Virus record (IMG/VR): IMGVR_UViG_3300032285_003393
Coordinates: 1-64,000 of that record
Length of the DNA: 64,000 bases
Reading direction: 5' to 3' (one strand)
Source of the DNA: a virus
The position numbers and the translations under genes were made by a program. The notes beneath the pieces were generated by a model, which saw nothing but the letters and a program-made list of their open reading frames with translations, did not search any database and was not told the DNA's origin. Shown here one piece after another: positions 1-64,000 of this stretch. Each line of letters begins with the position of its first letter. Positions within the stretch are counted from its first letter, which is position 1.

Positions 1-184
1 GCATTTTCTACACTAGAAAAGGCTCAAGCCTTTATCGCCAACAACGAGCATATAGCGGACATGCTTAGTGTGATTAGTATCACAGTAGATGAAGTCTAAA
101 AACACCCCAATTTGTCAGTCCCCCATGCTATAATTCCATTATAAAGAAAATCAAGAAAGTTTCTTGATAAAGAAAGGACATAAA

Positions 185-346
185 ATGTCACTAGTAAAAA
201 ATATAGTAGATGAACTACTAGCCGAATTCTCATGGCTAGATATCTCAGACTTAACAGATGAGATGATAGAAAACGCTTTCTATTGTGAGATAGACGGGCA
301 TTGGTCTACAGAGATAGACGGCTCGCTATGGTGTAATTGCGATTAA
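185..346 (+). CDS. small acidic early protein, hypothetical
   Basis: ORF track 164..346; ATG at 185 follows GAAAGGA RBS and the promoter at 113. Confidence 0.7.
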   Translation: MSLVKNIVDELLAEFSWLDISDLTDEMIENAFYCEIDGHWSTEIDGSLWCNCD

Positions 347-443
347 AGTAATTACAATTAAAAATTAAATAAAAATCCTGTGAGCCTTAGAAATAAGCAA
401 ATAATCAGGTCAACAAAAACTAACAAAAAGAAAGGTCGTCAAA

Positions 444-536
444 ATGACACTTGAAGAATATAAAGAAATGGTAGAGGCTCAACGTAAAGCCAGCCTTGCC
501 ACCGCCCTATCCCTACTAACAAAAGAGGTTAAGTAA
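444..536 (+). CDS. 30-aa peptide MTLEEYKEMVEAQRKAS..., paralog of 2767..2886
   Basis: hand-translated; GAAAGG RBS; similar to MNLDEYKAYVTEQRKKS. Confidence 0.6.
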   Translation: MTLEEYKEMVEAQRKASLATALSLLTKEVK

Positions 537-731
537 ATGAAATTAGATTTTGAACAGACTTTTGAATTAAAGCAAATTTTTGATGAGGCACTAGACGAAT
601 CATGGGATAGTGTCACTATTGCGGGAATGACTTTTTTCCCGTCACAAATTCTACGAGAGTGCGACCCGATTGCTTATCGTGTTGCCTTAGCAGATTTTGA
701 ATCCGATTATTTAGAAAGTTTGGAGAATTAA
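537..731 (+). CDS. conserved small phage protein (SQILRECDPIAYRV motif), hypothetical
   Basis: ORF track; abuts upstream stop; acidic. Confidence 0.75.
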   Translation: MKLDFEQTFELKQIFDEALDESWDSVTIAGMTFFPSQILRECDPIAYRVALADFESDYLESLEN

Positions 732-735
732 ATAA

Positions 736-852
736 ATGGAAAAAACAATTCAAGAATTAGAAAATTTAATTATTTACTATGGTGGAGATCATAACGCAAT
801 AATAGCAATTAAACAATGTATTGAAATTATCAAAAAGAATAAAGGAGAATAA
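736..852 (+). CDS. 38-aa hypothetical peptide
   Basis: hand-translated; GGAG RBS. Confidence 0.5.
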   Translation: MEKTIQELENLIIYYGGDHNAIIAIKQCIEIIKKNKGE

Positions 853-856
853 ATAA

Positions 857-958
857 ATGGAAAAAGATATTTTTGGTTTTGCTGATGCAATTCAAATTGA
901 TAACTTAAGCGATGAACAAATAAATATTTTAGAAAAAATATTTGAAGATTTTGAATAG
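857..958 (+). CDS. 33-aa acidic peptide MEKDIFGFADAIQIDNLSDEQ...
   Basis: hand-translated; AAGGAG RBS. Confidence 0.55.
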   Translation: MEKDIFGFADAIQIDNLSDEQINILEKIFEDFE

Positions 959-1239
959 CTGAGATCGGTAAGTTTTTATGCATGAGAGTGCATAAAAATT
1001 TGCTGCGCCCCGCACTCGGGCGTGTCGCCTACGATGTGGGCTAAATCACAAAGCCCACGCTCCATATATTGAGACTACTGGCGAGTATACTAGACAGTAG
1101 CGATTTTGTGTGTTATAATTCCATTATAGAAAATTAAATAAGAAAAAAAAGTTAGTTAATCAACGGCGTGTCGCCTTGATTTTTGGCAGAAAGTCTGCTA
1201 AACTAACGATAGTTAAACAATAAAGAAAGGTGGTCTCAA

Positions 1240-1431
1240 ATGACTACACTAAATAAAACAAATATCGGTCTTGCTCTTGGAATTTCAGGAGCATTAGAAA
1301 ATCGTATTCTTCACGATTGGAATAATGGTGGTGCTAAATCCACTTACGGCTTATCCGTATGGCAACGAAAAGTGTTGCTAAAAGTTCTTATTAGTGAAAA
1401 TCCTAAGTGTGAATGTGTGGTGTGTTTATAA
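1240..1431 (+). CDS. hypothetical early protein
   Basis: ORF track; GAAAGGTGG RBS. Confidence 0.7.
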   Translation: MTTLNKTNIGLALGISGALENRILHDWNNGGAKSTYGLSVWQRKVLLKVLISENPKCECVVCL

Positions 1432-1637
1432 TGGCTACAATTAAAATTGGTGGATTAGGGCAAGAAATTTCTTGCTATTGCCCCGTGTGTTCCGTAAAAA
1501 TGTCCCATATGTGTATCGCTACACTAGGGACAGGAAAAACAATTCGCTATGAATGGCAATGTAATTCTTGCGAACTCTCTCTCAAATCAGATAGATTTGG
1601 AAATGCTAAATTGCTTAAAGAAATGGAAGTGCTATAA
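1431..1637 (+). CDS. small Zn-ribbon protein (CPVC...CNSC)
   Basis: ORF track 1413..1637; TAATG coupling gives start 1431. Confidence 0.65.
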   Translation: MATIKIGGLGQEISCYCPVCSVKMSHMCIATLGTGKTIRYEWQCNSCELSLKSDRFGNAKLLKEMEVL

Positions 1638-1831
1638 TGGCAACTATGACAGATAGATATATTCCCTCTTGGGAAAAAAAGTATGACCCTTGGGATTTAG
1701 AACCCGATACAACTTTAGATTTTGGCTATGATGAAGATGAAGAATCTGAAAATGCTAAAAATGAAGATGAACTATCTCTAGAAAATCTAGCAGATGAAGA
1801 ATTAGAATTAGAAGAGGATTTTGACCTATGA
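1637..1831 (+). CDS. highly acidic small protein
   Basis: ORF track; D/E-rich; TAATG coupling. Confidence 0.7.
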   Translation: MATMTDRYIPSWEKKYDPWDLEPDTTLDFGYDEDEESENAKNEDELSLENLADEELELEEDFDL

Positions 1832-2124
1832 CAATGAATAGACTAATAACATCACTAGTACAGTTAATGCTTTGGCTCCCGATTTTTTATTTTATAAAAT
1901 TAGAAATAAAAAGTAGAAAACAAAAAAACAAAAGCTAGATCGTGTAAAACAAAATGGTTGACATTTCAACTATTTTGCTGCGCCGTTGTCGGGCGTGTCG
2001 CCTACGATGTGGCTTGAATCACATGTGACTAATCTCACAAAGTCCGAAATGTCCGATTTGTTACCACCAATTTGTCAGACCCCCCTGCTATAATGGTGGC
2101 ATATCAAAAAGAAAGGACAATAAA

Positions 2125-2445
2125 ATGTCATTAGAAATTTTTAGAATAAATGAAAATGGTGCTGGTTGGGTATCATTAGAAAATGCTACAATAGCAGAAA
2201 AATTAGAATTAGAATTAGCATTGGCGTTTAATGCTGAGATGAAAGTCTTGTGCGTTACTTGCCATATTGAAATTCCTGCTGGAACAGGAAATGCTTGTGC
2301 TAAGCATAGTTCATATCGTGTTTGCCAAATTTGCGAATTGCCTCACGATGGTTTGTATTGCTCAAATTGTTTTACTGGTGAACGAGTGCGAGTCGGTGCT
2401 CGTAAGTTTGCTAAAGTAATTCGCTTACAAGAAATTATAAAATGA
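2125..2445 (+). CDS. Cys-rich hypothetical protein
   Basis: ORF track; RBS; downstream of promoter 2073. Confidence 0.75.
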   Translation: MSLEIFRINENGAGWVSLENATIAEKLELELALAFNAEMKVLCVTCHIEIPAGTGNACAKHSSYRVCQICELPHDGLYCSNCFTGERVRVGARKFAKVIRLQEIIK

Positions 2446-2459
2446 AAGGACTAACTAAA

Positions 2460-2576
2460 ATGGTTACTGAAAAAGTAAAACGAGTTCAAGAGTTGCGTCG
2501 TAGTAATGCAGCAACTGCAATTCCGTCAAAGAAAAAATATTCACGAAAAAGAAAATATAAAAATAAATTTGATTAG
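2460..2576 (+). CDS. 38-aa basic peptide (KKKYSRKRKYK)
   Basis: hand-translated; GAAAGGA RBS. Confidence 0.6.
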   Translation: MVTEKVKRVQELRRSNAATAIPSKKKYSRKRKYKNKFD

Positions 2577-2766
2577 CTTGCAGATCGCAAAAAAAACTGC
2601 GCCCCGTTCGGGCGTGTCGTACACAGGATTATCCACAGGGTTACGAATGTGAGATTAATCACAGCATTTGAGCGTCTCAAAATATGGAATTACTCGCTAG
2701 TAAGTAGAAAAATGTCAGTGGGTTATGTTATACTTACGGCATAACGAAAAAGAAAGAAGGTCTTAA

Positions 2767-2886
2767 ATGAACCTAGATGAATATAAGGCGTATGTTACCG
2801 AACAACGCAAAAAGTCAATGGCGGAAGCAATGTCAGTGCTATCTGCTACAATTACAGACAATAAAGAAAAGGAAGGTGCTAACTAA
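2767..2886 (+). CDS. 39-aa peptide, paralog of 444..536
   Basis: hand-translated; AGAAGG RBS; contains promoter 2831. Confidence 0.6.
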   Translation: MNLDEYKAYVTEQRKKSMAEAMSVLSATITDNKEKEGAN

Positions 2887-3095
2887 TGGCAACTAAATTA
2901 TACACAATAGAGGATTTACTAATTGGTAAAACCTATCGTTCTCGTTCCCGATTTTTTGAGGGTGAAATTATCTCCGCTGAAAAGCGTGAAGGCGTTTGGT
3001 ATGGCGATAATACCGAAGCCTATCTAATCGGAATAAACTACAAGGGTAGTATCCGCACTAAGTATGCGACTATCGCAGTTAAGGTTGGTGAGTAA
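2886..3095 (+). CDS. hypothetical early protein
   Basis: ORF track; TAATG coupling. Confidence 0.75.
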   Translation: MATKLYTIEDLLIGKTYRSRSRFFEGEIISAEKREGVWYGDNTEAYLIGINYKGSIRTKYATIAVKVGE

Positions 3096-3259
3096 TGAAT
3101 ACAGCAAATGAAATTGTAGAAATACAAGGCGTGTGGTGCGATTCCTGCGATAGTGCAGGTTTCGTAATGCTACACGAAAATGGTGATACACAAGTCCTTG
3201 CGTGTAATTGCGAGGATAAAGAAAATGAATATTTATTTTTTGGAAAGGAAAACAACTAA
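3095..3259 (+). CDS. 54-aa Zn-binding-like peptide (CDSC...CNC)
   Basis: hand-translated; TAATG coupling on both sides. Confidence 0.6.
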   Translation: MNTANEIVEIQGVWCDSCDSAGFVMLHENGDTQVLACNCEDKENEYLFFGKENN

Positions 3260-3417
3260 TGAAAAAAAATGTGTTGATTAGTTTTGTAACGGAAGCAGAT
3301 ACGGATTTAGAAGCCGTATTTAATCTTAATAAAATTCTGTATAAATTGTCAGATGAGGAATTATCTCAATTTAATGCGTTTGATGTAACTAATGTAGAGG
3401 GTGGGTATCTAGACTAA
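3259..3417 (+). CDS. 52-aa hypothetical protein
   Basis: hand-translated; TAATG coupling. Confidence 0.6.
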   Translation: MKKNVLISFVTEADTDLEAVFNLNKILYKLSDEELSQFNAFDVTNVEGGYLD

Positions 3418-3611
3418 TGATGACTCGCAAAGACTACGTTGAAGTAGCACGAATTCTAAATACTTATATGAAACTAAATAATGACAATGAATATCCTGCA
3501 CTGGTAGATGAATTTGAAGTTCATTTAGTAGAACCATTCATTGAAATGTTTGAAAAAGATAATCCAAATTTTAATGCAGATAAATTTTGGGAAGCGTGTT
3601 TTAGCGAATAA
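3417..3611 (+). CDS. conserved small phage protein (MTRKDY...DNPNF..DKF..AC)
   Basis: ORF track; recognisable phage family motif. Confidence 0.75.
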   Translation: MMTRKDYVEVARILNTYMKLNNDNEYPALVDEFEVHLVEPFIEMFEKDNPNFNADKFWEACFSE

Positions 3612-3775
3612 AAAAAAGATTTGCAGTTTGAAAAAGCTGCAAATTTTTGGCGCAGCGATGTGATCTAGATCATGTTACGAATGTGATATTAATCACCGAA
3701 AATAATCCCTAATTAACTTGATAATGTCAGCAGGATATGTTATACTTCCATTATTCACCAAACGAAAGGGTCAAT

Positions 3776-3961
3776 ATGTCCACTCAAACAACACACGAAA
3801 TTGCTTGCGATTTATATGAAATCTGCGGTAGTACAATTCTAGTAGAATCTGATGAATTAGATTTCTATGATGGTTATATGTGCCCAGAATGCTATGACCA
3901 ATCTGAGGACTATATCTGGGATGATTCTTTCCCTATGTCTCTAGAGTATGATGAAGGGTGA
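3776..3961 (+). CDS. acidic Cys-containing hypothetical protein
   Basis: ORF track 3737..3961; start after GAAAGGG RBS. Confidence 0.65.
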   Translation: MSTQTTHEIACDLYEICGSTILVESDELDFYDGYMCPECYDQSEDYIWDDSFPMSLEYDEG

Positions 3962-4102
3962 TATTTATCACACCCGCCCTGCGCCCCGTTCGGGCGTGTC
4001 GTTACGAATGTGAGATTTATCACTGGAAAATAGGGGCTTTTGGATTGAAAATGTCAGTGCAACCTGCTATAATTCCCATATCACCAAACGAAAGGACAAC
4101 TT

Positions 4103-4252
4103 ATGTCATGCAATATTTGCTATGCTAATCTCATGGGTCTATCTATGATTGATTCCAACCCGTCTACTATGTGCGATACCCATTATTTTGAGTGGGCTCA
4201 GGAAAAAATCTATAATGATTTAGATATGTCTACTGAGGATATGTACCTCTAG
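4103..4252 (+). CDS. 49-aa hypothetical peptide
   Basis: hand-translated; GAAAGGA RBS after promoter 4052. Confidence 0.55.
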   Translation: MSCNICYANLMGLSMIDSNPSTMCDTHYFEWAQEKIYNDLDMSTEDMYL

Positions 4253-4306
4253 TCTGTCAGTCCTATCTGCTATAATTACAACTCTCAACCCGAAAGAAGG
4301 AAAAAT

Positions 4307-4588
4307 ATGTCCGATATTGTAACCGCAATTAGAATTCAACAAGCAACTTCCGAAAGTCTACACGATGAAACAGTTATGGATACTGCTCGTGCCTTAATGC
4401 TAACATTAACAGGTAATGAAATGCCTAGCGATGAAGCAATTCACGCACTCTTTACTTATTCCGCATTACTTTCTGCTAATGTCGCAACTCGTATCACAAG
4501 TGTGTTGCTAACCGAAAGTCAATTTGATTCTATGTGTCAAGAAATTCAAGAATTTGATGATATGGAAAAGGGCGTGTTAGGTGACTAA
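4307..4588 (+). CDS. hypothetical protein
   Basis: ORF track; RBS; promoter 4255. Confidence 0.75.
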   Translation: MSDIVTAIRIQQATSESLHDETVMDTARALMLTLTGNEMPSDEAIHALFTYSALLSANVATRITSVLLTESQFDSMCQEIQEFDDMEKGVLGD

Positions 4589-5303
4589 ATTAAAACGCTC
4601 AAACGATAGAAAAGTGGCTAATGCCGTTTCGCCTAATGGTAAAACGGCTACCATTGCCAACACTTTCGGTCTGCCTGCAGGTAAAAATTATTCATGTCCT
4701 GGAGCCACTGCAACATGCGAAAGTGTGTGTTATGCAGGAAAACTAGAAAAATTATTCAAGGGTGTTAAGGCTAACCTCTTACACAATTGGGAATTACTTA
4801 AAGACGCAGACTATGAAACTATGGTTACACTACTTAATGAAATGATTATTGATTTCAAAAAGGATTGTGCTAAGAAAGACGCTCCATTGCTATTCCGCAT
4901 TCATTGGGACGGCGATTTCTTTAACGATACTTATTCATATGCATGGAAGCAAGTAATCATGGACAATTCCACCGTTCAATTTTGGGTTTATACTCGTGTT
5001 AAGTCTGCTGCATTAATGCTTAAGGATATCCCTAATCTTTCACTATATTATTCTACGGATGATGATAACGCAAATGTCGGGGCGGAATTAAAAACTCTTC
5101 ATGGAATACGCCTAGCATACCTAGGGAAGACATTCACCGCAACCGAAAGCAAGATGAAAGAATTAACTGGCAAGGTTGGTGCTAAGTGTCCTGAAAACAA
5201 TAAGCAAATTCCATTAATTTCACAAAACGGCTCCGCCTGCGTCTCGTGTGGTTTATGCGTGTACGGTAAAGCGGACATTAGATTTTCTGCGACTAAAAAA
5301 TAA
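4581..5303 (+). CDS. GP88-family (radical-SAM-like Fe-S) phage protein
   Basis: CPGAT..C..VCYA, FRIHWDGDF, WVYTR and C-terminal C..C..C motifs. Confidence 0.8.
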   Translation: MTKLKRSNDRKVANAVSPNGKTATIANTFGLPAGKNYSCPGATATCESVCYAGKLEKLFKGVKANLLHNWELLKDADYETMVTLLNEMIIDFKKDCAKKDAPLLFRIHWDGDFFNDTYSYAWKQVIMDNSTVQFWVYTRVKSAALMLKDIPNLSLYYSTDDDNANVGAELKTLHGIRLAYLGKTFTATESKMKELTGKVGAKCPENNKQIPLISQNGSACVSCGLCVYGKADIRFSATKK

Positions 5304-5313
5304 AGGGGATGAA

Positions 5314-5517
5314 ATGCGAAAGATAAAAAACGGAAATATATTTACTGTCATGATTGCGGACCTACTGGACGTGACTGATGATGTAGCCTTGCGTGTACAC
5401 AATTACATAGATGAAAACTATAATTGTGATTGGTCTGAAGCTGATGAAGAAGAAATTAAATTTTATGCATTCATGGCATATGAAGATTTAAACGAAGAAG
5501 TTAATTCAAGCTTTTAG
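5314..5517 (+). CDS. acidic hypothetical protein
   Basis: ORF track 5248..5517; start after AAGGGG. Confidence 0.6.
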   Translation: MRKIKNGNIFTVMIADLLDVTDDVALRVHNYIDENYNCDWSEADEEEIKFYAFMAYEDLNEEVNSSF

Positions 5518-5747
5518 TGTGCGGGTGAGAGAGCGGGCCCAGGATCTGCAAAGGTCCTGGGCCTGTATAAAATTTAATATGTGTGCATAAGTATGCAGGC
5601 TGCGCCCCGTTCGGGCGTGTCGTTTACGAATGTGACTAAAGTCACCGAACTTTTTGTCTTACGATATGGGATATACGGCGTGTCGGATTGAAAATGTCGG
5701 TGGGATTTGCTATAATTGCTCCATTCACCCAACGAAAGGAAAACTAA

Positions 5748-6245
5748 ATGGGACTAGATATGTATCTCCACGCTAAGAAATATGTGGAAAAAGTTAATTG
5801 GAAAAAGTTACAGGAGAATGATGAATTATCTTATGATTCTCCCGAAGCAGTTTATCCAAAGTTTAATGAGTTAATAACTCTTACTAATATGAATAATGTC
5901 GCAACAGATATTTATGGTGCGAGTATTGAAGTTACTTGTGCATATTGGCGTAAGGCTAATCAAATTCATAAATGGTTTGTAGATAATGTACAAAATGGAG
6001 AAGATGATTGTGATTCTTATTATGTATCGCAAGATAAACTAAAGGAATTGCTTACTACTTGCCGTCAAGCATTATTTACTAAAGACCCTAATTTAATCCC
6101 GCCATCGGCAGGTTTCTTTTTTGGGTCATATGATATTGACGAGTATTATTGGAACGATATCAAAAACACAATTAAGCAAATTGACCGAATTCTTAATTTG
6201 CCCGAATTGTCCCAATTATCCTTTTCATACCAAAGTTCTTGGTAA
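5748..6245 (+). CDS. conserved phage protein (MGLDMYL...YWRKANQIHKWF)
   Basis: ORF track; recognisable family motif; promoter 5695. Confidence 0.85.
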   Translation: MGLDMYLHAKKYVEKVNWKKLQENDELSYDSPEAVYPKFNELITLTNMNNVATDIYGASIEVTCAYWRKANQIHKWFVDNVQNGEDDCDSYYVSQDKLKELLTTCRQALFTKDPNLIPPSAGFFFGSYDIDEYYWNDIKNTIKQIDRILNLPELSQLSFSYQSSW

Positions 6246-6318
6246 GACCCCTGCAGGGGGGAATTTGTCAGACCCCCCTGCTATAATAGGACACTCAACA
6301 ACCCGAAAGGAAAAAACA

Positions 6319-6570
6319 ATGCACAACCTAGATACTAATGGATGGAATGAATTTCCATTCTCCGCACAGGGCTACAATTTTATTTCTAAAGTTGCCCCTA
6401 ACTCTCCGTTTATGTCACAAATTGCTCGCCTGCCTAAAGGAATTTTTGAGCAAATGAATAAGTCTGCAATTGCAGATTTAGTAGGTACAGGACTTACTCG
6501 TGATGAAGTGTTAAATAAACTTTCATTCATAAATGAAGGTGGCACTCACGCAGTAGTTGAATTAGCCTAG
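6319..6570 (+). CDS. hypothetical protein
   Basis: ORF track 6121..6570; start after promoter 6266 and GAAAGGA. Confidence 0.7.
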   Translation: MHNLDTNGWNEFPFSAQGYNFISKVAPNSPFMSQIARLPKGIFEQMNKSAIADLVGTGLTRDEVLNKLSFINEGGTHAVVELA

Positions 6571-6639
6571 CAAATAGGGTAGGGCTGATAAATGTCAGCC
6601 CTACCTGCTACAATTACTCTCCCGACCAAAGAAAGGCAA

Positions 6640-6855
6640 ATGCCAATGGAATACAATTATGTCCTAACTACTCACTATGACGGAAATTATTATTCTTCGC
6701 ATAGATTTACAGATGCACTAACAGCCGTTAATGCGTTTAACAAATGCGTAGATTGGGGAGATGCGAAAGAATACGCAACCTATAATCTACTAGAACCTAA
6801 TGGAAAAATGCACACACTTAATTTTTATAGAAATGGAGAAGTAAATGGGAAGTAA
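6640..6855 (+). CDS. hypothetical protein
   Basis: ORF track 6592..6855; start after promoter 6593 and GAAAGG. Confidence 0.7.
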   Translation: MPMEYNYVLTTHYDGNYYSSHRFTDALTAVNAFNKCVDWGDAKEYATYNLLEPNGKMHTLNFYRNGEVNGK

Positions 6856-7129
6856 TTTTGCAACAGAATTAGCGGATAACGATTTATTCCCTGATTTAAC
6901 TATGGAAGATGCTATTGCAATACACTTGCAAGGTAATCACTATCCACCCGTCCCCCGTTCAATGGTAAAGCCTTGCATGGAAGCAATACAAAACTACAAC
7001 GAAGGGTATCACAACGAACCCGTAGAATTGCCCGAAGGCGTATCATGGCGTGGAGATACTATTGCTCCATCGTGGGCAATTATTGAATCACACCACTTAG
7101 AAGCTTGGCTAGACCAAGACGAATTCTAA
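6845..7129 (+). CDS. conserved phage protein (HLQGNHYPPVP)
   Basis: ORF track; GGAG RBS. Confidence 0.8.
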   Translation: MGSNFATELADNDLFPDLTMEDAIAIHLQGNHYPPVPRSMVKPCMEAIQNYNEGYHNEPVELPEGVSWRGDTIAPSWAIIESHHLEAWLDQDEF

Positions 7130-7269
7130 GATCAAGATTAGCTAAGTGTGACGAAGGTCACACTTAGTTTATCTCAAATACTGAGATAGGGTTGGACAAA
7201 TGTCAGACCCAAATGCTATAATAAGACCCTAGTTAGCAAGTTGCTAATTATTTAATGAAAGGAAGCAAA

Positions 7270-7431
7270 ATGACCGCAAACGGAAAGACTTATCAAGTAG
7301 GGGATTTATTCACTACACAGAAGTCAAAGGTTACAGGAACTATCAAGGAGATTGTTCCGCAAGCATCTGGCTCGGTGCGTGTTAAACTTGAAGTTGATGG
7401 CGAAAATCGCTGGACTACTTTCAAGGCATAA
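7270..7431 (+). CDS. 53-aa small beta-barrel (SH3/KOW-like) protein, paralog of 8043..8210
   Basis: hand-translated TYQVGDLFTTQKSKVTGTI; GAAAGGA RBS. Confidence 0.7.
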   Translation: MTANGKTYQVGDLFTTQKSKVTGTIKEIVPQASGSVRVKLEVDGENRWTTFKA

Positions 7432-7524
7432 CTAAATAGTTATTCAGGGCGGGTCTGATAAATGTCAGACCCCCCTGCTATAATTACTCTCTCAAACAAA
7501 CCCAAACCCGAAAGAAGGAAATAA

Positions 7525-7941
7525 ATGTCAAGAGCAATTACAGTAAAGGTGGCAACACCAAAAGTAATCAAGGCTTTGGAAACAAAGTTGGAAACAATCA
7601 AGAAGTCTTATTCTGAGCAATCAGCAAATGAAGCAAAGTATCAAGAGGCTCGCACCGCTTGGGCAAAGGAAATTGGCAAGTGGGCTATGGAACACTTCTC
7701 AAAGGCTGAAAACATCAGAACAAATTATCGCAGTTGGAACAACACTCTCAATGTTGATTTTGACATCATCACTAAAGAAACTGACTTTCCTGTTGAGCCT
7801 GTAAAGGACTACGAGGAAATTGGTGGATACCAATACAAGGAAATAGTAGAGGAACTTACTAACGCCCTATCTATCCTTCGTATGACAGATGAGGAAACAG
7901 TAAATGCTTCTACAATGAAGCAGATTGCTAAGTATCTCTAA
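7525..7941 (+). CDS. hypothetical protein
   Basis: ORF track; promoter 7463 and RBS. Confidence 0.85.
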   Translation: MSRAITVKVATPKVIKALETKLETIKKSYSEQSANEAKYQEARTAWAKEIGKWAMEHFSKAENIRTNYRSWNNTLNVDFDIITKETDFPVEPVKDYEEIGGYQYKEIVEELTNALSILRMTDEETVNASTMKQIAKYL

Positions 7942-7983
7942 GTTTCCTACACGCCCCTAATGGTGGGGCATACAGGAATAAAT

Positions 7984-8010
7984 GACCTGAGCAAGTCTAT
8001 AAACTGCTCA
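7984..8010 (+). ncRNA. candidate H-type pseudoknot element, copy 1
   Basis: GAC-CTGAGCAA-GTC-TATAAAC-TGCTC. Confidence 0.5.
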
Positions 8011-8042
8011 CACACAAAACCCGAAAGAATAGGAAAATATAA

Positions 8043-8210
8043 ATGACACTAGGCGGATACACTTACCAAATCGGTGATTTATTCACAACAAGCAAGACAG
8101 GCGTTACAGGCAGAATTGAAAAGTTTGTGCCACAATCTAAAAATGTAACTCGTGTTATGTTGCGTTTGGCAAATAACCAAACACGATTTGCAATGGTAAA
8201 AACATACTAG
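8043..8210 (+). CDS. 55-aa small beta-barrel protein, paralog of 7270..7431
   Basis: hand-translated TYQIGDLFTTSKTGVTGRI; AGGA RBS. Confidence 0.7.
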   Translation: MTLGGYTYQIGDLFTTSKTGVTGRIEKFVPQSKNVTRVMLRLANNQTRFAMVKTY

Positions 8211-8259
8211 AATTGCAAGAACCAAAAAATTGGATTTAATCCAAAATCTTGGTAGCAAT

Positions 8260-8287
8260 AATCCTGAGCATGATTCAAAACTGCTCA
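8260..8287 (+). ncRNA. candidate H-type pseudoknot element, copy 2
   Basis: AATC-CTGAGCAT-GATT-CAAAAC-TGCTC. Confidence 0.5.
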
Positions 8288-8551
8288 AGCTTTAAATCCC
8301 CGCAAATGCGGGGCGCAGCCTGTGATCTAAATCACCTTACGAAGGGTTGACAAAGCCCCTGAGTTTACGATATACTGGAAGGCTATGGAGACCCTACTTA
8401 TCGTGCCAATTGTGATTTTACTCACACCACCTCTAACCCTGCTTGGGTTATACTTATTTATTAAAACTATCCGTCTCAAATAGTGGACGGACTGGACAAA
8501 TGTCAGTGCAATCTGTTATACTTAGCCTTAATCTAATAGAAAGAAGGAAAT

Positions 8552-9583
8552 ATGTCAAATCTAGCACATGCTCGTGAAATTGAAGATAACTCAGTTTCAT
8601 TCGCATTCGTTGATTCCCGCTCCAATCCCGCTTGGCACTCTGCTGCTAATAAAGTTTGGAATTCTGATGAAGAGACTCCTACAATTTCACAAATTATGGA
8701 TTCTGCTCATCTATCTAATTGGAATTTGCGTTTGGAAGATGTCGCACCAGCGTTTCCAAATCATAATTTCATCTCTAATTCTCACCTTGTTGTTCGTGAT
8801 AATCCTTTCAATGCTGGAGAAACTGATGTTCTCTCTGTTGTAGGTTCACGCTATAAGGTCGTGCAGAATGAAGAATTGTTTGCGTTTGCACAAAATCTTC
8901 ATGATTCTAACCCTGATGTCAAAATTGACTCGGCTGGTTCTTTCAAGAATGGTCGTGTTGTGTTTGGTACATGGACAGTTCCAAATACTTTGATTCTTGA
9001 CCCTAATGGTGCTAATGACCAAACCAATCTATACCTAGTTGTTTATACTAGCCATGATGGTTCGGTTGCTGTTCAGGCTGCAATTACACCTGTTCGTGTT
9101 CGTTGCCAAAACACTCTAAACTTTGCAATGTCTCGTGCTAAGCAAAGTTTCAAGATTCGCCATACCGCTACGGCAGAAGGTAAAATTGCCTCTGCTCGTG
9201 AGGCTCTTGGTTTATCTGTTGCATACTTTGACGAGTTCTCAAAGCAGGCTAACGAGTTATTTACTCGTGAAGTTACTAATGCTGAGTTCTCTAAGATTAT
9301 CAACACACTCTATCCTAAGCCTGAATTGGATAAAAAGGGTTCTCTAACTAAATGGGAAAATAAAGTTGTATTGCTTGATGAGTTGTACCATAACTCACCT
9401 ACCAATGCAAATATCAAGGGTACTGCATGGGGCGTTGTAAATGCTCTAACCGAACGCCTTGATTATTTCCGCACTGCTCGCAAGGGTGGAGAATCACTTA
9501 CTTATTCTGCAAGTGGTTTTGACCCTGTGATTACCGCAGAAAAAAATAAAATTGTTAAGCAAGTGTTAGCACTTACCGCTTAA
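8552..9583 (+). CDS. DUF932 / TIGR03299 phage-plasmid protein
   Basis: PAWH, VVGSRYKVVQN, SHDGS, TPVRVRCQNTL, IRHT, GTAWG motifs. Confidence 0.9.
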   Translation: MSNLAHAREIEDNSVSFAFVDSRSNPAWHSAANKVWNSDEETPTISQIMDSAHLSNWNLRLEDVAPAFPNHNFISNSHLVVRDNPFNAGETDVLSVVGSRYKVVQNEELFAFAQNLHDSNPDVKIDSAGSFKNGRVVFGTWTVPNTLILDPNGANDQTNLYLVVYTSHDGSVAVQAAITPVRVRCQNTLNFAMSRAKQSFKIRHTATAEGKIASAREALGLSVAYFDEFSKQANELFTREVTNAEFSKIINTLYPKPELDKKGSLTKWENKVVLLDELYHNSPTNANIKGTAWGVVNALTERLDYFRTARKGGESLTYSASGFDPVITAEKNKIVKQVLALTA

Positions 9584-9586
9584 TAA

Positions 9587-9615
9587 TAATTCCTGAGCAT
9601 GAATTAAAACTGCTC
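9587..9615 (+). ncRNA. candidate H-type pseudoknot element, copy 3
   Basis: TAATTC-CTGAGCAT-GAATTA-AAAC-TGCTC, 5 nt before tRNA-Asp. Confidence 0.5.
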
Positions 9616-9620
9616 CGCAT

Positions 9621-9692
9621 GGAATCGTAGTTCAATGGTTAGAATGCAGGCTTGTCACGCCTGAGACGAGAGTTCAATTCTCTTCGGTTCCG
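9621..9692 (+). tRNA. tRNA-Asp(GTC)
   Basis: cloverleaf GGAATCG/CGGTTCC; anticodon arm CAGGC-TTGTCAC-GCCTG; TTCAA T-loop. Confidence 0.9.
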
Positions 9693-10020
9693 CTTTATTT
9701 TTATCCCATTGTTTTATGTTATTGCAATTGGCACATAAAATTTGATAACCATTTGGCAAATCTTGTTTAATTAAATATCTGTAAAATTTTACACCTGAAA
9801 ATTTTTGACCACCTAATTCTTTTCTTTCTTGTGATCCATTGTCTTCTATGTGATCAAGCTGCAAAGCTCTTATATCGTCAAAACCACATATAGCACACTC
9901 TTTGCCATAACGTTCTAGAATGATTTGCTTATCTTGCATTCTTCTAGCTGTTGTATCTGCTCTTAGCTTCTCCCGATTTTTTTCACGATATCTTGCTTGA
10001 GCTTCTTTTTTATTATTCAT
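9655..10020 (-). CDS. HNH endonuclease
   Basis: CAICG...LQLDH...LCANCN; leaderless -10 upstream. Confidence 0.85.
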   Translation of the reverse strand: MNNKKEAQARYREKNREKLRADTTARRMQDKQIILERYGKECAICGFDDIRALQLDHIEDNGSQERKELGGQKFSGVKFYRYLIKQDLPNGYQILCANCNNIKQWDKNKAEPKRIELSSQA

Positions 10021-10198
10021 ATATAAATTGTATCACTGGGGTGCAACAATGCATAAATAAACGGGGCGCAGATATGATCAATATCACAATTACGATAGGG
10101 GTATATTTCCCCTGAAATTGGAATTACGATTGGACAAATGTCAGTCGGGCATGCTATAATTTACCCATATTATCCCTACCACTAGAAAGTAATCATAT

Positions 10199-10624
10199 AT
10201 GTCTAATAGAACTAAAGGTTATATGGGCCAAATTGTAGATGGCAAGAAGCTTGCTGAATTGGCCAATAAAATATATTCAATTCAATATAATGATAATGCC
10301 ACTAAATGCACAGTAGATAATTTGTTATTTATTGAATTAAATGAAAAGAACGTATTTGGGGATTCTAAGTATGCTCTTGTATGTTCTGAAGGTGTAGGTT
10401 GGGAACAAGATGAATATGGATGTCTTGAAGTCCCCACAAATGTTGGACAAATGGGTTTATGGAATGGGCATGTATTTATTTCAGTAGATGTCGTAAAGTC
10501 TTGTTTAACTGATCAATATGAAGATATCTCTGACTATATTCGTGTCTTTGGTTCCCGCCTTGATTCTAATTGTTGGTTGTGGCAGAACAAAATGTCAGTG
10601 GCATCTGCTACAATATCCCTCTAA
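10199..10624 (+). CDS. hypothetical protein
   Basis: ORF track; promoter 10139. Confidence 0.8.
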   Translation: MSNRTKGYMGQIVDGKKLAELANKIYSIQYNDNATKCTVDNLLFIELNEKNVFGDSKYALVCSEGVGWEQDEYGCLEVPTNVGQMGLWNGHVFISVDVVKSCLTDQYEDISDYIRVFGSRLDSNCWLWQNKMSVASATISL

Positions 10625-10641
10625 TAACGAAAGGATATAAA

Positions 10642-11427
10642 ATGCCAAATTGGGTATATAATACCTTGACAATTCAAGGTCCAAAAGATGAAATAGATAT
10701 GATTAAAGATAGACTGAATAAGCCTTTTACATTAGCACAAGAGACTTATGGTATGGGTGATATTAGTTCTATGGGTTTCCCCACCAAAATTAAAGAAGTA
10801 ACTTATTCTAATCCTGTCTTTGCTTTCTTCAACATTCATTCATATAAAGATGACGGCATTACTGATGAGGAATATGCCTGCCAGCCAACACGTTCAGGTG
10901 CAGACATGAAAGACCCTAATTGGTTTGCACAAGAGGTAGCACATGCCAAGACACAGAAGGATTGGTATTCTTGGAACAATTCTAATTGGGGAACCAAATG
11001 GGATGTTGCTGTTTCAGATGATGACAAATATCCAAATACAGAATTGCTTGAATATAAATCAGAAGGTGATGACAACTGGGTTGTATATAAATATGAAACT
11101 GCTTGGTCGCCTGCCGTAACTGTTTTAACTAAACTAAGTAATCTTGTTCCTAATTGTGTGCTTACTTTAGAGTTTGAAGAAGAAACAGGTTGGGGTGGGG
11201 AATATGAGATTGTTCGTGGTAATGTAACAGAATTAGTTGAATATGATAATCAATGCAGAGATTGTGATTCATATAATACATTAGATTACTGCGAAAATGA
11301 ATGTGGTGAAATCTGTAGTAACTGCAATTGGCTTGGCGAGGCAGACCTAGAAGCAGTGGCAGAATGTCAGACCCATAGTGTATACTTGGACACCAAAGTC
11401 CCTGAATATAGAAAGTTGGAAGCATGA
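10642..11427 (+). CDS. DUF1281/YubB-like ferredoxin-fold protein with C-terminal Cys cluster
   Basis: MPNW..NTL, WYSWN..NWGTKWD, ETAWSP motifs; start after GAAAGGA. Confidence 0.8.
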   Translation: MPNWVYNTLTIQGPKDEIDMIKDRLNKPFTLAQETYGMGDISSMGFPTKIKEVTYSNPVFAFFNIHSYKDDGITDEEYACQPTRSGADMKDPNWFAQEVAHAKTQKDWYSWNNSNWGTKWDVAVSDDDKYPNTELLEYKSEGDDNWVVYKYETAWSPAVTVLTKLSNLVPNCVLTLEFEEETGWGGEYEIVRGNVTELVEYDNQCRDCDSYNTLDYCENECGEICSNCNWLGEADLEAVAECQTHSVYLDTKVPEYRKLEA

Positions 11428-11705
11428 TAGAGCAAGCAAGTAAGTTGCCTGATAATGTCCAGCGTCTTGTAGACGCTGGTGTTAAAGGTATTGATGTAAT
11501 GCATGGTCAATTAAAGATTGATATGCTAGAAGCAGAAATTGAATATACTAAGTCTGTAGAGATTGAAGAGGAAAATGATTATTCTGACGCAATGGAATCT
11601 ATGGATAGAAAGTATAATGAAGGCTTTCTAGACGCTTTGACATATTGCTATAAATTGACATATGACATTTCATTTGCTGAATCTATAAAGGAAGCGGGGG
11701 AATAA
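11424..11705 (+). CDS. acidic hypothetical protein
   Basis: ORF track; ATGA coupling. Confidence 0.75.
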   Translation: MIEQASKLPDNVQRLVDAGVKGIDVMHGQLKIDMLEAEIEYTKSVEIEEENDYSDAMESMDRKYNEGFLDALTYCYKLTYDISFAESIKEAGE

Positions 11706-12334
11706 TGGATCTGCTAAGCTGGACTAAATATACATATGTATGTGACCCTGATGAATGTGATTCTCTAATTGAGTATACATGTTCAGATAAGTTTGGATTC
11801 CCGTCTGGAAGTGTGACTAACATCACATGCCCGTGTGGTCGGAAACCCAACCTTTTGTCAGTGGAAGATGCTACAATTACACCTATTAACCAACCCGAAC
11901 AGAAAGAAGAAAAAATGGAAACAATGTACAACTCAATCCAGCAGGAACTTGACTTGACTAACGGTAACGAAATTACTGAACTCAAGAATAAGTTGTCTGC
12001 ATCAGAAAATCTAGTAGAGAGATATCGTGATATGGTTTCAAGTGCTAATTCGCAACTTGGAAAAATCATTGATAATCTTACAGAAGATTATTGGTATTCA
12101 TCATCAGTTGATAAGTCTGAGATTTTAACTGAACTCTGCGACATCCTTGAACATAATCCAGTTAAAGAGATTTCTTTCACTGCGACTATTTCCTTTAATG
12201 GTCGTCTAGAGATTCCATTGGATGAGGCAGAAGACTTTGACCTTACCGCCGTCCTTGAAGATGCTTATGTAGATATCAACAACGGCAATGTCGTTATTGA
12301 TGGCTATGAACTCTATGATGCAGAGGAGTGCTAA
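11705..12334 (+). CDS. hypothetical protein with N-terminal Zn motif; possible internal start at 11915
   Basis: ORF track; internal promoter 11856 and purine-rich RBS. Confidence 0.75.
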   Translation: MDLLSWTKYTYVCDPDECDSLIEYTCSDKFGFPSGSVTNITCPCGRKPNLLSVEDATITPINQPEQKEEKMETMYNSIQQELDLTNGNEITELKNKLSASENLVERYRDMVSSANSQLGKIIDNLTEDYWYSSSVDKSEILTELCDILEHNPVKEISFTATISFNGRLEIPLDEAEDFDLTAVLEDAYVDINNGNVVIDGYELYDAEEC

Positions 12335-12534
12335 TGATAGTAACTGTTGATGCAGGTACAAATAGAATTAGAGGGGCTGTTATCTTCGCTGCATGGAAAC
12401 ATGGGGTGGAGATAGAGCCTCTCGTAAATAACCAGTTAGAGATTTGGTCAGGACGGGAAGATAAGATTGATATGCTACTTAAAGACTTCCCTTCTGTTAA
12501 AGTCTTACACCGTGAACTATTCAAGGAAGTATAA
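12328..12534 (+). CDS. hypothetical protein
   Basis: ORF track; coupled to neighbours. Confidence 0.6.
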   Translation: MLMIVTVDAGTNRIRGAVIFAAWKHGVEIEPLVNNQLEIWSGREDKIDMLLKDFPSVKVLHRELFKEV

Positions 12535-12707
12535 TGGACAAAGCTAAAGCGATCATTGAATATATGAATATACATCTAATTAGTTTGGAGCAGGATTTGG
12601 AACAAATTGATTATGTAAATGCTCATCATTTTTATAAGGTCAAGCAAGCAGAAATTGAGAATACCAAGCATTTAATGTCAGTGGTAGAGGATATAATGGC
12701 CTCATGA
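12534..12707 (+). CDS. 57-aa hypothetical protein
   Basis: hand-translated; TAATG/ATGA coupling; contains promoter 12676. Confidence 0.6.
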   Translation: MDKAKAIIEYMNIHLISLEQDLEQIDYVNAHHFYKVKQAEIENTKHLMSVVEDIMAS

Positions 12708-12913
12708 ATACACCATTAGAGATATTAGAGATAGATTATTCAGTCAGCCCAGGTGGAGTTAATTCATTTGAAGTATATGATGTGGAGAATGACTTTTTCT
12801 CCCCACCCATTTACGAAACAGAGGATTTGACGGATGCCGTTCAGTTCTGCTATAATTTGGGAATTAACTTTACCGTCCGAACACTAGCACGATGGAATAG
12901 AGAGAATATCTAA
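12704..12913 (+). CDS. hypothetical protein
   Basis: ORF track. Confidence 0.7.
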   Translation: MNTPLEILEIDYSVSPGGVNSFEVYDVENDFFSPPIYETEDLTDAVQFCYNLGINFTVRTLARWNRENI

Positions 12914-13248
12914 TGTCACGACTACAACTACTTGAAGAGGCTTATGCAAAGGTTCATGAGTATACAACTACTCAGCCATGGAGACCAGGACTTGTGGACC
13001 TTTGGGTTTACAATATTCTAATTAACTTTCATGAGTCTGACTATGACAATGGAACTAATATCCCAGATTTCATTTGGACTGCTACTCCAGACGAAGTCAT
13101 GCAACATATTATTGACTCCAGCCGTATCTTTGATTTAGAATATGGTTGGGACCAACTAGACGAAGACATCCGTGACTATCTGAAAGATAATAAGTTTATC
13201 TCAGACCCAATGGATATAGAAGACGAAACCGAAGAAGAAGGAGAATAA
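12913..13248 (+). CDS. acidic hypothetical protein
   Basis: ORF track. Confidence 0.75.
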   Translation: MSRLQLLEEAYAKVHEYTTTQPWRPGLVDLWVYNILINFHESDYDNGTNIPDFIWTATPDEVMQHIIDSSRIFDLEYGWDQLDEDIRDYLKDNKFISDPMDIEDETEEEGE

Positions 13249-13249
13249 A

Positions 13250-13423
13250 ATGGAAAAAGCAAATGCAAGAGAGTATCTAATCAGCAAGGGATTTAATCCT
13301 GGGGCCCGTGGTCGTTTCTCTGCAGAAATGATTAAGGTTCTTCAAGACAGCGGATTGGAATTCACTCGTCCCGTTAAGGAGCCAAAAGAGCGTTCTAAGG
13401 TAACCTCTATCCCTTTAACGTAA
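13250..13423 (+). CDS. Lsr2-like DNA-binding (RGR hook) protein; possible -1 frameshift extension to 13614
   Basis: hand-translated AREYLISKGFNPGARGRFSAEMIKVL; AAGGAG RBS. Confidence 0.65.
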   Translation: MEKANAREYLISKGFNPGARGRFSAEMIKVLQDSGLEFTRPVKEPKERSKVTSIPLT

Positions 13424-13588
13424 ACCCCTACTCATCAGAGATCCCTTTGCGTCCTTCCCGTACACTGTACGGGTTGGACAGCTTAGGAACAAAGATTGGG
13501 TACGTCATGTGCGGGGAATGCCAAAAGCATATGACATATTGTAATTGTGAAGGTGGAGTAAAGGCTCCATCTCAAATAGTGAAAGGCC

Positions 13589-13617
13589 TTGACAGGCTTG
13601 TCAGAATAGGGTAGAAT
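13589..13617 (+). promoter_or_regulatory. sigmaA-type promoter TTGACA-17-TAGAAT
   Basis: 8 nt upstream of ATG 13626 (near-leaderless). Confidence 0.7.
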
Positions 13618-13625
13618 GGGACACT

Positions 13626-13943
13626 ATGAAAAGATTCGTTGCAATCAATGAACCACAATCGGCTAGTCCGAATTTAAAATATGTAAAACAAACTACAGAA
13701 GCACTTACAAACGTTAGTATTAATCTAGAATTAGTTGCCTCTCAAATTGCACAATTACCCGTGCGAGAGCAACACAAGTTCTTCCGATTACTGCTTAACT
13801 ATATAGACATCACATCACAAAAGTCATTGCACCTGAATGCAACATTTCAAGATGTAATTATACTTTGTGAGAGATTAATGGAAACTGCAAATGACTACTA
13901 TGAAGAGCAAGAGAAACTACAAATGGTACTGGAAGGAATGTAA
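13626..13943 (+). CDS. hypothetical protein
   Basis: ORF track. Confidence 0.75.
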   Translation: MKRFVAINEPQSASPNLKYVKQTTEALTNVSINLELVASQIAQLPVREQHKFFRLLLNYIDITSQKSLHLNATFQDVIILCERLMETANDYYEEQEKLQMVLEGM

Positions 13944-14164
13944 TGCCAACATATAACGTAAAGGTCAGAGTTGATTTTGACTATGAAGTTGAAGCTGAAA
14001 ATCAAGAGCAGGCAATTGAAGAAGGCTGGAAGTGGGAAGATTATAAGTACCATGGAGATGTCTATTCAATTGATGTAGAAGAAGAGTATGAAGAAGACGA
14101 AGATGATGAAGATGAATATGAAGAAGATGACGAAGATGAAGAGTATGATGAGGATGAAGAGTAA
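13943..14164 (+). CDS. small protein with extreme poly-D/E tail
   Basis: ORF track. Confidence 0.75.
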   Translation: MPTYNVKVRVDFDYEVEAENQEQAIEEGWKWEDYKYHGDVYSIDVEEEYEEDEDDEDEYEEDDEDEEYDEDEE

Positions 14165-14355
14165 TGCCTAAAGTAACTGTGATGATCGCTCAGACATGGG
14201 ATACAGATGATTTCTTAGATGAGTATAGTCCAGAGGATTTAGATCTAGATACCTTAGTTGATTTAGCATATAACCGATTTGACGAAGACATGTCTTATCT
14301 GGTAAAATATGACGAAGTTCGTTCAGCCATTACACACATAGTAGAAGAGGAATAA
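14164..14355 (+). CDS. acidic hypothetical protein
   Basis: ORF track. Confidence 0.7.
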   Translation: MPKVTVMIAQTWDTDDFLDEYSPEDLDLDTLVDLAYNRFDEDMSYLVKYDEVRSAITHIVEEE

Positions 14356-14356
14356 C

Positions 14357-14704
14357 ATGGGAGCAAGAACCAATTATACAATTGTCACAACTGACAATCC
14401 CGACCAAAATATCAATGTCTATGCACATTGGGACGGGGATGATTCAGAATACATTCTACGTCATGCTATAGAGAAAGCAATGCCTAGAATCAACATGGGA
14501 GATACTTCCTATTCCGTCCATATCATTATAGACCAATTAACTAAAGAAGGAAGAGATTCTGAAACTGGTTATGGCATTTATATTGGTTCTGAAATAACTC
14601 ATGAAGAGCAGTATGAATACAAAGAAGTAAATTTAACTAATAATACAGTAACAATTAGTGGCACTACTTATGCAATTGACAAGTGGTTACTTGCAGTGGT
14701 ATAA
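14357..14704 (+). CDS. conserved phage protein (MGAR...VYAHWDG)
   Basis: ORF track; family motif. Confidence 0.8.
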   Translation: MGARTNYTIVTTDNPDQNINVYAHWDGDDSEYILRHAIEKAMPRINMGDTSYSVHIIIDQLTKEGRDSETGYGIYIGSEITHEEQYEYKEVNLTNNTVTISGTTYAIDKWLLAVV

Positions 14705-14705
14705 T
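14676..14705 (+). promoter_or_regulatory. sigmaA-type promoter TTGACA-18-TATAAT
   Basis: perfect hexamers with extended TG. Confidence 0.75.
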
Positions 14706-14709
14706 AATA

Positions 14710-14801
14710 TTGTCTAATCGGGTTAGACAAAAGATAGGGCGTTCAGGCAATCAGCCAAGTCCAATTAAGCCCCCACGGATTCGGGACCGTGGGGGTTTTT
14801 C
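14710..14801 (+). ncRNA. candidate ~90-nt small RNA
   Basis: own promoter, 5' hairpin TTGTCTAA/TTAGACAA, 3' intrinsic terminator. Confidence 0.55.
14767..14801 (+). terminator. intrinsic terminator ending the early region
   Basis: CCCCCACGG-loop-CCGTGGGGG followed by TTTTT. Confidence 0.85.
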
Positions 14802-15106
14802 TATGCCAAAATATTTTAACATTGATCCATGTACACCGCTTACCGCTGAATGGCTTAAAAACAACATTACGAAGGGGTCATAAAACCCCCGAACTTTTGA
14901 GGCGGGATTACGAAAGACCCCAATTCCCCTAGTAATAAACACATTACGAAAAGCTTTATATTTCCCTGGATAATGATTAAAAAGATATATATAATTAAAC
15001 ATATTGATCAAATTTGTCCACATTCTGGTCAATTTTGGTCATATTTTTTATGCATTATTTTGACCATAAAAGACCTTGACATGGAATATATTGTGTGATA
15101 TGGGAG

Positions 15107-15257
15107 TTATTAACAAGTTATACACAGATATGTGCAAAGTTATCCACAGGGATATATTAAGATATGCACAAGTTTTCCACAGATATTACGATTTGACACG
15201 GAAAATGTTATATGGTTTATTACATGTATACTAAATCTGTGGATAACCTGTGGATAA
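15107..15257. promoter_or_regulatory. DnaA-box cluster, candidate origin or DnaA sink
   Basis: TTATCCACA at 15140; TGTGGATAA at 15238 and 15249; variants at 15107, 15118, 15173. Confidence 0.7.
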
Positions 15258-15511
15258 ATAATCTCTATTAGTGTATTTATTCTCCACTTTTAGCTAAGAA
15301 AACGGGATATGAGCGTAGCGAATCTATTTTAAAATGGATAATTATCCTTATATTTTCTATCAAATTTATAGATAAATAGTTGCCAGACATAATATCTATG
15401 GATCTTCCTTAACGCCTTACGCATATATCTAGGCATACCTCTAGTATTCTTATAGGTACTTATATATAGTCTTATATAGGGGATTATGGGTAACATCTCT
15501 CAACTCCCGCC

Positions 15512-15697
15512 TTATTTACAAATATAACAGTAAAATGGATTTCTTTGATGCTTTTTATCTATCCAATAATATCTTGAACATTTAGCACAAATTGCTTTAA
15601 CATTGTTATTTGATTCATCATGAATCTCTAAAGTCATTTTACCTGTGTAGTATAGCTTTGTTATATACCATGTAAGTACTATTAATAGTATTATCAT
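15512..15697 (-). CDS. small membrane-anchored Zn-finger hypothetical
   Basis: ORF track. Confidence 0.55.
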   Translation of the reverse strand: MIILLIVLTWYITKLYYTGKMTLEIHDESNNNVKAICAKCSRYYWIDKKHQRNPFYCYICK

Positions 15698-15974
15698 TTC
15701 CCACCCTTAATATTGCCTATGTCTCTTGCTTTTACCCTGAGCTTTTACTTCAGCCTTGATTTTATCTACAATAGCTTTGGTAATTTCTTCTACATTAAAT
15801 TCATCATCAAAATCTGATTCAGTTGTCATTTAATACACCATATCTCTCTATTACTCATAGTCTGGTGATTTTCCCAGTATTCTATATTCTCTTTATCCAT
15901 CCCGCATTTATTGCAGATCATTGCTTCCCGTCTCTTTTATTTAATAATATTATACTACTATATATATTTTGACG

Positions 15975-16109
15975 CTATTCCTGGTCAGTATCCCATAGAT
16001 CATCATTCTCAAATGCCTCAGATAAGCCTTGTAAGGCTTTATAGGCCATATATGACCCAAGTGCTAAGGTTATTACGAGTATCGTAAGGGTGTTTCTTTT
16101 TCGGCTCAT
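15975..16109 (-). CDS. small membrane protein
   Basis: ORF track 15975..16163; coupled start at 16109. Confidence 0.5.
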   Translation of the reverse strand: MSRKRNTLTILVITLALGSYMAYKALQGLSEAFENDDLWDTDQE

Positions 16110-16573
16110 TCTTCTCCATCCCAATCTCCTATTTTTGTGGTAGATATTCCATTTTCTTCCCAAAGCTTAATTACTTTTGGATTGTCATCTACTGCGTGAA
16201 CTACATCCCAGAATAAGTTAATGTGTTCTAGGATATCTTTTTTAATTTCATAATCTGGGCGAAAGTCTTTATTTCCTCTCATGAATAATGCATCATGTGG
16301 AATAAGGTTCTTCTTTAGCCAGAAGGAAGTATGTGCTCTCCATTCTTCCCGCCTTGCTGTAACTACAATAATATCATAGTTGTGATTTTCAGCCATTTCC
16401 CATAGCATATCTACAACTTCTTTATGTGGTGGAACATTGATAGACTCTCCATGAAACTTATCAAAATCTTTCTTAAACTCAGGAAGATCATTAATATTCT
16501 GTACATAATGTAAGATAGAATCAACATTGGCTAATGTGCCATCTACATCAAATATCCATGCTTTGCGTTTCAT
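16106..16573 (-). CDS. HAD-superfamily phosphatase (PNKP 3'-phosphatase-like)
   Basis: FDVDGTL, VTAR, LFMR, VDDN motifs. Confidence 0.9.
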   Translation of the reverse strand: MKRKAWIFDVDGTLANVDSILHYVQNINDLPEFKKDFDKFHGESINVPPHKEVVDMLWEMAENHNYDIIVVTARREEWRAHTSFWLKKNLIPHDALFMRGNKDFRPDYEIKKDILEHINLFWDVVHAVDDNPKVIKLWEENGISTTKIGDWDGEE

Positions 16574-16803
16574 GACAGTTCCTTCTCAATAGCCTGAATG
16601 GTTTCGCAAGGATAAGCAATATACCTGTCAGAATAATCTGTGTGTAGTGTGCAAGTTTCGCACTCTTTGGCATTTACCGAAGAAGGCTTATGCAATTCCA
16701 CCACTGCAAGAAGGGCTATTTTTACTGGTTTCTCAAAAGAATTCAATATTTTAAGTCGTAATTCATCAAACTTATCTGTTTGATATGTTTCGTCGTGTGT
16801 CAT
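16570..16803 (-). CDS. hypothetical protein (VVELHKP...YPCETIQAIEKEL family)
   Basis: ORF track. Confidence 0.7.
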   Translation of the reverse strand: MTHDETYQTDKFDELRLKILNSFEKPVKIALLAVVELHKPSSVNAKECETCTLHTDYSDRYIAYPCETIQAIEKELS

Positions 16804-17021
16804 TTTCCATCTCTTTCATACATAACGCCTCTAAGATATACACAAAGATCTAAAGCTTCTTCATATGCATCTAATAGCATATCCCTGCCATTATCTGCCT
16901 GCAATCCCGTCCCATATCGCTCTATACCTAATTTGAGGCGTTGAGCCATATCATCCATGACGAGTTCCTGAAGTATAGGCTTATCATTAATTGTTGGCAT
17001 GGGTTGTTCTTTTTCGCTCAC
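16800..17021 (-). CDS. all-alpha NTP-pyrophosphatase-like small protein
   Basis: GIERYGT...AYEEALDLCVYL. Confidence 0.6.
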   Translation of the reverse strand: MSEKEQPMPTINDKPILQELVMDDMAQRLKLGIERYGTGLQADNGRDMLLDAYEEALDLCVYLRGVMYERDGK

Positions 17022-17230
17022 TATTCGTCCCTTTTCCAGTGTAAGTATGATTTAATATATGTTGCTGCATATGCAAGTGATGCAAATATAAATCCGTATT
17101 GTTTAGTTGTAATGGCGTAGACCATCCATAAACATTCGTTAAATAGTAATACAAACCATCCCCAGATCGTTTTGCGACCTACGAAGAATATGCCTGTTAC
17201 TCCTACACAAGCCAATACCCATGACCACAT
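17021..17230 (-). CDS. PnuC-like small membrane protein, paralog of 31910..32194
   Basis: WSWVL..VGV.G....G.K..WG...KQ(Y/W)GFI. Confidence 0.6.
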   Translation of the reverse strand: MWSWVLACVGVTGIFFVGRKTIWGWFVLLFNECLWMVYAITTKQYGFIFASLAYAATYIKSYLHWKRDE

Positions 17231-17940
17231 TACGATTCATCCTTAAATATAGCATTATAACTGTGTGGGAATGCTGACTGTACAATCTGTTTTACAGCCC
17301 CAGCATACTCTCTGATTTCAAACTGTGCATCATGAGGTAGTCTTTGCTGAAGGAATGTGATTACTCCTTGAAGGCTAGTTGTCCATCGCCATCTAACATA
17401 CATTCCGTATGCAGGAAGAAATAATCTAGCAAGTTCTGGTGCTACTCCGTGGTCAATTGCTTCGTGATAAAGCTTAATACCATGCTCCACTAAATCAAAT
17501 AACTTATTGCTAAAGTCTCTACCCATATCAGAATTTAATGCAGGTCCAGATCCCTGTTTAGAATTTTCAGGTTTTGATCTCCATGAATATGCATTAGGAA
17601 TATAGAACTCTTCTTGTTCTGTAATATATCTACGAGAGGATTCGTTCCATCCATTTTGATCATCAATATGTGTAGATGCAACCGCATACTTCCACCATTG
17701 ACGAGCAACCATTAATGGAGCATAAATCTCAAATGTCATAGAAGCATGTCTAAATGGGGATGTATGTCCTTCTCTAATTAAAAAGTCTAGCAATTTCTGG
17801 TCTATTATTGTTAATGAACCATCATCTCTAAATTTTGATTCTTTGTCGTATGAAACCCTTGCTGCATTTACTATAGACAGGTCATTACCCATCTTATCTG
17901 AAAGGATAATATATCCTTTGTCTAACAAATCAATTTTCAC
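17230..17940 (-). CDS. thyX: flavin-dependent thymidylate synthase
   Basis: AARVSY, HTSPF, NESSRRY, ELAR, AQFEIR motifs. Confidence 0.95.
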   Translation of the reverse strand: MKIDLLDKGYIILSDKMGNDLSIVNAARVSYDKESKFRDDGSLTIIDQKLLDFLIREGHTSPFRHASMTFEIYAPLMVARQWWKYAVASTHIDDQNGWNESSRRYITEQEEFYIPNAYSWRSKPENSKQGSGPALNSDMGRDFSNKLFDLVEHGIKLYHEAIDHGVAPELARLFLPAYGMYVRWRWTTSLQGVITFLQQRLPHDAQFEIREYAGAVKQIVQSAFPHSYNAIFKDES

Positions 17941-18305
17941 TTATTCTTCTTTCTAATTATCTTAAATGCATCACCAGTATTTTCATCTTCAAAATCCCAC
18001 GGCTGAACATAGTTATTTGATTCCCAATATGGGATTCCATCTTTATCATAATCTGAGCCTATTTGTTTTAGCACATCATCATCCCAGTATTTTATAACCT
18101 TGTAATAAGTCCCCCACTTTTTATATACTTTGTAAGTCCAATCCCACATAAATGAATGATAGTTCCAAATAAAACCAGAATTGATTCCCAGCTCTTCTTG
18201 CATTCTTAACATCTTAATAAGATGAGGGGATCCGATACGGTTGCAAAAATTAGCAAACCATCTTAGGGGCAATATCTTTGTTTTATTTACCTTGTGAGTT
18301 ATCAT
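17937..18305 (-). CDS. hypothetical protein
   Basis: ORF track 17937..18335. Confidence 0.65.
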   Translation of the reverse strand: MITHKVNKTKILPLRWFANFCNRIGSPHLIKMLRMQEELGINSGFIWNYHSFMWDWTYKVYKKWGTYYKVIKYWDDDVLKQIGSDYDKDGIPYWESNNYVQPWDFEDENTGDAFKIIRKKNK

Positions 18306-18466
18306 TATCAATCCAATCTTTATGCATTTCAGCAATCAATGCCCAATTAATATCATGGGTTTCTTTGCCACACTCTGGGCAAGGGTTGGCATGTATATAT
18401 TTATAAACATGTTCGCAGTATATTGACATTAACCAATAATATCAAATAAAAAAATAACTGTCAATA

Positions 18467-18500
18467 GAAAACCCGCATAGCCCTTGTAAACTATGCGGGT
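18467..18500 (-). terminator. intrinsic terminator
   Basis: ACCCGCATAG/CTATGCGGGT followed by TTTT on the minus strand. Confidence 0.7.
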
Positions 18501-18683
18501 CTATCATATTCTACAAGGATTAGTTAGACTTATTATCCTTATGGCACTTCTTTCTGACTTCTGCAATATCTGTGAGGACATTTTCCATCATATAAATATG
18601 CTCTTTAAAAAGATCTTTATGTCTAATGTTTAACCTCATATAGGATTGTAATAAAACAATGATGATACCTAAATATATAATGG

Positions 18684-19049
18684 TCACTTTTCAGATTCCC
18701 CCTCGCCAGTTATATGACTTTTAATCTCAACTAGCTCTTCGTGCATATGCTCTAATAAAACCTGAGTTTCCTTGGAGATTCTCAAGTCTCTGTTCATGAC
18801 CTGACGATCACGTTCAGATTCCCTGTCAGTTGCACTTAAGATTAAGCCAGATAATAAGATAGCTTCTAAAGAAACTATCATAGTCAACAAACCGTATGGA
18901 AAGGATTCAATTTTGAACTCTATCCATGCTGCAAACCAAACAACATGGACTATTAAGAACCACGGTGTTCCGAATGCATGAGCAGCCAAATCAGATAGCT
19001 CCTCTGTGCGTTTTTCTATATATTTAATTAACTTTTTGATATTCATCAC
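18684..19049 (-). CDS. DUF1003 membrane protein
   Basis: FGTPWFL...FPYGLLTMIVSLEAI. Confidence 0.8.
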   Translation of the reverse strand: MMNIKKLIKYIEKRTEELSDLAAHAFGTPWFLIVHVVWFAAWIEFKIESFPYGLLTMIVSLEAILLSGLILSATDRESERDRQVMNRDLRISKETQVLLEHMHEELVEIKSHITGEGESEK

Positions 19050-19135
19050 CTTTTCAGTGATATGTTGCCCATATCACTACTACTATTATATCAATAATTA
19101 GTTAAATATATGTAATCGTATTGTATTGCTATATT

Positions 19136-19366
19136 TTATTTAAGATCAATTTTTGATGCTGCATTTAAATTAACATTAGACATTAATTCATTAATGTAAC
19201 TCATGTATCGTTCAACAATAAATATAACATCTTGTGTAGTTTCTTTAATTAACTTTTCATCAATATCAGAAACAATTCCATTGATTGCTTTTTCTTCTAT
19301 AAAGTCTTTTGTTACTTTAAAGATTACTTCATCAAGATCTTTATTTGAAACTGGTACTTCCGCCAT
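19136..19366 (-). CDS. hypothetical protein
   Basis: ORF track. Confidence 0.7.
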   Translation of the reverse strand: MAEVPVSNKDLDEVIFKVTKDFIEEKAINGIVSDIDEKLIKETTQDVIFIVERYMSYINELMSNVNLNAASKIDLK

Positions 19367-19368
19367 GA

Positions 19369-19587
19369 TTACCCCCTTGCTATCCTTGCTGCTTCACTTA
19401 TAAGCAATTTTGCCATGTATTCATTGTCAAAAGGCTTTCGTGGATTTGCAGCAATAATTTTTTCATAGTCAATTTTTTCTATAGCAGAAGCTATGCCTTC
19501 TTTTATAGATTTGTCATGCATTTCTTGAGTTAAAGTAATGCTCTTGTGCATGTGAGATTCATAATACAATTCGTTATTCCCGTTCAT
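19369..19587 (-). CDS. hypothetical protein
   Basis: ORF track. Confidence 0.7.
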   Translation of the reverse strand: MNGNNELYYESHMHKSITLTQEMHDKSIKEGIASAIEKIDYEKIIAANPRKPFDNEYMAKLLISEAARIARG

Positions 19588-19768
19588 TTAAAGACCTTCC
19601 ATGATTAAAGGCGAGTGCAATTGTATTTAAAATTAAAGCTATTGTGAATGCGTTTCTGTAGGAAATTGGATTAAATATGCTAATTACAAGCATATAAACC
19701 CATCCTGAAAACAACATTGCCGATATCATAAATGATACCGCTAAGACCCAATTCATATAATTTTTCAT
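19574..19768 (-). CDS. small membrane protein
   Basis: two hydrophobic segments. Confidence 0.6.
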   Translation of the reverse strand: MKNYMNWVLAVSFMISAMLFSGWVYMLVISIFNPISYRNAFTIALILNTIALAFNHGRSLNERE

Positions 19769-19906
19769 TGTTTTTTTAATTCCTCTCGTATGAACATTAC
19801 CGCTTTGTGCCAAGAATAAATGATATCCGTATCATCTAATATTTCTTTTAATTGTTTTAATACTGATTCTGTAGATTGATTGCAGGTTCCGTTACAATGA
19901 TCTAAT

Positions 19907-20056
19907 TTAGCCATTTATTACTTTATAGCCTAACCATAAACCAAAAATACCCATCAATCCTGAAATAACTGGTGGTGCTGGAACTGGAAGCTTAAATATT
20001 GCAAATACAACTCCACATGCTGCACCAGTTAATAATGATAATACAATATCCTTCAT
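19907..20056 (-). CDS. XapX/DUF1427 small membrane protein
   Basis: hand-translated LSLLTGAACGVVFAIFKLPVPAPPVISGLMGIFGLWLGY. Confidence 0.8.
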   Translation of the reverse strand: MKDIVLSLLTGAACGVVFAIFKLPVPAPPVISGLMGIFGLWLGYKVING

Positions 20057-20418
20057 TAGTCTACCGTTCCCCAATCTTCAAGACTGTTTACTCCAAATAA
20101 ATCTTTATTCTTCATATGCCAATCATAGGAAGGATGTCTTGTCATGGCTTCTCTACGAGCACGTTCAGATTTAACCATGTCAAGATTTTCAAAGTATCCC
20201 GCTCCATCTACAACATTATCACGTTTTGGGCGATTACATTCACGACTAATCTTTAGACCAACCATGCACAAAGCAACTTGCTCTGGCTCAACTTTAATTC
20301 CTAGAATTGCAGACCAGATTTGTGCTGTGCGTGAAAAGTCTTCAAATGGATGACCATAGTTTTCTCCACGCTCACCGTATACTATACGCTTTGCTTCATC
20401 AAGAATCGTTTCTTGCAT
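20056..20418 (-). CDS. DUF6378 domain protein
   Basis: RGENYGHP...QIWS...LKISR...DNVVDGAGY. Confidence 0.8.
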   Translation of the reverse strand: MQETILDEAKRIVYGERGENYGHPFEDFSRTAQIWSAILGIKVEPEQVALCMVGLKISRECNRPKRDNVVDGAGYFENLDMVKSERARREAMTRHPSYDWHMKNKDLFGVNSLEDWGTVD

Positions 20419-20665
20419 CTTCAACCTCTTTTGTGTCAACTAAACTTTCAGTAACTTCAGGCAAACTTTTCTGTTGCTCTAGCTCTAGGCGAATTTCTTC
20501 TGGAGTTTTCCCAGGATTGATTCCAAGCATTTCATTCATCCATCGTGAATAATTTCCTTCATACTTACTTTGATCGCTAGGGTATCTCTTTAGCTTGCGA
20601 TTAATAACTTTTTGACTTCGCTTTTGTCCACGAATTTGTTGTGCTAGTCCTTGACCTTTACGCAT
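20399..20665 (-). CDS. hypothetical protein
   Basis: ORF track 20399..20683. Confidence 0.65.
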   Translation of the reverse strand: MRKGQGLAQQIRGQKRSQKVINRKLKRYPSDQSKYEGNYSRWMNEMLGINPGKTPEEIRLELEQQKSLPEVTESLVDTKEVEDARNDS

Positions 20666-20972
20666 TTTGCTCCTCATATCCAAATAGCATTCCGCTATTT
20701 ACAAAATAATATTTATCTCCATTGCTATCTTTAATTTCTGTAGCATGATTTGGAGAATAATATACTAACATTCCAATTTTAATACTTTCAACAGGATACA
20801 AAGTTCCATTGAATGAACTTACTTCCCCTGGTCCAATGTCTATGACAGTTGCTTTTTTCAAATCTTGTTCTGTTGATGTTGCAGTTAAGATTAACCCAGT
20901 ACTTGTTTTTGATTCAGTTACTTCAATTTCTTTTACAAGCAAAAGCTTACCTAATGGTTTAATGTTCGTCAT
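20658..20972 (-). CDS. groES: GroES-like co-chaperonin
   Basis: IKPLG..LLV, TSTGLIL, VIDIGPG, KIG..V motifs. Confidence 0.85.
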   Translation of the reverse strand: MTNIKPLGKLLLVKEIEVTESKTSTGLILTATSTEQDLKKATVIDIGPGEVSSFNGTLYPVESIKIGMLVYYSPNHATEIKDSNGDKYYFVNSGMLFGYEEQNA

Positions 20973-21195
20973 CTTCTTCTTCCTTTTCTGTATATGGGTT
21001 TATCATTTCATCAATCATATCTGGATGCTCCGAAGGAACTCCAATAGTATATTTAGTTTTACATCCTAGACAATGTCCATCTGTTCCGTACATACCAATT
21101 TCATAATCATCAGGGTCTAGTACAATCCATGTAACAAATTCCCTAGCCCCGCAATTAGGACAGTACGGACTTGGTATTCCAGTAAAATCAATCAT
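20959..21195 (-). CDS. Zn-ribbon hypothetical protein
   Basis: CPNCG...CLGC. Confidence 0.7.
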   Translation of the reverse strand: MIDFTGIPSPYCPNCGAREFVTWIVLDPDDYEIGMYGTDGHCLGCKTKYTIGVPSEHPDMIDEMINPYTEKEEEDDEH

Positions 21196-21374
21196 CCTAA
21201 GTATGTAATCCTAGCAACAGTCATGCAAGGATCTCCCCCTGCTTCCCATTCTTGTGCTTCTTCATCTGTCCAATATTCCATTCCCCCATCATGGGTAGAA
21301 CAAAAGGATGGTGTTATCCATCCTTTATTAATACCAGATTGAAACCATTCCCAAAAGGCTTTATCTTCACTCAT
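21192..21374 (-). CDS. conserved small actinophage protein (CSTHDG...GGDPC)
   Basis: ORF track; leaderless -10. Confidence 0.7.
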   Translation of the reverse strand: MSEDKAFWEWFQSGINKGWITPSFCSTHDGGMEYWTDEEAQEWEAGGDPCMTVARITYLG

Positions 21375-21398
21375 AATACTAGTGTATCACTTTCTATA

Positions 21399-21935
21399 TT
21401 ATTTTTTTATTTTTTGTTGTTTTACAATTTGAAATGGAGCAGAAGTATAAATATCTTTTTTAGCAGCAATCTCTAACGCTTCTTGAACCGAAGCTCCTGC
21501 ATGTAACGCTCCCATAGCCCACTTTGCACCATTACCTACGCCATAAATTCCATCATCACTTACGACAACACTAAAATCATCTCCAATATCAAAAAGTTCT
21601 CCGTCAAATGCTATGAGCATACTAAACCCAGAGTCTTCTTTTGAATCAATTTTATAATCATTTTCTTCCAAGCATTCTTTCATGGCTGGAACAAACTTGG
21701 TGATCATAAACTTATAAAGATTTTTTCTTTCAGCAACAGTTGGAACTGGGGGAATAAAAATGTGTTGTAAGATGTCACACGGAGCTGAATCTCCACTTCC
21801 TGCAATCAGGTATCCGTTGTTCTTAGTTATTTTTTCCATAGATAAACTTGTGATTATTGTAGAGTCATCAGTTACCTGACTATCTGCTCCCAAGGTTACA
21901 TTTCCATTTTTACATACGCCAACTATAGTTGTCAT
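21399..21935 (-). CDS. Ntn-hydrolase, HslV/proteasome-beta-like protease
   Basis: MTTIVGV, ADSQVT, K, AGSG, GVGNG..AMGAL. Confidence 0.85.
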   Translation of the reverse strand: MTTIVGVCKNGNVTLGADSQVTDDSTIITSLSMEKITKNNGYLIAGSGDSAPCDILQHIFIPPVPTVAERKNLYKFMITKFVPAMKECLEENDYKIDSKEDSGFSMLIAFDGELFDIGDDFSVVVSDDGIYGVGNGAKWAMGALHAGASVQEALEIAAKKDIYTSAPFQIVKQQKIKK

Positions 21936-21942
21936 TCTTCTC

Positions 21943-22245
21943 CTATTGTGACTCGTTAACTTGTTTTATTATATCTTCAGTTGTACGAGCAGTGATTTTT
22001 GCCTTGATAGCCCCGTTTTCCATTTTATAGACAGTAGGTACACTCTTTATATTATACAGGTCAAGGAACTCTTTGTCAATAGACTCAATATCTATAACAA
22101 AATAAGTATTGATTTCATCAGCCATCCCCGCCTTTGCATACAAGGGCTTCAATTGCTTGCACGGTTGACACCATGTGGCGGTAAAATAAGCTACTGCCTT
22201 TTCTGTTTCAATAACTTCCTGCATATTGTCAGTAATTTTAAGCAT
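21943..22245 (-). CDS. thioredoxin
   Basis: FTATWCQPCK...IKSVPT. Confidence 0.9.
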   Translation of the reverse strand: MLKITDNMQEVIETEKAVAYFTATWCQPCKQLKPLYAKAGMADEINTYFVIDIESIDKEFLDLYNIKSVPTVYKMENGAIKAKITARTTEDIIKQVNESQ

Positions 22246-22252
22246 ATTTATC

Positions 22253-22498
22253 CTAAGCTATTAGTTCATTGGCTAATATCTCTTTGCCATCATATCTGCG
22301 TTTTACAATAAAGTCTCTAACCTTGTCTGCCCCAAAAGTTCTTCCAGCCAAAACGATTACCCATCTAGGCTCAAACTTTTGATCTATACATGACTGACAC
22401 ATTAATGTAGTTACTCCGTCTAAAAGAGATGATTTGCAAGGATGCAATTCATTCTTTGTCTTTCCGCAAGAATAACAGTTCATTCTTCCTCTTCCCAT
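22253..22498 (-). CDS. Zn-binding hypothetical protein
   Basis: CYSC...CQSC...EPRW. Confidence 0.7.
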   Translation of the reverse strand: MGRGRMNCYSCGKTKNELHPCKSSLLDGVTTLMCQSCIDQKFEPRWVIVLAGRTFGADKVRDFIVKRRYDGKEILANELIA

Positions 22499-22627
22499 TC
22501 ATTAGTTTCGTTTAGTTCAAGATACTCGTCAGATTCAATCCAGACATCATATAATACTCCGCCGTACACATACTGTACTCTGGACATATATAATCCTTCT
22601 GAGACTAAATCAGCAAAGATGCCTTCC

Positions 22628-22897
22628 TTAATCAGGAAGACCTTTCGGTGTGGAGACATATTTGATCCCTTCTATTTCGCACGGTACTCCATAAGACATA
22701 ATCAAATTTCTACATAATAGAAGATAGTCCATGATATCTACTCTTCTATCAACTTCATACTGCATGATATTTTCTTCATAAACAGTTAAAGCTAAGTAAT
22801 TTGGCCTTGCCCTAATATCTAGTTTGAAATCTTTTACAGGCTTTTTTATCTCTCTTATCTTTTTAGCCATCTCTAAGTTATAAAAAATTTTTGCCAT
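22628..22897 (-). CDS. hypothetical protein
   Basis: ORF track. Confidence 0.75.
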   Translation of the reverse strand: MAKIFYNLEMAKKIREIKKPVKDFKLDIRARPNYLALTVYEENIMQYEVDRRVDIMDYLLLCRNLIMSYGVPCEIEGIKYVSTPKGLPD

Positions 22898-23198
22898 GTA
22901 TTTTCCTCAACTTCGCCCACGTTTCTTTATCTTTGTGGGAATTATTTAATTTATCCGTGCGACCTATGTTAAGGTAGATTCCTCCCCATACGCCTCTCTC
23001 TTTGTCCTTTACACCTTCTTTATAGCACATCTTGACAACTGGGCATGATAAACAAACTTGATCTGTAGTATTTGCCAAGATCTTATCGTTTTCATAGTCA
23101 TCATAAAACCAGTTTATAGGCATGTTTTGACATGCTGCTAGATGATACCATTTGACATCTTCTTCATCAATCCCTAGGTGTTTAAGTATGTTTGACAT
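22878..23198 (-). CDS. whiB: WhiB-family Fe-S transcription factor
   Basis: W...AAC...C..CPV...C...GVWGG. Confidence 0.9.
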   Translation of the reverse strand: MSNILKHLGIDEEDVKWYHLAACQNMPINWFYDDYENDKILANTTDQVCLSCPVVKMCYKEGVKDKERGVWGGIYLNIGRTDKLNNSHKDKETWAKLRKIHGKNFL

Positions 23199-23415
23199 AA
23201 TTGGCTGGAATTAACCATGTACCCTTACTTGTCATATTAAATTTGCTTGAATAACCCCATTGATTATTGCGATACATTCCATTTGTCTGCAGGAAACCTT
23301 TATTTCCTGGAGACCATTTAACAACAGTGTATTGATCCCAGAAGAAGCCATTTGACTTATTCTTGTTAACAAAGTTGTGAATTTGATCGTAATTCATTTC
23401 AATTAGTTTTGACAT
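23182..23415 (-). CDS. hypothetical protein
   Basis: ORF track; AAGGA RBS. Confidence 0.75.
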   Translation of the reverse strand: MSKLIEMNYDQIHNFVNKNKSNGFFWDQYTVVKWSPGNKGFLQTNGMYRNNQWGYSSKFNMTSKGTWLIPANYVKHT

Positions 23416-23528
23416 TATATCCTTTTTGGTAGTTTGTTATTTTGGGCATCTTCCTGCCTCTTTAGCAGGTCCCGAATCTCTCGTAGTAAAGAGATAATCT
23501 CTATTGTATCATCTTGATTCATTTTCTG

Positions 23529-23897
23529 TCAAACCTCTTCTATTAATCTGAACGGGATTTCATAAGCTTCTAATACCTTTTTAGCTTTATAGGCTCTGGC
23601 ATCTCCCGTTGAAAATACCAAAGCATAATCAATTCCAGATTCAATGATCTTGATATCTGAAAGATTGCTTTTATCTCTAAACCATTCTTCTTTTATCTTA
23701 AAACCATTATGACGAAGCATTTTTTCTACTTTACCAACATATTCAGTAATCATATTTTCTGCACCACGTTTACCAGTATGCACAAATATAATCTCTTTGT
23801 GTCCGACTTCATTCACTTCTTGAATAAAAACAGTCAAAGATCTAATTATATCGTTATAGTTTTGCCAGCTTGTGCTGCCAAATACTGCTATCTTCAT
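23529..23897 (-). CDS. SLOG/YspA-like (DUF2493) protein
   Basis: MKIAVFGS...VHTG.RGAE. Confidence 0.65.
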   Translation of the reverse strand: MKIAVFGSTSWQNYNDIIRSLTVFIQEVNEVGHKEIIFVHTGKRGAENMITEYVGKVEKMLRHNGFKIKEEWFRDKSNLSDIKIIESGIDYALVFSTGDARAYKAKKVLEAYEIPFRLIEEV

Positions 23898-23916
23898 ATT
23901 AAAACATCTCCTTAAA

Positions 23917-23943
23917 TGAAACAGCGGGGGGATCCCCCGCTGC
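23917..23943 (-). terminator. intrinsic terminator
   Basis: CAGCGGGGG/CCCCCGCTG hairpin with TTT on the minus strand. Confidence 0.65.
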
Positions 23944-23967
23944 CTCTAATTATATCAAAAGAAAAAT

Positions 23968-24666
23968 TTAAATTCCTCTTTTAATGTTTGGTGCAAAAGA
24001 ACCGCCCCAAATAGACTTTGTCATTTCTTCTTTCTTTTCGTCTTCTTTAGTTTCTGCTGCTTCTTCTTCTGCTGATTCTGGTTCATCTGCCTTCTTCATC
24101 TCTTCTGGCATTGATTGTCCACAATGTGGGCACTTTGCTGCCTTAGACATTCCAGCACACTCACATAGTGTCATTGCTCTATTGCAATCAGGGCAATTGT
24201 CTCCATCTGCTTTTGCAGTTGGTTCTGTTGTATCTCCTGCTGCAGGAGCTTGCTCTGTTGTGTTAGCAGTTGTGCTGTATGTGCTTTTTCCTTCTAAATC
24301 TTGAGATCCCATAGGAACTTCCGCCTTTGTAATAGCGATTTCGCTTTGTGGGTCTGGCTCTGTTGTTGATACTCCAGGATTATTATACTGTTGTTCTGTT
24401 GTTGTAGATGAATCTACATTTAATGCTTTGTCTTCCATTTTTTCACCACCGTTCGTCCAAAAATTTGAGTTAAATATTTCTGCAATTGCATCCTTAATTG
24501 GCTTTTTTGTATCAGGCTGAACATAATATTCAGTATGATTATCGCTTATTTCTGAATGCATACTTGAGCTAGAAGAAAATGGAGAAACTTTTCCAGGTTC
24601 TGGAATCCACGACTTATTTAAAATTTCTGCAGTTAACTTTACTACTTTATCGTAAATGCTCTCCAT
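23968..24666 (-). CDS. low-complexity protein, possible internal head protein
   Basis: ORF track; repeated xKA/xKS sites. Confidence 0.7.
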   Translation of the reverse strand: MESIYDKVVKLTAEILNKSWIPEPGKVSPFSSSSSMHSEISDNHTEYYVQPDTKKPIKDAIAEIFNSNFWTNGGEKMEDKALNVDSSTTTEQQYNNPGVSTTEPDPQSEIAITKAEVPMGSQDLEGKSTYSTTANTTEQAPAAGDTTEPTAKADGDNCPDCNRAMTLCECAGMSKAAKCPHCGQSMPEEMKKADEPESAEEEAAETKEDEKKEEMTKSIWGGSFAPNIKRGI

Positions 24667-24679
24667 TTTTATCTCCTAA

Positions 24680-24928
24680 CTAAGGGCGTGTTGCGTTATC
24701 TACGCTACCCTGTTCTGTTGAAACAATTGGTCCACCGAAAGTTTGTCCAGTTGTCATTGAGACATCTGTTCCTGTAAGTGGGCTTTGTACTGATGCACCT
24801 GTCATAGTCTTTGGCTCATGTACGCCAAGGTTTGTTACTGTTGGTGCAACTGTGTGATCAGGAGAAGTTGCTGATGCTACTTCTGGCTTTGATGCTGCCT
24901 GATCAGGAGTTTGTTGATTGTTGTCCAT
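24680..24928 (-). CDS. low-complexity hypothetical protein
   Basis: ORF track; GGAGG RBS. Confidence 0.7.
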   Translation of the reverse strand: MDNNQQTPDQAASKPEVASATSPDHTVAPTVTNLGVHEPKTMTGASVQSPLTGTDVSMTTGQTFGGPIVSTEQGSVDNATRP

Positions 24929-24986
24929 AGGTCACCTCCATAGTGATTGTAGTTATATTATAGCGTATATTCCCGTAATCTAGGAA

Positions 24987-25292
24987 TCACTCTTCAAAAT
25001 TCTTAAAAAATTCTTCTGGATTGATATTTTCAAATACTTCTTTTCCCTTTTCGGATATCTTAAACATGGCATTTAAATTATCATCATATTCAAGATCAAC
25101 CAGACCTTCCTTATAAAGGAGCATTAAATCCTCATCAATATCCTGCATAATTTGATCATATAGTGGGGGCATTACTTGCTTAAGTATTTCCAGATTAAAT
25201 TTAAAAACAGCTTCGCCAGTTTTATCAACCCCGTCCCAGATTAGAGCACCTTGCTCCTCAAGATAGGCTATTACCTCTTTATCGTCAAACAT
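24987..25292 (-). CDS. hypothetical protein
   Basis: ORF track 24987..25334; AAGGAG RBS before 25292. Confidence 0.7.
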   Translation of the reverse strand: MFDDKEVIAYLEEQGALIWDGVDKTGEAVFKFNLEILKQVMPPLYDQIMQDIDEDLMLLYKEGLVDLEYDDNLNAMFKISEKGKEVFENINPEEFFKNFEE

Positions 25293-25764
25293 TTTTCTCC
25301 TTATGGGTAGGCCAGTAGTATTGGCATTTTTCACAACATGGTTTGTTGTATGGACTATCTAAAGAACCTGAAAACTCTGCATAGGCAATTGGATCTTTGC
25401 GATATAAATTAACTCTGTGAGTTACTATAGTACGGTTTTTTGATTCTTGATTTTTTCTAAATGCTGGCATACTATTGCCCCATTTTGACTTGAACTTAGA
25501 TTGTAGTTCTTTTAAGTTGGCTACGTTGTTGATAGTTTTAATACCACGCTTGTTGGCTTCTTCAACCATAGCCATAGTATAATTCCACAACTCATTCTCA
25601 GCACCTTCCCACATTAGCACTGCTGGGTGATTACGCCAAGCTTTGCCTTCAGTGGAAATAACTTTAAGAATTTGATAGCACTCTAGGATTTGTTTATTTA
25701 AACGTTTATTGTCAAGAACCTCTGCACACTTGGCAGGATTATTGAATGGTAGAAATGTTTGCAT
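25285..25764 (-). CDS. pyrimidine-dimer DNA glycosylase-like protein (MSMEG_6728 family)
   Basis: MQTFLP, LDNKRL.KQ..E..QIL, WRNHPAVLMW, YYWP. Confidence 0.85.
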   Translation of the reverse strand: MQTFLPFNNPAKCAEVLDNKRLNKQILECYQILKVISTEGKAWRNHPAVLMWEGAENELWNYTMAMVEEANKRGIKTINNVANLKELQSKFKSKWGNSMPAFRKNQESKNRTIVTHRVNLYRKDPIAYAEFSGSLDSPYNKPCCEKCQYYWPTHKEKNV

Positions 25765-25802
25765 ATGCCTATTATAGCAATATAGTATTTACTTTGTCAA
25801 GA

Positions 25803-26246
25803 CTATGCAATGGTTGTCTTTATTGTTGAAGACAACTGCCAGTTCCATTTTTGATGCATGGATTCTCTAATTTCTAGATCACTAGCAATACCAATTTGGC
25901 CTGCTTCTTCTGCAGCTTTATGTGCTTGTCTTAAATCATTAATTATAATTTCATTTGAGACTAAGAAACTTTCAATTTGATCTTTTGCATTTGCACCTGA
26001 ATAGATGCCATTAATTGCAGAATTCTGAATAAACTCTGTTAATTGAAATGGTGCAAGACTATTAAGCTTTCTTAACATTTCAGAGATATCATCAATTGAA
26101 CCATAAATATCTTCATAGACTTCTAACCACTTCTCATGCATTTCTGGGAATAACATTCCTTCTACATTCCAGTGATACCCGTGTGATTGAAAATATGTTA
26201 CAACTACATCTGCTTGTAGTTTTTTTAATGCTGTTACTAAATCCAT
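25803..26246 (-). CDS. dps: Dps/ferritin-like protein
   Basis: HGYHWNVEG..F...H....E.Y....D...E; H.K..W.L. Confidence 0.9.
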   Translation of the reverse strand: MDLVTALKKLQADVVVTYFQSHGYHWNVEGMLFPEMHEKWLEVYEDIYGSIDDISEMLRKLNSLAPFQLTEFIQNSAINGIYSGANAKDQIESFLVSNEIIINDLRQAHKAAEEAGQIGIASDLEIRESMHQKWNWQLSSTIKTTIA

Positions 26247-26403
26247 TTTATCTCCTACTTGCTTATTTTGGCGTAGCCAGTCTTTTTCTTATTCATACTT
26301 CCAGGCTTTTTTGTTCCTGGTTCCATCTTTGCTTGGCGGATTGCCAATGCTGCTTTAATTTTTTCTGTATTCTTCCCCATATACTTATTATACCATTTCT
26401 TTT

Positions 26404-26640
26404 TTAATTGCTAGACTGAGAGGGTTTTTCATTGATAGAATCCCGCTCATCTATGATTTCATATGATTGATTATCTAGTTTTGCTTGATATTTTTTATAA
26501 TGATGTCCACAAAATAACAATTCTCCAGCCAACATCTTTACCGAAACAAAAGCTTGAACACCACAAGCATCACAACGATCAATAACTTTTAATTGTCTTT
26601 CTTTAACTGCGGGAACTTCTTTTTCTTCTGTCAATGTCAT
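26404..26640 (-). CDS. small actinobacterial Zn-binding protein (DRCD.CG...LLFCGHH)
   Basis: ORF track; family motif. Confidence 0.75.
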   Translation of the reverse strand: MTLTEEKEVPAVKERQLKVIDRCDACGVQAFVSVKMLAGELLFCGHHYKKYQAKLDNQSYEIIDERDSINEKPSQSSN

Positions 26641-26699
26641 ATGTTTCCTTTGTTAGTAGTTATAGTACTATTATACAGTAAAGGATAAAAGATTACCAG

Positions 26700-27209
26700 T
26701 TACCCAACGTTATAGATTGTTAAGTTTGCAGAAGGTGAAGCTGGTCTTGTTGGATTTGTTCCTGCTGCTGTTGCAATAAGTGACATTCCTGTTGCTGCAG
26801 CCCACCAATGAAACTGAATATAATCTCCAGAATTAACTTGAATTGGAGCTTCAATGTTTGCAAGAACTTGTGAATTTTGAGCACTAGCAGTTGTAAATGT
26901 AAAAGCAGACGATGGTACATTTACTCCATTTTTAGAGTACCAAGTTGTAATATGATAATCACTTGTTCCACCAGTAAAGTTAAACTGACCCAAAAAATTA
27001 AAATTATAAGTTCCTGGATTTGTAAAAACAATTTTGCTTGCGTCTGTATCGTTTATTGACATGCCCTTACTTAAAGTTGTTATATCCCAAGTAATAATAT
27101 TGTCAGTTGTTGACCCACCATTTGCCATGCTTGTAGATCTTGCAAAGTTTCCATAATAAAGAACCTGAGCGGGCACTGGTGAAGTGTAAAATGAAATTGA
27201 TGTACTCAT
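26700..27209 (-). CDS. beta-sandwich (C1q/BclA-like) putative structural protein
   Basis: IVFTNPGTYNF...GDYIQF; T/S/N-rich. Confidence 0.6.
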   Translation of the reverse strand: MSTSISFYTSPVPAQVLYYGNFARSTSMANGGSTTDNIITWDITTLSKGMSINDTDASKIVFTNPGTYNFNFLGQFNFTGGTSDYHITTWYSKNGVNVPSSAFTFTTASAQNSQVLANIEAPIQVNSGDYIQFHWWAAATGMSLIATAAGTNPTRPASPSANLTIYNVG

Positions 27210-27210
27210 A

Positions 27211-27504
27211 TTAAAGCCTCTTTAGCCAAATAACTGCGACTTTAACTGCTTGTCCAGAATCACATACTGCATAAAGATCTTCATTTGGAAGAAGATCTCC
27301 AGAAAATACCCCGCCTGGCAACAACTGATATCCAAAGGAAGTTGTTGATACAGATGAAGAACCCAAATACACATTATAAAGTGCATCTAAATTTTGAACT
27401 GTAAGCGTAAGATGATATTCATCTTCTTGATTGGCTGGAACTGTCAACAAAGTTGGAGTTGTTGAATTTAATGTAAAGTTGTTATGCGATAAACCTAGTG
27501 TCAT
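27211..27504 (-). CDS. putative small structural protein
   Basis: VQN...VYLG...G..L.PG motif. Confidence 0.6.
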   Translation of the reverse strand: MTLGLSHNNFTLNSTTPTLLTVPANQEDEYHLTLTVQNLDALYNVYLGSSSVSTTSFGYQLLPGGVFSGDLLPNEDLYAVCDSGQAVKVAVIWLKRL

Positions 27505-27554
27505 TTAATTTCTCCTTTTAAGGTATTCCCTTTACTTATATTATACAGTAATTG

Positions 27555-27636
27555 TGCCCATAATCAGACTTGAACTGATACGATTTTATTCGGAAGATTT
27601 TAAGTCTTCTGTGTCTGCCGATTCCACCATACGGGC
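27555..27636 (-). tRNA. tRNA-Leu(TAA)
   Basis: GCCCGTA stem; GAAGA-CTTAAAA-TCTTC; long variable arm. Confidence 0.9.
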
Positions 27637-27637
27637 G

Positions 27638-27709
27638 TGTCCCCAGCAAGGATTGCACTTGCGACCCAATGGTTAAAAGCCATTTGCTCTACTTCTGAGC
27701 TATAGGGAC
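27638..27709 (-). tRNA. tRNA-Lys(TTT)
   Basis: AATGG-CTTTTAA-CCATT; atypical T-loop TGCAATC. Confidence 0.85.
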
Positions 27710-27719
27710 TTGCATATTG

Positions 27720-27790
27720 CTCTCTCGTCTAGATTTGAACTAAAACTAGAGGATTCAAAGTCCCCTGTGCTGCCATTACACCACGAGAGA
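27720..27790 (-). tRNA. tRNA-Gln(TTG)
   Basis: GGGGA-CTTTGAA-TCCTC. Confidence 0.9.
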
Positions 27791-27794
27791 ATAG

Positions 27795-27870
27795 CCTCCG
27801 TGACAGGGGTTGAACCTGCATGTATCCATTAACCTTTCAAGTGGGTAGAAACCACAGGGTATACACGGAG
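27795..27870 (-). tRNA. atypical D-arm-less tRNA-like RNA (TCT in loop, Arg-like)
   Basis: CTCCGTG/CACGGAG acceptor stem; GCAGG-TTCAACC-CCTGT T-arm; GTGG-TTTCTAC-CCAC; no D-arm. Confidence 0.6.
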
Positions 27871-27874
27871 AAAA

Positions 27875-28192
27875 TTATTTTATAAAAGATTTATATCTTT
27901 TAAAATTTCCTCTTTCCATTGTTCTTATTTTATGACAATTTGAACAAACTATCTCACATTTATTAATTTCTGACAAAATTAATACCCAAGATCTAGTACT
28001 CCCAGAAATTGCTTTTGCTATTTCAAATTTTTTTTCATACTGCGGTAAATGATCAAACTCTAAAACTCTTGGATCTTTGAGATTGCAATCAGTGCAACAT
28101 TTATCAGACAGATATTCCCAAAGATTATTATGGTTTCTATCTCTAATCTTTTGCTGACTTTTATACAGATCTTCTTTATTTTTATAAGGCAT
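27875..28192 (-). CDS. HNH endonuclease inside the tRNA array
   Basis: C.DC...LEFDH...KCEIVCSNCH. Confidence 0.85.
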   Translation of the reverse strand: MPYKNKEDLYKSQQKIRDRNHNNLWEYLSDKCCTDCNLKDPRVLEFDHLPQYEKKFEIAKAISGSTRSWVLILSEINKCEIVCSNCHKIRTMERGNFKRYKSFIK

Positions 28193-28233
28193 AAGGTTAG
28201 TATACCATATTCTAACCCTAAATCATTTTATAG

Positions 28234-28320
28234 CGGAAGATACAGGATTTGAACCTGTGGTAAGTTTTACCCTACGATCAGTTAGCAACCGATTGCTTTA
28301 AGCCACTCAGCCAATCTTCC
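28234..28320 (-). tRNA. tRNA-Ser(GCT)
   Basis: ATCGG-TTGCTAA-CTGAT; long variable arm. Confidence 0.9.
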
Positions 28321-28321
28321 A

Positions 28322-28396
28322 TGGAGCCTCGTATCCGATTTGAACGGATGACCCTCGCTTTACAAGAGCGATGCTCTACCACTGAGCTAACAAGGC
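28322..28396 (-). tRNA. tRNA-Thr(TGT)
   Basis: TCGCT-CTTGTAA-AGCGA; encoded CCA. Confidence 0.92.
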
Positions 28397-28397
28397 T

Positions 28398-28471
28398 TGG
28401 AGCGGATGATGGGAATTGAACCCACCCCTTCTGCTTGGAAGGCAGAGGCACTACCAATATGCAACATCCGC
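28398..28471 (-). tRNA. tRNA-Gly(TCC)
   Basis: TCTGC-CTTCCAA-GCAGA; encoded CCA. Confidence 0.92.
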
Positions 28472-28475
28472 ATTG

Positions 28476-28547
28476 CACCCCCAGAGAGAATTGAACTCTC
28501 TTCAACAAGATGAAAGCCTGTTATCCTAACCAATAGACGATGGGGGC
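28476..28547 (-). tRNA. tRNA-Glu(TTC)
   Basis: ACAGG-CTTTCAT-CTTGT. Confidence 0.9.
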
Positions 28548-28551
28548 ATAG

Positions 28552-28626
28552 TCCGACAGGCTGGATTTGAACCAGCGATACATACCTTATAAGAGTACTT
28601 CCAAAACCAAGCTAGGATACTGTCGG
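28552..28626 (-). tRNA. tRNA-Ile(TAT)
   Basis: CCGACAG/CTGTCGG stem; GTACT-CTTATAA-GGTAT. Confidence 0.8.
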
Positions 28627-28630
28627 TTAG

Positions 28631-28702
28631 CTCTCCTACCAAGATTTGAACTTAGAATAAGCGATTAACAGTCGCTTGTGTTGCCGATTACACCATAGGA
28701 GA
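28631..28702 (-). tRNA. tRNA-Asn(GTT)
   Basis: AGCGA-CTGTTAA-TCGCT. Confidence 0.9.
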
Positions 28703-28733
28703 ATATTTACTTTTTTATATTTATGTCAAATAA

Positions 28734-28852
28734 AAGGTACGGTAAGCAATTCCATCTGCACAGGCGTTGCTGTCTATTACACCGCAAACGCTATAGCCGA
28801 GTATGTGTATATGTAACTATAACATCCTAAGAAAGTGTTGCTTACCGTACTT
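28734..28852 (-). ncRNA. candidate ~120-nt structured RNA heading the tRNA operon
   Basis: 13-bp terminal stem GTACGGTAAGCAA/TTGCTTACCGTAC starting at the predicted TSS. Confidence 0.6.
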
Positions 28853-28857
28853 GTATT

Positions 28858-28887
28858 ATTATACTATGTGGTGATTTTTAATGTCAA
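28858..28887 (-). promoter_or_regulatory. sigmaA-type promoter TTGACA-18-TATAAT for the ncRNA/tRNA operon
   Basis: perfect hexamers. Confidence 0.8.
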
Positions 28888-29310
28888 TTACTTGATTTTA
28901 ATTGATTTTGGCTTTTTTTCTTCTGGAACAATTCTTTCAACTGTTACAGAAAGCATGCCATTTTCAAATTCAGCACTAGTAACTTCCATATACTCTCCAA
29001 GAGCAAATGAACGAGTGAATGAACGTGTAGCAATTCCTTTATGCTGGAATTCTGCTTCTTTCTTTTCTGTTTCACCCTTGACAATTAAATTACCATTGTC
29101 TACTGTTACTGAAATGTCTGACTTGTCAAATCCCGCCAATGCAAGTTCAACGATATATGTATCATCGTCTTCTTTAATTACATTATATGGTGGGTAATTG
29201 TCCTGTCTTGTGACATGTGACCAAGTGTTGATATTTGGGCCGAAGCCAATAAAAAAGGGATCATTGAAAAGCGAATTCCAAGTCCCGTTTGCTGTGTATG
29301 TGTGATTCAT
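28888..29310 (-). CDS. Hsp20 small heat-shock protein
   Basis: NYPPYNV, ELALAGF, HKGIATRSF.RSF.L, NGML. Confidence 0.95.
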   Translation of the reverse strand: MNHTYTANGTWNSLFNDPFFIGFGPNINTWSHVTRQDNYPPYNVIKEDDDTYIVELALAGFDKSDISVTVDNGNLIVKGETEKKEAEFQHKGIATRSFTRSFALGEYMEVTSAEFENGMLSVTVERIVPEEKKPKSIKIK

Positions 29311-29373
29311 ACTATTCTCCTTTTCTTTAAGCAAGTTAGTTTTGTTAGACCCCCATTTGGGCGGTCTGATACT

Positions 29374-29403
29374 ATTATATCAAATTTTATAGGGTTTTGT
29401 CAA
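29374..29403 (-). promoter_or_regulatory. sigmaA-type promoter for hsp20
   Basis: TTGACA-18-TATAAT. Confidence 0.75.
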
Positions 29404-30566
29404 GGCGTAGTGTTGTTTGAGGATCTATTCCCGTACCCCGCAGATGGCTGTCCATCATTCTCATATGTAGCTTTTGCTGGATAGTAAAATCTACTATCTT
29501 GCATTAATGTTCCATAATTTGTTCCAGATAAAGCTTCTCCTGAAGTAACAAATATTCCATCCCAAAAAGACATGGAAGGTTGATTGTTTTCAGCCATTGC
29601 TTTATTAATTTGAACAACATTACTTTCTTTAAATTCTTCAGGAGTTTTAGTTGTTCTAACTTCATCTCCTAATATATTAATCTCTTCATTCTTTAAACCT
29701 TCAAGTGCTTTTTCTGCTTCTTCTTTAGTTAAATAACAACCAATGCTTTGAGCAGTCCCACCTTTTAATATAGACCAGCCGTGTTGACAATCAGGCGTAG
29801 AAAATTCAATTGACCAATCTGATCCACCTGCAATAATGGTTTTATTTATTTTTTTTTTACTTTGAGGAACACAATTTGGAACTTCTTTGCCATTCTGATC
29901 TTTAGTTCCAATATATTCATATCCATCCCAGCAAGGTCCTTGACCTTTTACAAAACAATACAAGCACTTCTCTTCATCTGAAATGTAATGATGATCATTT
30001 CCTAAATCTTCGCAACCACATGTCATGCATTTTGCTACTTCATCACTCTTTTGTATTGGGGAAAATGCTCCATCCCATCCTTTATTAACTTTTTTTGCTC
30101 TATTTACAATTGCACGAGACCAGGAAAATCCTGCATCTCCGCCCCATGCAAGCCACATGATGTACCCATTAGAAGGGTCTGATTGACTTCCCCAGTTCTC
30201 ACCTTTTTTATCTACTTCATGGCGAGAAAAAAAAGAAAACATTCTCTTAACAGTATCAAGAGATAATGATTCTCCATTTACAAGTTGATGTGCTCTTGTC
30301 CAACCAACATTTGTTCCAGCACCAGCAGCCTTACCATCTTCTTTAAATTTAATTGCTTTACGAGCAGCAGCCTTCATACTTGATGTTGGCTTGTACCCAT
30401 CTTCAGATTTAATCATTTTTTCTTCCTTTGCATCTGGAACATTTGCATATAAAGCTCCTAGTTGAGCCTGTGCTTTAGACTTAGTTGGATGTGTTCCAAC
30501 CACCTTTCCAGTGTCCTGTGTTACTACTGAAAATTTGTCTCCGTGTTGAACTATTTTGTATGGCAT
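29400..30566 (-). CDS. modular phage protein, probably head-associated
   Basis: GT.VGW.RA.QL...TVKRM.SFFSRH...WGGDAG and GPCWDGY...VPNCVP modules. Confidence 0.7.
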   Translation of the reverse strand: MPYKIVQHGDKFSVVTQDTGKVVGTHPTKSKAQAQLGALYANVPDAKEEKMIKSEDGYKPTSSMKAAARKAIKFKEDGKAAGAGTNVGWTRAHQLVNGESLSLDTVKRMFSFFSRHEVDKKGENWGSQSDPSNGYIMWLAWGGDAGFSWSRAIVNRAKKVNKGWDGAFSPIQKSDEVAKCMTCGCEDLGNDHHYISDEEKCLYCFVKGQGPCWDGYEYIGTKDQNGKEVPNCVPQSKKKINKTIIAGGSDWSIEFSTPDCQHGWSILKGGTAQSIGCYLTKEEAEKALEGLKNEEINILGDEVRTTKTPEEFKESNVVQINKAMAENNQPSMSFWDGIFVTSGEALSGTNYGTLMQDSRFYYPAKATYENDGQPSAGYGNRSSNNTTP

Positions 30567-30578
30567 ATGCTTATTATA

Positions 30579-30860
30579 TCACTTTCTTATATGAAATTCA
30601 GAGCTACCTTTAGCTATTTCATTAATGATCTCATCGTCTGGAATATTTGGATCATTGTCTGAGTAAAGAGCCATTCTGGTCTTTTTGTTTTCTAGTCTTT
30701 GAGATGATTCTCCAAGTCCAATCATCAACATTACTGAAGGAATAACTATATCCAGAGGTAGGTCTGGAAAATGTTTATTTACATACATAACAAGAGCAGA
30801 TAAGTAACCTGCTATTCTTGCTGGATTTTTTCTAGTATATATTGCTATTCTGTTCCACAT
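30579..30860 (-). CDS. small membrane protein, possible holin
   Basis: two hydrophobic segments; close to the amidase. Confidence 0.45.
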   Translation of the reverse strand: MWNRIAIYTRKNPARIAGYLSALVMYVNKHFPDLPLDIVIPSVMLMIGLGESSQRLENKKTRMALYSDNDPNIPDDEIINEIAKGSSEFHIRK

Positions 30861-30886
30861 ATAGCAATTATACCATGTAAACTGGA

Positions 30887-31384
30887 TTACTTATACTTAT
30901 TGTACGCCAAAACCCAATTTGTTGCTATTGCCTTTTGAGCATCTTTTAAACTTATCTCTCCAGAACAAATTAACACTTTTAGCCTTGTTTCAATGACATC
31001 TTTTGTTCTAGCATTTAATCCAGCATAAGGTTGTGGGAATAAATTTTTGGGATCTGTTGGATTTCCGCCTAATTGTAAACTAATCAAATGATCTTCTTCA
31101 TAAGCAGATAAATCTGTTCCCCATTTTTTAGCAAAAGATTTATAAGTAGTTGCCAACTGATCTGTTTTTAATTTATTTGTATATGATGTTGATGGCCTGA
31201 CTGTACTAGTCCATCCAGATTTACATATAGTTGATTGAATGTTGCTTTGAGTAACTGCTGGGTTTATTGCACCTGGAGTATATTTTTTAATTGGTAAAAC
31301 CCAATCAAGTTGTGCTCCAGATGCACTTCCCATCATTGCAAGAATTGTTACAACTGCAAATAAAACTTTTTTACTTTGTTGCAC
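30887..31384 (-). CDS. secreted HNH-like protein
   Basis: signal peptide; YEEDHLISLQLGG.P..P.NL. Confidence 0.7.
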   Translation of the reverse strand: MQQSKKVLFAVVTILAMMGSASGAQLDWVLPIKKYTPGAINPAVTQSNIQSTICKSGWTSTVRPSTSYTNKLKTDQLATTYKSFAKKWGTDLSAYEEDHLISLQLGGNPTDPKNLFPQPYAGLNARTKDVIETRLKVLICSGEISLKDAQKAIATNWVLAYNKYK

Positions 31385-31913
31385 TTGTTACCAGCTTAAG
31401 ATACTTATCCCAAGGGAAGTTCTTGCCTGGATCTGTGTGTCCGCCTGCAATTTTCTTTGCAGCAGTAATATCATTATGTCCGCAAAAACCAGACTTACCA
31501 GCAAGAATATCCGCTGGAGAAAGTTTTACTGCTGGAATGTTGTACTTTTTTGCCAATTCTGCAGATAGTTTAGCACTTAGTTTAAGTTCTGCATTTGAAT
31601 ATGCATCATTCCATTGTGCTGTAGTTTGACTTGCCTGACCTGCATGTTCAATTGAAATGCTTGTTTGATTAAGTAAAGAGTCTGCAACTGCCCATGCTGT
31701 ATCTTCATCTTTAACTGATTGTAAAATTTCTTTATTATCAACCATATAGTGTGCTGATGCATGTGGAGCTGTCTTTCCTGCGAACCAATTCCAGACCTGA
31801 CGGGCTCTAGAAGGGGTCTCTGGGGTTTCCATAGTATGAATTACTATAAGCTTGATCTTTTTACCGCCACGGCCTTTTGTAAAGCTTTGAGCTTGATTGA
31901 ATGGATATGTCAT
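31371..31913 (-). CDS. N-acetylmuramoyl-L-alanine amidase (Amidase_2), endolysin
   Basis: IVIHT, ASAHY, AWA, SISIE, GH, HTDPG. Confidence 0.9.
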   Translation of the reverse strand: MTYPFNQAQSFTKGRGGKKIKLIVIHTMETPETPSRARQVWNWFAGKTAPHASAHYMVDNKEILQSVKDEDTAWAVADSLLNQTSISIEHAGQASQTTAQWNDAYSNAELKLSAKLSAELAKKYNIPAVKLSPADILAGKSGFCGHNDITAAKKIAGGHTDPGKNFPWDKYLKLVTSATK

Positions 31914-32194
31914 TTTTTAACCTTCCTTGTGTTAAATATATTAATATGTATTCTGCTTTTAAATGCTTTTAACTTGCTTTCTTCCCACCACTGCTTAATA
32001 TTGAATACATAAACTGCTATATATATAGTAGCACCAAATATAAATCCCCATTGTTTGGTTATAATGCTATACCAAACCCAAGCAATTTCTGATGCTACCC
32101 CGATGGCAAATCCCTGCCATTTTTTTTGACCAGTTATGTATAATCCAATTACCCCAATAATTGAAAGAACCCAAGACCAATAAACACTTTCCAT
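31910..32194 (-). CDS. PnuC-like small membrane protein
   Basis: paralog of 17021..17230. Confidence 0.6.
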   Translation of the reverse strand: MESVYWSWVLSIIGVIGLYITGQKKWQGFAIGVASEIAWVWYSIITKQWGFIFGATIYIAVYVFNIKQWWEESKLKAFKSRIHINIFNTRKVKK

Positions 32195-32210
32195 ATGCTT
32201 ATATTATACC

Positions 32211-32242
32211 AAAAGGGATGGTATTTTCATACCATCCCTTTT
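32211..32242. terminator. bidirectional intrinsic terminator
   Basis: AAAAGGGATGGTAT/ATACCATCCCTTTT. Confidence 0.75.
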
Positions 32243-32267
32243 GCGTTATTAAATTGTTATTAAGTTA

Positions 32268-33395
32268 TTACTTAATCAGTGCAACCTTAGACTTTGGATG
32301 AGCCTTGTTCCACTTTGTAGCAGCCTTGTTCCACTTTGTAGCAAGAGCATTATACTTTGCCTTATATGTTGCGTTAGCAGTTGCTAGTGCAAGGTCTGCT
32401 GCTGCCTTTGCAGTTGCTGCATCTGTTGATGCCTTTGCAAGTGCGTCTGCGAGTACCTTATCTGAAGCAATCTTTGCGTCTGCAAGTGCCTTATCTGAAG
32501 CAATCTTTGCGTCTGCAAGTGCCTTATCTGAAGCTGCCTTATCTGAAGCACGTCCTGCAACTTCTGCTGCAAGCTGTGCCTTGAGTCCAGTGATTTGTGC
32601 ATCAAGATCTGCAACTGGGAATGTAATCATTGCAGTTTTTACTGCTGCAGGCAAGCCTACTGCTGTATCTGCAATTGTTACATCTGTTGCAACAACTGTT
32701 ACATTTCCTGCTGAAACTGTAGCAAGTGTTGCTGATGCTGAGCCAAGTACTGTAACTGGAAGAACTCCTGGAAGAGAACTTACTGATGCAGTTGTCAACG
32801 ACTTTGTAACTGTATTGTCAGAGAACAATGCTCCGATAAGAGTTACAGCGATTGTTTCGCATGGAACTGCGTTACCAAAAACGTCAGTAGCAGAAACAGA
32901 GATTGTTGGTGCAGTATTTACTGCAACAGAGCCTGGGACAGAAGCAATAACTTTTGCTGCTGGTCCAGCAGTACCCTTAATATAAACAATTGTTGAATAT
33001 GCACCATTAACAATGGTTACAGATCCAGTTGATGTAGAAGTTGTATATGCATATACAGTGATTGCAGTTCCAGCAGATACTGCTGAAAGTGCTGATGCAC
33101 CACTTGTAACATTCTTTGGTGAATCTACTGTATTAAGAGCAGCAACCAATTTTACTGTTGACGAAGCGGTAAAAGACACTGATGTGCCTGTATCTGCAGT
33201 TGCTGCAAGTGCCACTGAGTGACCTGCATCAATTACATTTAGTGATGGAACTGCGACTGTAGCAGGTGCTACAGCAGTAGTTGCATTTGCTCCACCCGAT
33301 ACTGTGACTGCAAGTGATGCAGCGTTAGCTGATGTAGCGACAATAGAAGTTCCTGCAATAAGTGCAGCAACTAGGATTGATAGTTTCTTTTTCAT
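32268..33395 (-). CDS. secreted/surface Ala-Thr-Val-rich protein with Ig-like region and coiled-coil tail
   Basis: signal peptide; ATDVFGNAV; SDKALADAKIA repeats. Confidence 0.75.
   Translation of the reverse strand: MKKKLSILVAALIAGTSIVATSANAASLAVTVSGGANATTAVAPATVAVPSLNVIDAGHSVALAATADTGTSVSFTASSTVKLVAALNTVDSPKNVTSGASALSAVSAGTAITVYAYTTSTSTGSVTIVNGAYSTIVYIKGTAGPAAKVIASVPGSVAVNTAPTISVSATDVFGNAVPCETIAVTLIGALFSDNTVTKSLTTASVSSLPGVLPVTVLGSASATLATVSAGNVTVVATDVTIADTAVGLPAAVKTAMITFPVADLDAQITGLKAQLAAEVAGRASDKAASDKALADAKIASDKALADAKIASDKVLADALAKASTDAATAKAAADLALATANATYKAKYNALATKWNKAATKWNKAHPKSKVALIK
32443..32549. repeat. 33-bp tandem repeat (SDKALADAKIA, about 3 copies)
   Basis: CCTTATCTGAAGCAATCTTTGCGTCTGCAAGTG repeated. 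Confidence 0.85.
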
Positions 33396-33416
33396 GTTTT
33401 CCTTTTCTTTGTTAGG

Positions 33417-33665
33417 TTATTTTCCTAGGTTTTTACCTAATAGTTTAGGCAAATCTAATAAACTCTTGTTTAGAGAGTCTAACTCTTTTTTAAGTTTTGA
33501 GTTTTCCTGTCTCAATTCTGAGGCAATATACTCTATTCTATCACATTGTATTTGTTTTGTCTCTAGGGCATCCATGTACCAGCTTAATTTTTGCTGAGAA
33601 TCATGGTATAAAGACTCATAATCTATTTCAGTTTTATTACTGAATAGTAACTTAAACCATTTCAT
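33417..33665 (-). CDS. coiled-coil hypothetical protein
   Basis: ORF track. Confidence 0.65.
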   Translation of the reverse strand: MKWFKLLFSNKTEIDYESLYHDSQQKLSWYMDALETKQIQCDRIEYIASELRQENSKLKKELDSLNKSLLDLPKLLGKNLGK

Positions 33666-33673
33666 CTTATTCC

Positions 33674-35515
33674 CTAAAGTATCGTAAAGTTGTCTATAAA
33701 TTTTGTTTCTGGATCTTGTTCTTCTTCCAGACCAAGGTAATCTCTTAGGCTTGAAGGCATACTAGGTCTTGGAGTATTTCTAATTACTCCATCATCTTTA
33801 TGTCCCGCAGCCATCTCACTCATAACCTCATCTTCATATTGATCGTATGAATAAACATGAACTTCAGAATCACCTTTAGGTGTTAATGATATCGCATTAT
33901 AAATTGCACCGCAAGTAGCATCCGCTAAGTCTTTTGAACCTTTGCGGGGGTGATCTACTTTATCACGCTTAACAATTCTTAATTCAAGAAGCTCATCAAT
34001 TAATAAATTAAGGCGTGGACCACTAACTCTTTCTTCCATAACTCCAAGCAACATGTCTTCATAATGTTTTTTTGCTACAGATAAAATTTCACTATTCATT
34101 CCATAAGACTTAATTTGTTCCATCATATCAAATGAATTCCAACGGTCAAATGTTACACGTTTAATATTAAATCCTCTTTGTTTTAAACTAATTATATAGT
34201 TTTTAACTTCTGTAAAATCAACTGTTTTCTCCTTGGTTGGGGTCCAATATCTGACTGCATCTACTACTACATGGGGTTGGGCATTTGTGTATGCTCCCGA
34301 CATTTTCATAGTAACCCATTTATCAACATGAGCCATAGAAACAGCACAATGGTCATGCTTCTGAGCTAAGTCCACATGGACATAGTAAAACTTATCTGGT
34401 TCTGGTTGAAACCAATCTTTAAACTGTCCGCTTTCATCTACAGCAATATTTAAATTATTAAATGCTTTTTCTACCTTTTCACGGGATGAAAATAAAGCAT
34501 CTACTGCTTCAGGTGGCATGCAAGCAAAACGAGAAAGTGCATCAATTGGATCAGAATAAAAATTCATAGCAAGATTTTCAATCTTGATAGTTGGATTAAT
34601 TTCCCATGTTGGTCTCTTTAAAGCAAAAACCCTTGGGGTTGTATAACTAATTATATGATCTTCTTCCCATTCAATATGAAATTCATTGCCTTCTGTTCCG
34701 TCAGGCAAATCTTCATCTACCTTAAAGGTATGCTTTCTTATTACAACTTCCTTATCAGCAATGACTTCATTATATCTTTGTTGGATATAATCATTTTTAA
34801 AGCGTGGGAAAGATAGTAAAATAAGCTTGCCAAATTGCGGGAAACGAGAGTCTACAGAGCCTCTAAACATCTTATAGATAGCAGAAGCTGTTTTAGCCTG
34901 TTCATTTCCACTTGTAGATTCTAAATCAAATCCAGAGATCTCATCAAGAACTGCAAATAAAAGGTTATAACCTTCCCAAGATTCTCTTTGGGAGTGACCT
35001 GAGTGGACCGTAACGCTTTTAACAAACTCTACACTGCCAACCTTTTCGTTGTATTTGCCAACAAACCATGGGCATCTTGTAATTCTATTTTTAAAACCTT
35101 TGAAGAAAACCTGTTGTGCTTGAACAGCATTAACAGCCACGTTGATAATATCAATTGCATCTCCTGGGGGTTTTCCATAATATCTTGCAGGATCTTTAAG
35201 ACATAGTAACAAATAAACCACATAAGCACAAGCAATAGTAGATGTATAGTCTTTACCAGAACCTTTACCTAATTGAAAGATAACTTCATTACAAGTTTGC
35301 TTCCAGCGTTTATCACCTTCTTCTTCCCCATATAGTTTAATTAAAGTCTCATGTTTGTAGATTTGCGTTGAAGCTTTAATCATTTGATACTGATAAGTTG
35401 ATAGTGGTGGAAGGGCTAGGTAATCGTTTGAAGTAACAAATTCTTCAATATCTACAGGAGTTTCTTCAAAAGCATCTTCTTCAAGTGCTTCTAGAAAATC
35501 ACTAAAATCATTCAA
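33674..35515 (-). CDS. terminase large subunit
   Basis: Walker A LGKGSGKD, Walker B VLDEI, nuclease HVDLA...FDRW...KDLADA. Confidence 0.9.
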   Translation of the reverse strand: MNDFSDFLEALEEDAFEETPVDIEEFVTSNDYLALPPLSTYQYQMIKASTQIYKHETLIKLYGEEEGDKRWKQTCNEVIFQLGKGSGKDYTSTIACAYVVYLLLCLKDPARYYGKPPGDAIDIINVAVNAVQAQQVFFKGFKNRITRCPWFVGKYNEKVGSVEFVKSVTVHSGHSQRESWEGYNLLFAVLDEISGFDLESTSGNEQAKTASAIYKMFRGSVDSRFPQFGKLILLSFPRFKNDYIQQRYNEVIADKEVVIRKHTFKVDEDLPDGTEGNEFHIEWEEDHIISYTTPRVFALKRPTWEINPTIKIENLAMNFYSDPIDALSRFACMPPEAVDALFSSREKVEKAFNNLNIAVDESGQFKDWFQPEPDKFYYVHVDLAQKHDHCAVSMAHVDKWVTMKMSGAYTNAQPHVVVDAVRYWTPTKEKTVDFTEVKNYIISLKQRGFNIKRVTFDRWNSFDMMEQIKSYGMNSEILSVAKKHYEDMLLGVMEERVSGPRLNLLIDELLELRIVKRDKVDHPRKGSKDLADATCGAIYNAISLTPKGDSEVHVYSYDQYEDEVMSEMAAGHKDDGVIRNTPRPSMPSSLRDYLGLEEEQDPETKFIDNFTIL

Positions 35516-36032
35516 CGTTAATTACCTCTACCTTATTTGTAACCTGAGATAGTCTACGAGCAACTTCTTGCTTACAATTTGGGCAAGATGAAGTTACATC
35601 TCTCAATATTCCAACCAATACTTCTTGCTTTCTTTCAGTTTCAAGAATCTGATCTGCCATATCGTTCTTTTCAAGAACTCCCGCTTTTTGAAGCATATCA
35701 ATACGCTTTTGTTCAACATCAGCAATAAGCTTGAGAGATTGAGCTTTTACGTTTAGTGCATCCTGAGCATCTGCCTGATGAACTGTATTCCAAGCTTCAT
35801 TGATAATCATTGAATAGTGTTGATCTGCAGCACCTAGTGCTTCTCTTGCTCTTTCTTTAATCCCAGAGTCGCCTTGAATAAGTTCACGCCAATTATTTAA
35901 TAATTGGGTAACCTGAGCAGGTTTAATTGCAAGTTGTTTAGCAATTTGATTTGGATTATTACCTTTAATAAACTCAGAAACAACTTTGTTCATTTGTTCA
36001 AAGTGATCTGATAATTCTACTACATTGTCCAT
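35508..36032 (-). CDS. putative terminase small subunit
   Basis: N-terminal HTH, helical, directly upstream of terL. Confidence 0.6.
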   Translation of the reverse strand: MDNVVELSDHFEQMNKVVSEFIKGNNPNQIAKQLAIKPAQVTQLLNNWRELIQGDSGIKERAREALGAADQHYSMIINEAWNTVHQADAQDALNVKAQSLKLIADVEQKRIDMLQKAGVLEKNDMADQILETERKQEVLVGILRDVTSSCPNCKQEVARRLSQVTNKVEVINVE

Positions 36033-36209
36033 TTATCCTCCTGTTGAATAAAAGCCTGGACCATTAAAATGTATTCCAAATGTTCCATATACTCTTATCA
36101 TTTTACATGCACATGAGGGGCATTCTGGAAGCACTTCCTCATCGTTAAATCCCCGTGTTATTTCTTGCTTCTTATCGCATTCAATGCATGCGTATTCATA
36201 AATTGGAAT
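36033..36209 (-). CDS. FmdB-family Zn-ribbon protein with apparent ATT start
   Basis: PIYEYAC..C...CPSC...F.G.GFYST; ATT where ATG is expected. Confidence 0.75.
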   Translation of the reverse strand: MPIYEYACIECDKKQEITRGFNDEEVLPECPSCACKMIRVYGTFGIHFNGPGFYSTGG

Positions 36210-36210
36210 T

Positions 36211-36648
36211 TTATTTTTCTCCCTTACAACTGCAGGTTGCACAATGTGGTGGCAACCAAGTTCTTCTAACATTTTCTGATTGCGTAACTGCCTCTAAGTG
36301 ATCTGGATTTATGCAAGATCTTTTTCTACAAGAATGGTCTATTACCAATCCTTTTTCTATTTTGCCCTTTGCCAATTCATACGAAACTCTATGAGCAGGA
36401 TAGCTATGCTGTTGCATATAAAATATTCCATAGCCAAGATGACTTTTAGCTCCAGTATATATCCAACATCCAACTTCATCAATGGAATATCTTTTAAGAA
36501 TGTCTTCTGGATAATTTCTTTTTTTGCCTTTTTGAGAACATTCTTTGCAAGTGGTTCTATATTTATCAGAATCACTTTTTACAGGATAAAAGTTTTTTCT
36601 ACTTTCTTCCTTAGATATCCCACATTTTTTACATATTCTATAATTCAT
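36211..36648 (-). CDS. HNH endonuclease
   Basis: GCW...GYG...AHRVSY...IDH.C..RSCINPDHLEAVT..EN. Confidence 0.9.
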   Translation of the reverse strand: MNYRICKKCGISKEESRKNFYPVKSDSDKYRTTCKECSQKGKKRNYPEDILKRYSIDEVGCWIYTGAKSHLGYGIFYMQQHSYPAHRVSYELAKGKIEKGLVIDHSCRKRSCINPDHLEAVTQSENVRRTWLPPHCATCSCKGEK

Positions 36649-36710
36649 AATATCACAATTATAACATATATGCCTATACTGGCATAATAGGCATAGTTAA
36701 TTATACTCCT

Positions 36711-37253
36711 TTATTCCTGCCCTGTCAATGCCTTTAGACTTGGAGCATTTCTATCTTTTTCAGATAAAATAGGATTTTCAGTCACCCAATCAATGTTTAT
36801 GTCTGCATCAAGTGGATTAATTTCTTTTTCAAAAAATGGAGAATATTTAGATGATAGCAAATAAACTATAGTTGCTGATTCACTTAATACTTCAAATCCA
36901 TGTGCTAATCCCACATCTATAAAGGATACTTTACCTGACCCGCCTTCAAGCTCTATGACATCATATTCTCCAAAAGTAGGAGAATCTAATCTAATATCTA
37001 CTGCTACATCTCTAATTTTTCCATGTACACAAATAACCATTTTTGCTTGACCATCTAAGGAAGAGCTGTAATGCATTCCACGAATAACACCCTTTTTAGA
37101 AGTTGATGTATTTGCCTGTACTGGTTGAAAATCACCAATCTCATCGTCATTTTCATATTGAGTAAACCATTGTTCAAAGTATCCACGCTCATCTAAATGC
37201 ACAGGTACATCAATTTCATAAAAGCCAGCGATCTTGGTATTTTTAATAGACAT
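36711..37253 (-). CDS. rmlC: dTDP-4-dehydrorhamnose 3,5-epimerase
   Basis: DERGYF, S.KGVIRGMH, Q.K.V, VDIR.DSPTFG, GLAHGF. Confidence 0.92.
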   Translation of the reverse strand: MSIKNTKIAGFYEIDVPVHLDERGYFEQWFTQYENDDEIGDFQPVQANTSTSKKGVIRGMHYSSSLDGQAKMVICVHGKIRDVAVDIRLDSPTFGEYDVIELEGGSGKVSFIDVGLAHGFEVLSESATIVYLLSSKYSPFFEKEINPLDADINIDWVTENPILSEKDRNAPSLKALTGQE

Positions 37254-38270
37254 CTAGAGTGCCAACCATTCTGAATGGGCAAGTGTCCAATCTACAGTTT
37301 TTTGAAGTGATTCTTCAAATGAATATGGTGGAGTCCATCCTGCATCTGCCATTTTTTGTCCACTTAATGCATATCTCAAATCATGACCTGGACGTGATTG
37401 ATTAAAGTCTACAATTTCATATTTCAATTCTCTGTTCATACATTTAGCAACCGCTTGAGCAATTTCTAAATTAGTAAGTTCGTCTTTCCCAACAATGTTC
37501 CACTTTTCAGGAACTGATGCTTCACCATATTTAGGAAAAGGTTGCTTTAGAACATGAAGAATTCCATCTGCTTGATTCCTAGCATGCAAGAAATATCTAC
37601 TTCCAATTTCTCCAGTTTTTGAATCCCCGTGAACTGTTACAGTTTCATTGTTAAAAATCTTTTTAATAATCATTGGAACATATTTCTCAGAATCTTGAGT
37701 TTCACCAATTATATTCATTGTATTGGTAATTGCTATAGGTAACCCATAGGTTCTCCAGTATGAAAAACAAATATCTTCTTGTGCTGCTTTTGATGCAGCA
37801 TATGGATTACTTGGAAGATGTAAGTCAACCCACTCTTTATGCTCATAACCTTCTTCAGCTGGGCCGTAAACCTCATCTGTTGATACTTGAACAATCTTTT
37901 CAATTGAAGGCTGTGTTCTTGCCCAGTCTAGAAGATGACAAATTAAAGCAACATTATTAAGAATAAAATTTGCTGGATCTTCAATACTACGCTTAACGTG
38001 GCTTTCACTTGCTACATTAACTACATAATCAATTCGTCCCCACATTGCTGATGTAACAGGAGACACGGGAGCTGTTAAGTCTGTTTTAATTACTTTAACA
38101 CGTTTAAATGCATCTTCAATTCCATCTGTAGCAACTCTAATTCTATCTTGTATGCCTTTATGAGTAAAGGTTGTTGGACATACTATTTCCCAGTCTGTAT
38201 TAACTAGGAAGTGTCGTAAGACGTGGCTTCCAACAAAGCCTGATGCTCCTGTTAGTAATACTCTTTTCAT
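37254..38270 (-). CDS. rmlB: dTDP-glucose 4,6-dehydratase
   Basis: TGASGFVGS, ASESHV, STDEVYG, PYAASK, RPGHDLRYAL. Confidence 0.92.
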   Translation of the reverse strand: MKRVLLTGASGFVGSHVLRHFLVNTDWEIVCPTTFTHKGIQDRIRVATDGIEDAFKRVKVIKTDLTAPVSPVTSAMWGRIDYVVNVASESHVKRSIEDPANFILNNVALICHLLDWARTQPSIEKIVQVSTDEVYGPAEEGYEHKEWVDLHLPSNPYAASKAAQEDICFSYWRTYGLPIAITNTMNIIGETQDSEKYVPMIIKKIFNNETVTVHGDSKTGEIGSRYFLHARNQADGILHVLKQPFPKYGEASVPEKWNIVGKDELTNLEIAQAVAKCMNRELKYEIVDFNQSRPGHDLRYALSGQKMADAGWTPPYSFEESLQKTVDWTLAHSEWLAL

Positions 38271-38887
38271 TAAAAATTATCTCCCAAACATTCTTCTATA
38301 TTGACCCATGTGTTTTCTTCACACATTTTTTGATAAATGGATCCATCGCTTGTGCCTTCATAACGATACCAAAAGTTATACTTAGCCCATAAATCTTTAT
38401 GTGCTACTAACTGCATGGCATCAATATTACATAATACTGGTGGAATTCCTCTAAAAGGTTGTCCATTAAAAGCTTTATAATGCCTTACTGTAAAGATTAT
38501 TATATCAGATTTTGTTTCTTCTATTTTGTTTTTAATAGTTTCAAAAGCATTTGTCTCAAATTGATTATCTATATTAAACTGAATATAGTAATCACATTCT
38601 GGCAAATTCTCATATGCATATCTCATAGCATAATCTCTAGAGTAATGACCCCATTCACCTTTCCATTCAGGTGTATTTATTATATTAGGTGTTATGCCTA
38701 ATTCATTAAATCCCGCCTCTTGATCGTAAGGATATTTTTTAGGACCATCATGACAAATAACAATATCAAAGTTTTGATATGTTTGTGCTGCTATTGTTTT
38801 AAGACCTTCAATCATTCCATTTCTAGGGACGTGATTCTCATAATCTACAGCAATAATAGCAAATCTTGGGGGTTTTACCTCCGCCAT
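38270..38887 (-). CDS. GT2-like glycosyltransferase
   Basis: QTYQNFDIVICHDG...WGH..R...NIDN. Confidence 0.8.
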   Translation of the reverse strand: MAEVKPPRFAIIAVDYENHVPRNGMIEGLKTIAAQTYQNFDIVICHDGPKKYPYDQEAGFNELGITPNIINTPEWKGEWGHYSRDYAMRYAYENLPECDYYIQFNIDNQFETNAFETIKNKIEETKSDIIIFTVRHYKAFNGQPFRGIPPVLCNIDAMQLVAHKDLWAKYNFWYRYEGTSDGSIYQKMCEENTWVNIEECLGDNF

Positions 38888-39531
38888 TCGTTTTGTCTCC
38901 TTCTTTCTAATTCCCAGCCTCTACAAGAATAATCTGCAGTTGCTCTTTTTTGATCTAAATAGGCACGGTTTGCTTCAAATGTATAACCATTCCTAATTGC
39001 ATAATGAACATCGCTATTTATTGTTAAGGAATTTCCAAAGCTTTCTACGGGAACAATATCTCCTAGTACACCGCCTTCAGCAATTATTCCTTCCAAGGTC
39101 ATTCTCTCTTCATAATCATTATCTTCAAAATAAGCTGGATAAATATACTCATCAAATAGACCTACACGCTTTACAATATTCTCTCCAAGAGTGAAACAAT
39201 TGTAAGATGCAGTAGATCTTACCATCCTATCTGAATTGCTGAGGTCGTTAAACTTTGGCAATGTTTCAGGTAAGAATTTTGTATCTACAGATGAGAACAT
39301 CCAGTATTGAGCATATGGATAAAGCTTAATACCTAAATTCCAAGAACCAGATACACCTAAGTTTGAAGGAAGATTTAAAACTCTAACATTTAAATCTTCT
39401 CTCTTAGATTCATACTTTTCTTCACCATTGTTAATAATAAGAATTTCTTCTATTGGATAATCAATAGAAGCAAGTGCTTGATCTAATAGGTCATACCTAT
39501 TTAAAATTGGAATTATCAGTACTGGAATCAT
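38875..39531 (-). CDS. GT2-like glycosyltransferase
   Basis: NLGVSGSWNLG, VGLFDE..YPAYFEDNDY. Confidence 0.85.
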   Translation of the reverse strand: MIPVLIIPILNRYDLLDQALASIDYPIEEILIINNGEEKYESKREDLNVRVLNLPSNLGVSGSWNLGIKLYPYAQYWMFSSVDTKFLPETLPKFNDLSNSDRMVRSTASYNCFTLGENIVKRVGLFDEYIYPAYFEDNDYEERMTLEGIIAEGGVLGDIVPVESFGNSLTINSDVHYAIRNGYTFEANRAYLDQKRATADYSCRGWELERRRQNEWRR

Positions 39532-40151
39532 TTTTGTTTTTGCACAGCCAATACTATATTGTCATACAAGCCATAAATATCATCTTTTACCATATCATTC
39601 ATATTGATTAAAAATACTTTGTGTCCCATTGATTCCAAGCTTTTTGCAAACTCTACTGCCTTTTCTTCATCTTGAAGTTTAATATCTTCAACTATGTACC
39701 AGCCTCCAATATTTAACCATTTTGGAAACGTTTTATTTAAAGTATCAACAATATTTTCCCACATGTGAGAACCATCGTCAACAATCATTTCATATCTTTG
39801 ACCCTTTAGTATATGATAAACATAGTCAAAAGATGGAAGAGAGTTCTGGTCTACAAATAAAGTTCTAATATTATGCTCCTGGAATAAAAATGCTTGATTA
39901 TTATCCAAGCCTACAACATCTACTCCCTGAAAGATTTTTCTCCACGATCTAAGTGAAGCTCCTTGATAAACTCCAACTTCAAGAACATCATTTACAGTAT
40001 CTTCATCTTTAAACAATGCTGCATAAACATCATGATAGTTGTGTCTGTCTGATGATTTATCTGCCCCATATTCTTCAAATACACTTTTAAATCTTTCAAT
40101 TTTTTCTTTTGTTGGGGTCCCTGTATATTCATATAGGTCTTTTAAAACCAT
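39528..40151 (-). CDS. SAM-dependent (sugar O-)methyltransferase
   Basis: DK...HNY...VLEVGV..GASL..W...DQ...IVDDGSH...YIVED. Confidence 0.85.
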   Translation of the reverse strand: MVLKDLYEYTGTPTKEKIERFKSVFEEYGADKSSDRHNYHDVYAALFKDEDTVNDVLEVGVYQGASLRSWRKIFQGVDVVGLDNNQAFLFQEHNIRTLFVDQNSLPSFDYVYHILKGQRYEMIVDDGSHMWENIVDTLNKTFPKWLNIGGWYIVEDIKLQDEEKAVEFAKSLESMGHKVFLINMNDMVKDDIYGLYDNIVLAVQKQK

Positions 40152-40783
40152 TCGTTTTCTCTCCTTCTTTTTAAGTTCCAGCCTTTGCAAGTATAGTCAC
40201 CGCTCAAAACTTTAGAACGATAATAATCTCCATTAAGCTGATATGTTTTATTGTTTTTTATAGCAAAGTTTTCATTGCTTCTAACTGTTTGCGATCCGCC
40301 GTGTGCATCAATTTCTGCTCCATGTACGGGAGTTGTTTCAATTCCCAACTGTGTTGCTCTGTCATTATAATCATTGTCTTCATAATAAGCGGGATATATA
40401 TATTCATCAAATAATCCAACTTTTTCTACTACTTGCTCACCTAATGAAAAACAATGAAATCCTGAAACTAATTTAAATTTATCTGGACCACTTTGAGAAC
40501 AAATTTTTTCTAAAGTCCCAGGCATAAAACTTGTATCGTTTGACGATATTAACCACCAAGGTTTATGAGGATAGCTTTTAATTCCTAAATTCCAAGATCC
40601 CGATGTCCCTAAATTTGATGGCATATTTAAAATTGTTATATTTAAATGTGAGAAATTAGGCTCATATTTTTCAATACCATTATTAATTATTAAAATATCT
40701 TCAATTGGATAGTCAATTGAAGCAAGTGCTTCATCAAGTAAATCATATCTATTTAGCACAGGAATAATTAGTGCTGGAATCAT
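40142..40783 (-). CDS. GT2-like glycosyltransferase, paralog of 38875..39531
   Basis: near-identical N-terminus; YPAYYEDNDY. Confidence 0.85.
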   Translation of the reverse strand: MIPALIIPVLNRYDLLDEALASIDYPIEDILIINNGIEKYEPNFSHLNITILNMPSNLGTSGSWNLGIKSYPHKPWWLISSNDTSFMPGTLEKICSQSGPDKFKLVSGFHCFSLGEQVVEKVGLFDEYIYPAYYEDNDYNDRATQLGIETTPVHGAEIDAHGGSQTVRSNENFAIKNNKTYQLNGDYYRSKVLSGDYTCKGWNLKRRRENEWF

Positions 40784-40923
40784 TTCTTTTTTAATCCATA
40801 CTTCTCTAGGTATCTTACTATTGTCATATGGCTACATCCCGCTTCTTTAGCAATTGTAACCACATCTTTTCTTTGAACTATATATCTACTATATAGCCAA
40901 TCTTTATTCTCATACAGCTTCAT
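40780..40923 (-). CDS. 47-aa HTH DNA-binding protein
   Basis: hand-translated LYENKDWL...IAKEAGCSHMTIVRYLEKYGL. Confidence 0.7.
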   Translation of the reverse strand: MKLYENKDWLYSRYIVQRKDVVTIAKEAGCSHMTIVRYLEKYGLKKK

Positions 40924-41470
40924 TTACTGCCCACCATGCGATCCCTGTTGCATCTGCAACATTGTTGTTGTCTGTATTAACCCCAAGTGTTCTGACAAAG
41001 TCTATTGTTTTTTGTTTTCTTTTTTCTCTGACTTTGTTTTTGTACCAGGAATCTGTTTTTCCTGGGAACTCTTTTTTGACGGCTTCCTTTTCAGATTTTG
41101 TAAAATTAGGATTGTTGATGAAGCCCTGCCATTTAAGCGGGTGGACTTCAATAATTTTGATATCATTATCTATCAACTCCCCTATAATTGTACCAAACAC
41201 ATAGGCCATTTTCAAACCAGTTGCTACTGATTTTACTGAAACTGCTGCTTCTAAAGCTATAAAGTCATAATCTAAATATTGTTTTACAGAATGTACTTTC
41301 TTCTTTGCATCAAGAATTCTTTCATACACACTATCTCCTTCAAAAATAACTTCTCCCCATTTTACAGGTTTGTTTTCATCCATAAGACAAAAAGCTATGC
41401 TATGGGTACTTGCATCTATTCCTAAAACTTTCTTTGCTTTAGGCTTTACTAAGTCAGATAGAGAACCCAT
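40910..41470 (-). CDS. ruvC: RuvC-like Holliday junction resolvase
   Basis: LGIDAS, IALE, VHP..W, N.ADA.GI. Confidence 0.8.
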   Translation of the reverse strand: MGSLSDLVKPKAKKVLGIDASTHSIAFCLMDENKPVKWGEVIFEGDSVYERILDAKKKVHSVKQYLDYDFIALEAAVSVKSVATGLKMAYVFGTIIGELIDNDIKIIEVHPLKWQGFINNPNFTKSEKEAVKKEFPGKTDSWYKNKVREKRKQKTIDFVRTLGVNTDNNNVADATGIAWWAVNEAV

Positions 41471-41744
41471 TTAATATCCTCAACACTTCTTGTCTTTCAT
41501 TTTCACGCTCTTTTGATAAGCATGATCCACAAATATCTCCTGCATTATACATGGTTAACTCAAACTCACAGCCTCTATTTTTGCAATACCTTTTCTTGCC
41601 TGCAAGCCTTTGCTTTCTATCTTGATACTTCTTTTTAATATTAAGATTAGTAGCAATCTTGCAACACTCATCTGAGCAATATTTTTGGTTATGAGTTCTA
41701 GGCTCAAATTTATTCTTGCAAGGCTTATATGCACATTTAATCAT
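41454..41744 (-). CDS. Zn-finger protein
   Basis: multiple CxxC-like pairs. Confidence 0.7.
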   Translation of the reverse strand: MIKCAYKPCKNKFEPRTHNQKYCSDECCKIATNLNIKKKYQDRKQRLAGKKRYCKNRGCEFELTMYNAGDICGSCLSKERENERQEVLRILNGFSI

Positions 41745-42526
41745 TTTGGAACCACCATCAAAGGATACTCTACATCCCCAAGATCATTTTTCATTTCTTT
41801 CCAGCAAACTTTCTTGACTGGACAATACGAGCAAGGCATTCTTGTTTTGCTCTCTGAAGGTCTATTTGGAAGAGTTTGATCTTGATAAAGCTTATAAACT
41901 CCACGCAACCAGTCAAAAACATAATCAATAATCTCTTCATTTTTTTTATCAAAATTAATTAAAATCCAAAGTGCTGAATTATCATTTTTATTCTCATAAA
42001 GAAAAGCCCCTTGCTTATATCCTTTTATCTTCATGTAAGTAAGCAATTGAACTCTATGGTTGTCTGTTGGCTGAAGAGTCACTGATTTAGAAGTCCAGAC
42101 TTCGTCTTTAGCAGATTTAATTTCTATTGGGTATTCTGCTTCTCCATCAGTTATAAGTGTATCCATAAATCCATGGATTGGTGGATCATCGTATGTCATA
42201 TCAATTTCATGAGCAACAACTTTATAAGTCTTATCCATCTTACTTAAACGTTCTTGCAAACGATCATGGACATAGTTTCCATTTTCCATGTTTGCTTTAC
42301 CCTGTGCAGTTGCAGTATCTTCAAACTCTGCTCCATTAAAAGCAATATACCAGTACCTAGCACAATTACCATGACCATACCCTATTGTTGATGGGGCAAA
42401 GGTTTTCTTTTGAGTAAATCCCGCTTTGCTTTCGTAAGTACTATTAAACTCTTCTGCAAGCTTATAAACATTAAGACCTTCCTTAACGCTATCTACTCTT
42501 TTATTTACTAATCTTCCAATACCCAA
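41741..42526 (-). CDS. Cas4-like PD-(D/E)XK exonuclease
   Basis: C.R.W, G...H, GFMD, EIKS, QL..Y, C..CP...VC. Confidence 0.85.
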   Translation of the reverse strand: MGIGRLVNKRVDSVKEGLNVYKLAEEFNSTYESKAGFTQKKTFAPSTIGYGHGNCARYWYIAFNGAEFEDTATAQGKANMENGNYVHDRLQERLSKMDKTYKVVAHEIDMTYDDPPIHGFMDTLITDGEAEYPIEIKSAKDEVWTSKSVTLQPTDNHRVQLLTYMKIKGYKQGAFLYENKNDNSALWILINFDKKNEEIIDYVFDWLRGVYKLYQDQTLPNRPSESKTRMPCSYCPVKKVCWKEMKNDLGDVEYPLMVVPK

Positions 42527-42856
42527 TTAAGCACCAAACCTAGCTGAATACTTTAATGCATCAACTAGTTTGTCAATAGCATCTGCTGCAGTATAGTAGG
42601 TATTCTTTCTTTTTGAAGCTTCCCCACCTTTTTCAAAGGTAGTGTAATATCTTGCTTGCATAGCAAACTTAGAACTGATTGCTTGTAACTGGACAATAAG
42701 CGAAGGAGCTTTAGTTGATGGAACATCAGGCTTAGTAATTAATTTAATTATAAGGTCTAACGCTGCATCTAAATCTTTGTCATTCATAAACTCAGACATA
42801 TCGTTGAATTCTGTAACAACACTAACCTGTTCTATGACTGTTGGCTGTTCCGCCAT
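42527..42856 (-). CDS. hypothetical protein
   Basis: ORF track. Confidence 0.75.
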   Translation of the reverse strand: MAEQPTVIEQVSVVTEFNDMSEFMNDKDLDAALDLIIKLITKPDVPSTKAPSLIVQLQAISSKFAMQARYYTTFEKGGEASKRKNTYYTAADAIDKLVDALKYSARFGA

Positions 42857-43143
42857 GCTTCCTCCATCTGTTCAAATAATGACCACTCAATTACTGCAAG
42901 TCTAGTTTTTTGTTTTTCTTCCCCAAGTATTAGTTTTAAGACTGGATACTTTTCACGAGATACTTTAAATGTATCTGTACATATCTTTGCCCAGATTTCT
43001 CTACTGATGGAAATAGACTTTGAATATTCTTTATAATCTACTACAAAATCATTCCAGATAGCATCACCTTTTTGATAAGCTCCACGACCTGAATTTTTTT
43101 GTGCCTTTGCACCGTCACGCTTTACTTCTCCTCTTTCAGACAA
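42832..43143 (-). CDS. PD-(D/E)XK resolvase-like nuclease
   Basis: NSGRG..KGD....VDYKE. Confidence 0.7.
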   Translation of the reverse strand: MSERGEVKRDGAKAQKNSGRGAYQKGDAIWNDFVVDYKEYSKSISISREIWAKICTDTFKVSREKYPVLKLILGEEKQKTRLAVIEWSLFEQMEEAWRNSQQS

Positions 43144-43301
43144 AAGATTGCTCCGATCTGTGATTATTCTTACAGATCCAAAACATTAAACCTTTGTTTG
43201 AATTCCACCAAGCAAAGTCAACATCAAGGTCGCAATATTTACATCCATAACGACCATACAACTTTTCACAACCTGGTTCATCTTTAGGCTGCATGAAATT
43301 A

Positions 43302-44306
43302 CTAATTTTGCTCATAAATTTTTGTTTTCAACTCTTCAACTATTTTTGGGTTCTCTCTTAGATACTCTAAGGTTTTAGCACGTCCTTGAAAACGCTCTTC
43401 CCCTACTGTATACCAAGCTCCACCCTTTTGTATTTTGCCCATCATTTCAGAAACATCAAGGACTTCTCCAACACTGTCAACCCCAAGATTTTCCCCTTGA
43501 TAGTAAAAGTCGTATTGACCAGAAAGGTTAGGGGGTCCAAGCTTATTATAGTCAATGATCCAGTTAACGGGCCTACCGACTTTTTGTTCAATAATCTTAT
43601 CGCCAACTTGTATGCCTGATTTAATAGCATTTGCTTCGGCTTCTGAAGACCAGAGCTTAATGACTGTTGATGAGAAAAACTTAACCGCCATTCCCCCTGT
43701 TGGAATATGAGAGGCATGCATAGATCCAAACTGATTCCTTTGTTGGGAGATAAGAACAAGAAGTGTATTTTTGTTTGCATAATTAAGCATTTTGACTGCA
43801 TGTGTCATATCCTTTGCTTCTGCACCAATTTGCTTGGTGTCTTCAAGTTTCTTTAACTCTGAACTATCTTTTTCAAAATAAATAGCTGGAAGTAATGCTG
43901 ATATAGAATCTACAACAATAATGTCAACTTCTGCTTCCATAAGTTGCTGAGCAATATCAACCATATCATTGATTGTTTTTGCTGGGGAATAGATAAGGGA
44001 AGATGAATCTACTCCCAGCATTTCAGCCCACTTTGGATCGTAAGATGCTTCTGCATCAATCCATGCACAAGTCTTGCCTTCTTTTTGAGCCATTGCAATC
44101 ATTTGCAAACAAAATGATGACTTACCAGCAGACTTGTTGCCCCAAACTAAAATCTGGCGACCAAACCCTAGTCCGCCTTTCAAAGCCATATTTAATCCAA
44201 TACTTGGAGTTTTCTGCTTTTTTGATTCTACGGTTGTTGCTAGCTGGACTCTTTGCCTTGTTTTTGCATCAAGTCTAGCTAAAATATCTTCTGCTAATAT
44301 TGCCAT
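43302..44306 (-). CDS. recA: RecA-family recombinase
   Basis: GNKSAGKS, WIDAE, VVDSI, ISQ.R, TGG.A.KF.SS, GGAWY. Confidence 0.93.
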   Translation of the reverse strand: MAILAEDILARLDAKTRQRVQLATTVESKKQKTPSIGLNMALKGGLGFGRQILVWGNKSAGKSSFCLQMIAMAQKEGKTCAWIDAEASYDPKWAEMLGVDSSSLIYSPAKTINDMVDIAQQLMEAEVDIIVVDSISALLPAIYFEKDSSELKKLEDTKQIGAEAKDMTHAVKMLNYANKNTLLVLISQQRNQFGSMHASHIPTGGMAVKFFSSTVIKLWSSEAEANAIKSGIQVGDKIIEQKVGRPVNWIIDYNKLGPPNLSGQYDFYYQGENLGVDSVGEVLDVSEMMGKIQKGGAWYTVGEERFQGRAKTLEYLRENPKIVEELKTKIYEQN

Positions 44307-44320
44307 TTTATTCCTAACTA

Positions 44321-44641
44321 TTAAAATTTGTTGCCATGCAGATTTGCACGACTTTTATTGATATTATTCTTTTCTTTAATGATTGAATCAATATCGTGTG
44401 TTATATCTCCATGTTCTAGCATGGCAGCATATAGATCAAGAAGTCTGATGATTACATCAGCCATCTCTTCTACAATTTGTTGAGACCCTTTATCTTTACG
44501 GATAGCTTCCAAAACTTCAGTAACTTCCGAATGCACAAGAGCAAGTTTATTACCCACCTTGTCATAGTTATATTCGCCATCCCAAAAACCTTTTGATACA
44601 GATACTTGGTGAAAATTACTTGCTAGCCTGTTCAGCTTCAA
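44321..44641 (-). CDS. MazG-like NTP pyrophosphohydrolase
   Basis: LALVHSEVTEVLEAIRK...EEMADVIIR..D. Confidence 0.85.
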   Translation of the reverse strand: MKLNRLASNFHQVSVSKGFWDGEYNYDKVGNKLALVHSEVTEVLEAIRKDKGSQQIVEEMADVIIRLLDLYAAMLEHGDITHDIDSIIKEKNNINKSRANLHGNKF

Positions 44642-44885
44642 TTGCTACCTCTTCTTGTACAGGTAAATCAGTAAGATCAAACTTTACAGAGCCGTCTTCA
44701 AACTGTTCAACTTTAATTGTCTTTGCACCGTAATTTGCAACAAGGTCTTCAACCTTAATTGTTACAGAACCAATTGTGTGCAAAATAGCAGCCAAGATTT
44801 GGTCTACAGAAATGTTTACATTTTGATTTTCTGGAGCTTGCTCTACTGCTTCTTGTGTTACTTCTGTTGTTGTCTCTTCAGACAT
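44616..44885 (-). CDS. hypothetical protein
   Basis: ORF track; AAGGAG RBS. Confidence 0.75.
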   Translation of the reverse strand: MSEETTTEVTQEAVEQAPENQNVNISVDQILAAILHTIGSVTIKVEDLVANYGAKTIKVEQFEDGSVKFDLTDLPVQEEVAIEAEQASK

Positions 44886-47800
44886 TATGATATCTCCTTT
44901 ATGAATTTAGTACCATCATCTAGCATCCCGATGGTTGGAATGCAGAAAGAACCTGGTTTCATTTTCCCAAGTGCCAGTGTGTAAGTTTTTGGAAACGCAA
45001 TCACACGAAACATTTCTTTCTGCTCGTTGCAATATATGATGTGTGCCATCATTTTATTTGCCTTTGTTTTGTAATGGGTAAAGTCCACAACATAACTCTT
45101 ATTTTCTGGAATACCCAAATCTTTATTGTGTAGATAGTTTACAAAAGGATCATCCTTTTTGTTTACTATGTCCTCTATTGTAACATACTTATGAATTCTA
45201 TTATCGCCAACAAGGAAAAAATACATGACTCCCGTCTCAATTTGTGTATTTTCTGTATGGAAAATACCAATAGAACCTGTATCATCTACCAGCTCAACAC
45301 GGGACCAGCCCTTGCCCTTCTTAATAGATTTTACCATAGCACATAATACGAAAACGCCTTCTTCAAGAAAATCTTCTAGTGGGTTAATCTGAGATTTAAT
45401 ATATGGAGTAATCCCACGAGTATCAAACTTAGGTATACTTAGATATTCGTAATACTTCTCAGATTCTTCACCAGTTCGTGGATTATCCTCAAACGTTGCT
45501 GCTCCGATAATGTTGAGCGTAGATACTGCTCTTGAGTTGATTCCTGATCTTTTTGTTCCAGCCACTTCCAAAAGGTGAGCATATGACTTGAATGGTCTTG
45601 CATTTATAATCTTCTTTCCTATATTTTCTGATATGTATTTTACATTAGAAAGACCAAATCTAATAGAATTACCTTGAATAATAAAGTCCAGCTCAGATTC
45701 ATTTACATGTGGCAATAGTACTTTAATGCCAAGTCTCTTTGCTTCCAGCAAGTATTCTGTTCTGGTATCCTTATTGCCTTCGTTTTTCAACAAAGCAAAT
45801 ACAAATTCAAGTGGATAATAATGCTTTAGCCAAGCTGTCCAATAGGAAAGCATTGAATATGCTACAGCATGCGAACGGTTAAATGAATACCCAGCGTGTG
45901 CTTCAAAATCATGCCATAGATGCTCAGCATCTTCTTTGCTGATATATTGACGAGCACCCTCAATAAACTTATCTTTAAATACGTCAAACTCTCTTGCATC
46001 TTTCTTTTTACCAATAATCTTACGAACCTTATCAGCTTCAGACCATGACATCCCACCCAAGTGTACGCAAGCTTGCATAACCTGTTCCTGATAAATAATA
46101 ACTCCATAGGTACGTTCTGTAAATGGTTGCATTATTGGATGAACATATTTAACTATTTTCTCCCCACGCTTGCGAGCAAGGTATTCGGCTCCAACAGTGT
46201 TCATAGCACCTGGACGAACAAGAGCATTTGAAGCAACCATGTCTTCAAACTTATCTACACCCATTTTAATAAGAAGATTTGTGTATGGAGTTGCTTCTGC
46301 CTGAAACACACCTTTGGTAAAACCATTTGATAAATCTTCAAATACTGCTTTATCATCTAGTGATAAACTATTTAAATTAATATTCTTATTATGTCTATCT
46401 TTAACTATCTTTAATGTATCTTGAATAACAGATAAAGTTTTAAGTCCAAGTACGTCAAATTTAATAAGACCTATCTCAGCAGCTTGATCCATATCATAAG
46501 CAACAACAGGAACTCTTCCACTAACGTCATCGCTATTATCACTTCTGGTTTCAATCGGGGCATAAGTTGAAATTGGATCTTTAGCAACAACAACGCCTGC
46601 AGCATGAATACCCACGCTACGGATGCGACCACGAAGATTAGAGGCAAACTCAATAACTTCAGGATATTTTTGCTTAAACCAGTCAACATTGCTATTAGAT
46701 TCAAACTCTTCAAATGTCTCAACTCCTTTTAATGCTTTGTTAACTTCGCCAAGTGGAACATTAAATACACGAGCAGCATCACGAACAACACCTTTATCTT
46801 TAAAATATTGGTATGTTGAGATTGATGCTACATTTTTAAACTTCTTGCGAAGGAATTCTTTTACTTCTCCACGTCTACGATCCATAAAGTCTGTATCAAT
46901 ATCAGGAAAGTCATTACGCTCAGGATTAATAAAACGGAAAAATAGCAAGTCATATTCAATTGGATCTACTTCCGTAATTCCAAGTAAATAGCATACCAAA
47001 GAGCCTGCTGCTGAACCACGTCCTGGGCCAACCATAATTTCATTTTCTTTTGCCCAGCTAACCATGTCACTAACAACAAGGAAGTAACTGCTAAAATCTT
47101 TATCCTTGATAACTTTTAATTCTTCTTCAAGTCTTTCTTTGTACACTTCACTATCTAATTTCTTTTCTGAAAGAGATAGATTACACAATTCAACTAACTG
47201 ATTATGTGCATCCTTTTTAGGTTTTGGAAGTAGTTGCAAATTCTCATGAAAATCATAGTCTCCAACTTTTTCTGCAACTTCCATTGTGTTTAAGTAAATA
47301 TCTTCAGGCCACTCTTTTCCAAAGTCAGACTTAATCTCATCATAGGTTTGGATATAAACATTGATATCCTGAAAACTGATAGGACGATCTGGATAAAGAT
47401 GATTAAATCTGTCAAAGATATTTTTAATCTTTTTACCAGAGTCGTAGTCTGTTCCTTCTGCTTGGTTTGGCTTAGTTGATAAAATTAGAAGTGCTTCTTC
47501 AAGTGCTTTTTGGTCTTTTGTTGCATAATGGCAATCGCCAGTAGCAATAAGTTTAATACCCAACTTATCTGATATTTGTCGCAATCCATCATTAACTATT
47601 TTGTCATTATGTGATTGAACTTCAAGATAAAAGTCGTCACCAAATCTATTAACAAACCAGTTAGCATATACCATTGCTTTATCAATATCATCATTTTGTA
47701 AGGCTTTAGCAATAAGCCCATTCATACATCCAGATAATACGATGAGCCCATCCCCATATTCATCAAGAACTTCTAGGTCAATTCTAGGCTTACGGTAATA

Positions 47801-48154
47801 TCCTTCTGTCCATGCAATTTCAGATAACTTCTGAAGATTCTTTAAACCCTCATTATCCTTAGCAAGTAAAATAATGTGATTAAATACCTGAGTATTATCA
47901 TCACGACTTTTAATATCACGCTTATCAAAACGATCTGTAGCCGATATATAGGCTTCTAGACCGAGTATTGGCTTCATCCCCAGCTTTTTAGCTGCAATCT
48001 GCATATCTCTATGAGATGACAGTGTTCCATGATCTGTAATAGCTAACGCCGTTTGCCCTGCATTTTTTGCAGCAGTCAATAACTCTTCAGGGGAACACAA
48101 GCCATCCATTAATGAATAGTGCGAGTGCACATGTAGATGTGTGAAATTCACCAA
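44885..48154 (-). CDS. dnaE: DNA polymerase III alpha subunit
   Basis: PHP HLHVHSHYS, GRGSAAGS, FPDIDTDF, KFDVLGL, YSFNRSHA. Confidence 0.97.
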   Translation of the reverse strand: MVNFTHLHVHSHYSLMDGLCSPEELLTAAKNAGQTALAITDHGTLSSHRDMQIAAKKLGMKPILGLEAYISATDRFDKRDIKSRDDNTQVFNHIILLAKDNEGLKNLQKLSEIAWTEGYYRKPRIDLEVLDEYGDGLIVLSGCMNGLIAKALQNDDIDKAMVYANWFVNRFGDDFYLEVQSHNDKIVNDGLRQISDKLGIKLIATGDCHYATKDQKALEEALLILSTKPNQAEGTDYDSGKKIKNIFDRFNHLYPDRPISFQDINVYIQTYDEIKSDFGKEWPEDIYLNTMEVAEKVGDYDFHENLQLLPKPKKDAHNQLVELCNLSLSEKKLDSEVYKERLEEELKVIKDKDFSSYFLVVSDMVSWAKENEIMVGPGRGSAAGSLVCYLLGITEVDPIEYDLLFFRFINPERNDFPDIDTDFMDRRRGEVKEFLRKKFKNVASISTYQYFKDKGVVRDAARVFNVPLGEVNKALKGVETFEEFESNSNVDWFKQKYPEVIEFASNLRGRIRSVGIHAAGVVVAKDPISTYAPIETRSDNSDDVSGRVPVVAYDMDQAAEIGLIKFDVLGLKTLSVIQDTLKIVKDRHNKNINLNSLSLDDKAVFEDLSNGFTKGVFQAEATPYTNLLIKMGVDKFEDMVASNALVRPGAMNTVGAEYLARKRGEKIVKYVHPIMQPFTERTYGVIIYQEQVMQACVHLGGMSWSEADKVRKIIGKKKDAREFDVFKDKFIEGARQYISKEDAEHLWHDFEAHAGYSFNRSHAVAYSMLSYWTAWLKHYYPLEFVFALLKNEGNKDTRTEYLLEAKRLGIKVLLPHVNESELDFIIQGNSIRFGLSNVKYISENIGKKIINARPFKSYAHLLEVAGTKRSGINSRAVSTLNIIGAATFEDNPRTGEESEKYYEYLSIPKFDTRGITPYIKSQINPLEDFLEEGVFVLCAMVKSIKKGKGWSRVELVDDTGSIGIFHTENTQIETGVMYFFLVGDNRIHKYVTIEDIVNKKDDPFVNYLHNKDLGIPENKSYVVDFTHYKTKANKMMAHIIYCNEQKEMFRVIAFPKTYTLALGKMKPGSFCIPTIGMLDDGTKFIKEIS

Positions 48155-48170
48155 TACTCCGTCTATTTAA

Positions 48171-48842
48171 TTACCACTCAACTGATGATGATGTTGCTGA
48201 TTCTGGAGAACTGTCTGAAGTCACTCCAAAATAAAAGTTTTCTTGATCTGTATAAGGAACATCACGAACTGCTGTCTTTTCCAAGTCAAACAATTCATAC
48301 TTATCAAAATCAATTGGCTTTACGTCTGCAGTTGGAAGAGGAATGATTGAATAATTTGTATCAGTCTTTTCCCCAGTACGCTTTAGCTTCCAAATAAGGT
48401 TTGTGATGCTTCCAGTTTCAGTTGCATATGAACTAATTTCAGGGGTAGCAGACTTTGGTCCAGTACCTTGAGAGAAAATTGCAACGTATGGCTCTTCTGC
48501 ACCATCGTCAACAAGTACGTTCATATAAAAACGTGGACGACCTTTCCAACCTGCTTTAGGGTCTTTTCTATGCTGCTCGCAACCAAAGCATGAACCTTGG
48601 TCTTCAATTGTGCATAGTGCCTTACGGCGGTAGTCTTTTGGATTTGTATGTTCAATTGCAATAAATCCTAGTCCTGCGTTTTGATTATAATTTGCAGAGT
48701 CTGGATCAATTTCTTGCAAGAAACGAATTTTAACTGATTGTCCATCTTTTAATGCTAACCATCTTCCCTTTGGACCATCGGAAGATGATGCTGGCTTGTC
48801 CATTGCCTTATTAATTGCTTGTAGACCTTTTACTATTCCCAT
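48171..48842 (-). CDS. single-stranded DNA-binding protein (gp32-like)
   Basis: LKDGQSVKIRFL, Zn Cys, KR.G...DT.Y, acidic tail; lies between primase and dnaE. Confidence 0.75.
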   Translation of the reverse strand: MGIVKGLQAINKAMDKPASSSDGPKGRWLALKDGQSVKIRFLQEIDPDSANYNQNAGLGFIAIEHTNPKDYRRKALCTIEDQGSCFGCEQHRKDPKAGWKGRPRFYMNVLVDDGAEEPYVAIFSQGTGPKSATPEISSYATETGSITNLIWKLKRTGEKTDTNYSIIPLPTADVKPIDFDKYELFDLEKTAVRDVPYTDQENFYFGVTSDSSPESATSSSVEW

Positions 48843-48893
48843 ATATATATCTCCTTTGTAATGGGCTATATGATGCCCTGTATACCTATTATA

Positions 48894-49856
48894 TCACCAA
48901 TTAATATATTCAAAATTGGTTACAGCATTTTTAATGCATTGTTTTATTTCTTCCTCTGTGAGATCTCCCACATCTTTTGCATCATTTGGATAGACAATGC
49001 CTTCTGCATATGCTGCCCACATGATATTTTTATTCTTGAGTTTTGAAGAAATTTCTCTACCCAATTTTCTACCTGCTTCATCTGCATCTGTTGCAATTAT
49101 AATTGATGAAGAATACTTGTTTAGATTCATTAGATTTTCTTTAGATAAACTTCCACCCAGGGTTGCAATAACATTTGGATACCCTGCCTGATGAATTCTA
49201 ATTGCATCAAAACTAGACTCACATACAATTATTGTTGAGCTTGTTTTCTTTGCTCTGTGCAAATTAAACATTGTCTGGCTTCTAGGGAGGTTTGTACTGT
49301 TTTTAAAACGCTTACCCTCTATAGATCTTCCAACAACTCCCACAGGAATCCCTGTTGGACTATGTACAGGAACAATTACCATATCTTGGTTATCTGAATA
49401 ACCTAACTGGAAGTGTGCCATTGATTCCTGAGTTATACCACGAGATTCAAAATACTCTTGTGCTCTTTGAGAACCTACTAGATTGCTATATAAACTATCA
49501 AGTAATTCTTGAGAGAAAGGTTCAAACTCTGGTTTTTCTGCAAGTAGTTCTGCCAAGTCTTCATCAAAAGTATTGTCTGCTTCTTTTTTCATTGTAGCAA
49601 TTAAACGTAGGGCTTGGAAATAATTAAGTTCCCCCACCTTTTGAATAAGATCCATTAGACTACCTCTAGCATCGCAAGATGGGTTGTAACAGACATATAA
49701 ACCTTTTTCGTATGAGATTGCAAAAGAAGGCGTATAGTGATTATTGTGGAATGGGCATAAGCATAAAAAATCTGTGCTTGTCTCTGATGATATACGCAGA
49801 CCAATAATATTTAAGATTTCTTTTAATTGTTTTTTATTGTAGGTTTCTGTCATCAT
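48894..49856 (-). CDS. DNA primase
   Basis: CPFH Zn finger; TOPRIM VCES.FD...TDADEAG. Confidence 0.9.
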   Translation of the reverse strand: MMTETYNKKQLKEILNIIGLRISSETSTDFLCLCPFHNNHYTPSFAISYEKGLYVCYNPSCDARGSLMDLIQKVGELNYFQALRLIATMKKEADNTFDEDLAELLAEKPEFEPFSQELLDSLYSNLVGSQRAQEYFESRGITQESMAHFQLGYSDNQDMVIVPVHSPTGIPVGVVGRSIEGKRFKNSTNLPRSQTMFNLHRAKKTSSTIIVCESSFDAIRIHQAGYPNVIATLGGSLSKENLMNLNKYSSSIIIATDADEAGRKLGREISSKLKNKNIMWAAYAEGIVYPNDAKDVGDLTEEEIKQCIKNAVTNFEYINW

Positions 49857-49889
49857 GAGACTATCATATCAGACAAAGATATTACTTGT

Positions 49890-50168
49890 CTACCTCTTAT
49901 AAAATTGTTGTCCAGAAAAGCCTTCAATATCAAGTGCTTTTTTCTTTCCAACGTAAACTCCAAACATTTCTAGGTAAAAGCTATAATTATCTTTTTTTTC
50001 ATTATATGTTAATGAGAACTGTGATTCTAAATCCAGAACTGGGACATAGCCACGATCACGCATTTCTTGCAAAAGCAATTTTTCATGCATTTCTCTGACT
50101 CTGATTACTGCTGCATCATCTTTAAAAACTCCAGAACGTATGAAGCTTCTAATATTTTTCTTTAACAT
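49890..50168 (-). CDS. hypothetical protein
   Basis: ORF track. Confidence 0.7.
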   Translation of the reverse strand: MLKKNIRSFIRSGVFKDDAAVIRVREMHEKLLLQEMRDRGYVPVLDLESQFSLTYNEKKDNYSFYLEMFGVYVGKKKALDIEGFSGQQFYKR

Positions 50169-50210
50169 AATAAGATAATTATACTAAAGAGTAAGTATAT
50201 TACATAGATT

Positions 50211-51443
50211 TTATTGCTGTTGTATATCCATTTCGTAGATTTCGTTTACAACACCACGATTTAAATCCCAATCTAAATAAAATGCAAAATCTGTACCATG
50301 ACGATTTTTACGAGATACAATCTCCATAATGTTTGATTGTGGATTCTTATGAACTGCAATAGCCATATCAGCATCGTATTCAATTGCTTTTGACCATGCA
50401 ACTTGTGATAGCAATGGTGGAGCATCTTGATCTGAAATATCATCCATAGTTGCAGCGGTGATATCAATTACTGGAATGTTATTACGCATTGCAAGTAATT
50501 TGAAGTCACGAGAAATATTACGGTTACGCTCAACTTCTGACTTTGCACCAGATGAATCATTAAACAACTGATGGTAATCAAGAATAACCAAGTCTGGCTT
50601 ATACTGGTCAATCTTAGCTTGAACAGTATTTGGAGTTACTTGACCTTGGCCTTCATTTGATATAAGAATAAATTGTTGCTTATCAGTAAACTTATTTTCA
50701 GCCCATGAATGGAAATCGTCTGTGCTCACCATACCTCTAGAAAAATCTGAAGCTCTAAATAATCCAGAACCCATCATGGTATAGATACGGTCACGCATAT
50801 TTTCAGGTGACATTTCAAGAGAAATGATCATAGGCTTAAAACCCTGTTCCCAAGCCTTACAAGCCAAATAAGAGGAGAACCATGTCTTACCCCTACCTGC
50901 CCATCCAATCATGACGATAAGGTGTCCTGGAGCCATTCCTGTAGGGTAAGCAAGGTCTAGTGCCTTAAACCCTGTCTTAATTCCTGGACTACCGCCCATG
51001 ATTGCAGAACGCTCACGAACCTTTTCAAAATGATCTTCTGCAAGCTTGAAGTCAGTTAAATCAATATCTCTAACTTCACCAGTCATTCTAGACAGGCCGT
51101 ACAATTCTGATTGAATATCTAGAAGGACTCTTTTAGCAGAATTATTCTTTAGACTTACTCCATTACGCATAAGTATATCTTTTAATCTTGAAGTCAAGAA
51201 TTCATTCTTAAGTGTATCTAAGTAATAACCTGTTTCTCCTTGTACGGATTCAGGCTCAAAATCTTTAAACTTTTCTTGTATGACAGAAATATCAGGAACA
51301 GCACGAAACTTTAGATAATAAGACTTTAGTCCTTCCCACACATCTCTGTGGGAAATAAAAATTTCATCTACATTATCTGTAAGAACTGTTGCAATGTCTT
51401 TATTCTTACAAACTGCTGAGATTACGGCTGCTTCACTGTTCAT
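50211..51443 (-). CDS. dnaB: replicative DNA helicase
   Basis: GWAGRGKT, SLEM, ILDY, IEYDAD, KNRHG. Confidence 0.93.
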   Translation of the reverse strand: MNSEAAVISAVCKNKDIATVLTDNVDEIFISHRDVWEGLKSYYLKFRAVPDISVIQEKFKDFEPESVQGETGYYLDTLKNEFLTSRLKDILMRNGVSLKNNSAKRVLLDIQSELYGLSRMTGEVRDIDLTDFKLAEDHFEKVRERSAIMGGSPGIKTGFKALDLAYPTGMAPGHLIVMIGWAGRGKTWFSSYLACKAWEQGFKPMIISLEMSPENMRDRIYTMMGSGLFRASDFSRGMVSTDDFHSWAENKFTDKQQFILISNEGQGQVTPNTVQAKIDQYKPDLVILDYHQLFNDSSGAKSEVERNRNISRDFKLLAMRNNIPVIDITAATMDDISDQDAPPLLSQVAWSKAIEYDADMAIAVHKNPQSNIMEIVSRKNRHGTDFAFYLDWDLNRGVVNEIYEMDIQQQ

Positions 51444-51765
51444 TAAATTCCTGTTCTACTAGTAACTTTGTATTCTTTCGTAGTGTTTCTCTATACTTTT
51501 GATCTTCAATAAGATTGATTAAACTAATATCTAGCTTGTCAAAATTATACAAGAACCAATTTAACGGATGGCCGTATCTACTACATTTGAAATAATATTC
51601 AAGCAATTCTTTTGCACGATTAAATCCTACGGTATCAATAACATCTTGCATAGCCCATTTTTCTCTATAACGATTAATTATAGGAACCTTGTTGTATTTG
51701 CTTTTGTAAAGAGCAACATACAGGGATACTAGAGCGTAGGCCTGTTTTGCATCCTCTTTAGACAT
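51433..51765 (-). CDS. hypothetical protein
   Basis: ORF track. Confidence 0.75.
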   Translation of the reverse strand: MSKEDAKQAYALVSLYVALYKSKYNKVPIINRYREKWAMQDVIDTVGFNRAKELLEYYFKCSRYGHPLNWFLYNFDKLDISLINLIEDQKYRETLRKNTKLLVEQEFNEQ

Positions 51766-51974
51766 TATTTATTCCTTTTTAGTTCCGACTCTATTTCAGT
51801 TACTTTTTCAACTAATTTCTCTTCAACAAATTTATATACACGATCAGTTGCGGTACTTGTATTTTCTCCGCTTCGGACAAAGTCTTCTACTCCGATACCT
51901 ATCTTAATGCTTTCATAATTACCTAAATTACGAGTAAATTGTAATTCTACCTTAACGCTAGTCTGATTCGTCAT
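51765..51974 (-). CDS. conserved small protein (TRNLGNYES)
   Basis: ORF track 51765..52004. Confidence 0.75.
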   Translation of the reverse strand: MTNQTSVKVELQFTRNLGNYESIKIGIGVEDFVRSGENTSTATDRVYKFVEEKLVEKVTEIESELKRNK

Positions 51975-52221
51975 CAACATCCTCACTTGATTTCTTTGGT
52001 TCAATATCCATTATACCGAATCCCGTTTTAAATTTCTTCACACTCTTATCAGATAAATGTTGATATAACATCATCAATCTGTCTGAGATAGCAATTATAG
52101 CATCTAGGTCTTCCTTTTGTAAAGCCAATTCCATAGCTTCTTCTAAAACTTTTAAAGCCAAATGTAAGGCATGCTTTGCTTCTTTATTTATTTTATCATT
52201 TACCATTCTGGTGCTTTCCAA
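51958..52221 (-). CDS. hypothetical protein
   Basis: ORF track. Confidence 0.65.
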   Translation of the reverse strand: MESTRMVNDKINKEAKHALHLALKVLEEAMELALQKEDLDAIIAISDRLMMLYQHLSDKSVKKFKTGFGIMDIEPKKSSEDVDDESD

Positions 52222-52715
52222 ACTGGGACAAATTCCCCATCTTTATTTTTTGCGTATAAAACTGTTTCATTTCTAAGCATAGCCTCTAACTCCGCTTTTG
52301 AAGGAATATTGCTTGCAGTGATCTCTCCATCTTTTCTAGGTCTTCCTATATGAATTGTTTTAAAGAATTCCCGCATTTCCTTAATATCCTCATCTGTAAA
52401 GTAATATCTGCCTAGTCTAGTCTTATCCTCTAGGGCATGTGCCTGTTGTGGTCTTTTAATTTCGCCACTTCTTAAGTGTCTTTTAATTGTATCAGAATGC
52501 CTATTAAGAAGCTTTGCAGCTTCTGAGATGGAGTAAGCGTGTTGTTTATTTCTTAATACATCAGAATAATTATAAGCAACACGCTTCTCTTCAGCAAAGT
52601 TCCACGCAATCATAACGTCATCAGGACGGTTAACATGAAGTGCTTTATGCAAATCTCCGTTTAAATAAAAATACAGGATTGTCTGTTTAATATTTTTTCT
52701 TTTTTTTGTAACCAT
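52200..52715 (-). CDS. MerR/excisionase-like HTH DNA-binding protein
   Basis: YSISEAAKLLNRHSDTIKR...G.I...RYYFT.EDI. Confidence 0.75.
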   Translation of the reverse strand: MVTKKRKNIKQTILYFYLNGDLHKALHVNRPDDVMIAWNFAEEKRVAYNYSDVLRNKQHAYSISEAAKLLNRHSDTIKRHLRSGEIKRPQQAHALEDKTRLGRYYFTDEDIKEMREFFKTIHIGRPRKDGEITASNIPSKAELEAMLRNETVLYAKNKDGEFVPVWKAPEW

Positions 52716-52846
52716 ACCGTAAATTCGTTTGCGTCTTTCTTTACTATCCACCTTTTGCCACATGCAACGCAAAAGAGATCAAATCTAAGTTTTTGAGATA
52801 AAACCCGATCTATAAAAACCCTGCCATTGCACTTGCTACAGAACAT
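52661..52846 (-). CDS. Zn-ribbon protein
   Basis: CSKC...CVACG. Confidence 0.65.
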   Translation of the reverse strand: MFCSKCNGRVFIDRVLSQKLRFDLFCVACGKRWIVKKDANEFTVWLQKKEKILNRQSCIFI

Positions 52847-52851
52847 TTTGC

Positions 52852-53142
52852 CTACTTAGCAGACTTCTTTGTTGTCTTAGTTGCTACACTGTCAATCTTT
52901 TTGGTAACAGTAGATGTAGCCTGCTCTGCGACCCAACCGAAAGCTGGATCCTTCTTATTCACAAATCGTAGAACGACTGGAACAAGTGATGCCCATAATG
53001 TGTTTGCAACAAGTGCCCACTCATGTGTACCAAAGCTAAATAGTCCTACATGTGTTGCACTTGAAACGATTGCTGCTGATACAACAACCTGACCAAGCAA
53101 ATTACGAACATAAGATTCAATCATAGCTTGATTAATCTTCAT
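52852..53142 (-). CDS. holin-like membrane protein
   Basis: two TM segments; N.KD.AFG; basic tail. Confidence 0.55.
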   Translation of the reverse strand: MKINQAMIESYVRNLLGQVVVSAAIVSSATHVGLFSFGTHEWALVANTLWASLVPVVLRFVNKKDPAFGWVAEQATSTVTKKIDSVATKTTKKSAK

Positions 53143-53157
53143 ATTATTTTGTCTCCT

Positions 53158-53913
53158 TTAGACACTAAATATCTTACCATCAACCACACAAGTGTAATCT
53201 CTAGTAATTTGTATTAACTGCATATGCGGATAATCATTAACCACATGGGCTATTGCGAACCCCGCCTGCCAGTTTTTTTGTATGCTATAGTCCATTTGAT
53301 CTTCATCACAAAGATGACCAATCTCATAACCACGCAATTCCTGACCAGATAAATTGTACGTCTGGTAGTATGCTCCCATTCTATGGGAATGTCCACGAAC
53401 TAAGGAAATTCCCCAGTTGTTTACATCGTTACGCACAGATTCTCCAGAGTGTTTAGATATGGACTCGCCATGGTGACCGTACATGTCGCCAAAACGTTTA
53501 ACTGGAGGTTCATTGTAATGATGCCAGTTAAAGCCATGCTTTGTATATTCGTAGAGTGTATCTGGTGTAACGAAATCTAAAAATGTGGGAGCCTTTTTTG
53601 CAAGGTAATCCCCGTGTCTTGTCCATCCATGATTACCATCGTGAAAATGGCAATCAGCTTTTGGAACAATTTCTCTAATATCTGATAGGAACTGTCTTGT
53701 TCCAGCAACTCCGCCTTCCATTATAGAGGCAAGTTCATCTGGTGTTCCATCAGCCCAACGTGATGTAGAATCAGCATCATCTATATCGCCAAGCAGATCT
53801 ACTGCTTCTGGCTTCCACCACTTCATAACTTTTAAGAAAAGCTCAACTTTTCTAGCATCATGACGTGGAAAGTGAACATCTGAGACCATCATCCATTTGA
53901 GGTCATTTGTCAT
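53158..53913 (-). CDS. calcineurin-like metallophosphoesterase
   Basis: SDVH, LGD, GNH, HG, GHSH. Confidence 0.9.
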   Translation of the reverse strand: MTNDLKWMMVSDVHFPRHDARKVELFLKVMKWWKPEAVDLLGDIDDADSTSRWADGTPDELASIMEGGVAGTRQFLSDIREIVPKADCHFHDGNHGWTRHGDYLAKKAPTFLDFVTPDTLYEYTKHGFNWHHYNEPPVKRFGDMYGHHGESISKHSGESVRNDVNNWGISLVRGHSHRMGAYYQTYNLSGQELRGYEIGHLCDEDQMDYSIQKNWQAGFAIAHVVNDYPHMQLIQITRDYTCVVDGKIFSV

Positions 53914-53976
53914 TTAAAACCCTTCAGTTTTTATTGTTAGATATTATTATGTACTATTATATTTTATAAGTCAATA

Positions 53977-54411
53977 CTACTCGTAGCAAATTGCAGTAAT
54001 ATGAACATATGCAGAGATTCCACCTTGTGGAATTGTGCTTGTTGTAATTGTATGAACATCAAAGCTCATAGCAAAAGATGTAGTATCAATACTTGTTAAT
54101 ATTGGAATCATTGGTCCAGGAGCACTTGAGCATTCTACAATAGCACTAACAACTGGTTTATTTTTAAATGAATTTGGTGGAACTACAAGATCCAGCGTCT
54201 CTTTTGCACCATTAATTGTAATTGGGACTGTTGTTTGAAAAACAGACATTGACTGGATAGTTCCAGTTCTTAAAAATGGAAATACAGACGCAGAAGCATA
54301 TTCTCTACCCTTATAATAATATTGCCCAGTATTCAAATACTGCTCAACTGTTGCAACCTTTGACTGGATAGAACTTATTGTTGTTGCATCTATAACTACG
54401 TTACTTGCCAT
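53977..54411 (-). CDS. putative tail-associated protein
   Basis: position; F...PVV.A motif. Confidence 0.55.
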   Translation of the reverse strand: MASNVVIDATTISSIQSKVATVEQYLNTGQYYYKGREYASASVFPFLRTGTIQSMSVFQTTVPITINGAKETLDLVVPPNSFKNKPVVSAIVECSSAPGPMIPILTSIDTTSFAMSFDVHTITTSTIPQGGISAYVHITAICYE

Positions 54412-54436
54412 TTTTCTCCTTTTTGTATATTATACA

Positions 54437-54628
54437 CTATGTTAAATTAGGGACTACAAATATATACCCTACAGACCAATCTGAGACAGCATTATTGTCC
54501 GCCCCGACAGCCTGTACCTGAACTACATAAGAAACTCCAGGTTTTAAATTTTGTAATGTTACAGCAGATGACGGGATTATTTTTCCGCTAGCGTCTACTC
54601 TGTTTTGTCCAGGAACTGAAAGTACCAT
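54437..54628 (-). CDS. Fn3-like small tail protein
   Basis: LQNLKPGVSY.VQV.AV....SDWS. Confidence 0.65.
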   Translation of the reverse strand: MVLSVPGQNRVDASGKIIPSSAVTLQNLKPGVSYVVQVQAVGADNNAVSDWSVGYIFVVPNLT

Positions 54629-56610
54629 TATGTCACCTGCAGATGATATTCAATGTCCATCTGCTGACCAGTATTTTTTATAATTGGATTAGTAAACAAA
54701 GATCTACTTGTAAGTTGATATTCTGGAGGCATAATAACAGTAGTAGAAGAAACAGCTTGGGCTGGAGCTGTTAATGTTGCAGAACCTGTAGTTGAATTAG
54801 AAACTACAAATGTATTTCTAGCTGTTATTGAATAAATGCTGAATGTTCCACTGTATCCTGTTCCAGTTCCGCCAGATACTCCTGAGATAGCAACATTATT
54901 TCCAGCAGCAAAGTTGTGAGATCCTGCAGTTGTATATGTTACAAAACCTGCTGATGGAGTTGATGGAGATACAGATGTTATAGAAAGAGTTCCTGCATAA
55001 GGATGTCCAGTCCAATAATCATTTGTTATTATTTTTAATGAATCTAAATAAATATACGATGGGCCACCAGTTAAAAGATTTATACTCATCTGATTAATTG
55101 TTATTCCATTAATTGGATAATTAGATGGCAGCGGGATTCTTGCAACATTTAAACCAATATTGGTTACTATTCCAGTTGCACTGCATACGAATGGAGAAGA
55201 AGAGTTGTTATTATCTGATAAGTTAATAGTTATAGAAGTGCTGTTAGAAGCAGTTGGAGAATAATATAGTAGCAATAAACTATCTGAAGATGAAAATTGT
55301 GTAGCATCAACAACAATATTATTTAATGTTACCGTATCTGTTGAATTTAATTTAATGTTGAATGCTCCATACGAACTTGGTTGAATAATAGATGTTGAAT
55401 TTAATGATAATGTACCAGCGTATCCATATTGAGTTGATCCAGTTGTATTTGATGTACCCATTGTAACAACAACCTGATAGTTACCATTTACCTGATAAAC
55501 AACACCTGAACCTGAAGGAGCTAAGGTGCTTCCTGTTGCTGCAACTGTACTATCTATATAAACGTTACTTCCAACTTTTAATCCCGCCGTATTACCAACA
55601 TTGAATACAACATTTGTTGTTCCTGTATACCATGTATATCCTGATTGTTGAGATAGAGAAGATCCATTAATCTGGGTTTGACCAACTACTGGAACTTGGG
55701 ACGATGTTGCTGTACTTGTCCATTGGCTCAAAGATGAATCTGTATTTGATTTTTCTGAGAACCCCGTAATATTTTTTATAGCAGCATTATTTGCTTGCTT
55801 TAAGTTAATTGGCAAAGCTCCTACTTCATATATTCTTGCAGAAAGATTTGGGTCTAGTGATGCTTTTAAAACTATTTCATTATTATAAATTGCATTACCC
55901 AGTTCGTCTGAGACTACAGAAAGAATTGCACTGTTTCCGCTAATTGATGTCAATGAAACATCTGTTGAAGTTTTAGAATATACAGCTTGATAAGCATATT
56001 TTTGAACAGCGGTTCCGCCTGAAACATAAGATCCCGTAGCTGAATTAACAACTGTAAATTGAGTTGTAGAAGCACTAGCTATAGTTCCAGTAATATTATA
56101 CTGAGTTGGATTTACTCCAGATACAATCACAGTCTCGCCTGCTACAAATGAATTATCTGCAGTAAACGTTACTGTTCCAGCAGTTTCTGAAATATTAGTA
56201 ATATTTGCTTGTAGTGCAGAGTATGATGTTAGATTGTAAGTTCCATTAAATGTTGAATCAACACCAGTGACTTGCACCTTATAGCTATTATTAAGAATAG
56301 GAGTTGTTATTGATTTAAATGACAAATATGCAATATTTGAAGATATCTTTTTATTTAACAAAGTATATCTAGGGCTCATCTTTACATATGATTTTAATGT
56401 AATTGGCATTCTATCAATTTCATAATACAGCTCTTTATCTGAAATAGATGGGGCAACTGCCATTGCACCAATTGCAATAGATCCCGCCCAGTCAATGCTT
56501 GACTTAACAAGATGTCTATTAATCAAATAGAAACCATTAGTTGTTATTAGGTTATCCCTTTCAGCAACTATCTCGCCATCTACCTTTATTACATATCTAC
56601 CTTTTATCAT
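54628..56610 (-). CDS. minor tail protein with repeated beta-barrel inserts
   Basis: NLITT.G N-terminus; S/T-rich; tail module position. Confidence 0.75.
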   Translation of the reverse strand: MIKGRYVIKVDGEIVAERDNLITTNGFYLINRHLVKSSIDWAGSIAIGAMAVAPSISDKELYYEIDRMPITLKSYVKMSPRYTLLNKKISSNIAYLSFKSITTPILNNSYKVQVTGVDSTFNGTYNLTSYSALQANITNISETAGTVTFTADNSFVAGETVIVSGVNPTQYNITGTIASASTTQFTVVNSATGSYVSGGTAVQKYAYQAVYSKTSTDVSLTSISGNSAILSVVSDELGNAIYNNEIVLKASLDPNLSARIYEVGALPINLKQANNAAIKNITGFSEKSNTDSSLSQWTSTATSSQVPVVGQTQINGSSLSQQSGYTWYTGTTNVVFNVGNTAGLKVGSNVYIDSTVAATGSTLAPSGSGVVYQVNGNYQVVVTMGTSNTTGSTQYGYAGTLSLNSTSIIQPSSYGAFNIKLNSTDTVTLNNIVVDATQFSSSDSLLLLYYSPTASNSTSITINLSDNNNSSSPFVCSATGIVTNIGLNVARIPLPSNYPINGITINQMSINLLTGGPSYIYLDSLKIITNDYWTGHPYAGTLSITSVSPSTPSAGFVTYTTAGSHNFAAGNNVAISGVSGGTGTGYSGTFSIYSITARNTFVVSNSTTGSATLTAPAQAVSSTTVIMPPEYQLTSRSLFTNPIIKNTGQQMDIEYHLQVT

Positions 56611-57476
56611 ATTGTCGCACTTATCCTATAGTTATATTTTATTGCACCATCAACAGAATCAAACTTTAAATCTGCTGAATAAACTGTTGATGAAAAATCA
56701 GTTGTTGACGTAGATGTTCCTATGTGTACACTTTCTGTAATAACAGATGGGTTAAAAGAATTTGGATCTATATATAGATTTTCTGGCGTATCAAGGGCAT
56801 ACACTGGAGCTGGAATTGCTGATGGAGGCTGTGGTGTATCTTGAGTATTAGTAATGATTGAACTATTTTCTTGAATTGATGCTGCTCCACCATTCCCAGC
56901 CATCAGATATGAACTTCCAGTATTTGTATCTATTACTGATGACCCACCCATGTTTGATGATACTAGTATATCACCTAAAGAATTATTTGAATTTAATAAT
57001 GCGGAACCCCACGGACCTGGGCCATAACCCACATCCCAATAAAGCTTCCATCCAGTTTGTGGATAGTACCTATAATGTTGATGAGGCCCAGGGGCTGTGG
57101 TTGGTTGTGGAGGAATCTGAGATATTCTCCAAGCCTGAAAATCTTGACTTGTTGGAACACGACCATATTTTGCTTTAAAAGCTGCACTATTGTGTGGGTC
57201 ATCTGGATTTACAGTACCAACATCTAATACACTGGTAGGGGCTGATACTGGCTGTGTATAACTTGAAACGTTAGTACTACTTGAAGAGGTAGTTTGAGTA
57301 GATGAAGATGTTCCACCATTTGATCCAGATGCTGCTAAAATACCAGATAGGGTTGTTGTATCAACAGTAGTCCCAGATAACTGAGCTGTTAAGTTTGGAT
57401 CTGAAAAAGCAGATACAGGATTATATGGTGTAGGAGTTCCGCCACCATCAACTAACATTGTTCCTGGAAGATACAT
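56607..57476 (-). CDS. minor tail protein, low complexity
   Basis: tail module position. Confidence 0.65.
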   Translation of the reverse strand: MYLPGTMLVDGGGTPTPYNPVSAFSDPNLTAQLSGTTVDTTTLSGILAASGSNGGTSSSTQTTSSSSTNVSSYTQPVSAPTSVLDVGTVNPDDPHNSAAFKAKYGRVPTSQDFQAWRISQIPPQPTTAPGPHQHYRYYPQTGWKLYWDVGYGPGPWGSALLNSNNSLGDILVSSNMGGSSVIDTNTGSSYLMAGNGGAASIQENSSIITNTQDTPQPPSAIPAPVYALDTPENLYIDPNSFNPSVITESVHIGTSTSTTDFSSTVYSADLKFDSVDGAIKYNYRISATI

Positions 57477-57509
57477 TAGACTCCCTCCTTCATCTTACTA
57501 TTATACCAT

Positions 57510-60500
57510 TTATTCAAAAATCATGGGTTTTAAAACTAAGTGTGTGGTAAGACCTTCATTAGATGTTTGACTTATTGATTTAACAAAATAATAAGCAGTT
57601 TTTTGAGTTCCTATACGCTTTAAAGTATATGTAAACTTACAAAAATCTCCAAGTTGCACTAGTGGATTTCCAAAGACTTGAATGGATATTTCTTTATGGA
57701 ACCCGTTTAAAAGTGCTGCAGAATCAAGAAGAATTCTATAGGCATCTGCTTCTCCTTGAATCCAGTCTGTAGTCATTTGAACAGAAGTATTAGCATATCT
57801 TTTATCAATAACCTTTTGTATTGTCACTGGGTTTGTTAAAAATTGATAATTAGACTGTATCTGTAATGGAAATACTGTTAAGTTCCCCACGCTGTCGCCT
57901 GGGGCTTTTAGCCACAATAATTCATTATGGTTGTTTGAAACTACGAATCTTGATCTAAACGGGGTGACAGCCAAATTAGAATATGACCCATTCCATGCAT
58001 CTACTCTTTGTAGAATTAAATTAGTTAAATTATCTTTAGTTGTAGCAACTCCATAATAAATTTTTTCTATGGTTGCAGTAGTTGGAAGAATAGGAGATAA
58101 AGAATGCTTTACGTCATAGAACTTGATGCCACGAATTTGAGGTTTTGCTTGCCATAAATAATGATCAACAAAATTTGGTAGCCCATGAACAAGATTGTCT
58201 AGGAATGTCTCTGAATTAAAATGATATCTTGGAAGATAATTAAAATCTGCTTTATTATTTAATTTGTCAATTACTGGAAAATTAGAAGCATAAATTTCAG
58301 TAAATTTGACAGAAGCTGTTCCAGCTGCTTTACATTGTACAAATGCTCCAAAATTGGATGAAGTATTTGGAATTAAGCTTGATAGGTTATTTGACAATTG
58401 CAATTTTGCAATTTCTCTTCCATCAATATAAATATATAAAAATGGGTTTGACATGTAGACTGAAATTCTATGATTGTATCCATCAAATAAATCCATTACA
58501 ACTGTTTGGCTATATGTCTTTACAGTTTTATTTATACCATTATCAGAAATATACTTTTGAGCAGTTCCGCCTGGGCTTCCAGATGTTAATTCAATTAATG
58601 TGTTATTCTTACCGTATCTAGAAAATGTCAGGAACTGGGCTGCAGTAGTATCCCCATTGACAACATTAAAGAAAAGACCAGCTTTTGTTTGCCCCGCATG
58701 TCTGTAAGTTGAATTAAACTGAACTGCAAAATAATTATAATGCTTAGAAAGTTCATTTGGAGATAATAGTGTTGAACTATTTATTGTAGAATTTGAAACT
58801 TTGCTTGTGCCATATGTGAATGCCACTCCATCTCCAAGGGTAGATAATGACACTGAAGATGCTCCGCTTGACATCTTGCCAGACAAAAAGTATCCTGATG
58901 GATTAATTGTTCCAGGGATTTCGCTTGTTCCTCCAGCTGCACTGTCATAAATATTATGATCTTTTATTGGAGTATTGTATTTTCCTCTCATAACACCCAC
59001 AGCTTTGCCAGTAGGATAATATCTTATCTCATCAAAAGATTTGCCTAGGGAACTGACGTAGTCTTTTATCTCTTTCACTGCATTGTCAATATCAGAAGGC
59101 ATAGTAATAATTTTATTGATAGTTAAGTTTAGATTATTACTTGGAAAAAATGTATATTCAAGTCCTTCATAAGATATAATCTCTGAGCCTACAAATACAT
59201 CTCCATGGTTATTTCCGATGGTAGTTGCCATATTCAAAATAATTGATGGATCAAAATTAAAATAGTTTTGATAAGAGTTCATTGATTTAGATATTTGTGT
59301 ACATGGCAAGGCTGACTCTGTATCTTCTTGCCAGACAGTCTTTACAGAATCTTTTTTCTTTGATATAAGACCAACTTGAGAATTTAAATCTGAAACATAA
59401 TCACTATATAAAGTATTAGGCATTCTATAACTAATAACTACTTTTCCGACCTTTGGACCAATATTTTCATTAAATGTCCCTGGAATAATATTTGCAGTAT
59501 AACTTATTCCATCTATAGTTTCTGCTCTATCTCCTACAAAAAAGTCTGGAATAAAAGTTGAAGAATTAAATTTATTCATAATTGATTTAAGGCTTATAAA
59601 ATTCAATATCCCATATTCATCAAAAAATCCTGAAATCTGATGAGATATAAATAGACTTTGTAAAATATCAAAAAGTGTTATTGTTTCGTCACACCAGAAA
59701 TAATTAATTTTTGCTTTTTGATCTACAGCCTCAGCTAGGCTATCATAGTTATAATCGCTGAATCCAGAGATGTTTAATAGATCTGTTATGATTTCTAAAA
59801 GCCCCGCATTTGTAGCAGAATACTGAGGTGCTGTCATTGCCATCATTAGATATTTTGCCTGATCAAAGCCATTGATAGCAACTGAATCAATATCATTAAT
59901 GTCCCATGAGTCTGAATAAAATACTCCTGAAGGAATCTTGTCTGAAAATGAATTTAATGGAGATGAATAAAAACATGAGAACTTTACTCCCTGTCTCATT
60001 AAATTATAAAACGTAGCTTCTGTTGAATCGTTTTCAAAAATAGTAAAGGGAAGTCCATTATAGTATACTGGGATATTACTTACTGATAAGTTTAAGTTAT
60101 TAGAACTTATATAGCCAATTGGGAAAGAATTATCTGATCCTTGAGAAACTTCTTTATTAATTGTTTTATTAAGCAACAAAGGAGAAATATCAATTTCTAA
60201 TCTAGGAGATATCTCAACTATGCCGAATGTTGTTGCAGATAAACTATTTTGAGTTTCAATATATACATTATCGGTATTAGGGGTTATACCAGTTATTTGA
60301 AGCTTTATTCCTTTTATTGCTACATATAAGTTTGAACCAGAGTAGGTTTGAATTTGTCCATTTTGGTTTAGCTGTGGGGGAGCTCCCCATTGTGTTTGAG
60401 ACCAGGAAGATCCATTATAATACAATACAGCAGTCCCGTCATTTCCAAAAGTTAAATTAGAAATTATTGTAGTATCGCCCGAAGATGTGGTTATTATTAC

Positions 60501-61898
60501 TGAATTACCAGTAGCCTTTGAATAGAACTTGTCCATCTTCAAAACTATTTTATTTATTTTAAGATAGGTATCATAGTAGGATTGAATTCCTGTTGTTGTT
60601 AAACCTGGTTGAGAAACATAATATTTAAAATTATCATATATAGATGGAAGATATTGTTTAAATGGATATGCATTCTGAACAATAATTTCAGGATTTTGAG
60701 TATAAAAAGAACAAGGTCTTTCAACTTGATTCCATGATCCATAATTAACATATCTTGATTGATCTGTAGAAGGCAATAATGGATTTAATAAAGATTCGCC
60801 TGGACGTGCTGGATTAAAAACAGAATCTGTTGGATAGTAAGAGTTAAATAAACAATCATATTCGGTTACTTCATAAATTTGAAAATTGTCAGCATAAAAA
60901 TCATACCCTTGATATTCCGCATAAGAGTTTAATGTTATCTGAATATTATTAAATGAATTAGTAGCAGAAGATGTTCCAAACCAAACCTCCACCTTTTTCC
61001 AGCTAGACGGGTCTACTAGTGCTGTTCCTGATGGCACATAGTTTTCAGAATTTGCATCGTCAAAAATTTTTGTAAAGTAAAAGGCATTTTTTAATGTTGC
61101 ACCACTATAGCATTTTACCTCTGGACTGATATATACTTTATTAGTAAAGTTTGCAGAAGGATATTTGTTATTATTTTGTCCAGTAACTATATTATCTGTA
61201 AAAGTAACAATATTTCCTGTACTAGCAACAGTAGTTAAATAGATTGGATTATTATCATTTTGTATACTTGATCTGTATATCTCGTATCCAGATGCTCCCG
61301 TTGAAGTTGCTATGTCTAATATTACCTGTGAATTTGAAAGATTAGAAAATGTTATTTGATCTGTAAAACCTGAATAGTCTAGACCATAGGATTCCCCGTC
61401 CGAACCAACAGTTACAACTCTATAATACCAAGTAGTAGTTCCTGTTGGAGATCCAGGGTGTAGGGCTACTGGAGTGCCAGTGTAGTCACCAATTGATATA
61501 GGAGTCCCGTATGTTTGAATAGTTTTTGATTTTAAATAAAAAACAGCTTTGTAGTATTTGCTGCTTGGAGTTGAGGCTACAGTAATTGAAGCAGAAGTTA
61601 TTTTGTCTCCATTGCCTATAACATGAAACTGGGGACAAGTTGCAGATGGTCTAACATCAGTAATTCTTCCTGCTGCTGTTGATACGGTAGAACTATTTAA
61701 AGATGTCCATGAACCACTTTGAGATAAGTTAAGTGATGGATTTAAAGAAGATAATAAATCTCCACTTGTTGATGAAGCAGTAACAGATGGAGAATAGAAA
61801 GTATTATAGTTCCATTCTGCATATACATTTGGAATAAGATTGATTGCTGAAGATGAAGCAAAGACTTGCTTTGCATTAGTATCGGTTACATTTAGCAT
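57510..61898 (-). CDS. large minor tail (hub/central fibre) protein
   Basis: FFDEYG.L.F; C-terminal FGNPLVQLGD; follows the Dit-like gene. Confidence 0.8.
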   Translation of the reverse strand: MLNVTDTNAKQVFASSSAINLIPNVYAEWNYNTFYSPSVTASSTSGDLLSSLNPSLNLSQSGSWTSLNSSTVSTAAGRITDVRPSATCPQFHVIGNGDKITSASITVASTPSSKYYKAVFYLKSKTIQTYGTPISIGDYTGTPVALHPGSPTGTTTWYYRVVTVGSDGESYGLDYSGFTDQITFSNLSNSQVILDIATSTGASGYEIYRSSIQNDNNPIYLTTVASTGNIVTFTDNIVTGQNNNKYPSANFTNKVYISPEVKCYSGATLKNAFYFTKIFDDANSENYVPSGTALVDPSSWKKVEVWFGTSSATNSFNNIQITLNSYAEYQGYDFYADNFQIYEVTEYDCLFNSYYPTDSVFNPARPGESLLNPLLPSTDQSRYVNYGSWNQVERPCSFYTQNPEIIVQNAYPFKQYLPSIYDNFKYYVSQPGLTTTGIQSYYDTYLKINKIVLKMDKFYSKATGNSVIITTSSGDTTIISNLTFGNDGTAVLYYNGSSWSQTQWGAPPQLNQNGQIQTYSGSNLYVAIKGIKLQITGITPNTDNVYIETQNSLSATTFGIVEISPRLEIDISPLLLNKTINKEVSQGSDNSFPIGYISSNNLNLSVSNIPVYYNGLPFTIFENDSTEATFYNLMRQGVKFSCFYSSPLNSFSDKIPSGVFYSDSWDINDIDSVAINGFDQAKYLMMAMTAPQYSATNAGLLEIITDLLNISGFSDYNYDSLAEAVDQKAKINYFWCDETITLFDILQSLFISHQISGFFDEYGILNFISLKSIMNKFNSSTFIPDFFVGDRAETIDGISYTANIIPGTFNENIGPKVGKVVISYRMPNTLYSDYVSDLNSQVGLISKKKDSVKTVWQEDTESALPCTQISKSMNSYQNYFNFDPSIILNMATTIGNNHGDVFVGSEIISYEGLEYTFFPSNNLNLTINKIITMPSDIDNAVKEIKDYVSSLGKSFDEIRYYPTGKAVGVMRGKYNTPIKDHNIYDSAAGGTSEIPGTINPSGYFLSGKMSSGASSVSLSTLGDGVAFTYGTSKVSNSTINSSTLLSPNELSKHYNYFAVQFNSTYRHAGQTKAGLFFNVVNGDTTAAQFLTFSRYGKNNTLIELTSGSPGGTAQKYISDNGINKTVKTYSQTVVMDLFDGYNHRISVYMSNPFLYIYIDGREIAKLQLSNNLSSLIPNTSSNFGAFVQCKAAGTASVKFTEIYASNFPVIDKLNNKADFNYLPRYHFNSETFLDNLVHGLPNFVDHYLWQAKPQIRGIKFYDVKHSLSPILPTTATIEKIYYGVATTKDNLTNLILQRVDAWNGSYSNLAVTPFRSRFVVSNNHNELLWLKAPGDSVGNLTVFPLQIQSNYQFLTNPVTIQKVIDKRYANTSVQMTTDWIQGEADAYRILLDSAALLNGFHKEISIQVFGNPLVQLGDFCKFTYTLKRIGTQKTAYYFVKSISQTSNEGLTTHLVLKPMIFE

Positions 61899-62650
61899 TA
61901 AATCTCCGTGAATTGCATTGAAACATTAACATAATCAGTTAAGGTAAAACGTTTTACAACTTCATACTGGAAATTAGTAATAAAAGCTGTATACAATTCT
62001 GTTCCCTTTCTAGGTGTTGCCGTTTTAGTTGTCCCGCTTGGAGTTGCTATGCTTATATTAGAAACTGCAAATTGTGTTGAAGTTACAGCATTAACTATGT
62101 AACTTCCATTATACTCTACTGGAAATATTCCTGCGATGTCTACAACTTGCCCAGCCGATAATCCATGTGCTGAACTTGTTGTATATGTTACTGATCCAGT
62201 TGTAGGGGTAGATAAAGAATACCCTGGAGTTATTGTAGAAATAGTTAAAGGGGTTAATGATGTACCAGATTGAGATGAAGAAAAGTTTCCAGATGCTACT
62301 GTATCTGTTGAATTAATTACTCTCACATATATAGGTTGAAAAACATACTTATTGTAAAATGCTTTCATAAAACCTGCTCCATAATTTCCATCTGTAGTTG
62401 GAGCAAATGGACCTGTTGATCCTCCTCCTGTATAAAGAGTAGATGATGCTGCTGGAATATATTTCCAGGAGACATCTATAACATTCTTACTGGCAATAAC
62501 AAATTTTCTCATAGTTCCGTTTGCCATTCTTTGAGATTGTTCAATTCTCATAGGGTTACTATTGATAGCATCTCTATTGTCATCTGTTAACTTATACCAA
62601 GTGCTGTTATCTGGAGAAATCCAAATTCCTGAGTCTATTGAACGTGCCAT
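61898..62650 (-). CDS. distal-tail-like protein with inserted domain
   Basis: RMANGTMRKF motif; directly after the tape measure gene. Confidence 0.7.
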   Translation of the reverse strand: MARSIDSGIWISPDNSTWYKLTDDNRDAINSNPMRIEQSQRMANGTMRKFVIASKNVIDVSWKYIPAASSTLYTGGGSTGPFAPTTDGNYGAGFMKAFYNKYVFQPIYVRVINSTDTVASGNFSSSQSGTSLTPLTISTITPGYSLSTPTTGSVTYTTSSAHGLSAGQVVDIAGIFPVEYNGSYIVNAVTSTQFAVSNISIATPSGTTKTATPRKGTELYTAFITNFQYEVVKRFTLTDYVNVSMQFTEI

Positions 62651-63999
62651 TATACTGTTCTCCTAGTTTGCTGCTTACTAGCAGCTTGATTAAGTTTTGT
62701 AAGTACCAAATTAGCAATATGATTAGAATCTGATCCTTGTGGTGGGAATAGATTTATAACATTTCCACCGACTGAAGTTGAACTATTTACTGCATCTGAA
62801 ATTGATGCTGTTGCAAATGAACCTAGAGATGATGGAACTTTATATGTCTTATTATTTATAGCATCCATAAATGCTGTACCATATTTAGTCACCGAACCTG
62901 CATTAACAACGTATTCTCCATTTGAAAGCATTGCTGGAATTGAATCAGATGTTCCTGTTCCAGCTCCAATTAGCAATCCAGTAGCTGCGTGAATAATTCC
63001 GCCCCTTGCTTTTTTAACAGGGTCAGGAGCTACTACAGTAGTTGATACAGCAACACTTAAGTGGGCTATAGTTACTGGACCAACAATTGTAGAGTTATTT
63101 GCAGCAATTGAACTGCTACCCTTAACAGTAGTATTTGAAGCACCAGTATTTGTTACTGTATGATGTCCTGTATTTGAAACTGTATGATTTCCAGAATTGG
63201 TTGTTTTGTGAGCTCCACTATTTGTTGTTGTATGTGCTCCAGAGTTTGTAGTCTTATGTGCTCCAGAGTTTGTTGTTGTGTGTGCTCCACTATTAGTAGT
63301 CTTGTGAGATCCAGAGTTTGTTGTTGTATGACTTCCTGTATTTGTAGTTGTGTGATTTCCACTATTTGTAGTTTTATGGTTTCCTGCATTAGTGTTTGTT
63401 TGCTCTCCAGTGCTTTTGTTATCTATTTTTCCAGAGTTTGTATTTTCTACTTTACCTTTATTTTCAACTTTTGTTGTTTTTGTAGAATTTCCTTTACCAC
63501 CACTTAATAATAATCCTAATAGTTGACCAGCTAAATCTGTTCCAAATCCCCATGCTCCTCCAGACAAAGCACCTGCAGTAGTTCCTGCTCCAGGAACTAC
63601 TGATCCTACTACAGCTCCTGCTCCTGCTGAAATTGCTGTTGATTTACCAAGTTCTGTAGCACTAAATTTACCAGTTTTCTGTGCATTTTGAAAAGCATCC
63701 CAAGTACTCAGTGCTGCTCCTACTGGACCAAGGACTTTAGTTGTTTTAGCAACTACTTTTCCAACTGTTCCTTTTGCAACTTTTTTAAGAATACTTGTTG
63801 GTTTTGATAATACTTTTTTAGCTGCTGTAATAGGAGCCGAAATCTTTTTAAGAATTCCTTTGCCAGTGTCAAATATTGATTCTAGTGCTGCAGGAACTTT
63901 AATTTCAGGCCACTTTAATTTACCAAACCATTCTTTAAGTCCTACAAGCCATTTTGGTTCTGTAAACTCAGGCCACTTAAATCCTTCTAACCACTTAGG
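62650..63999 (-). CDS. tape measure protein, C-terminal part (5' end outside the window)
   Basis: frame open to window end; GAGTGTSDSIPAMLSNGEYVVNA; W/F-periodic repeats. Confidence 0.85.
   Translation of the reverse strand, partial: PKWLEGFKWPEFTEPKWLVGLKEWFGKLKWPEIKVPAALESIFDTGKGILKKISAPITAAKKVLSKPTSILKKVAKGTVGKVVAKTTKVLGPVGAALSTWDAFQNAQKTGKFSATELGKSTAISAGAGAVVGSVVPGAGTTAGALSGGAWGFGTDLAGQLLGLLLSGGKGNSTKTTKVENKGKVENTNSGKIDNKSTGEQTNTNAGNHKTTNSGNHTTTNTGSHTTTNSGSHKTTNSGAHTTTNSGAHKTTNSGAHTTTNSGAHKTTNSGNHTVSNTGHHTVTNTGASNTTVKGSSSIAANNSTIVGPVTIAHLSVAVSTTVVAPDPVKKARGGIIHAATGLLIGAGTGTSDSIPAMLSNGEYVVNAGSVTKYGTAFMDAINNKTYKVPSSLGSFATASISDAVNSSTSVGGNVINLFPPQGSDSNHIANLVLTKLNQAASKQQTRRTV
63130..63470 (-). 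repeat. 24-bp (octapeptide N(S/T)GxH(T/K)TT) tandem repeat in the tape measure gene
   Basis: about 10 well-conserved units plus degenerate flanks. Confidence 0.85.
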
Positions 64000-64000
64000 C

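Follow-up and report, generated by a model that had tools for sequence, protein, structure and literature searches.

The window, a stretch of 64,000 nt from a virus (IMG/VR record IMGVR_UViG_3300032285_003393, positions 1 to 64,000), belongs to an uncultured phage with a genome of 101,703 bp, which has a 122-bp end overlap and a GC content of 36%. The genome contains a (+) arm of small genes, most of whose ORFs have no family match, and an 82-kb minus arm. On its + strand, the range 113-12697 contains 19 copies of the pattern TGTCRG-N10-TAnnnT (Table 1), against an expectation of 0.89 (100 dinucleotide shuffles; largest count 4); the same scan gave zero matches on the - strand of this range. 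All 17 copies listed in the initial annotation were found at their positions on the + strand; the count itself was too low, with one further copy at 11365 and a doubtful one at 1987. The whole-genome scan added copies at 100489 and 101474, giving 21 matches, 20 of them unique, since the copy at 101474 duplicates that at 113 via the end overlap. As had been claimed, most copies precede a gene: 18 copies are followed within 25-47 nt by a start codon with a ribosome site of the GAAAGGA type. Copy 12676 is leaderless; copy 100489 has a long leader.

Table 1. Predicted PafBC-type promoters, candidate Crp-type palindromes and the WhiB gene of the phage.
Feature	Position	Strand	Context
PafBC-type promoter (-26 box, 10-nt gap, extended -10)	113..134	+	copy at 101474 by end overlap
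Doubtful copy, TGTCGG, weak -10, no extended -10	1987..2008	+	86 nt upstream of 2073 promoter
PafBC-type promoter, no -35	2073..2094	+	ORF 2125-2445
PafBC-type promoter	2713..2734	+	ORF 2767-2886
PafBC-type promoter, no -35	2831..2852	+	ORF 2886-3095
PafBC-type promoter, -35-like TTGATA at 17 nt	3725..3746	+	ORF 3776-3961
PafBC-type promoter, -35-like TTGAAA	4052..4073	+	ORF 4103-4252
PafBC-type promoter, no -35	4255..4276	+	ORF 4307-4588, then GP88-family gene 4581-5303
PafBC-type promoter, TGTCGG variant, -35-like TTGAAA	5695..5716	+	ORF 5748-6245
PafBC-type promoter, no -35	6266..6287	+	ORF 6319-6570
PafBC-type promoter	6593..6614	+	ORF 6640-6855
PafBC-type promoter, -35-like TGGACA at 18 nt	7201..7222	+	ORF 7270-7431
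PafBC-type promoter	7463..7484	+	ORF 7525-7941
PafBC-type promoter, -35-like TGGACA	8501..8522	+	DUF932 gene 8552-9583
PafBC-type promoter, -35-like TGGACA	10139..10160	+	ORF 10199-10624
PafBC-type promoter	10593..10614	+	Api92-like (DUF1281_C) gene 10642-11427
PafBC-type promoter, no extended -10, within 3' end of preceding gene	11365..11386	+	ORF 11424-11705
PafBC-type promoter, no -35	11856..11877	+	ORF 11915-12334
PafBC-type promoter, leaderless (start codon 6 nt past -10)	12676..12697	+	ORF 12704-12913
Crp-type palindrome, perfect	69..84	.	starts 44 nt before box 113
Two adjoining Crp-type palindromes: 2008 (one mismatch), 2024 (perfect)	2008..2039	.	65, 49 nt before box 2073
Crp-type palindrome, perfect	2648..2663	.	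65 nt before box 2713
Crp-type palindrome, one mismatch	3682..3697	.	43 nt before box 3725
Two Crp-type palindromes, 3957 and 4009, one mismatch each	3957..4024	.	95, 43 nt before box 4052
Crp-type palindrome, one mismatch	5631..5646	.	64 nt before box 5695
Crp-type palindrome, perfect	7147..7162	.	54 nt before box 7201
Two Crp-type palindromes: 8321 (one mismatch), 8411 (perfect)	8321..8426	.	180, 90 nt before box 8501
Crp-type palindrome, one mismatch	10073..10088	.	66 nt before box 10139
Crp-type palindrome, perfect	11812..11827	.	44 nt before box 11856
WhiB gene	22878..23198	-	actinobacterial-host marker, outside promoter set

The gap between the two elements is strict, with 21 matches at spacing 10 and 0-2 at the other spacings from 6 to 14. 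All 21 genome matches carry TGTCRG with its GTC core, and an extended -10 (TGn directly 5' of the -10) is found in 17 of the 20 unique copies. The sigmaA-like -35 noted earlier at several copies was found in 7/20 (5/6 match to TTGACA, 17-18 nt from the -10). The canonical sigma-A -35/-10 architecture does not describe this set, as the TTGACA-like hexamer is absent from 13/20 copies and is unconserved in relatives. TGTCAG as the reverse-complement -35 of a divergent promoter was ruled out, because there is no conservation upstream of the box. No LexA boxes were found in the phage.

No near-identical DNA was found in the phage collection. Relatives with DnaE 52-72% identical contain 8-19 clustered motif copies, mostly on one strand; that the clusters are kept at this distance suggests that the element is under selection. 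Across 725 motif copies from related contigs, the -35 positions hold ≤0.2 bits of information, the extended -10 G is present in 82%, and within the hexamer only position 5, the R, varies (A 88%, G 12%). When 85 related loci were anchored on the extended -10 alone, TGTCAG or TGTCGG stood at the exact position in 332 of 415 sites; the commonest other hexamers, AGTCGA and AGTCAA, keep the GTC core. Scanning with the TGTCGG form, which was aimed at high-GC phages, returned the same low-GC group and one contig of 45% GC. The Stanwilliamsviridae Streptomyces phages BillNye, Blueeyedbeauty, and Peebs are likewise large lytic actinophages (DnaE ~54-56% and WhiB ~50% identical); they differ in their higher GC, their soil Streptomyces hosts, and their 0, 0, and 6 scattered motif copies, respectively, with no cluster. 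As the initial annotation had stated, the minus arm is free of the box: 0 of its 32 extended -10 promoters has one. Its lack there suggests that the box distinguishes a regulatory class and that basal recognition does not require it.

About half of the boxed promoters have Crp-type palindromes (TGTGA-N6-TCACA) in helical phase upstream, a feature absent from the initial annotation. Most of the Crp-type boxes (17/20) fall in the small-gene (+) arm, and in the related phages the palindrome distances peak at 34, 44, 54, 64-65, and 75-76 nt (402/744 related promoters). Upstream TGTGA-N6-TCACA palindromes with distance steps of ~10 bp are also known from Class I CRP promoters and actinobacterial Crp/GlxR sites. 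However, these candidate Crp sites are paired with a -26 box rather than a -35, and, relative to the E. coli positions, their centres are displaced upstream by ~3 bp, assuming a transcript start 7 nt past the -10. A Crp gene is absent from the phage; acI genomes encode a 230-aa Crp.

The host is likely a low-GC freshwater actinobacterium, the best candidate being acI (Nanopelagicales), as judged from WhiB, the leaderless-type promoters, the GC content, and the kinship to Streptomyces phages, to which DnaE and WhiB are nearest. The mycobacterial host implied earlier would be a poor fit for a lake phage of this GC content. Homologues of the phage WhiB all lie on metagenomic phage-sized contigs, and its search of genome contigs for a host gave zero relatives. 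The Protein Atlas gave zero host clues for the sugar dehydratase, and a host island with six boxes (L234) has zero proteins in common with the phage.

The check for pafBC in the predicted host, proposed in the initial annotation, was positive for this candidate lineage: syntenic orthologues of pafB and pafC are adjacent, followed by tatC, in 5/5 complete acI genomes. Among solved structures, the acI proteins match M. smegmatis PafB (E 8e-34) and PafC (E 9e-27) best. The DNA-reading helix of PafB (RMFERDK) is identical to that of M. smegmatis, with R46 and R50 intact. The lineage has the box at DNA-damage genes: it precedes recA in 4/4 and 18/30 Nanopelagicales genomes, where a LexA box follows it immediately, and also stands before carD, a DUF6504 gene, and a chiZ-like gene with LysM; LexA boxes accompany 3/4 of these four kinds of site. 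Total pattern counts in acI genomes equal the control; the conserved sites are those at recA, carD, and a few others.

The phage sites match the published PafBC motif, tGTCgg(N10)tA(N3)T, a -26 element without a -35, in sequence, spacing, and position, and the box lies in the region contacted by PafB (-23 to -28) (PMC8635444); the likeness proposed at first is thus supported at the sequence level. In Mycobacterium and further actinobacteria, the PafBC-dependent (RecA-NDp, recA P1-type) promoters likewise have TGTCRG at ~-26, exactly 10 nt before a sigma-A type TAnnnT. Both groups of promoters lack a conserved -35, keep the GTC core and the last G invariant with A or G at position 5, and include leaderless copies. 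The phage promoters differ in being phage-borne, at ~20 per genome and in one arm. Their extended -10 is near-perfect, in contrast to the weak -10 of the host sites, and they lack a LexA box and often have a phased Crp-type site. An A-rich run precedes the box in the phage promoters, which is another difference from the host ones. A literature search including full text found no paper describing phage use of PafBC-type promoters, consistent with the novelty suggested earlier; the hexamer matches were in unrelated papers. PMC12848934 cites Rafique et al. 2025, on pafBC and mycobacteriophage resistance.

Since these promoters are built like the PafBC promoters of the likely hosts, the phage probably borrows that switch. 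The boxed sites appear to be a real class of ~20 promoters that serve the small-gene (+) arm of this lytic actinophage, an arm whose genes are probably early, and we consider host PafBC their most likely reader. The near-consensus extended -10 would be read by the host housekeeping RNA polymerase, and TGTCAG at ~-28 to -23 would take the place of the -35. Host PafBC bound to single-stranded DNA (ssDNA) would read TGTCAG via sigma adaptation, as known from mycobacteria. This mechanism was reportedly described in 2021, and to our knowledge it is known only for host DNA-damage genes. With the Crp-type palindrome whole helical turns upstream in about half of the promoters, the arm might answer to two host regulators and be expressed more strongly when ssDNA appears, be it through UV damage, breakdown of host DNA, or replication of the phage. 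In T4 middle promoters (MotA box, AsiA, sigma appropriation), likewise a phage class, a box nearer the -10 takes the place of the -35 and is read via a protein between DNA and sigma region 4, as is proposed for this phage. However, T4 supplies its own MotA and AsiA, whereas nothing equivalent was recognised in the lake phage, whose activator seems to come from the host.

More tentatively, the small-gene arm in this whole family of abundant lake phages may depend on PafBC, the ssDNA sensor of the host, and in part on Crp, gating or amplifying the takeover genes and competing for PafBC with the repair regulon of the host; it might be the first viral case of sigma adaptation. If so, the phage would read the DNA damage and physiological state of its host, such as surface-water UV stress, along with its own replication intermediates, and lake phage expression would be linked to host DNA damage, for example by sunlight. 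Should widespread phages of the most abundant freshwater bacteria use this mechanism, sigma adaptation would be one that viruses exploit, and the related contigs would provide hundreds of naturally occurring sequence variants from which PafBC recognition could be defined. The identity of the PafB recognition helix in M. smegmatis and acI makes these predictions testable, and acI strains are now culturable.

Some features fit PafBC less well. PafBC acts only with ssDNA, a need that agrees poorly with immediate-early expression, unless the host is already damaged. The three cultured Streptomyces relatives have no cluster although their hosts have PafBC-type regulation. The reader of a 6-bp box could also be a small phage protein that went unrecognised. 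If the reader were a factor outside the known families, encoded by the phage or delivered with the virion and acting as a class-specific activator or as a shut-off repressor of the (+) arm, the PafBC likeness would be convergence or coincidence. We regard this as unlikely, although it would accommodate the Streptomyces relatives and the many arm ORFs without a family match; a box marking one class, with the extended -10 only in the other arm, also resembles the temporal programmes of the T4 MotA box. However, WYL proteins and sigma-70 region 2 had no match in the phage or 11 relatives, nor had sigma region 4 in this phage genome; for the phage-encoded sigma factor or activator raised earlier as a counter-explanation, these family searches gave no candidate, but most of the small ORFs carry no annotation. 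Moreover, the first-firing promoters must rely on host proteins alone, and host recA, carD, and the chiZ-like gene carry the identical combination of box, gap, and extended -10. For a repressor, a gap fixed to the base pair would be needless.

With their near-consensus extended -10, and the -35-like hexamer in 7/20, the boxed sites could work independently of PafBC. They might be strong extended -10 sigma-A promoters with no extra factor, and TGTCAG would be a spacer element contacted by polymerase itself or by general factors such as CarD or RbpA. The TGn and near-consensus -10 in 17/20 copies, and the ~30 minus-arm promoters served by an extended -10 alone, are consistent with this. Nevertheless, it is quite improbable: a generally recognised box would be expected at the minus-arm promoters too, and the sequence and position of the box are those of the PafB contact site.

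Least probable of all is that the boxes are mainly decoys, 20 sites that multiply with replication to soak up PafBC and blunt the damage response, with gene driving secondary; acI genomes have only a handful of plausible PafBC sites against 20 per phage genome, but each phage box stands at a fixed gap to a strong -10 and before a gene, as a working promoter would need.

The window contains 19 exact matches to the pattern TGTCRG-N10-TAnnnT, all on the + strand within 113-12697; 100 dinucleotide shuffles gave 0.89 expected matches and a maximum of 4. All 17 promoters listed by the initial annotation are among them and are real sites, and the copy number is raised by two further matches, 1987 and 11365. 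When the gap between the TGTCRG hexamer (the -26 box) and the -10 was scanned from 6 to 14 nt, 21 matches were found at 10 nt and 0-2 at every other spacing, which bears out the exact 10-nt gap. No copy was found on the - strand of the whole 101,703-bp genome, so the reported absence from the minus-strand arm holds. Among the 20 unique copies, 17 carry an extended -10 TG. A 5/6 match to TTGACA at 17-18 nt is present in seven, as had been said of several copies, and no -35 is present in the other 13. A GAAAGGA-type ribosome site and a start codon lie 25-47 nt downstream of 18 of the 20, in line with the RBS and ORF described for most. As a whole, the earlier observation is confirmed, and its interpretation is partly supported.

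Coordinates of promoter copies and other features (window positions unless marked genome)
Feature	Position	Strand	Remark
End overlap, 122 bp	1-122 and genome 101582-101703		IMG/VR class: direct terminal repeats
Doubtful copy	1987	+	TGTCGG, weak -10, no extended -10
GP88-family protein gene	4581-5303	+	+ arm
DUF932 protein gene	8552-9583	+	+ arm
Lone tRNA-Asp	9621-9693	+	within small-gene arm, after DUF932 gene
Api92-like ferredoxin-like domain gene	10642-11427	+	+ arm
Additional match	11365	+	exact pattern match, added to the initial list
Leaderless promoter	12676	+	sole leaderless one of the 20 unique copies
Nine clustered tRNAs	27554-28702	-	remaining tRNA genes
Copy beyond window	genome 100489	+	long leader
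Copy beyond window	genome 101474	+	duplicate of copy 113 via end overlap

The in vivo PafBC motif was published as tGTCgg(N10)tA(N3)T; PafBC promoters lack a -35, and the complex works with the housekeeping sigma factor (PMC8635444). The PafB contact region is -23 to -28, where R46 and R50 read both guanines of the GTC triplet (PMC8635444). With the -10 taken as -12 to -7, the phage box occupies -28 to -23. The phage sites satisfy every sequence criterion of the published motif, and the match first proposed agrees in sequence, gap and position. The literature search found no description of PafBC-type promoters carried by a phage, and the initial annotation likewise knew of none. The spacers seem to fall into two subclasses, TGG/TGC and A/T-CCCC. 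Promoters 2073, 6266 and 7463 are identical over a 22-nt core that has an ACCCCCC spacer, and the same form is found again in distant relatives. At the far end of the + arm, 12848 and 14697 (+) have an extended -10 and a canonical TTGAC -35 without the TGTCAG box.

The full record has a 122-bp end overlap, and the window is its first 64 kb. The overlap duplicates promoter 113 together with its Crp box. From the boxes at 100489 and 101474 and the lack of - strand copies, the + arm spans from ~97.3 kb, across the junction, to ~15 kb; the other 82 kb are transcribed leftward. The GC content is 36%, which rules out a mycobacteriophage and the mycobacterial host implied earlier. The genome encodes WhiB (score above the Pfam cut-off), DnaE, DnaB, DnaG, RecA and 10 tRNAs. 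Beyond the GP88-family, DUF932 and Api92-like proteins, no annotated protein and no DNA-binding family was recognised in the + arm. DnaE is 54-56% and WhiB about 50% identical to those of large lytic Streptomyces phages (Stanwilliamsviridae). These genes, together with the leaderless-type starts, mark it as an actinophage.

The homologues of the phage WhiB are all on metagenomic contigs, the longest about 114 kb. Work on freshwater actinophages takes whiB as the marker of actinobacterial hosts and links low phage GC to Nanopelagicales, at about 42% GC (PMC6802176, PMC10202952). Since the phage shares both traits, its host is probably a low-GC freshwater actinobacterium, with acI (Nanopelagicales) the best candidate. 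Searching with a 16S probe target of acI yielded 62 genomes; almost every one carries the label Nanopelagicaceae, Planktophila or uncultured actinobacteria. Two WYL genes lie side by side in each of the five complete genomes tested, and among solved structures these match best to M. smegmatis PafB (7p5x chain AY, E 8e-34) and PafC (7p5x chain AX, E 9e-27). The PafB helix RMFERDK, including R46 and R50, is identical to that of M. smegmatis. The pafBC pair expected of the host is thus present in this candidate lineage. The pair is followed by tatC, and a paf-tat neighbourhood is known in mycobacteria.

Genome-wide, the acI genomes show no enrichment of the pattern. It lies about 245 nt upstream of the RecA domain in 4/4 acI and 18/30 Nanopelagicales genomes, mostly as TGTCAGTG...TGCTAnnnT followed directly by a LexA box. 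The exact recA box is absent in the other 12, three of which have TGTCCT with the same gap. The recA gene of M. tuberculosis has the same dual control, by a PafBC-type box and a LexA box. Further acI sites lie upstream of carD, a LysM chiZ-like gene and a DUF6504 gene (both with a LexA box), and a leaderless peptidase gene, at orthologous positions conserved between genomes. Thus, both the regulator and use of this box, down to the position-5 A and the extended -10, are found in the candidate host lineage. Host sites also show TGTCAG, then T or A, then CCCC. One acI genome has six PafBC-type boxes in 2.6 kb (L234 in G004, about 822.7-825.4 kb), mostly leaderless and including two back-to-back pairs, adjoining unannotated ORFs and an Rce1-like/CPBP protease gene. 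The region, possibly a damage-inducible island, has no protein in common with the phage.

At least 119 IMG/VR loci match one exact promoter form. Among the matches listed, GC is 35-41%, with up to 18 loose-pattern copies on a single strand in about 13 kb, and the DnaE of long contigs is 52-72% identical to that of the studied phage. Five long-contig relatives have 8-19 copies each in clusters of about 8-12 kb; these copies share one strand apart from a few divergent ones. In 725 unique copies from relatives, whose fixed columns were imposed by the search pattern itself, the -35 position is uninformative, the box follows an A-rich run, its fifth base is A (88%) or G (12%), and 82% have the extended -10 G. 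Sites were therefore also anchored on the extended -10 only (415 sites, motif-dense arms of 85 loci). At the exact box position, TGTCAG was found 275 times and TGTCGG 57 times; AGTCGA and AGTCAA, the next most frequent hexamers, retain GTC. Some sublineages (related contigs L249, L296, L297, L275 and L277) mostly use TGTCGG. In three cultured Streptomyces-phage relatives the copies number 0, 0 and 6 and are scattered; thus, the trait tracks the lake group of low GC rather than the phage family as a whole. The multi-copy related locus L299, at 45% GC, may indicate that the group includes more than one host.

Reading of the boxes by host PafBC is the most economical interpretation of these sequences and a fairly probable one, and it is directly testable. 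No WYL or sigma-70 region 2 match was found in the phage or 11 relatives, and no sigma region 4 match in the phage. The phage genome has no LexA box. The strictness of the gap, to the base pair, favours a box read as part of the polymerase complex over a free-standing operator. The strong extended -10 may also allow firing independent of PafBC.

TGTGA-N6-TCACA palindromes, perfect or with one mismatch, occur 20 times in the genome, 17 of them in the + arm, including eight perfect ones (0.1 expected). In relatives, a Crp-type box accompanies 402/744 promoters, with distances from the -26 box peaking at 34, 43-44, 54, 64-65 and 75-76 nt, a step of roughly one helical turn. All five acI genomes have a gene for a Crp-family protein of about 230 aa (open frames 230-261 aa), which the phage lacks. 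The arrangement looks like class I-type activation by host Crp; a phage dimer could conceivably read the palindromes instead.

The minus-strand arm, from 15000 to 64000 and on to genome 97400, was scanned for TGnTAYAMT. This minus arm has 32 extended -10 promoters on the coding strand versus 2 on the other, and all 32 lack the TGTCAG box. Basal recognition therefore does not require the box, which instead distinguishes a regulatory class of its own. In 10 of the 32, a start codon follows the -10 by 5-8 nt, and such leaderless starts are frequent in actinobacteria. Many of these promoters sit after terminator-like hairpins.

Follow-up and report, generated by a model that had tools for sequence, protein, structure and literature searches.

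Organization of the early cassettes

In an uncultured lake actinobacteriophage of ~100 kb, the gaps between small early genes are occupied by repeated terminator-plus-promoter cassettes. Nine were recognized, eight listed in a preliminary description of the window (the whole 64,000-nt stretch analyzed, whose coordinates are used here) and one immediately beyond the window start; those in the window lie on the plus strand. Cassette 1 (958-1239) opens with a terminator-like hairpin (966-1005; dG -20.6 kcal/mol, z -8.0), followed by the tag CTGCGCC (box 1; 1003-1009), a WhiA-like box (box 2; 1017-1027) and an imperfect CRP-like box (1035-1050). As originally described, it is without the TGTCRG promoter (TGTCAG box) and has instead a sigma-70-type TAGACA-17-TATAAT promoter (1091-1119); a further WhiA-like box (1165-1173) lies in its leader. 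Cassette 2 (1939-2124) comprises a hairpin with a U-run (1950-1977; dG -11.6, z -5.1), tag (1978-1984), WhiA-like box (1990-2000), imperfect and perfect CRP-like boxes (2007-2022 and 2024-2039) and promoter (2073-2094). In cassette 3 (2577-2766) the tag (2597-2603) and WhiA-like box (2609-2619) precede a DnaA-type box, TTATCCACA (2629-2637), TTACGA (2641-2646), a CRP-like box (2648-2663), TTGAGCGTCTCA (2668-2679), the palindrome TTACT-N4-AGTAA (2690-2703) and the promoter (2713-2734), and the part from CRP-like box through promoter is conserved in 39 distinct sequences from relatives.

Cassette 4 (3612-3775) has a terminator-like hairpin (3615-3648; dG -16.8, z -4.8), the tag in inverted and shortened form (GGCGCAG, 3649-3655), an imperfect palindrome (3659-3674), TTACGA (3675-3680), a CRP-like box (3682-3696) and the promoter (3725-3746). 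A CRP-like box (3958-3972) spans the stop codon of the gene upstream of cassette 5 (3957-4102), which continues with tag (3979-3985), WhiA-like box (3991-4001), TTACGA (4002-4007), a further CRP-like box (4009-4023) and promoter (4052-4073). Cassette 6 (5518-5747) contains a GC-rich hairpin (5533-5566; dG -30.6, z -6.5), tag (5600-5606), WhiA-like box (5612-5622), TTACGA (5624-5629 and 5659-5664), CRP-like box (5631-5645) and promoter (5695-5716), plus a second WhiA-like box (5677-5685) placed 2 nt 5' of a -35-like TTGAAA. Cassette 7 (8211-8551) carries a small GC hairpin (8298-8313), inverted tag (8312-8318), CRP-like box (8321-8335), TTACGA (8337-8342 and 8365-8370), a sigma-70-type promoter TTGACA-18-TATACT (8347-8376), a hydrophobic mini-ORF of 32 codons (8385-8483) that contains a CRP-like box (8411-8426), and the promoter at 8501-8522. 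Cassette 8 (10021-10198) has an inverted tag (10065-10071), an imperfect CRP-like box (~10073-10088), TTACGA (10090-10095 and 10124-10129) and a promoter (10139-10160); it lacks a WhiA-like box and any clear hairpin (fold z -0.2). In the ninth cassette (genome 101368-101529) box 2 is inverted and the CRP-like site lies between the two GC boxes.

Lighter plus-strand units consist of a CRP-like box and promoter. At 69-134 the box (69-84) lies within a gene end and the promoter at 113-134, positions 1-123 being the terminal-repeat copy of genome 101581-101703; at 7140-7222 the box (7147-7162) lies in a hairpin 62 nt 5' of the -10 element of the promoter (7201-7222). In a further plus-strand pair, at 11812-11877, both the CRP-like box (11812-11827) and the promoter (11856-11877) are in coding sequence, with 52 nt to the -10 element.

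A recurring order of elements had been described. Hairpin, tag, WhiA-like box, TTACGA and CRP-like box follow one another in full in cassettes 1, 2, 3, 5 and 6 only, whereas cassettes 4, 7 and 8 have an inverted tag and are the three of nine from which the WhiA-like box is missing. The first hairpins look like intrinsic terminators; those of cassettes 1, 2, 4, 6 and 9 have z of -3 to -8, and a U-run follows four of them.

Distribution and chance level of the motifs

Every motif of the preliminary description was located at the coordinates given there, and all except the single DnaA box exceeded chance, as estimated from dinucleotide-preserving shuffles. The WhiA-like word CGGGCGTGTCG has 5 exact copies (0.06 expected), TGTGA-N6-TCAC 17 strand hits (0.5 expected), the promoter TGTCRG-N8-GYTAYAAT 17 copies, exclusively on the plus strand (0.23 expected), and CTGCGCCCCG, of which CTGCGCC is the core, four forward and two inverted copies (0.22 expected). 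Parts of the cassettes are nearly all non-coding in the early region, 13,987 nt of which 21% is non-coding: 9 of 12 CRP-like sites, all 8 GGCGTGTC boxes, all 7 copies of the 9-mer TGCGCCCCG and all 9 forward TTACGA. Elsewhere in the genome (87.6 kb) the CRP-like site, the GGCGTGTC box and the 9-mer number 0, 1 and 0, and the TGTCRG type of promoter does not recur, so the objection that the motifs might be equally common in coding DNA fails. The DnaA box, although present at 2629 as described, does not exceed the chance level of this genome (p = 0.21) and is a regular cassette part only in relatives.

Alignment of the cassettes bore out the view that sub-motifs are kept while spacers diverge, with common motif blocks amid unlike spacers and a mean column identity of 35%. 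A near-identical stretch of ~35 nt in cassettes 3, 5 and 6 would suit recent duplications without function, an explanation of negligible probability given that motifs are kept where spacers differ and that 80 divergent relatives retain the parts.

CRP-like and WhiA-like boxes

Among perfect CRP-like boxes, 12 of 13 sit 42-105 nt 5' of the next plus-strand promoter, as cis-regulatory sites would, and TGTGA-N6-TCACA stands 42, 51-52, 62 or 72 nt 5' of the -10 element, in steps of ~10 nt. The box is present in 80 of 80 related loci, where 258 of 321 distinct sites are perfect and the palindromes keep their arms while their centres vary. Of 27 sequence clusters, 21 place the box 42, 51-53, 61-62 or 72 nt from the -10 element, and within clusters the spacing shifts by ~10-nt steps. 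Helical phasing (Rayleigh R 0.66, period 10.3-10.5 nt) was matched by 0 of 5000 random sets, a statistic resting on ~27 clusters that are not fully independent since relatives share ancestry. The word agrees with the actinobacterial Crp/GlxR consensus (PMC10187061), and its spacing fits an activator site of the class-I CRP type. The very first early promoter, which presumably fires before any phage protein exists, already has such a box at 72 nt.

The reverse complement of CGGGCGTGTCG is the published mycobacterial WhiA/WhiB2 site: the M. tuberculosis WhiA motif from ChIP-seq and IDAP-seq is GACACGCC, that of Minch CGACACGCCGn, and that of M. smegmatis WhiB2 cGACACGc (PMC13473873). In the 80 related loci CGGGCGTGTCG is the top non-promoter word, the box occurs in 74, and loci without the exact 9-mer retain AGACACGCC. 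Over 369 distinct contexts the family consensus is C-GACACGCC-(G/C)-(G/T)-A, and the core has 516 copies against at most 59 for any one-letter variant. Some boxes adjoin a -35-like hexamer at 2 nt and others lie further upstream; WhiA sites normally occur on either strand and at varying distances from the -35 element (PMC10243135). Arrays of up to three occur in steps of ~42 nt, often directly 3' of a stop codon. Many of the boxes that precede TTGACA lack a -10 element 17 nt downstream, so these are not simple activator sites. Host WhiA is the putative binder of the box. The phage itself encodes a WhiB-like protein (22878-23198, minus strand; PF02467, 37.3 bits, E 4e-10), a possible partner of host WhiA, whose gene lies among minus-strand genes away from the cassettes.

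It had been suggested that the sites form a decoy array, and replicating phage DNA, with 8 WhiA-like and ~13 CRP-like boxes per genome copy, might titrate host WhiA, CRP and DnaA and so shut down host division and metabolism, WhiA/WhiB being regulators of division and replication genes in Mycobacterium (PMC13473873). This is very unlikely to be their main role, as a sponge would need neither a promoter 3' of nearly every box nor a fixed helical phase, and the boxes are confined to the early region; titration could still be a side effect.

The tag and possible phage-encoded binders

Core CTGCGCC occurs once per cassette and nowhere else, inverted in three of nine, and the reported independent inversion of CTGCGCCCCG is seen at 8309 and 10062. 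In the closest relative, L001, GGGGCCCCCGC replaces CTGCGCC as a set at matching cassettes. CTGCGCCCCG was therefore rejected as a host transcription-factor site kept across phages: CTGCGCC is a tag private to the lineage. TTACGA follows the direction of transcription in nine of nine.

A private tag, one per cassette and swapped as a set, fits a binder co-evolving with its sites, and together with the strand-fixed TTACGA could mean that the sites are operators of phage regulators, early-made or virion-borne, that time delayed-early genes, host likeness being convergent or incidental. Nearly all early proteins are unrecognisable, so a binder of any of the sites could be among them. No DNA-binding Pfam domain was found in ~57 early proteins, nor a CRP-type HTH, WYL or WhiA domain in the phage genome. 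Such regulators are unlikely: the CRP-like and WhiA-like words are invariant though phage proteins are only 40-80% identical, the CRP-like box is already at the first early promoter, and boxes upstream of promoters rather than over them are in the wrong place for a repressor.

Strong hairpins, strand-locked TTACGA and a linear box followed by a hairpin, which recalls nut sites, might instead indicate signals for processing, antitermination or stability in early RNA made by read-through. That reading is highly improbable: 27% of WhiA-like boxes and three of nine tags are inverted, the CRP-like boxes are palindromic, a stem formed by box 1 and box 2 does not surpass shuffled sequence (z -1.3 to -2.4), and an Rfam search matched tRNAs only.

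Relatives and recombination

The comparison with relatives supported the earlier idea of recombination anchors. L001 has a chimeric cassette, the 5' half of cassette 1 joined to the 3' half of cassette 3 with the switch at the CRP-like box, and homology with relatives begins at 2640-2669 in 57 alignments and at 3990 (cassette 5) in 22. Other relatives carry two inserts of ~740 nt, each flanked on both sides by the WhiA-like box in the form AAC-GGCGTGTC-GGCTTGAC. A 276-nt insert has as its boundary a repeat of 40 nt comprising ribosome-binding site and start codon. Gene order is highly variable among the 80 loci. As to the host, homologues of GP88 (386 records) are from Mycobacterium and Streptomyces phages only.

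Cassette-bounded inserts, the chimera and shuffled gene order would also be expected if the cassettes were mainly PeSL-like recombination seams, with factor-like words kept unbound as shared homology. This is quite unlikely, as homology explains neither the 10-nt phasing to the -10 element, nor the sharp peak on one 8-mer that is an experimentally defined site, nor palindromes with kept arms and varying centres, and the cassettes are no more alike within a genome (0.403) than between genomes (0.405).

Proposed role of the cassettes

Drawing on the observed anatomy, conservation, phasing, motif identity and recombination junctions, the cassettes are probably transcription-unit boundaries that couple early genes to host regulators and, like the PeSLs of T4-type phages, double as seams for recombination; which proteins bind the sites, and to what effect, we infer from sequence. 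The hairpin would close the upstream unit, and the private tag would lead into a control region of short sites matching operators of conserved actinobacterial regulators. Last in line would be the early promoter of this family, with a strong ribosome-binding site behind it. Host RNA polymerase would use these promoters directly after DNA entry, assisted in class-I-like manner by host CRP/GlxR on one helix face, ~62-64, 72-74 or 82-84 nt 5' of the start, while host WhiA, probably with a WhiB-type partner, would occupy the CGACACGCC boxes. If so, early expression would track host cAMP and cell-division state. With identical parts of 20-45 nt present at many boundaries, homologous recombination among them may add, delete and reorder early genes. 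For the proposed promoter integrating host signals, motif identity and geometry are favorable, whereas input from DnaA amounts to one box, and from DNA damage to the PafBC likeness given below, with no LexA-like box in the early region.

Comparison with known systems

Nine phage promoters fit TGTCRGTG-N8-TAnnnT strictly and 21 loosely, all on the plus strand; we take this to be the consensus of PafBC-dependent (RecA-NDp) actinobacterial promoters. In contrast to these, 13 combine the motif with a -35-like hexamer and a TG-extended -10 element, so that the phage promoters may simply be strong promoters of the housekeeping sigma factor. With class I CRP-dependent promoters (E. coli CAP) and with actinobacterial Crp/GlxR sites the cassettes share the upstream TGTGA-N6-TCACA at positions about one helical turn apart, but phage box centres lie ~2 nt further upstream than for CAP, taking the start as 7 nt after the -10 element, and the phage promoter has the unusual TGTCAG box.

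WhiA/WhiB promoters of Streptomyces and Mycobacterium (PMC10243135; PMC13473873) resemble the phage boxes in the extended consensus, CGACACGCC(G), which is identical and lies 5' of promoters in either orientation, in some copies 2 nt from a -35-like hexamer; the phage also has its WhiB-like gene. They differ in that the phage boxes form phage-borne arrays, frequently follow a stop codon directly and in many cases have no recognisable -10 element downstream. The PeSLs (promoter-early stem-loops) of T4-type phages, composite cassettes of terminator and early promoter behind modular shuffling (Arbiol 2010, PMC2839356; Comeau 2014, PMC4122927), likewise recur between early genes that are small and variable and have a stem-loop terminator ahead of the early promoter, and in both systems indel and gene-swap junctions of related phages fall in the repeated cassette. 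The present cassettes belong to another phage group and host phylum. At 120-340 nt they are much longer, with an array of regulator-type sites and a private tag between hairpin and promoter, and their copies have short blocks in common rather than a whole conserved unit.

Composite cassettes among the early genes

The gaps between the early genes of this phage contain real, conserved and composite cassettes, made up of a putative terminator, a private tag, regulator-type sites and a promoter. The IMG/VR record is 101,703 bp long with about 36% G+C, has direct terminal repeats and is rated complete; the window is its first 64 kb, and the genome ends overlap over 123 nt. Small plus-strand genes run from about 97.3 kb across the terminal repeat to about 15 kb, and the remainder is on the minus strand, with genes that include RecA, a DnaB-type helicase, primase and ThyX. 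Nine cassettes are spread among 39 small early genes, eight in the window (about 958-10198, plus strand) and an extra one at genome positions 101368-101529, just before the window start, in which the WhiA-like box (box 2) is inverted.

The motifs named in the preliminary description are all in place and far above chance, and its placing of them in intergenic DNA was borne out by counts in the 13,987-nt early region, which is 21% non-coding: 9 of 12 CRP-like boxes (TGTGA-N6-TCACA), 8/8 copies of GGCGTGTC, 7/7 of TGCGCCCCG and 9/9 of forward TTACGA are in non-coding DNA. The other 87.6 kb holds a single GGCGTGTC and no CRP-like box, TGCGCCCCG or promoter of the cassette type. Alignment of the cassettes showed that blocks are kept and spacers are unlike, with a mean column identity of 35%. 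The order of elements described as recurrent is complete in cassettes 1, 2, 3, 5 and 6, but only partial in cassettes 4, 7 and 8.

A simple terminator scan was uninformative (8 matches versus 6.9 expected), and hairpins were therefore folded directly. The first hairpins of cassettes 1, 2, 4, 6 and 9 gave energies of -11.6 to -30.6 kcal/mol, with z (fold energy against shuffled sequence) of -3 to -8; four of the five have an A-run/stem/U-run form, promoters follow downstream, and these strong hairpins look terminator-like. In cassettes 3, 5, 7 and 8 the hairpin is weak or absent. An Rfam search returned tRNAs only. Directly before cassette 8 (window 9621-10020), a tRNA-Asp and the end of a 121-aa ORF on the minus strand overlap; this ORF has EndoVII/HNH matches below threshold, and nine further tRNA genes are found at 27554-28702.

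Early-region gene content and order are highly variable and shuffled across the 80 related loci compared, with 18 of the 39 early genes having a homologue in fewer than 10 of these relatives. Five promoter-type motifs are inside coding sequence (window 2831-2852, 10593-10614, 11365, 11856-11877 and 12676-12697), each close to the 3' end of one gene and directly ahead of the next, and thus some early genes carry the promoter of the following gene. Three paralogue-like early gene pairs share N-termini (e.g., MMTRKDYV) and tblastn cross-matches: 3417-3611 with positions 6194-6367 of the related locus L081, 444-536 with 2767-2886, and 7270-7431 with 8043-8210. Within gene 3417-3611, a 39-nt stretch (about 3549-3587) matches a hypothetical gene of Pelagibacter phage HTVC033P at 97% identity and has no other near match in 50,697 phage records. 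In cassette 7 (8347-8483), TTGACA-18-TATACT comes close to the sigma-70-type promoter consensus, and the hydrophobic mini-ORF of 32 codons after it has no homologue in the 80 relatives. A role of the cassettes as an iteron replication origin is unlikely, given parts dispersed over nine gaps and 12 kb and a single DnaA box.

Relatives and likely host

All 386 cultured-phage records that hold homologues of the GP88 protein (4581-5303) are Mycobacterium or Streptomyces phages, and an actinobacterial host is therefore likely. The 80 loci were fetched by means of GP88 (76-86% protein identity), and one scan found more than 590 related contigs. The phage also encodes a WhiB-like protein, for which no relative was found among genome_contigs. 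A ThyX search of the same collection matched only contigs of 7-110 kb (three of them 85-110 kb), at 57-68% identity to the phage protein (L083-L087). These are binned in MAGs labelled Saccharibacteria, Bifidobacterium, cyanobacterium, Bacteroidales and Cyclobacteriaceae, none of which has WhiA, and the contigs are probably those of related phages that were mis-binned.

Regulator-type sites of the cassettes

CRP-like boxes number 13 distinct TGTGA-N6-TCAC sites in this phage, 8 with both arms perfect, and are present in 80/80 loci at about 5.5 per locus, where 258 of 321 distinct sites are perfect TGTGA-N6-TCACA. Measured from the centre of the site to where the next -10 element begins, the spacing has peaks at 42, 51-53, 61-62 and 72 nt; the modal value is 51-53, 61-62 or 72 nt in 21 of 27 sequence clusters, and variants within clusters differ by about 10 nt. 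This phasing (Rayleigh R = 0.66 at 10.3-10.5 nt) was matched by none of 5000 random sets. The spacings in this phage are 42, 51, 51, 52, 52, 62, 72, 72 and 73 nt, and also 57, 98 and 102 nt, with the first early promoter (TGTCAG, genome 100489) having its CRP-like box 72 nt away.

The second regulator-type site, box 2 (CGGGCGTGTCG), belongs to a family in which GGCGTGTCG is the commonest repeated word of the 80 loci after the promoter and ribosome-binding site, with 352 forward and 127 inverted copies in 74 loci. The family consensus on the opposite strand is C-GACACGCC-(G/C)-(G/T)-A, also written CGACACGCC(G/C); the GACACGCC core occurs in 516 copies, and any one-letter variant in at most 59. 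In M. tuberculosis, the WhiA motif by ChIP-seq and in-vitro IDAP-seq is GACACGCC, WhiB2 has the same motif, and an earlier form of it is CGACACGCCGn; the M. smegmatis form is cGACACGc (PMC13473873). Streptomyces WhiA uses a GACAC core on either strand, its distance to the -35 element varies, and WhiB forms the bridge to sigma (PMC10243135). Read at the sequence level, box 2 is the exact WhiA consensus word, and chance agreement over the 9-mer is very unlikely because the word was chosen without reference to WhiA. The WhiA-like box at 5677 lies 2 nt ahead of TTGAAA-17-TATAAT, and in 19 distinct promoters of relatives the box is just upstream of the -35 element; most copies of box plus TTGACA have no -10 downstream. 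This TTGACA was ruled out as a promoter -35 for most copies, with no -10 found at 17 nt, as was box 2 itself as the -10 element of an ECF-sigma promoter, with stop-codon A/T but no -35-like signal at 16-18 nt upstream. In three loci that have no exact GGCGTGTCG (L056, L070, L077), and in L046, AGACACGCCC stands in place (four times), with the GACACGCC core kept and a flanking base changed. A search of one literature collection found no paper combining WhiA, WhiB, promoter and phage genome.

The PafBC (RecA-NDp) promoter pattern is TGTCRGTG-N8-TAnnnT, which replaces the -35 element. Nine strict PafBC-type matches were found here, -35-like hexamers and a TG-extended -10 additionally accompany many of the 19 promoters, and no WYL protein was found in the phage. 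TTACGA is always oriented with transcription. The DnaA box TTATCCACA noted in one cassette is present, but its occurrence in the early region is not above chance (p = 0.21). In relatives it occurs at about 3 per 10 kb, or per locus; 67 of 80 loci have it, pairs spaced by 23-24 nt are common, and in some relatives it stands at the position of the WhiA-like box, after a GC hairpin. A phylogenetic footprint of cassette 3 revealed two more conserved words between the CRP-like box and the promoter: TGAGCGTCTCA (2668-2679; 59/80 loci) and the palindrome TTACT-N4-AGTAA (2690-2703; 60/80 loci), whose arms are kept while its centre varies.

A private GC tag and word avoidance

Box 1 (CTGCGCCCCG), placed by the preliminary description within the stack of host-factor sites, is of another kind and nearly missing from the 80 relatives (2 matches). 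Within this genome of 101.6 kb its core, CTGCGCC/GGCGCAG, is confined to the nine cassettes, with exactly one copy in each (six forward, three inverted), and the tag accounts for 9 of the 16 GCGC in the genome (108 expected). The closest relative, L001, has matching cassettes with GGGGCCCCCGC in place of the tag in seven or eight cassettes, and in 57 of 81 loci some GC-rich 8-mer is repeated at least 4 times outside box 2 and the promoter, the most frequent such repeat being GCCCGCA, the arm of a GC hairpin. That close relatives differ in the tag as a whole set suggests either copying from one cassette to another or a partner specific to the lineage. Cassettes of one genome are not homogenised in general, as ungapped identity is 0.403 within versus 0.405 between genomes and the tag alone behaves so. 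Selection for a hairpin between box 1 and box 2 found no support (z -1.3 to -2.4; the L001 tag does not pair with box 2).

TCGA (336 expected), CCGG and CGCG (108 expected each) are absent genome-wide, and ACGT is at one third of its expected count. TCGA is common in L001 and three other relatives (L010, L029, L064), and absent or rare in L003 and L002; the missing words look like lineage-specific restriction-site avoidance. GATC is no candidate for a cassette tag, its density of 1.22 per kb in the early region being lower than the 3.05 per kb of the remaining genome. Neither a C5 methylase nor a clear HNH nuclease was found in the phage to explain the tag.

Probable recombination seams

The suggestion that genes are shuffled at the cassettes was supported, in small numbers, by a chimeric cassette of L001 and by cassette-bounded inserts in relatives. 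The front of the L001 cassette (3080-3350) corresponds to our cassette 1 in its stop codon, hairpin and box 2, and its back corresponds to our cassette 3 from the CRP-like box through TGAGCGTCTCA and the palindrome to the promoter and ribosome-binding site; alignment with both placed the switch point at the CRP-like box. Between the two matched halves our phage has 1.6 kb containing six genes and cassette 2. Homology with relatives starts at 2640-2669 (57 alignments) and at 3990 (22 alignments), and therefore the part from CRP-like box to promoter moves with the downstream gene and the part comprising hairpin, tag and WhiA-like box does not. Six clean indels were found among near-identical relatives, and four of these affect the early region: AAC-GGCGTGTC-GGCTTGAC stands at both edges of two inserts about 740 nt long, and a 276-nt insert has at its boundaries a repeated 40-nt stretch with the ribosome-binding site and start codon. 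Thus, repeated cassette or ribosome-binding-site sequence bounds 3 of the 4 early-region indels, a small number.

Proposed function and significance

Neither CRP-type HTH, WYL nor WhiA domains were found in the phage, nor any DNA-binding Pfam domain in about 57 early proteins, and host factors are therefore the simplest candidate binders, most of all for the first promoter. On the reading that we favour, the cassette would be a transcription-unit boundary, its upstream region may recruit CRP/GlxR of the host and also WhiA, the latter together with a WhiB partner, and its repeated parts could double as recombination seams; binding and effect are here deduced from sequence. A decoy array that soaks up host regulators, as the preliminary description had offered, is not needed in addition to this boundary, recruitment and seam function. 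A broader proposal, which we regard as rather improbable, is that an abundant group of lake phages uses the cassettes as multi-input promoters to read host WhiA/WhiB division state and cAMP, and that a phage-specific activity which binds or nicks DNA acts on the tag and drives cassette recombination; if true, regulation and gene shuffling would be combined in one element. New here are the agreement of box 2 with the exact WhiA consensus, the junctions that locate the seam in the modules of the WhiA and CRP boxes, and the GCGC-bearing tag present once in every cassette.

The related phages are numerous in lakes (more than 590 contigs), and their hosts are probably the low-GC actinobacteria that dominate fresh water, a group in which gene regulation has, to our knowledge, hardly been studied. 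If the boxes are real operators, phage genomes would catalogue the use of WhiA, CRP and perhaps DnaA sites in such hosts, and a lytic-type phage would couple its first genes to host division and nutritional state. The idea of repeated terminator-promoter units as gene-exchange seams, known from the promoter-early stem-loop (PeSL) elements of T4-type phages, is extended to a second, unrelated phage group, in which the cassettes show which sub-module makes the seam.

Comparison with known systems

Both the TGTGA-N6-TCACA site and the one-helical-face placement of class I CRP-dependent promoters are matched by the putative CRP sites here. In WhiA/WhiB-dependent promoters the GACAC core is extended to GACACGCC in Mycobacterium, and eight such boxes, all non-coding, are found in this phage. 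The junctions match, in small numbers, the PeSL pattern (PMC4122927; PMC4503421). As in PeSLs, a terminator-like stem-loop lies upstream of the early promoter (here in cassettes 1, 2, 4, 6 and 9), repeats are located between small variable ORFs of a hyperplastic region, and indel or swap junctions fall within the cassette (again in small numbers). PeSLs, however, are near-identical copies in T4-type myoviruses, whereas the cassettes belong to an actinophage lineage and share only motif blocks (35% column identity); they are PeSL-like in their working and not members of the PeSL family.
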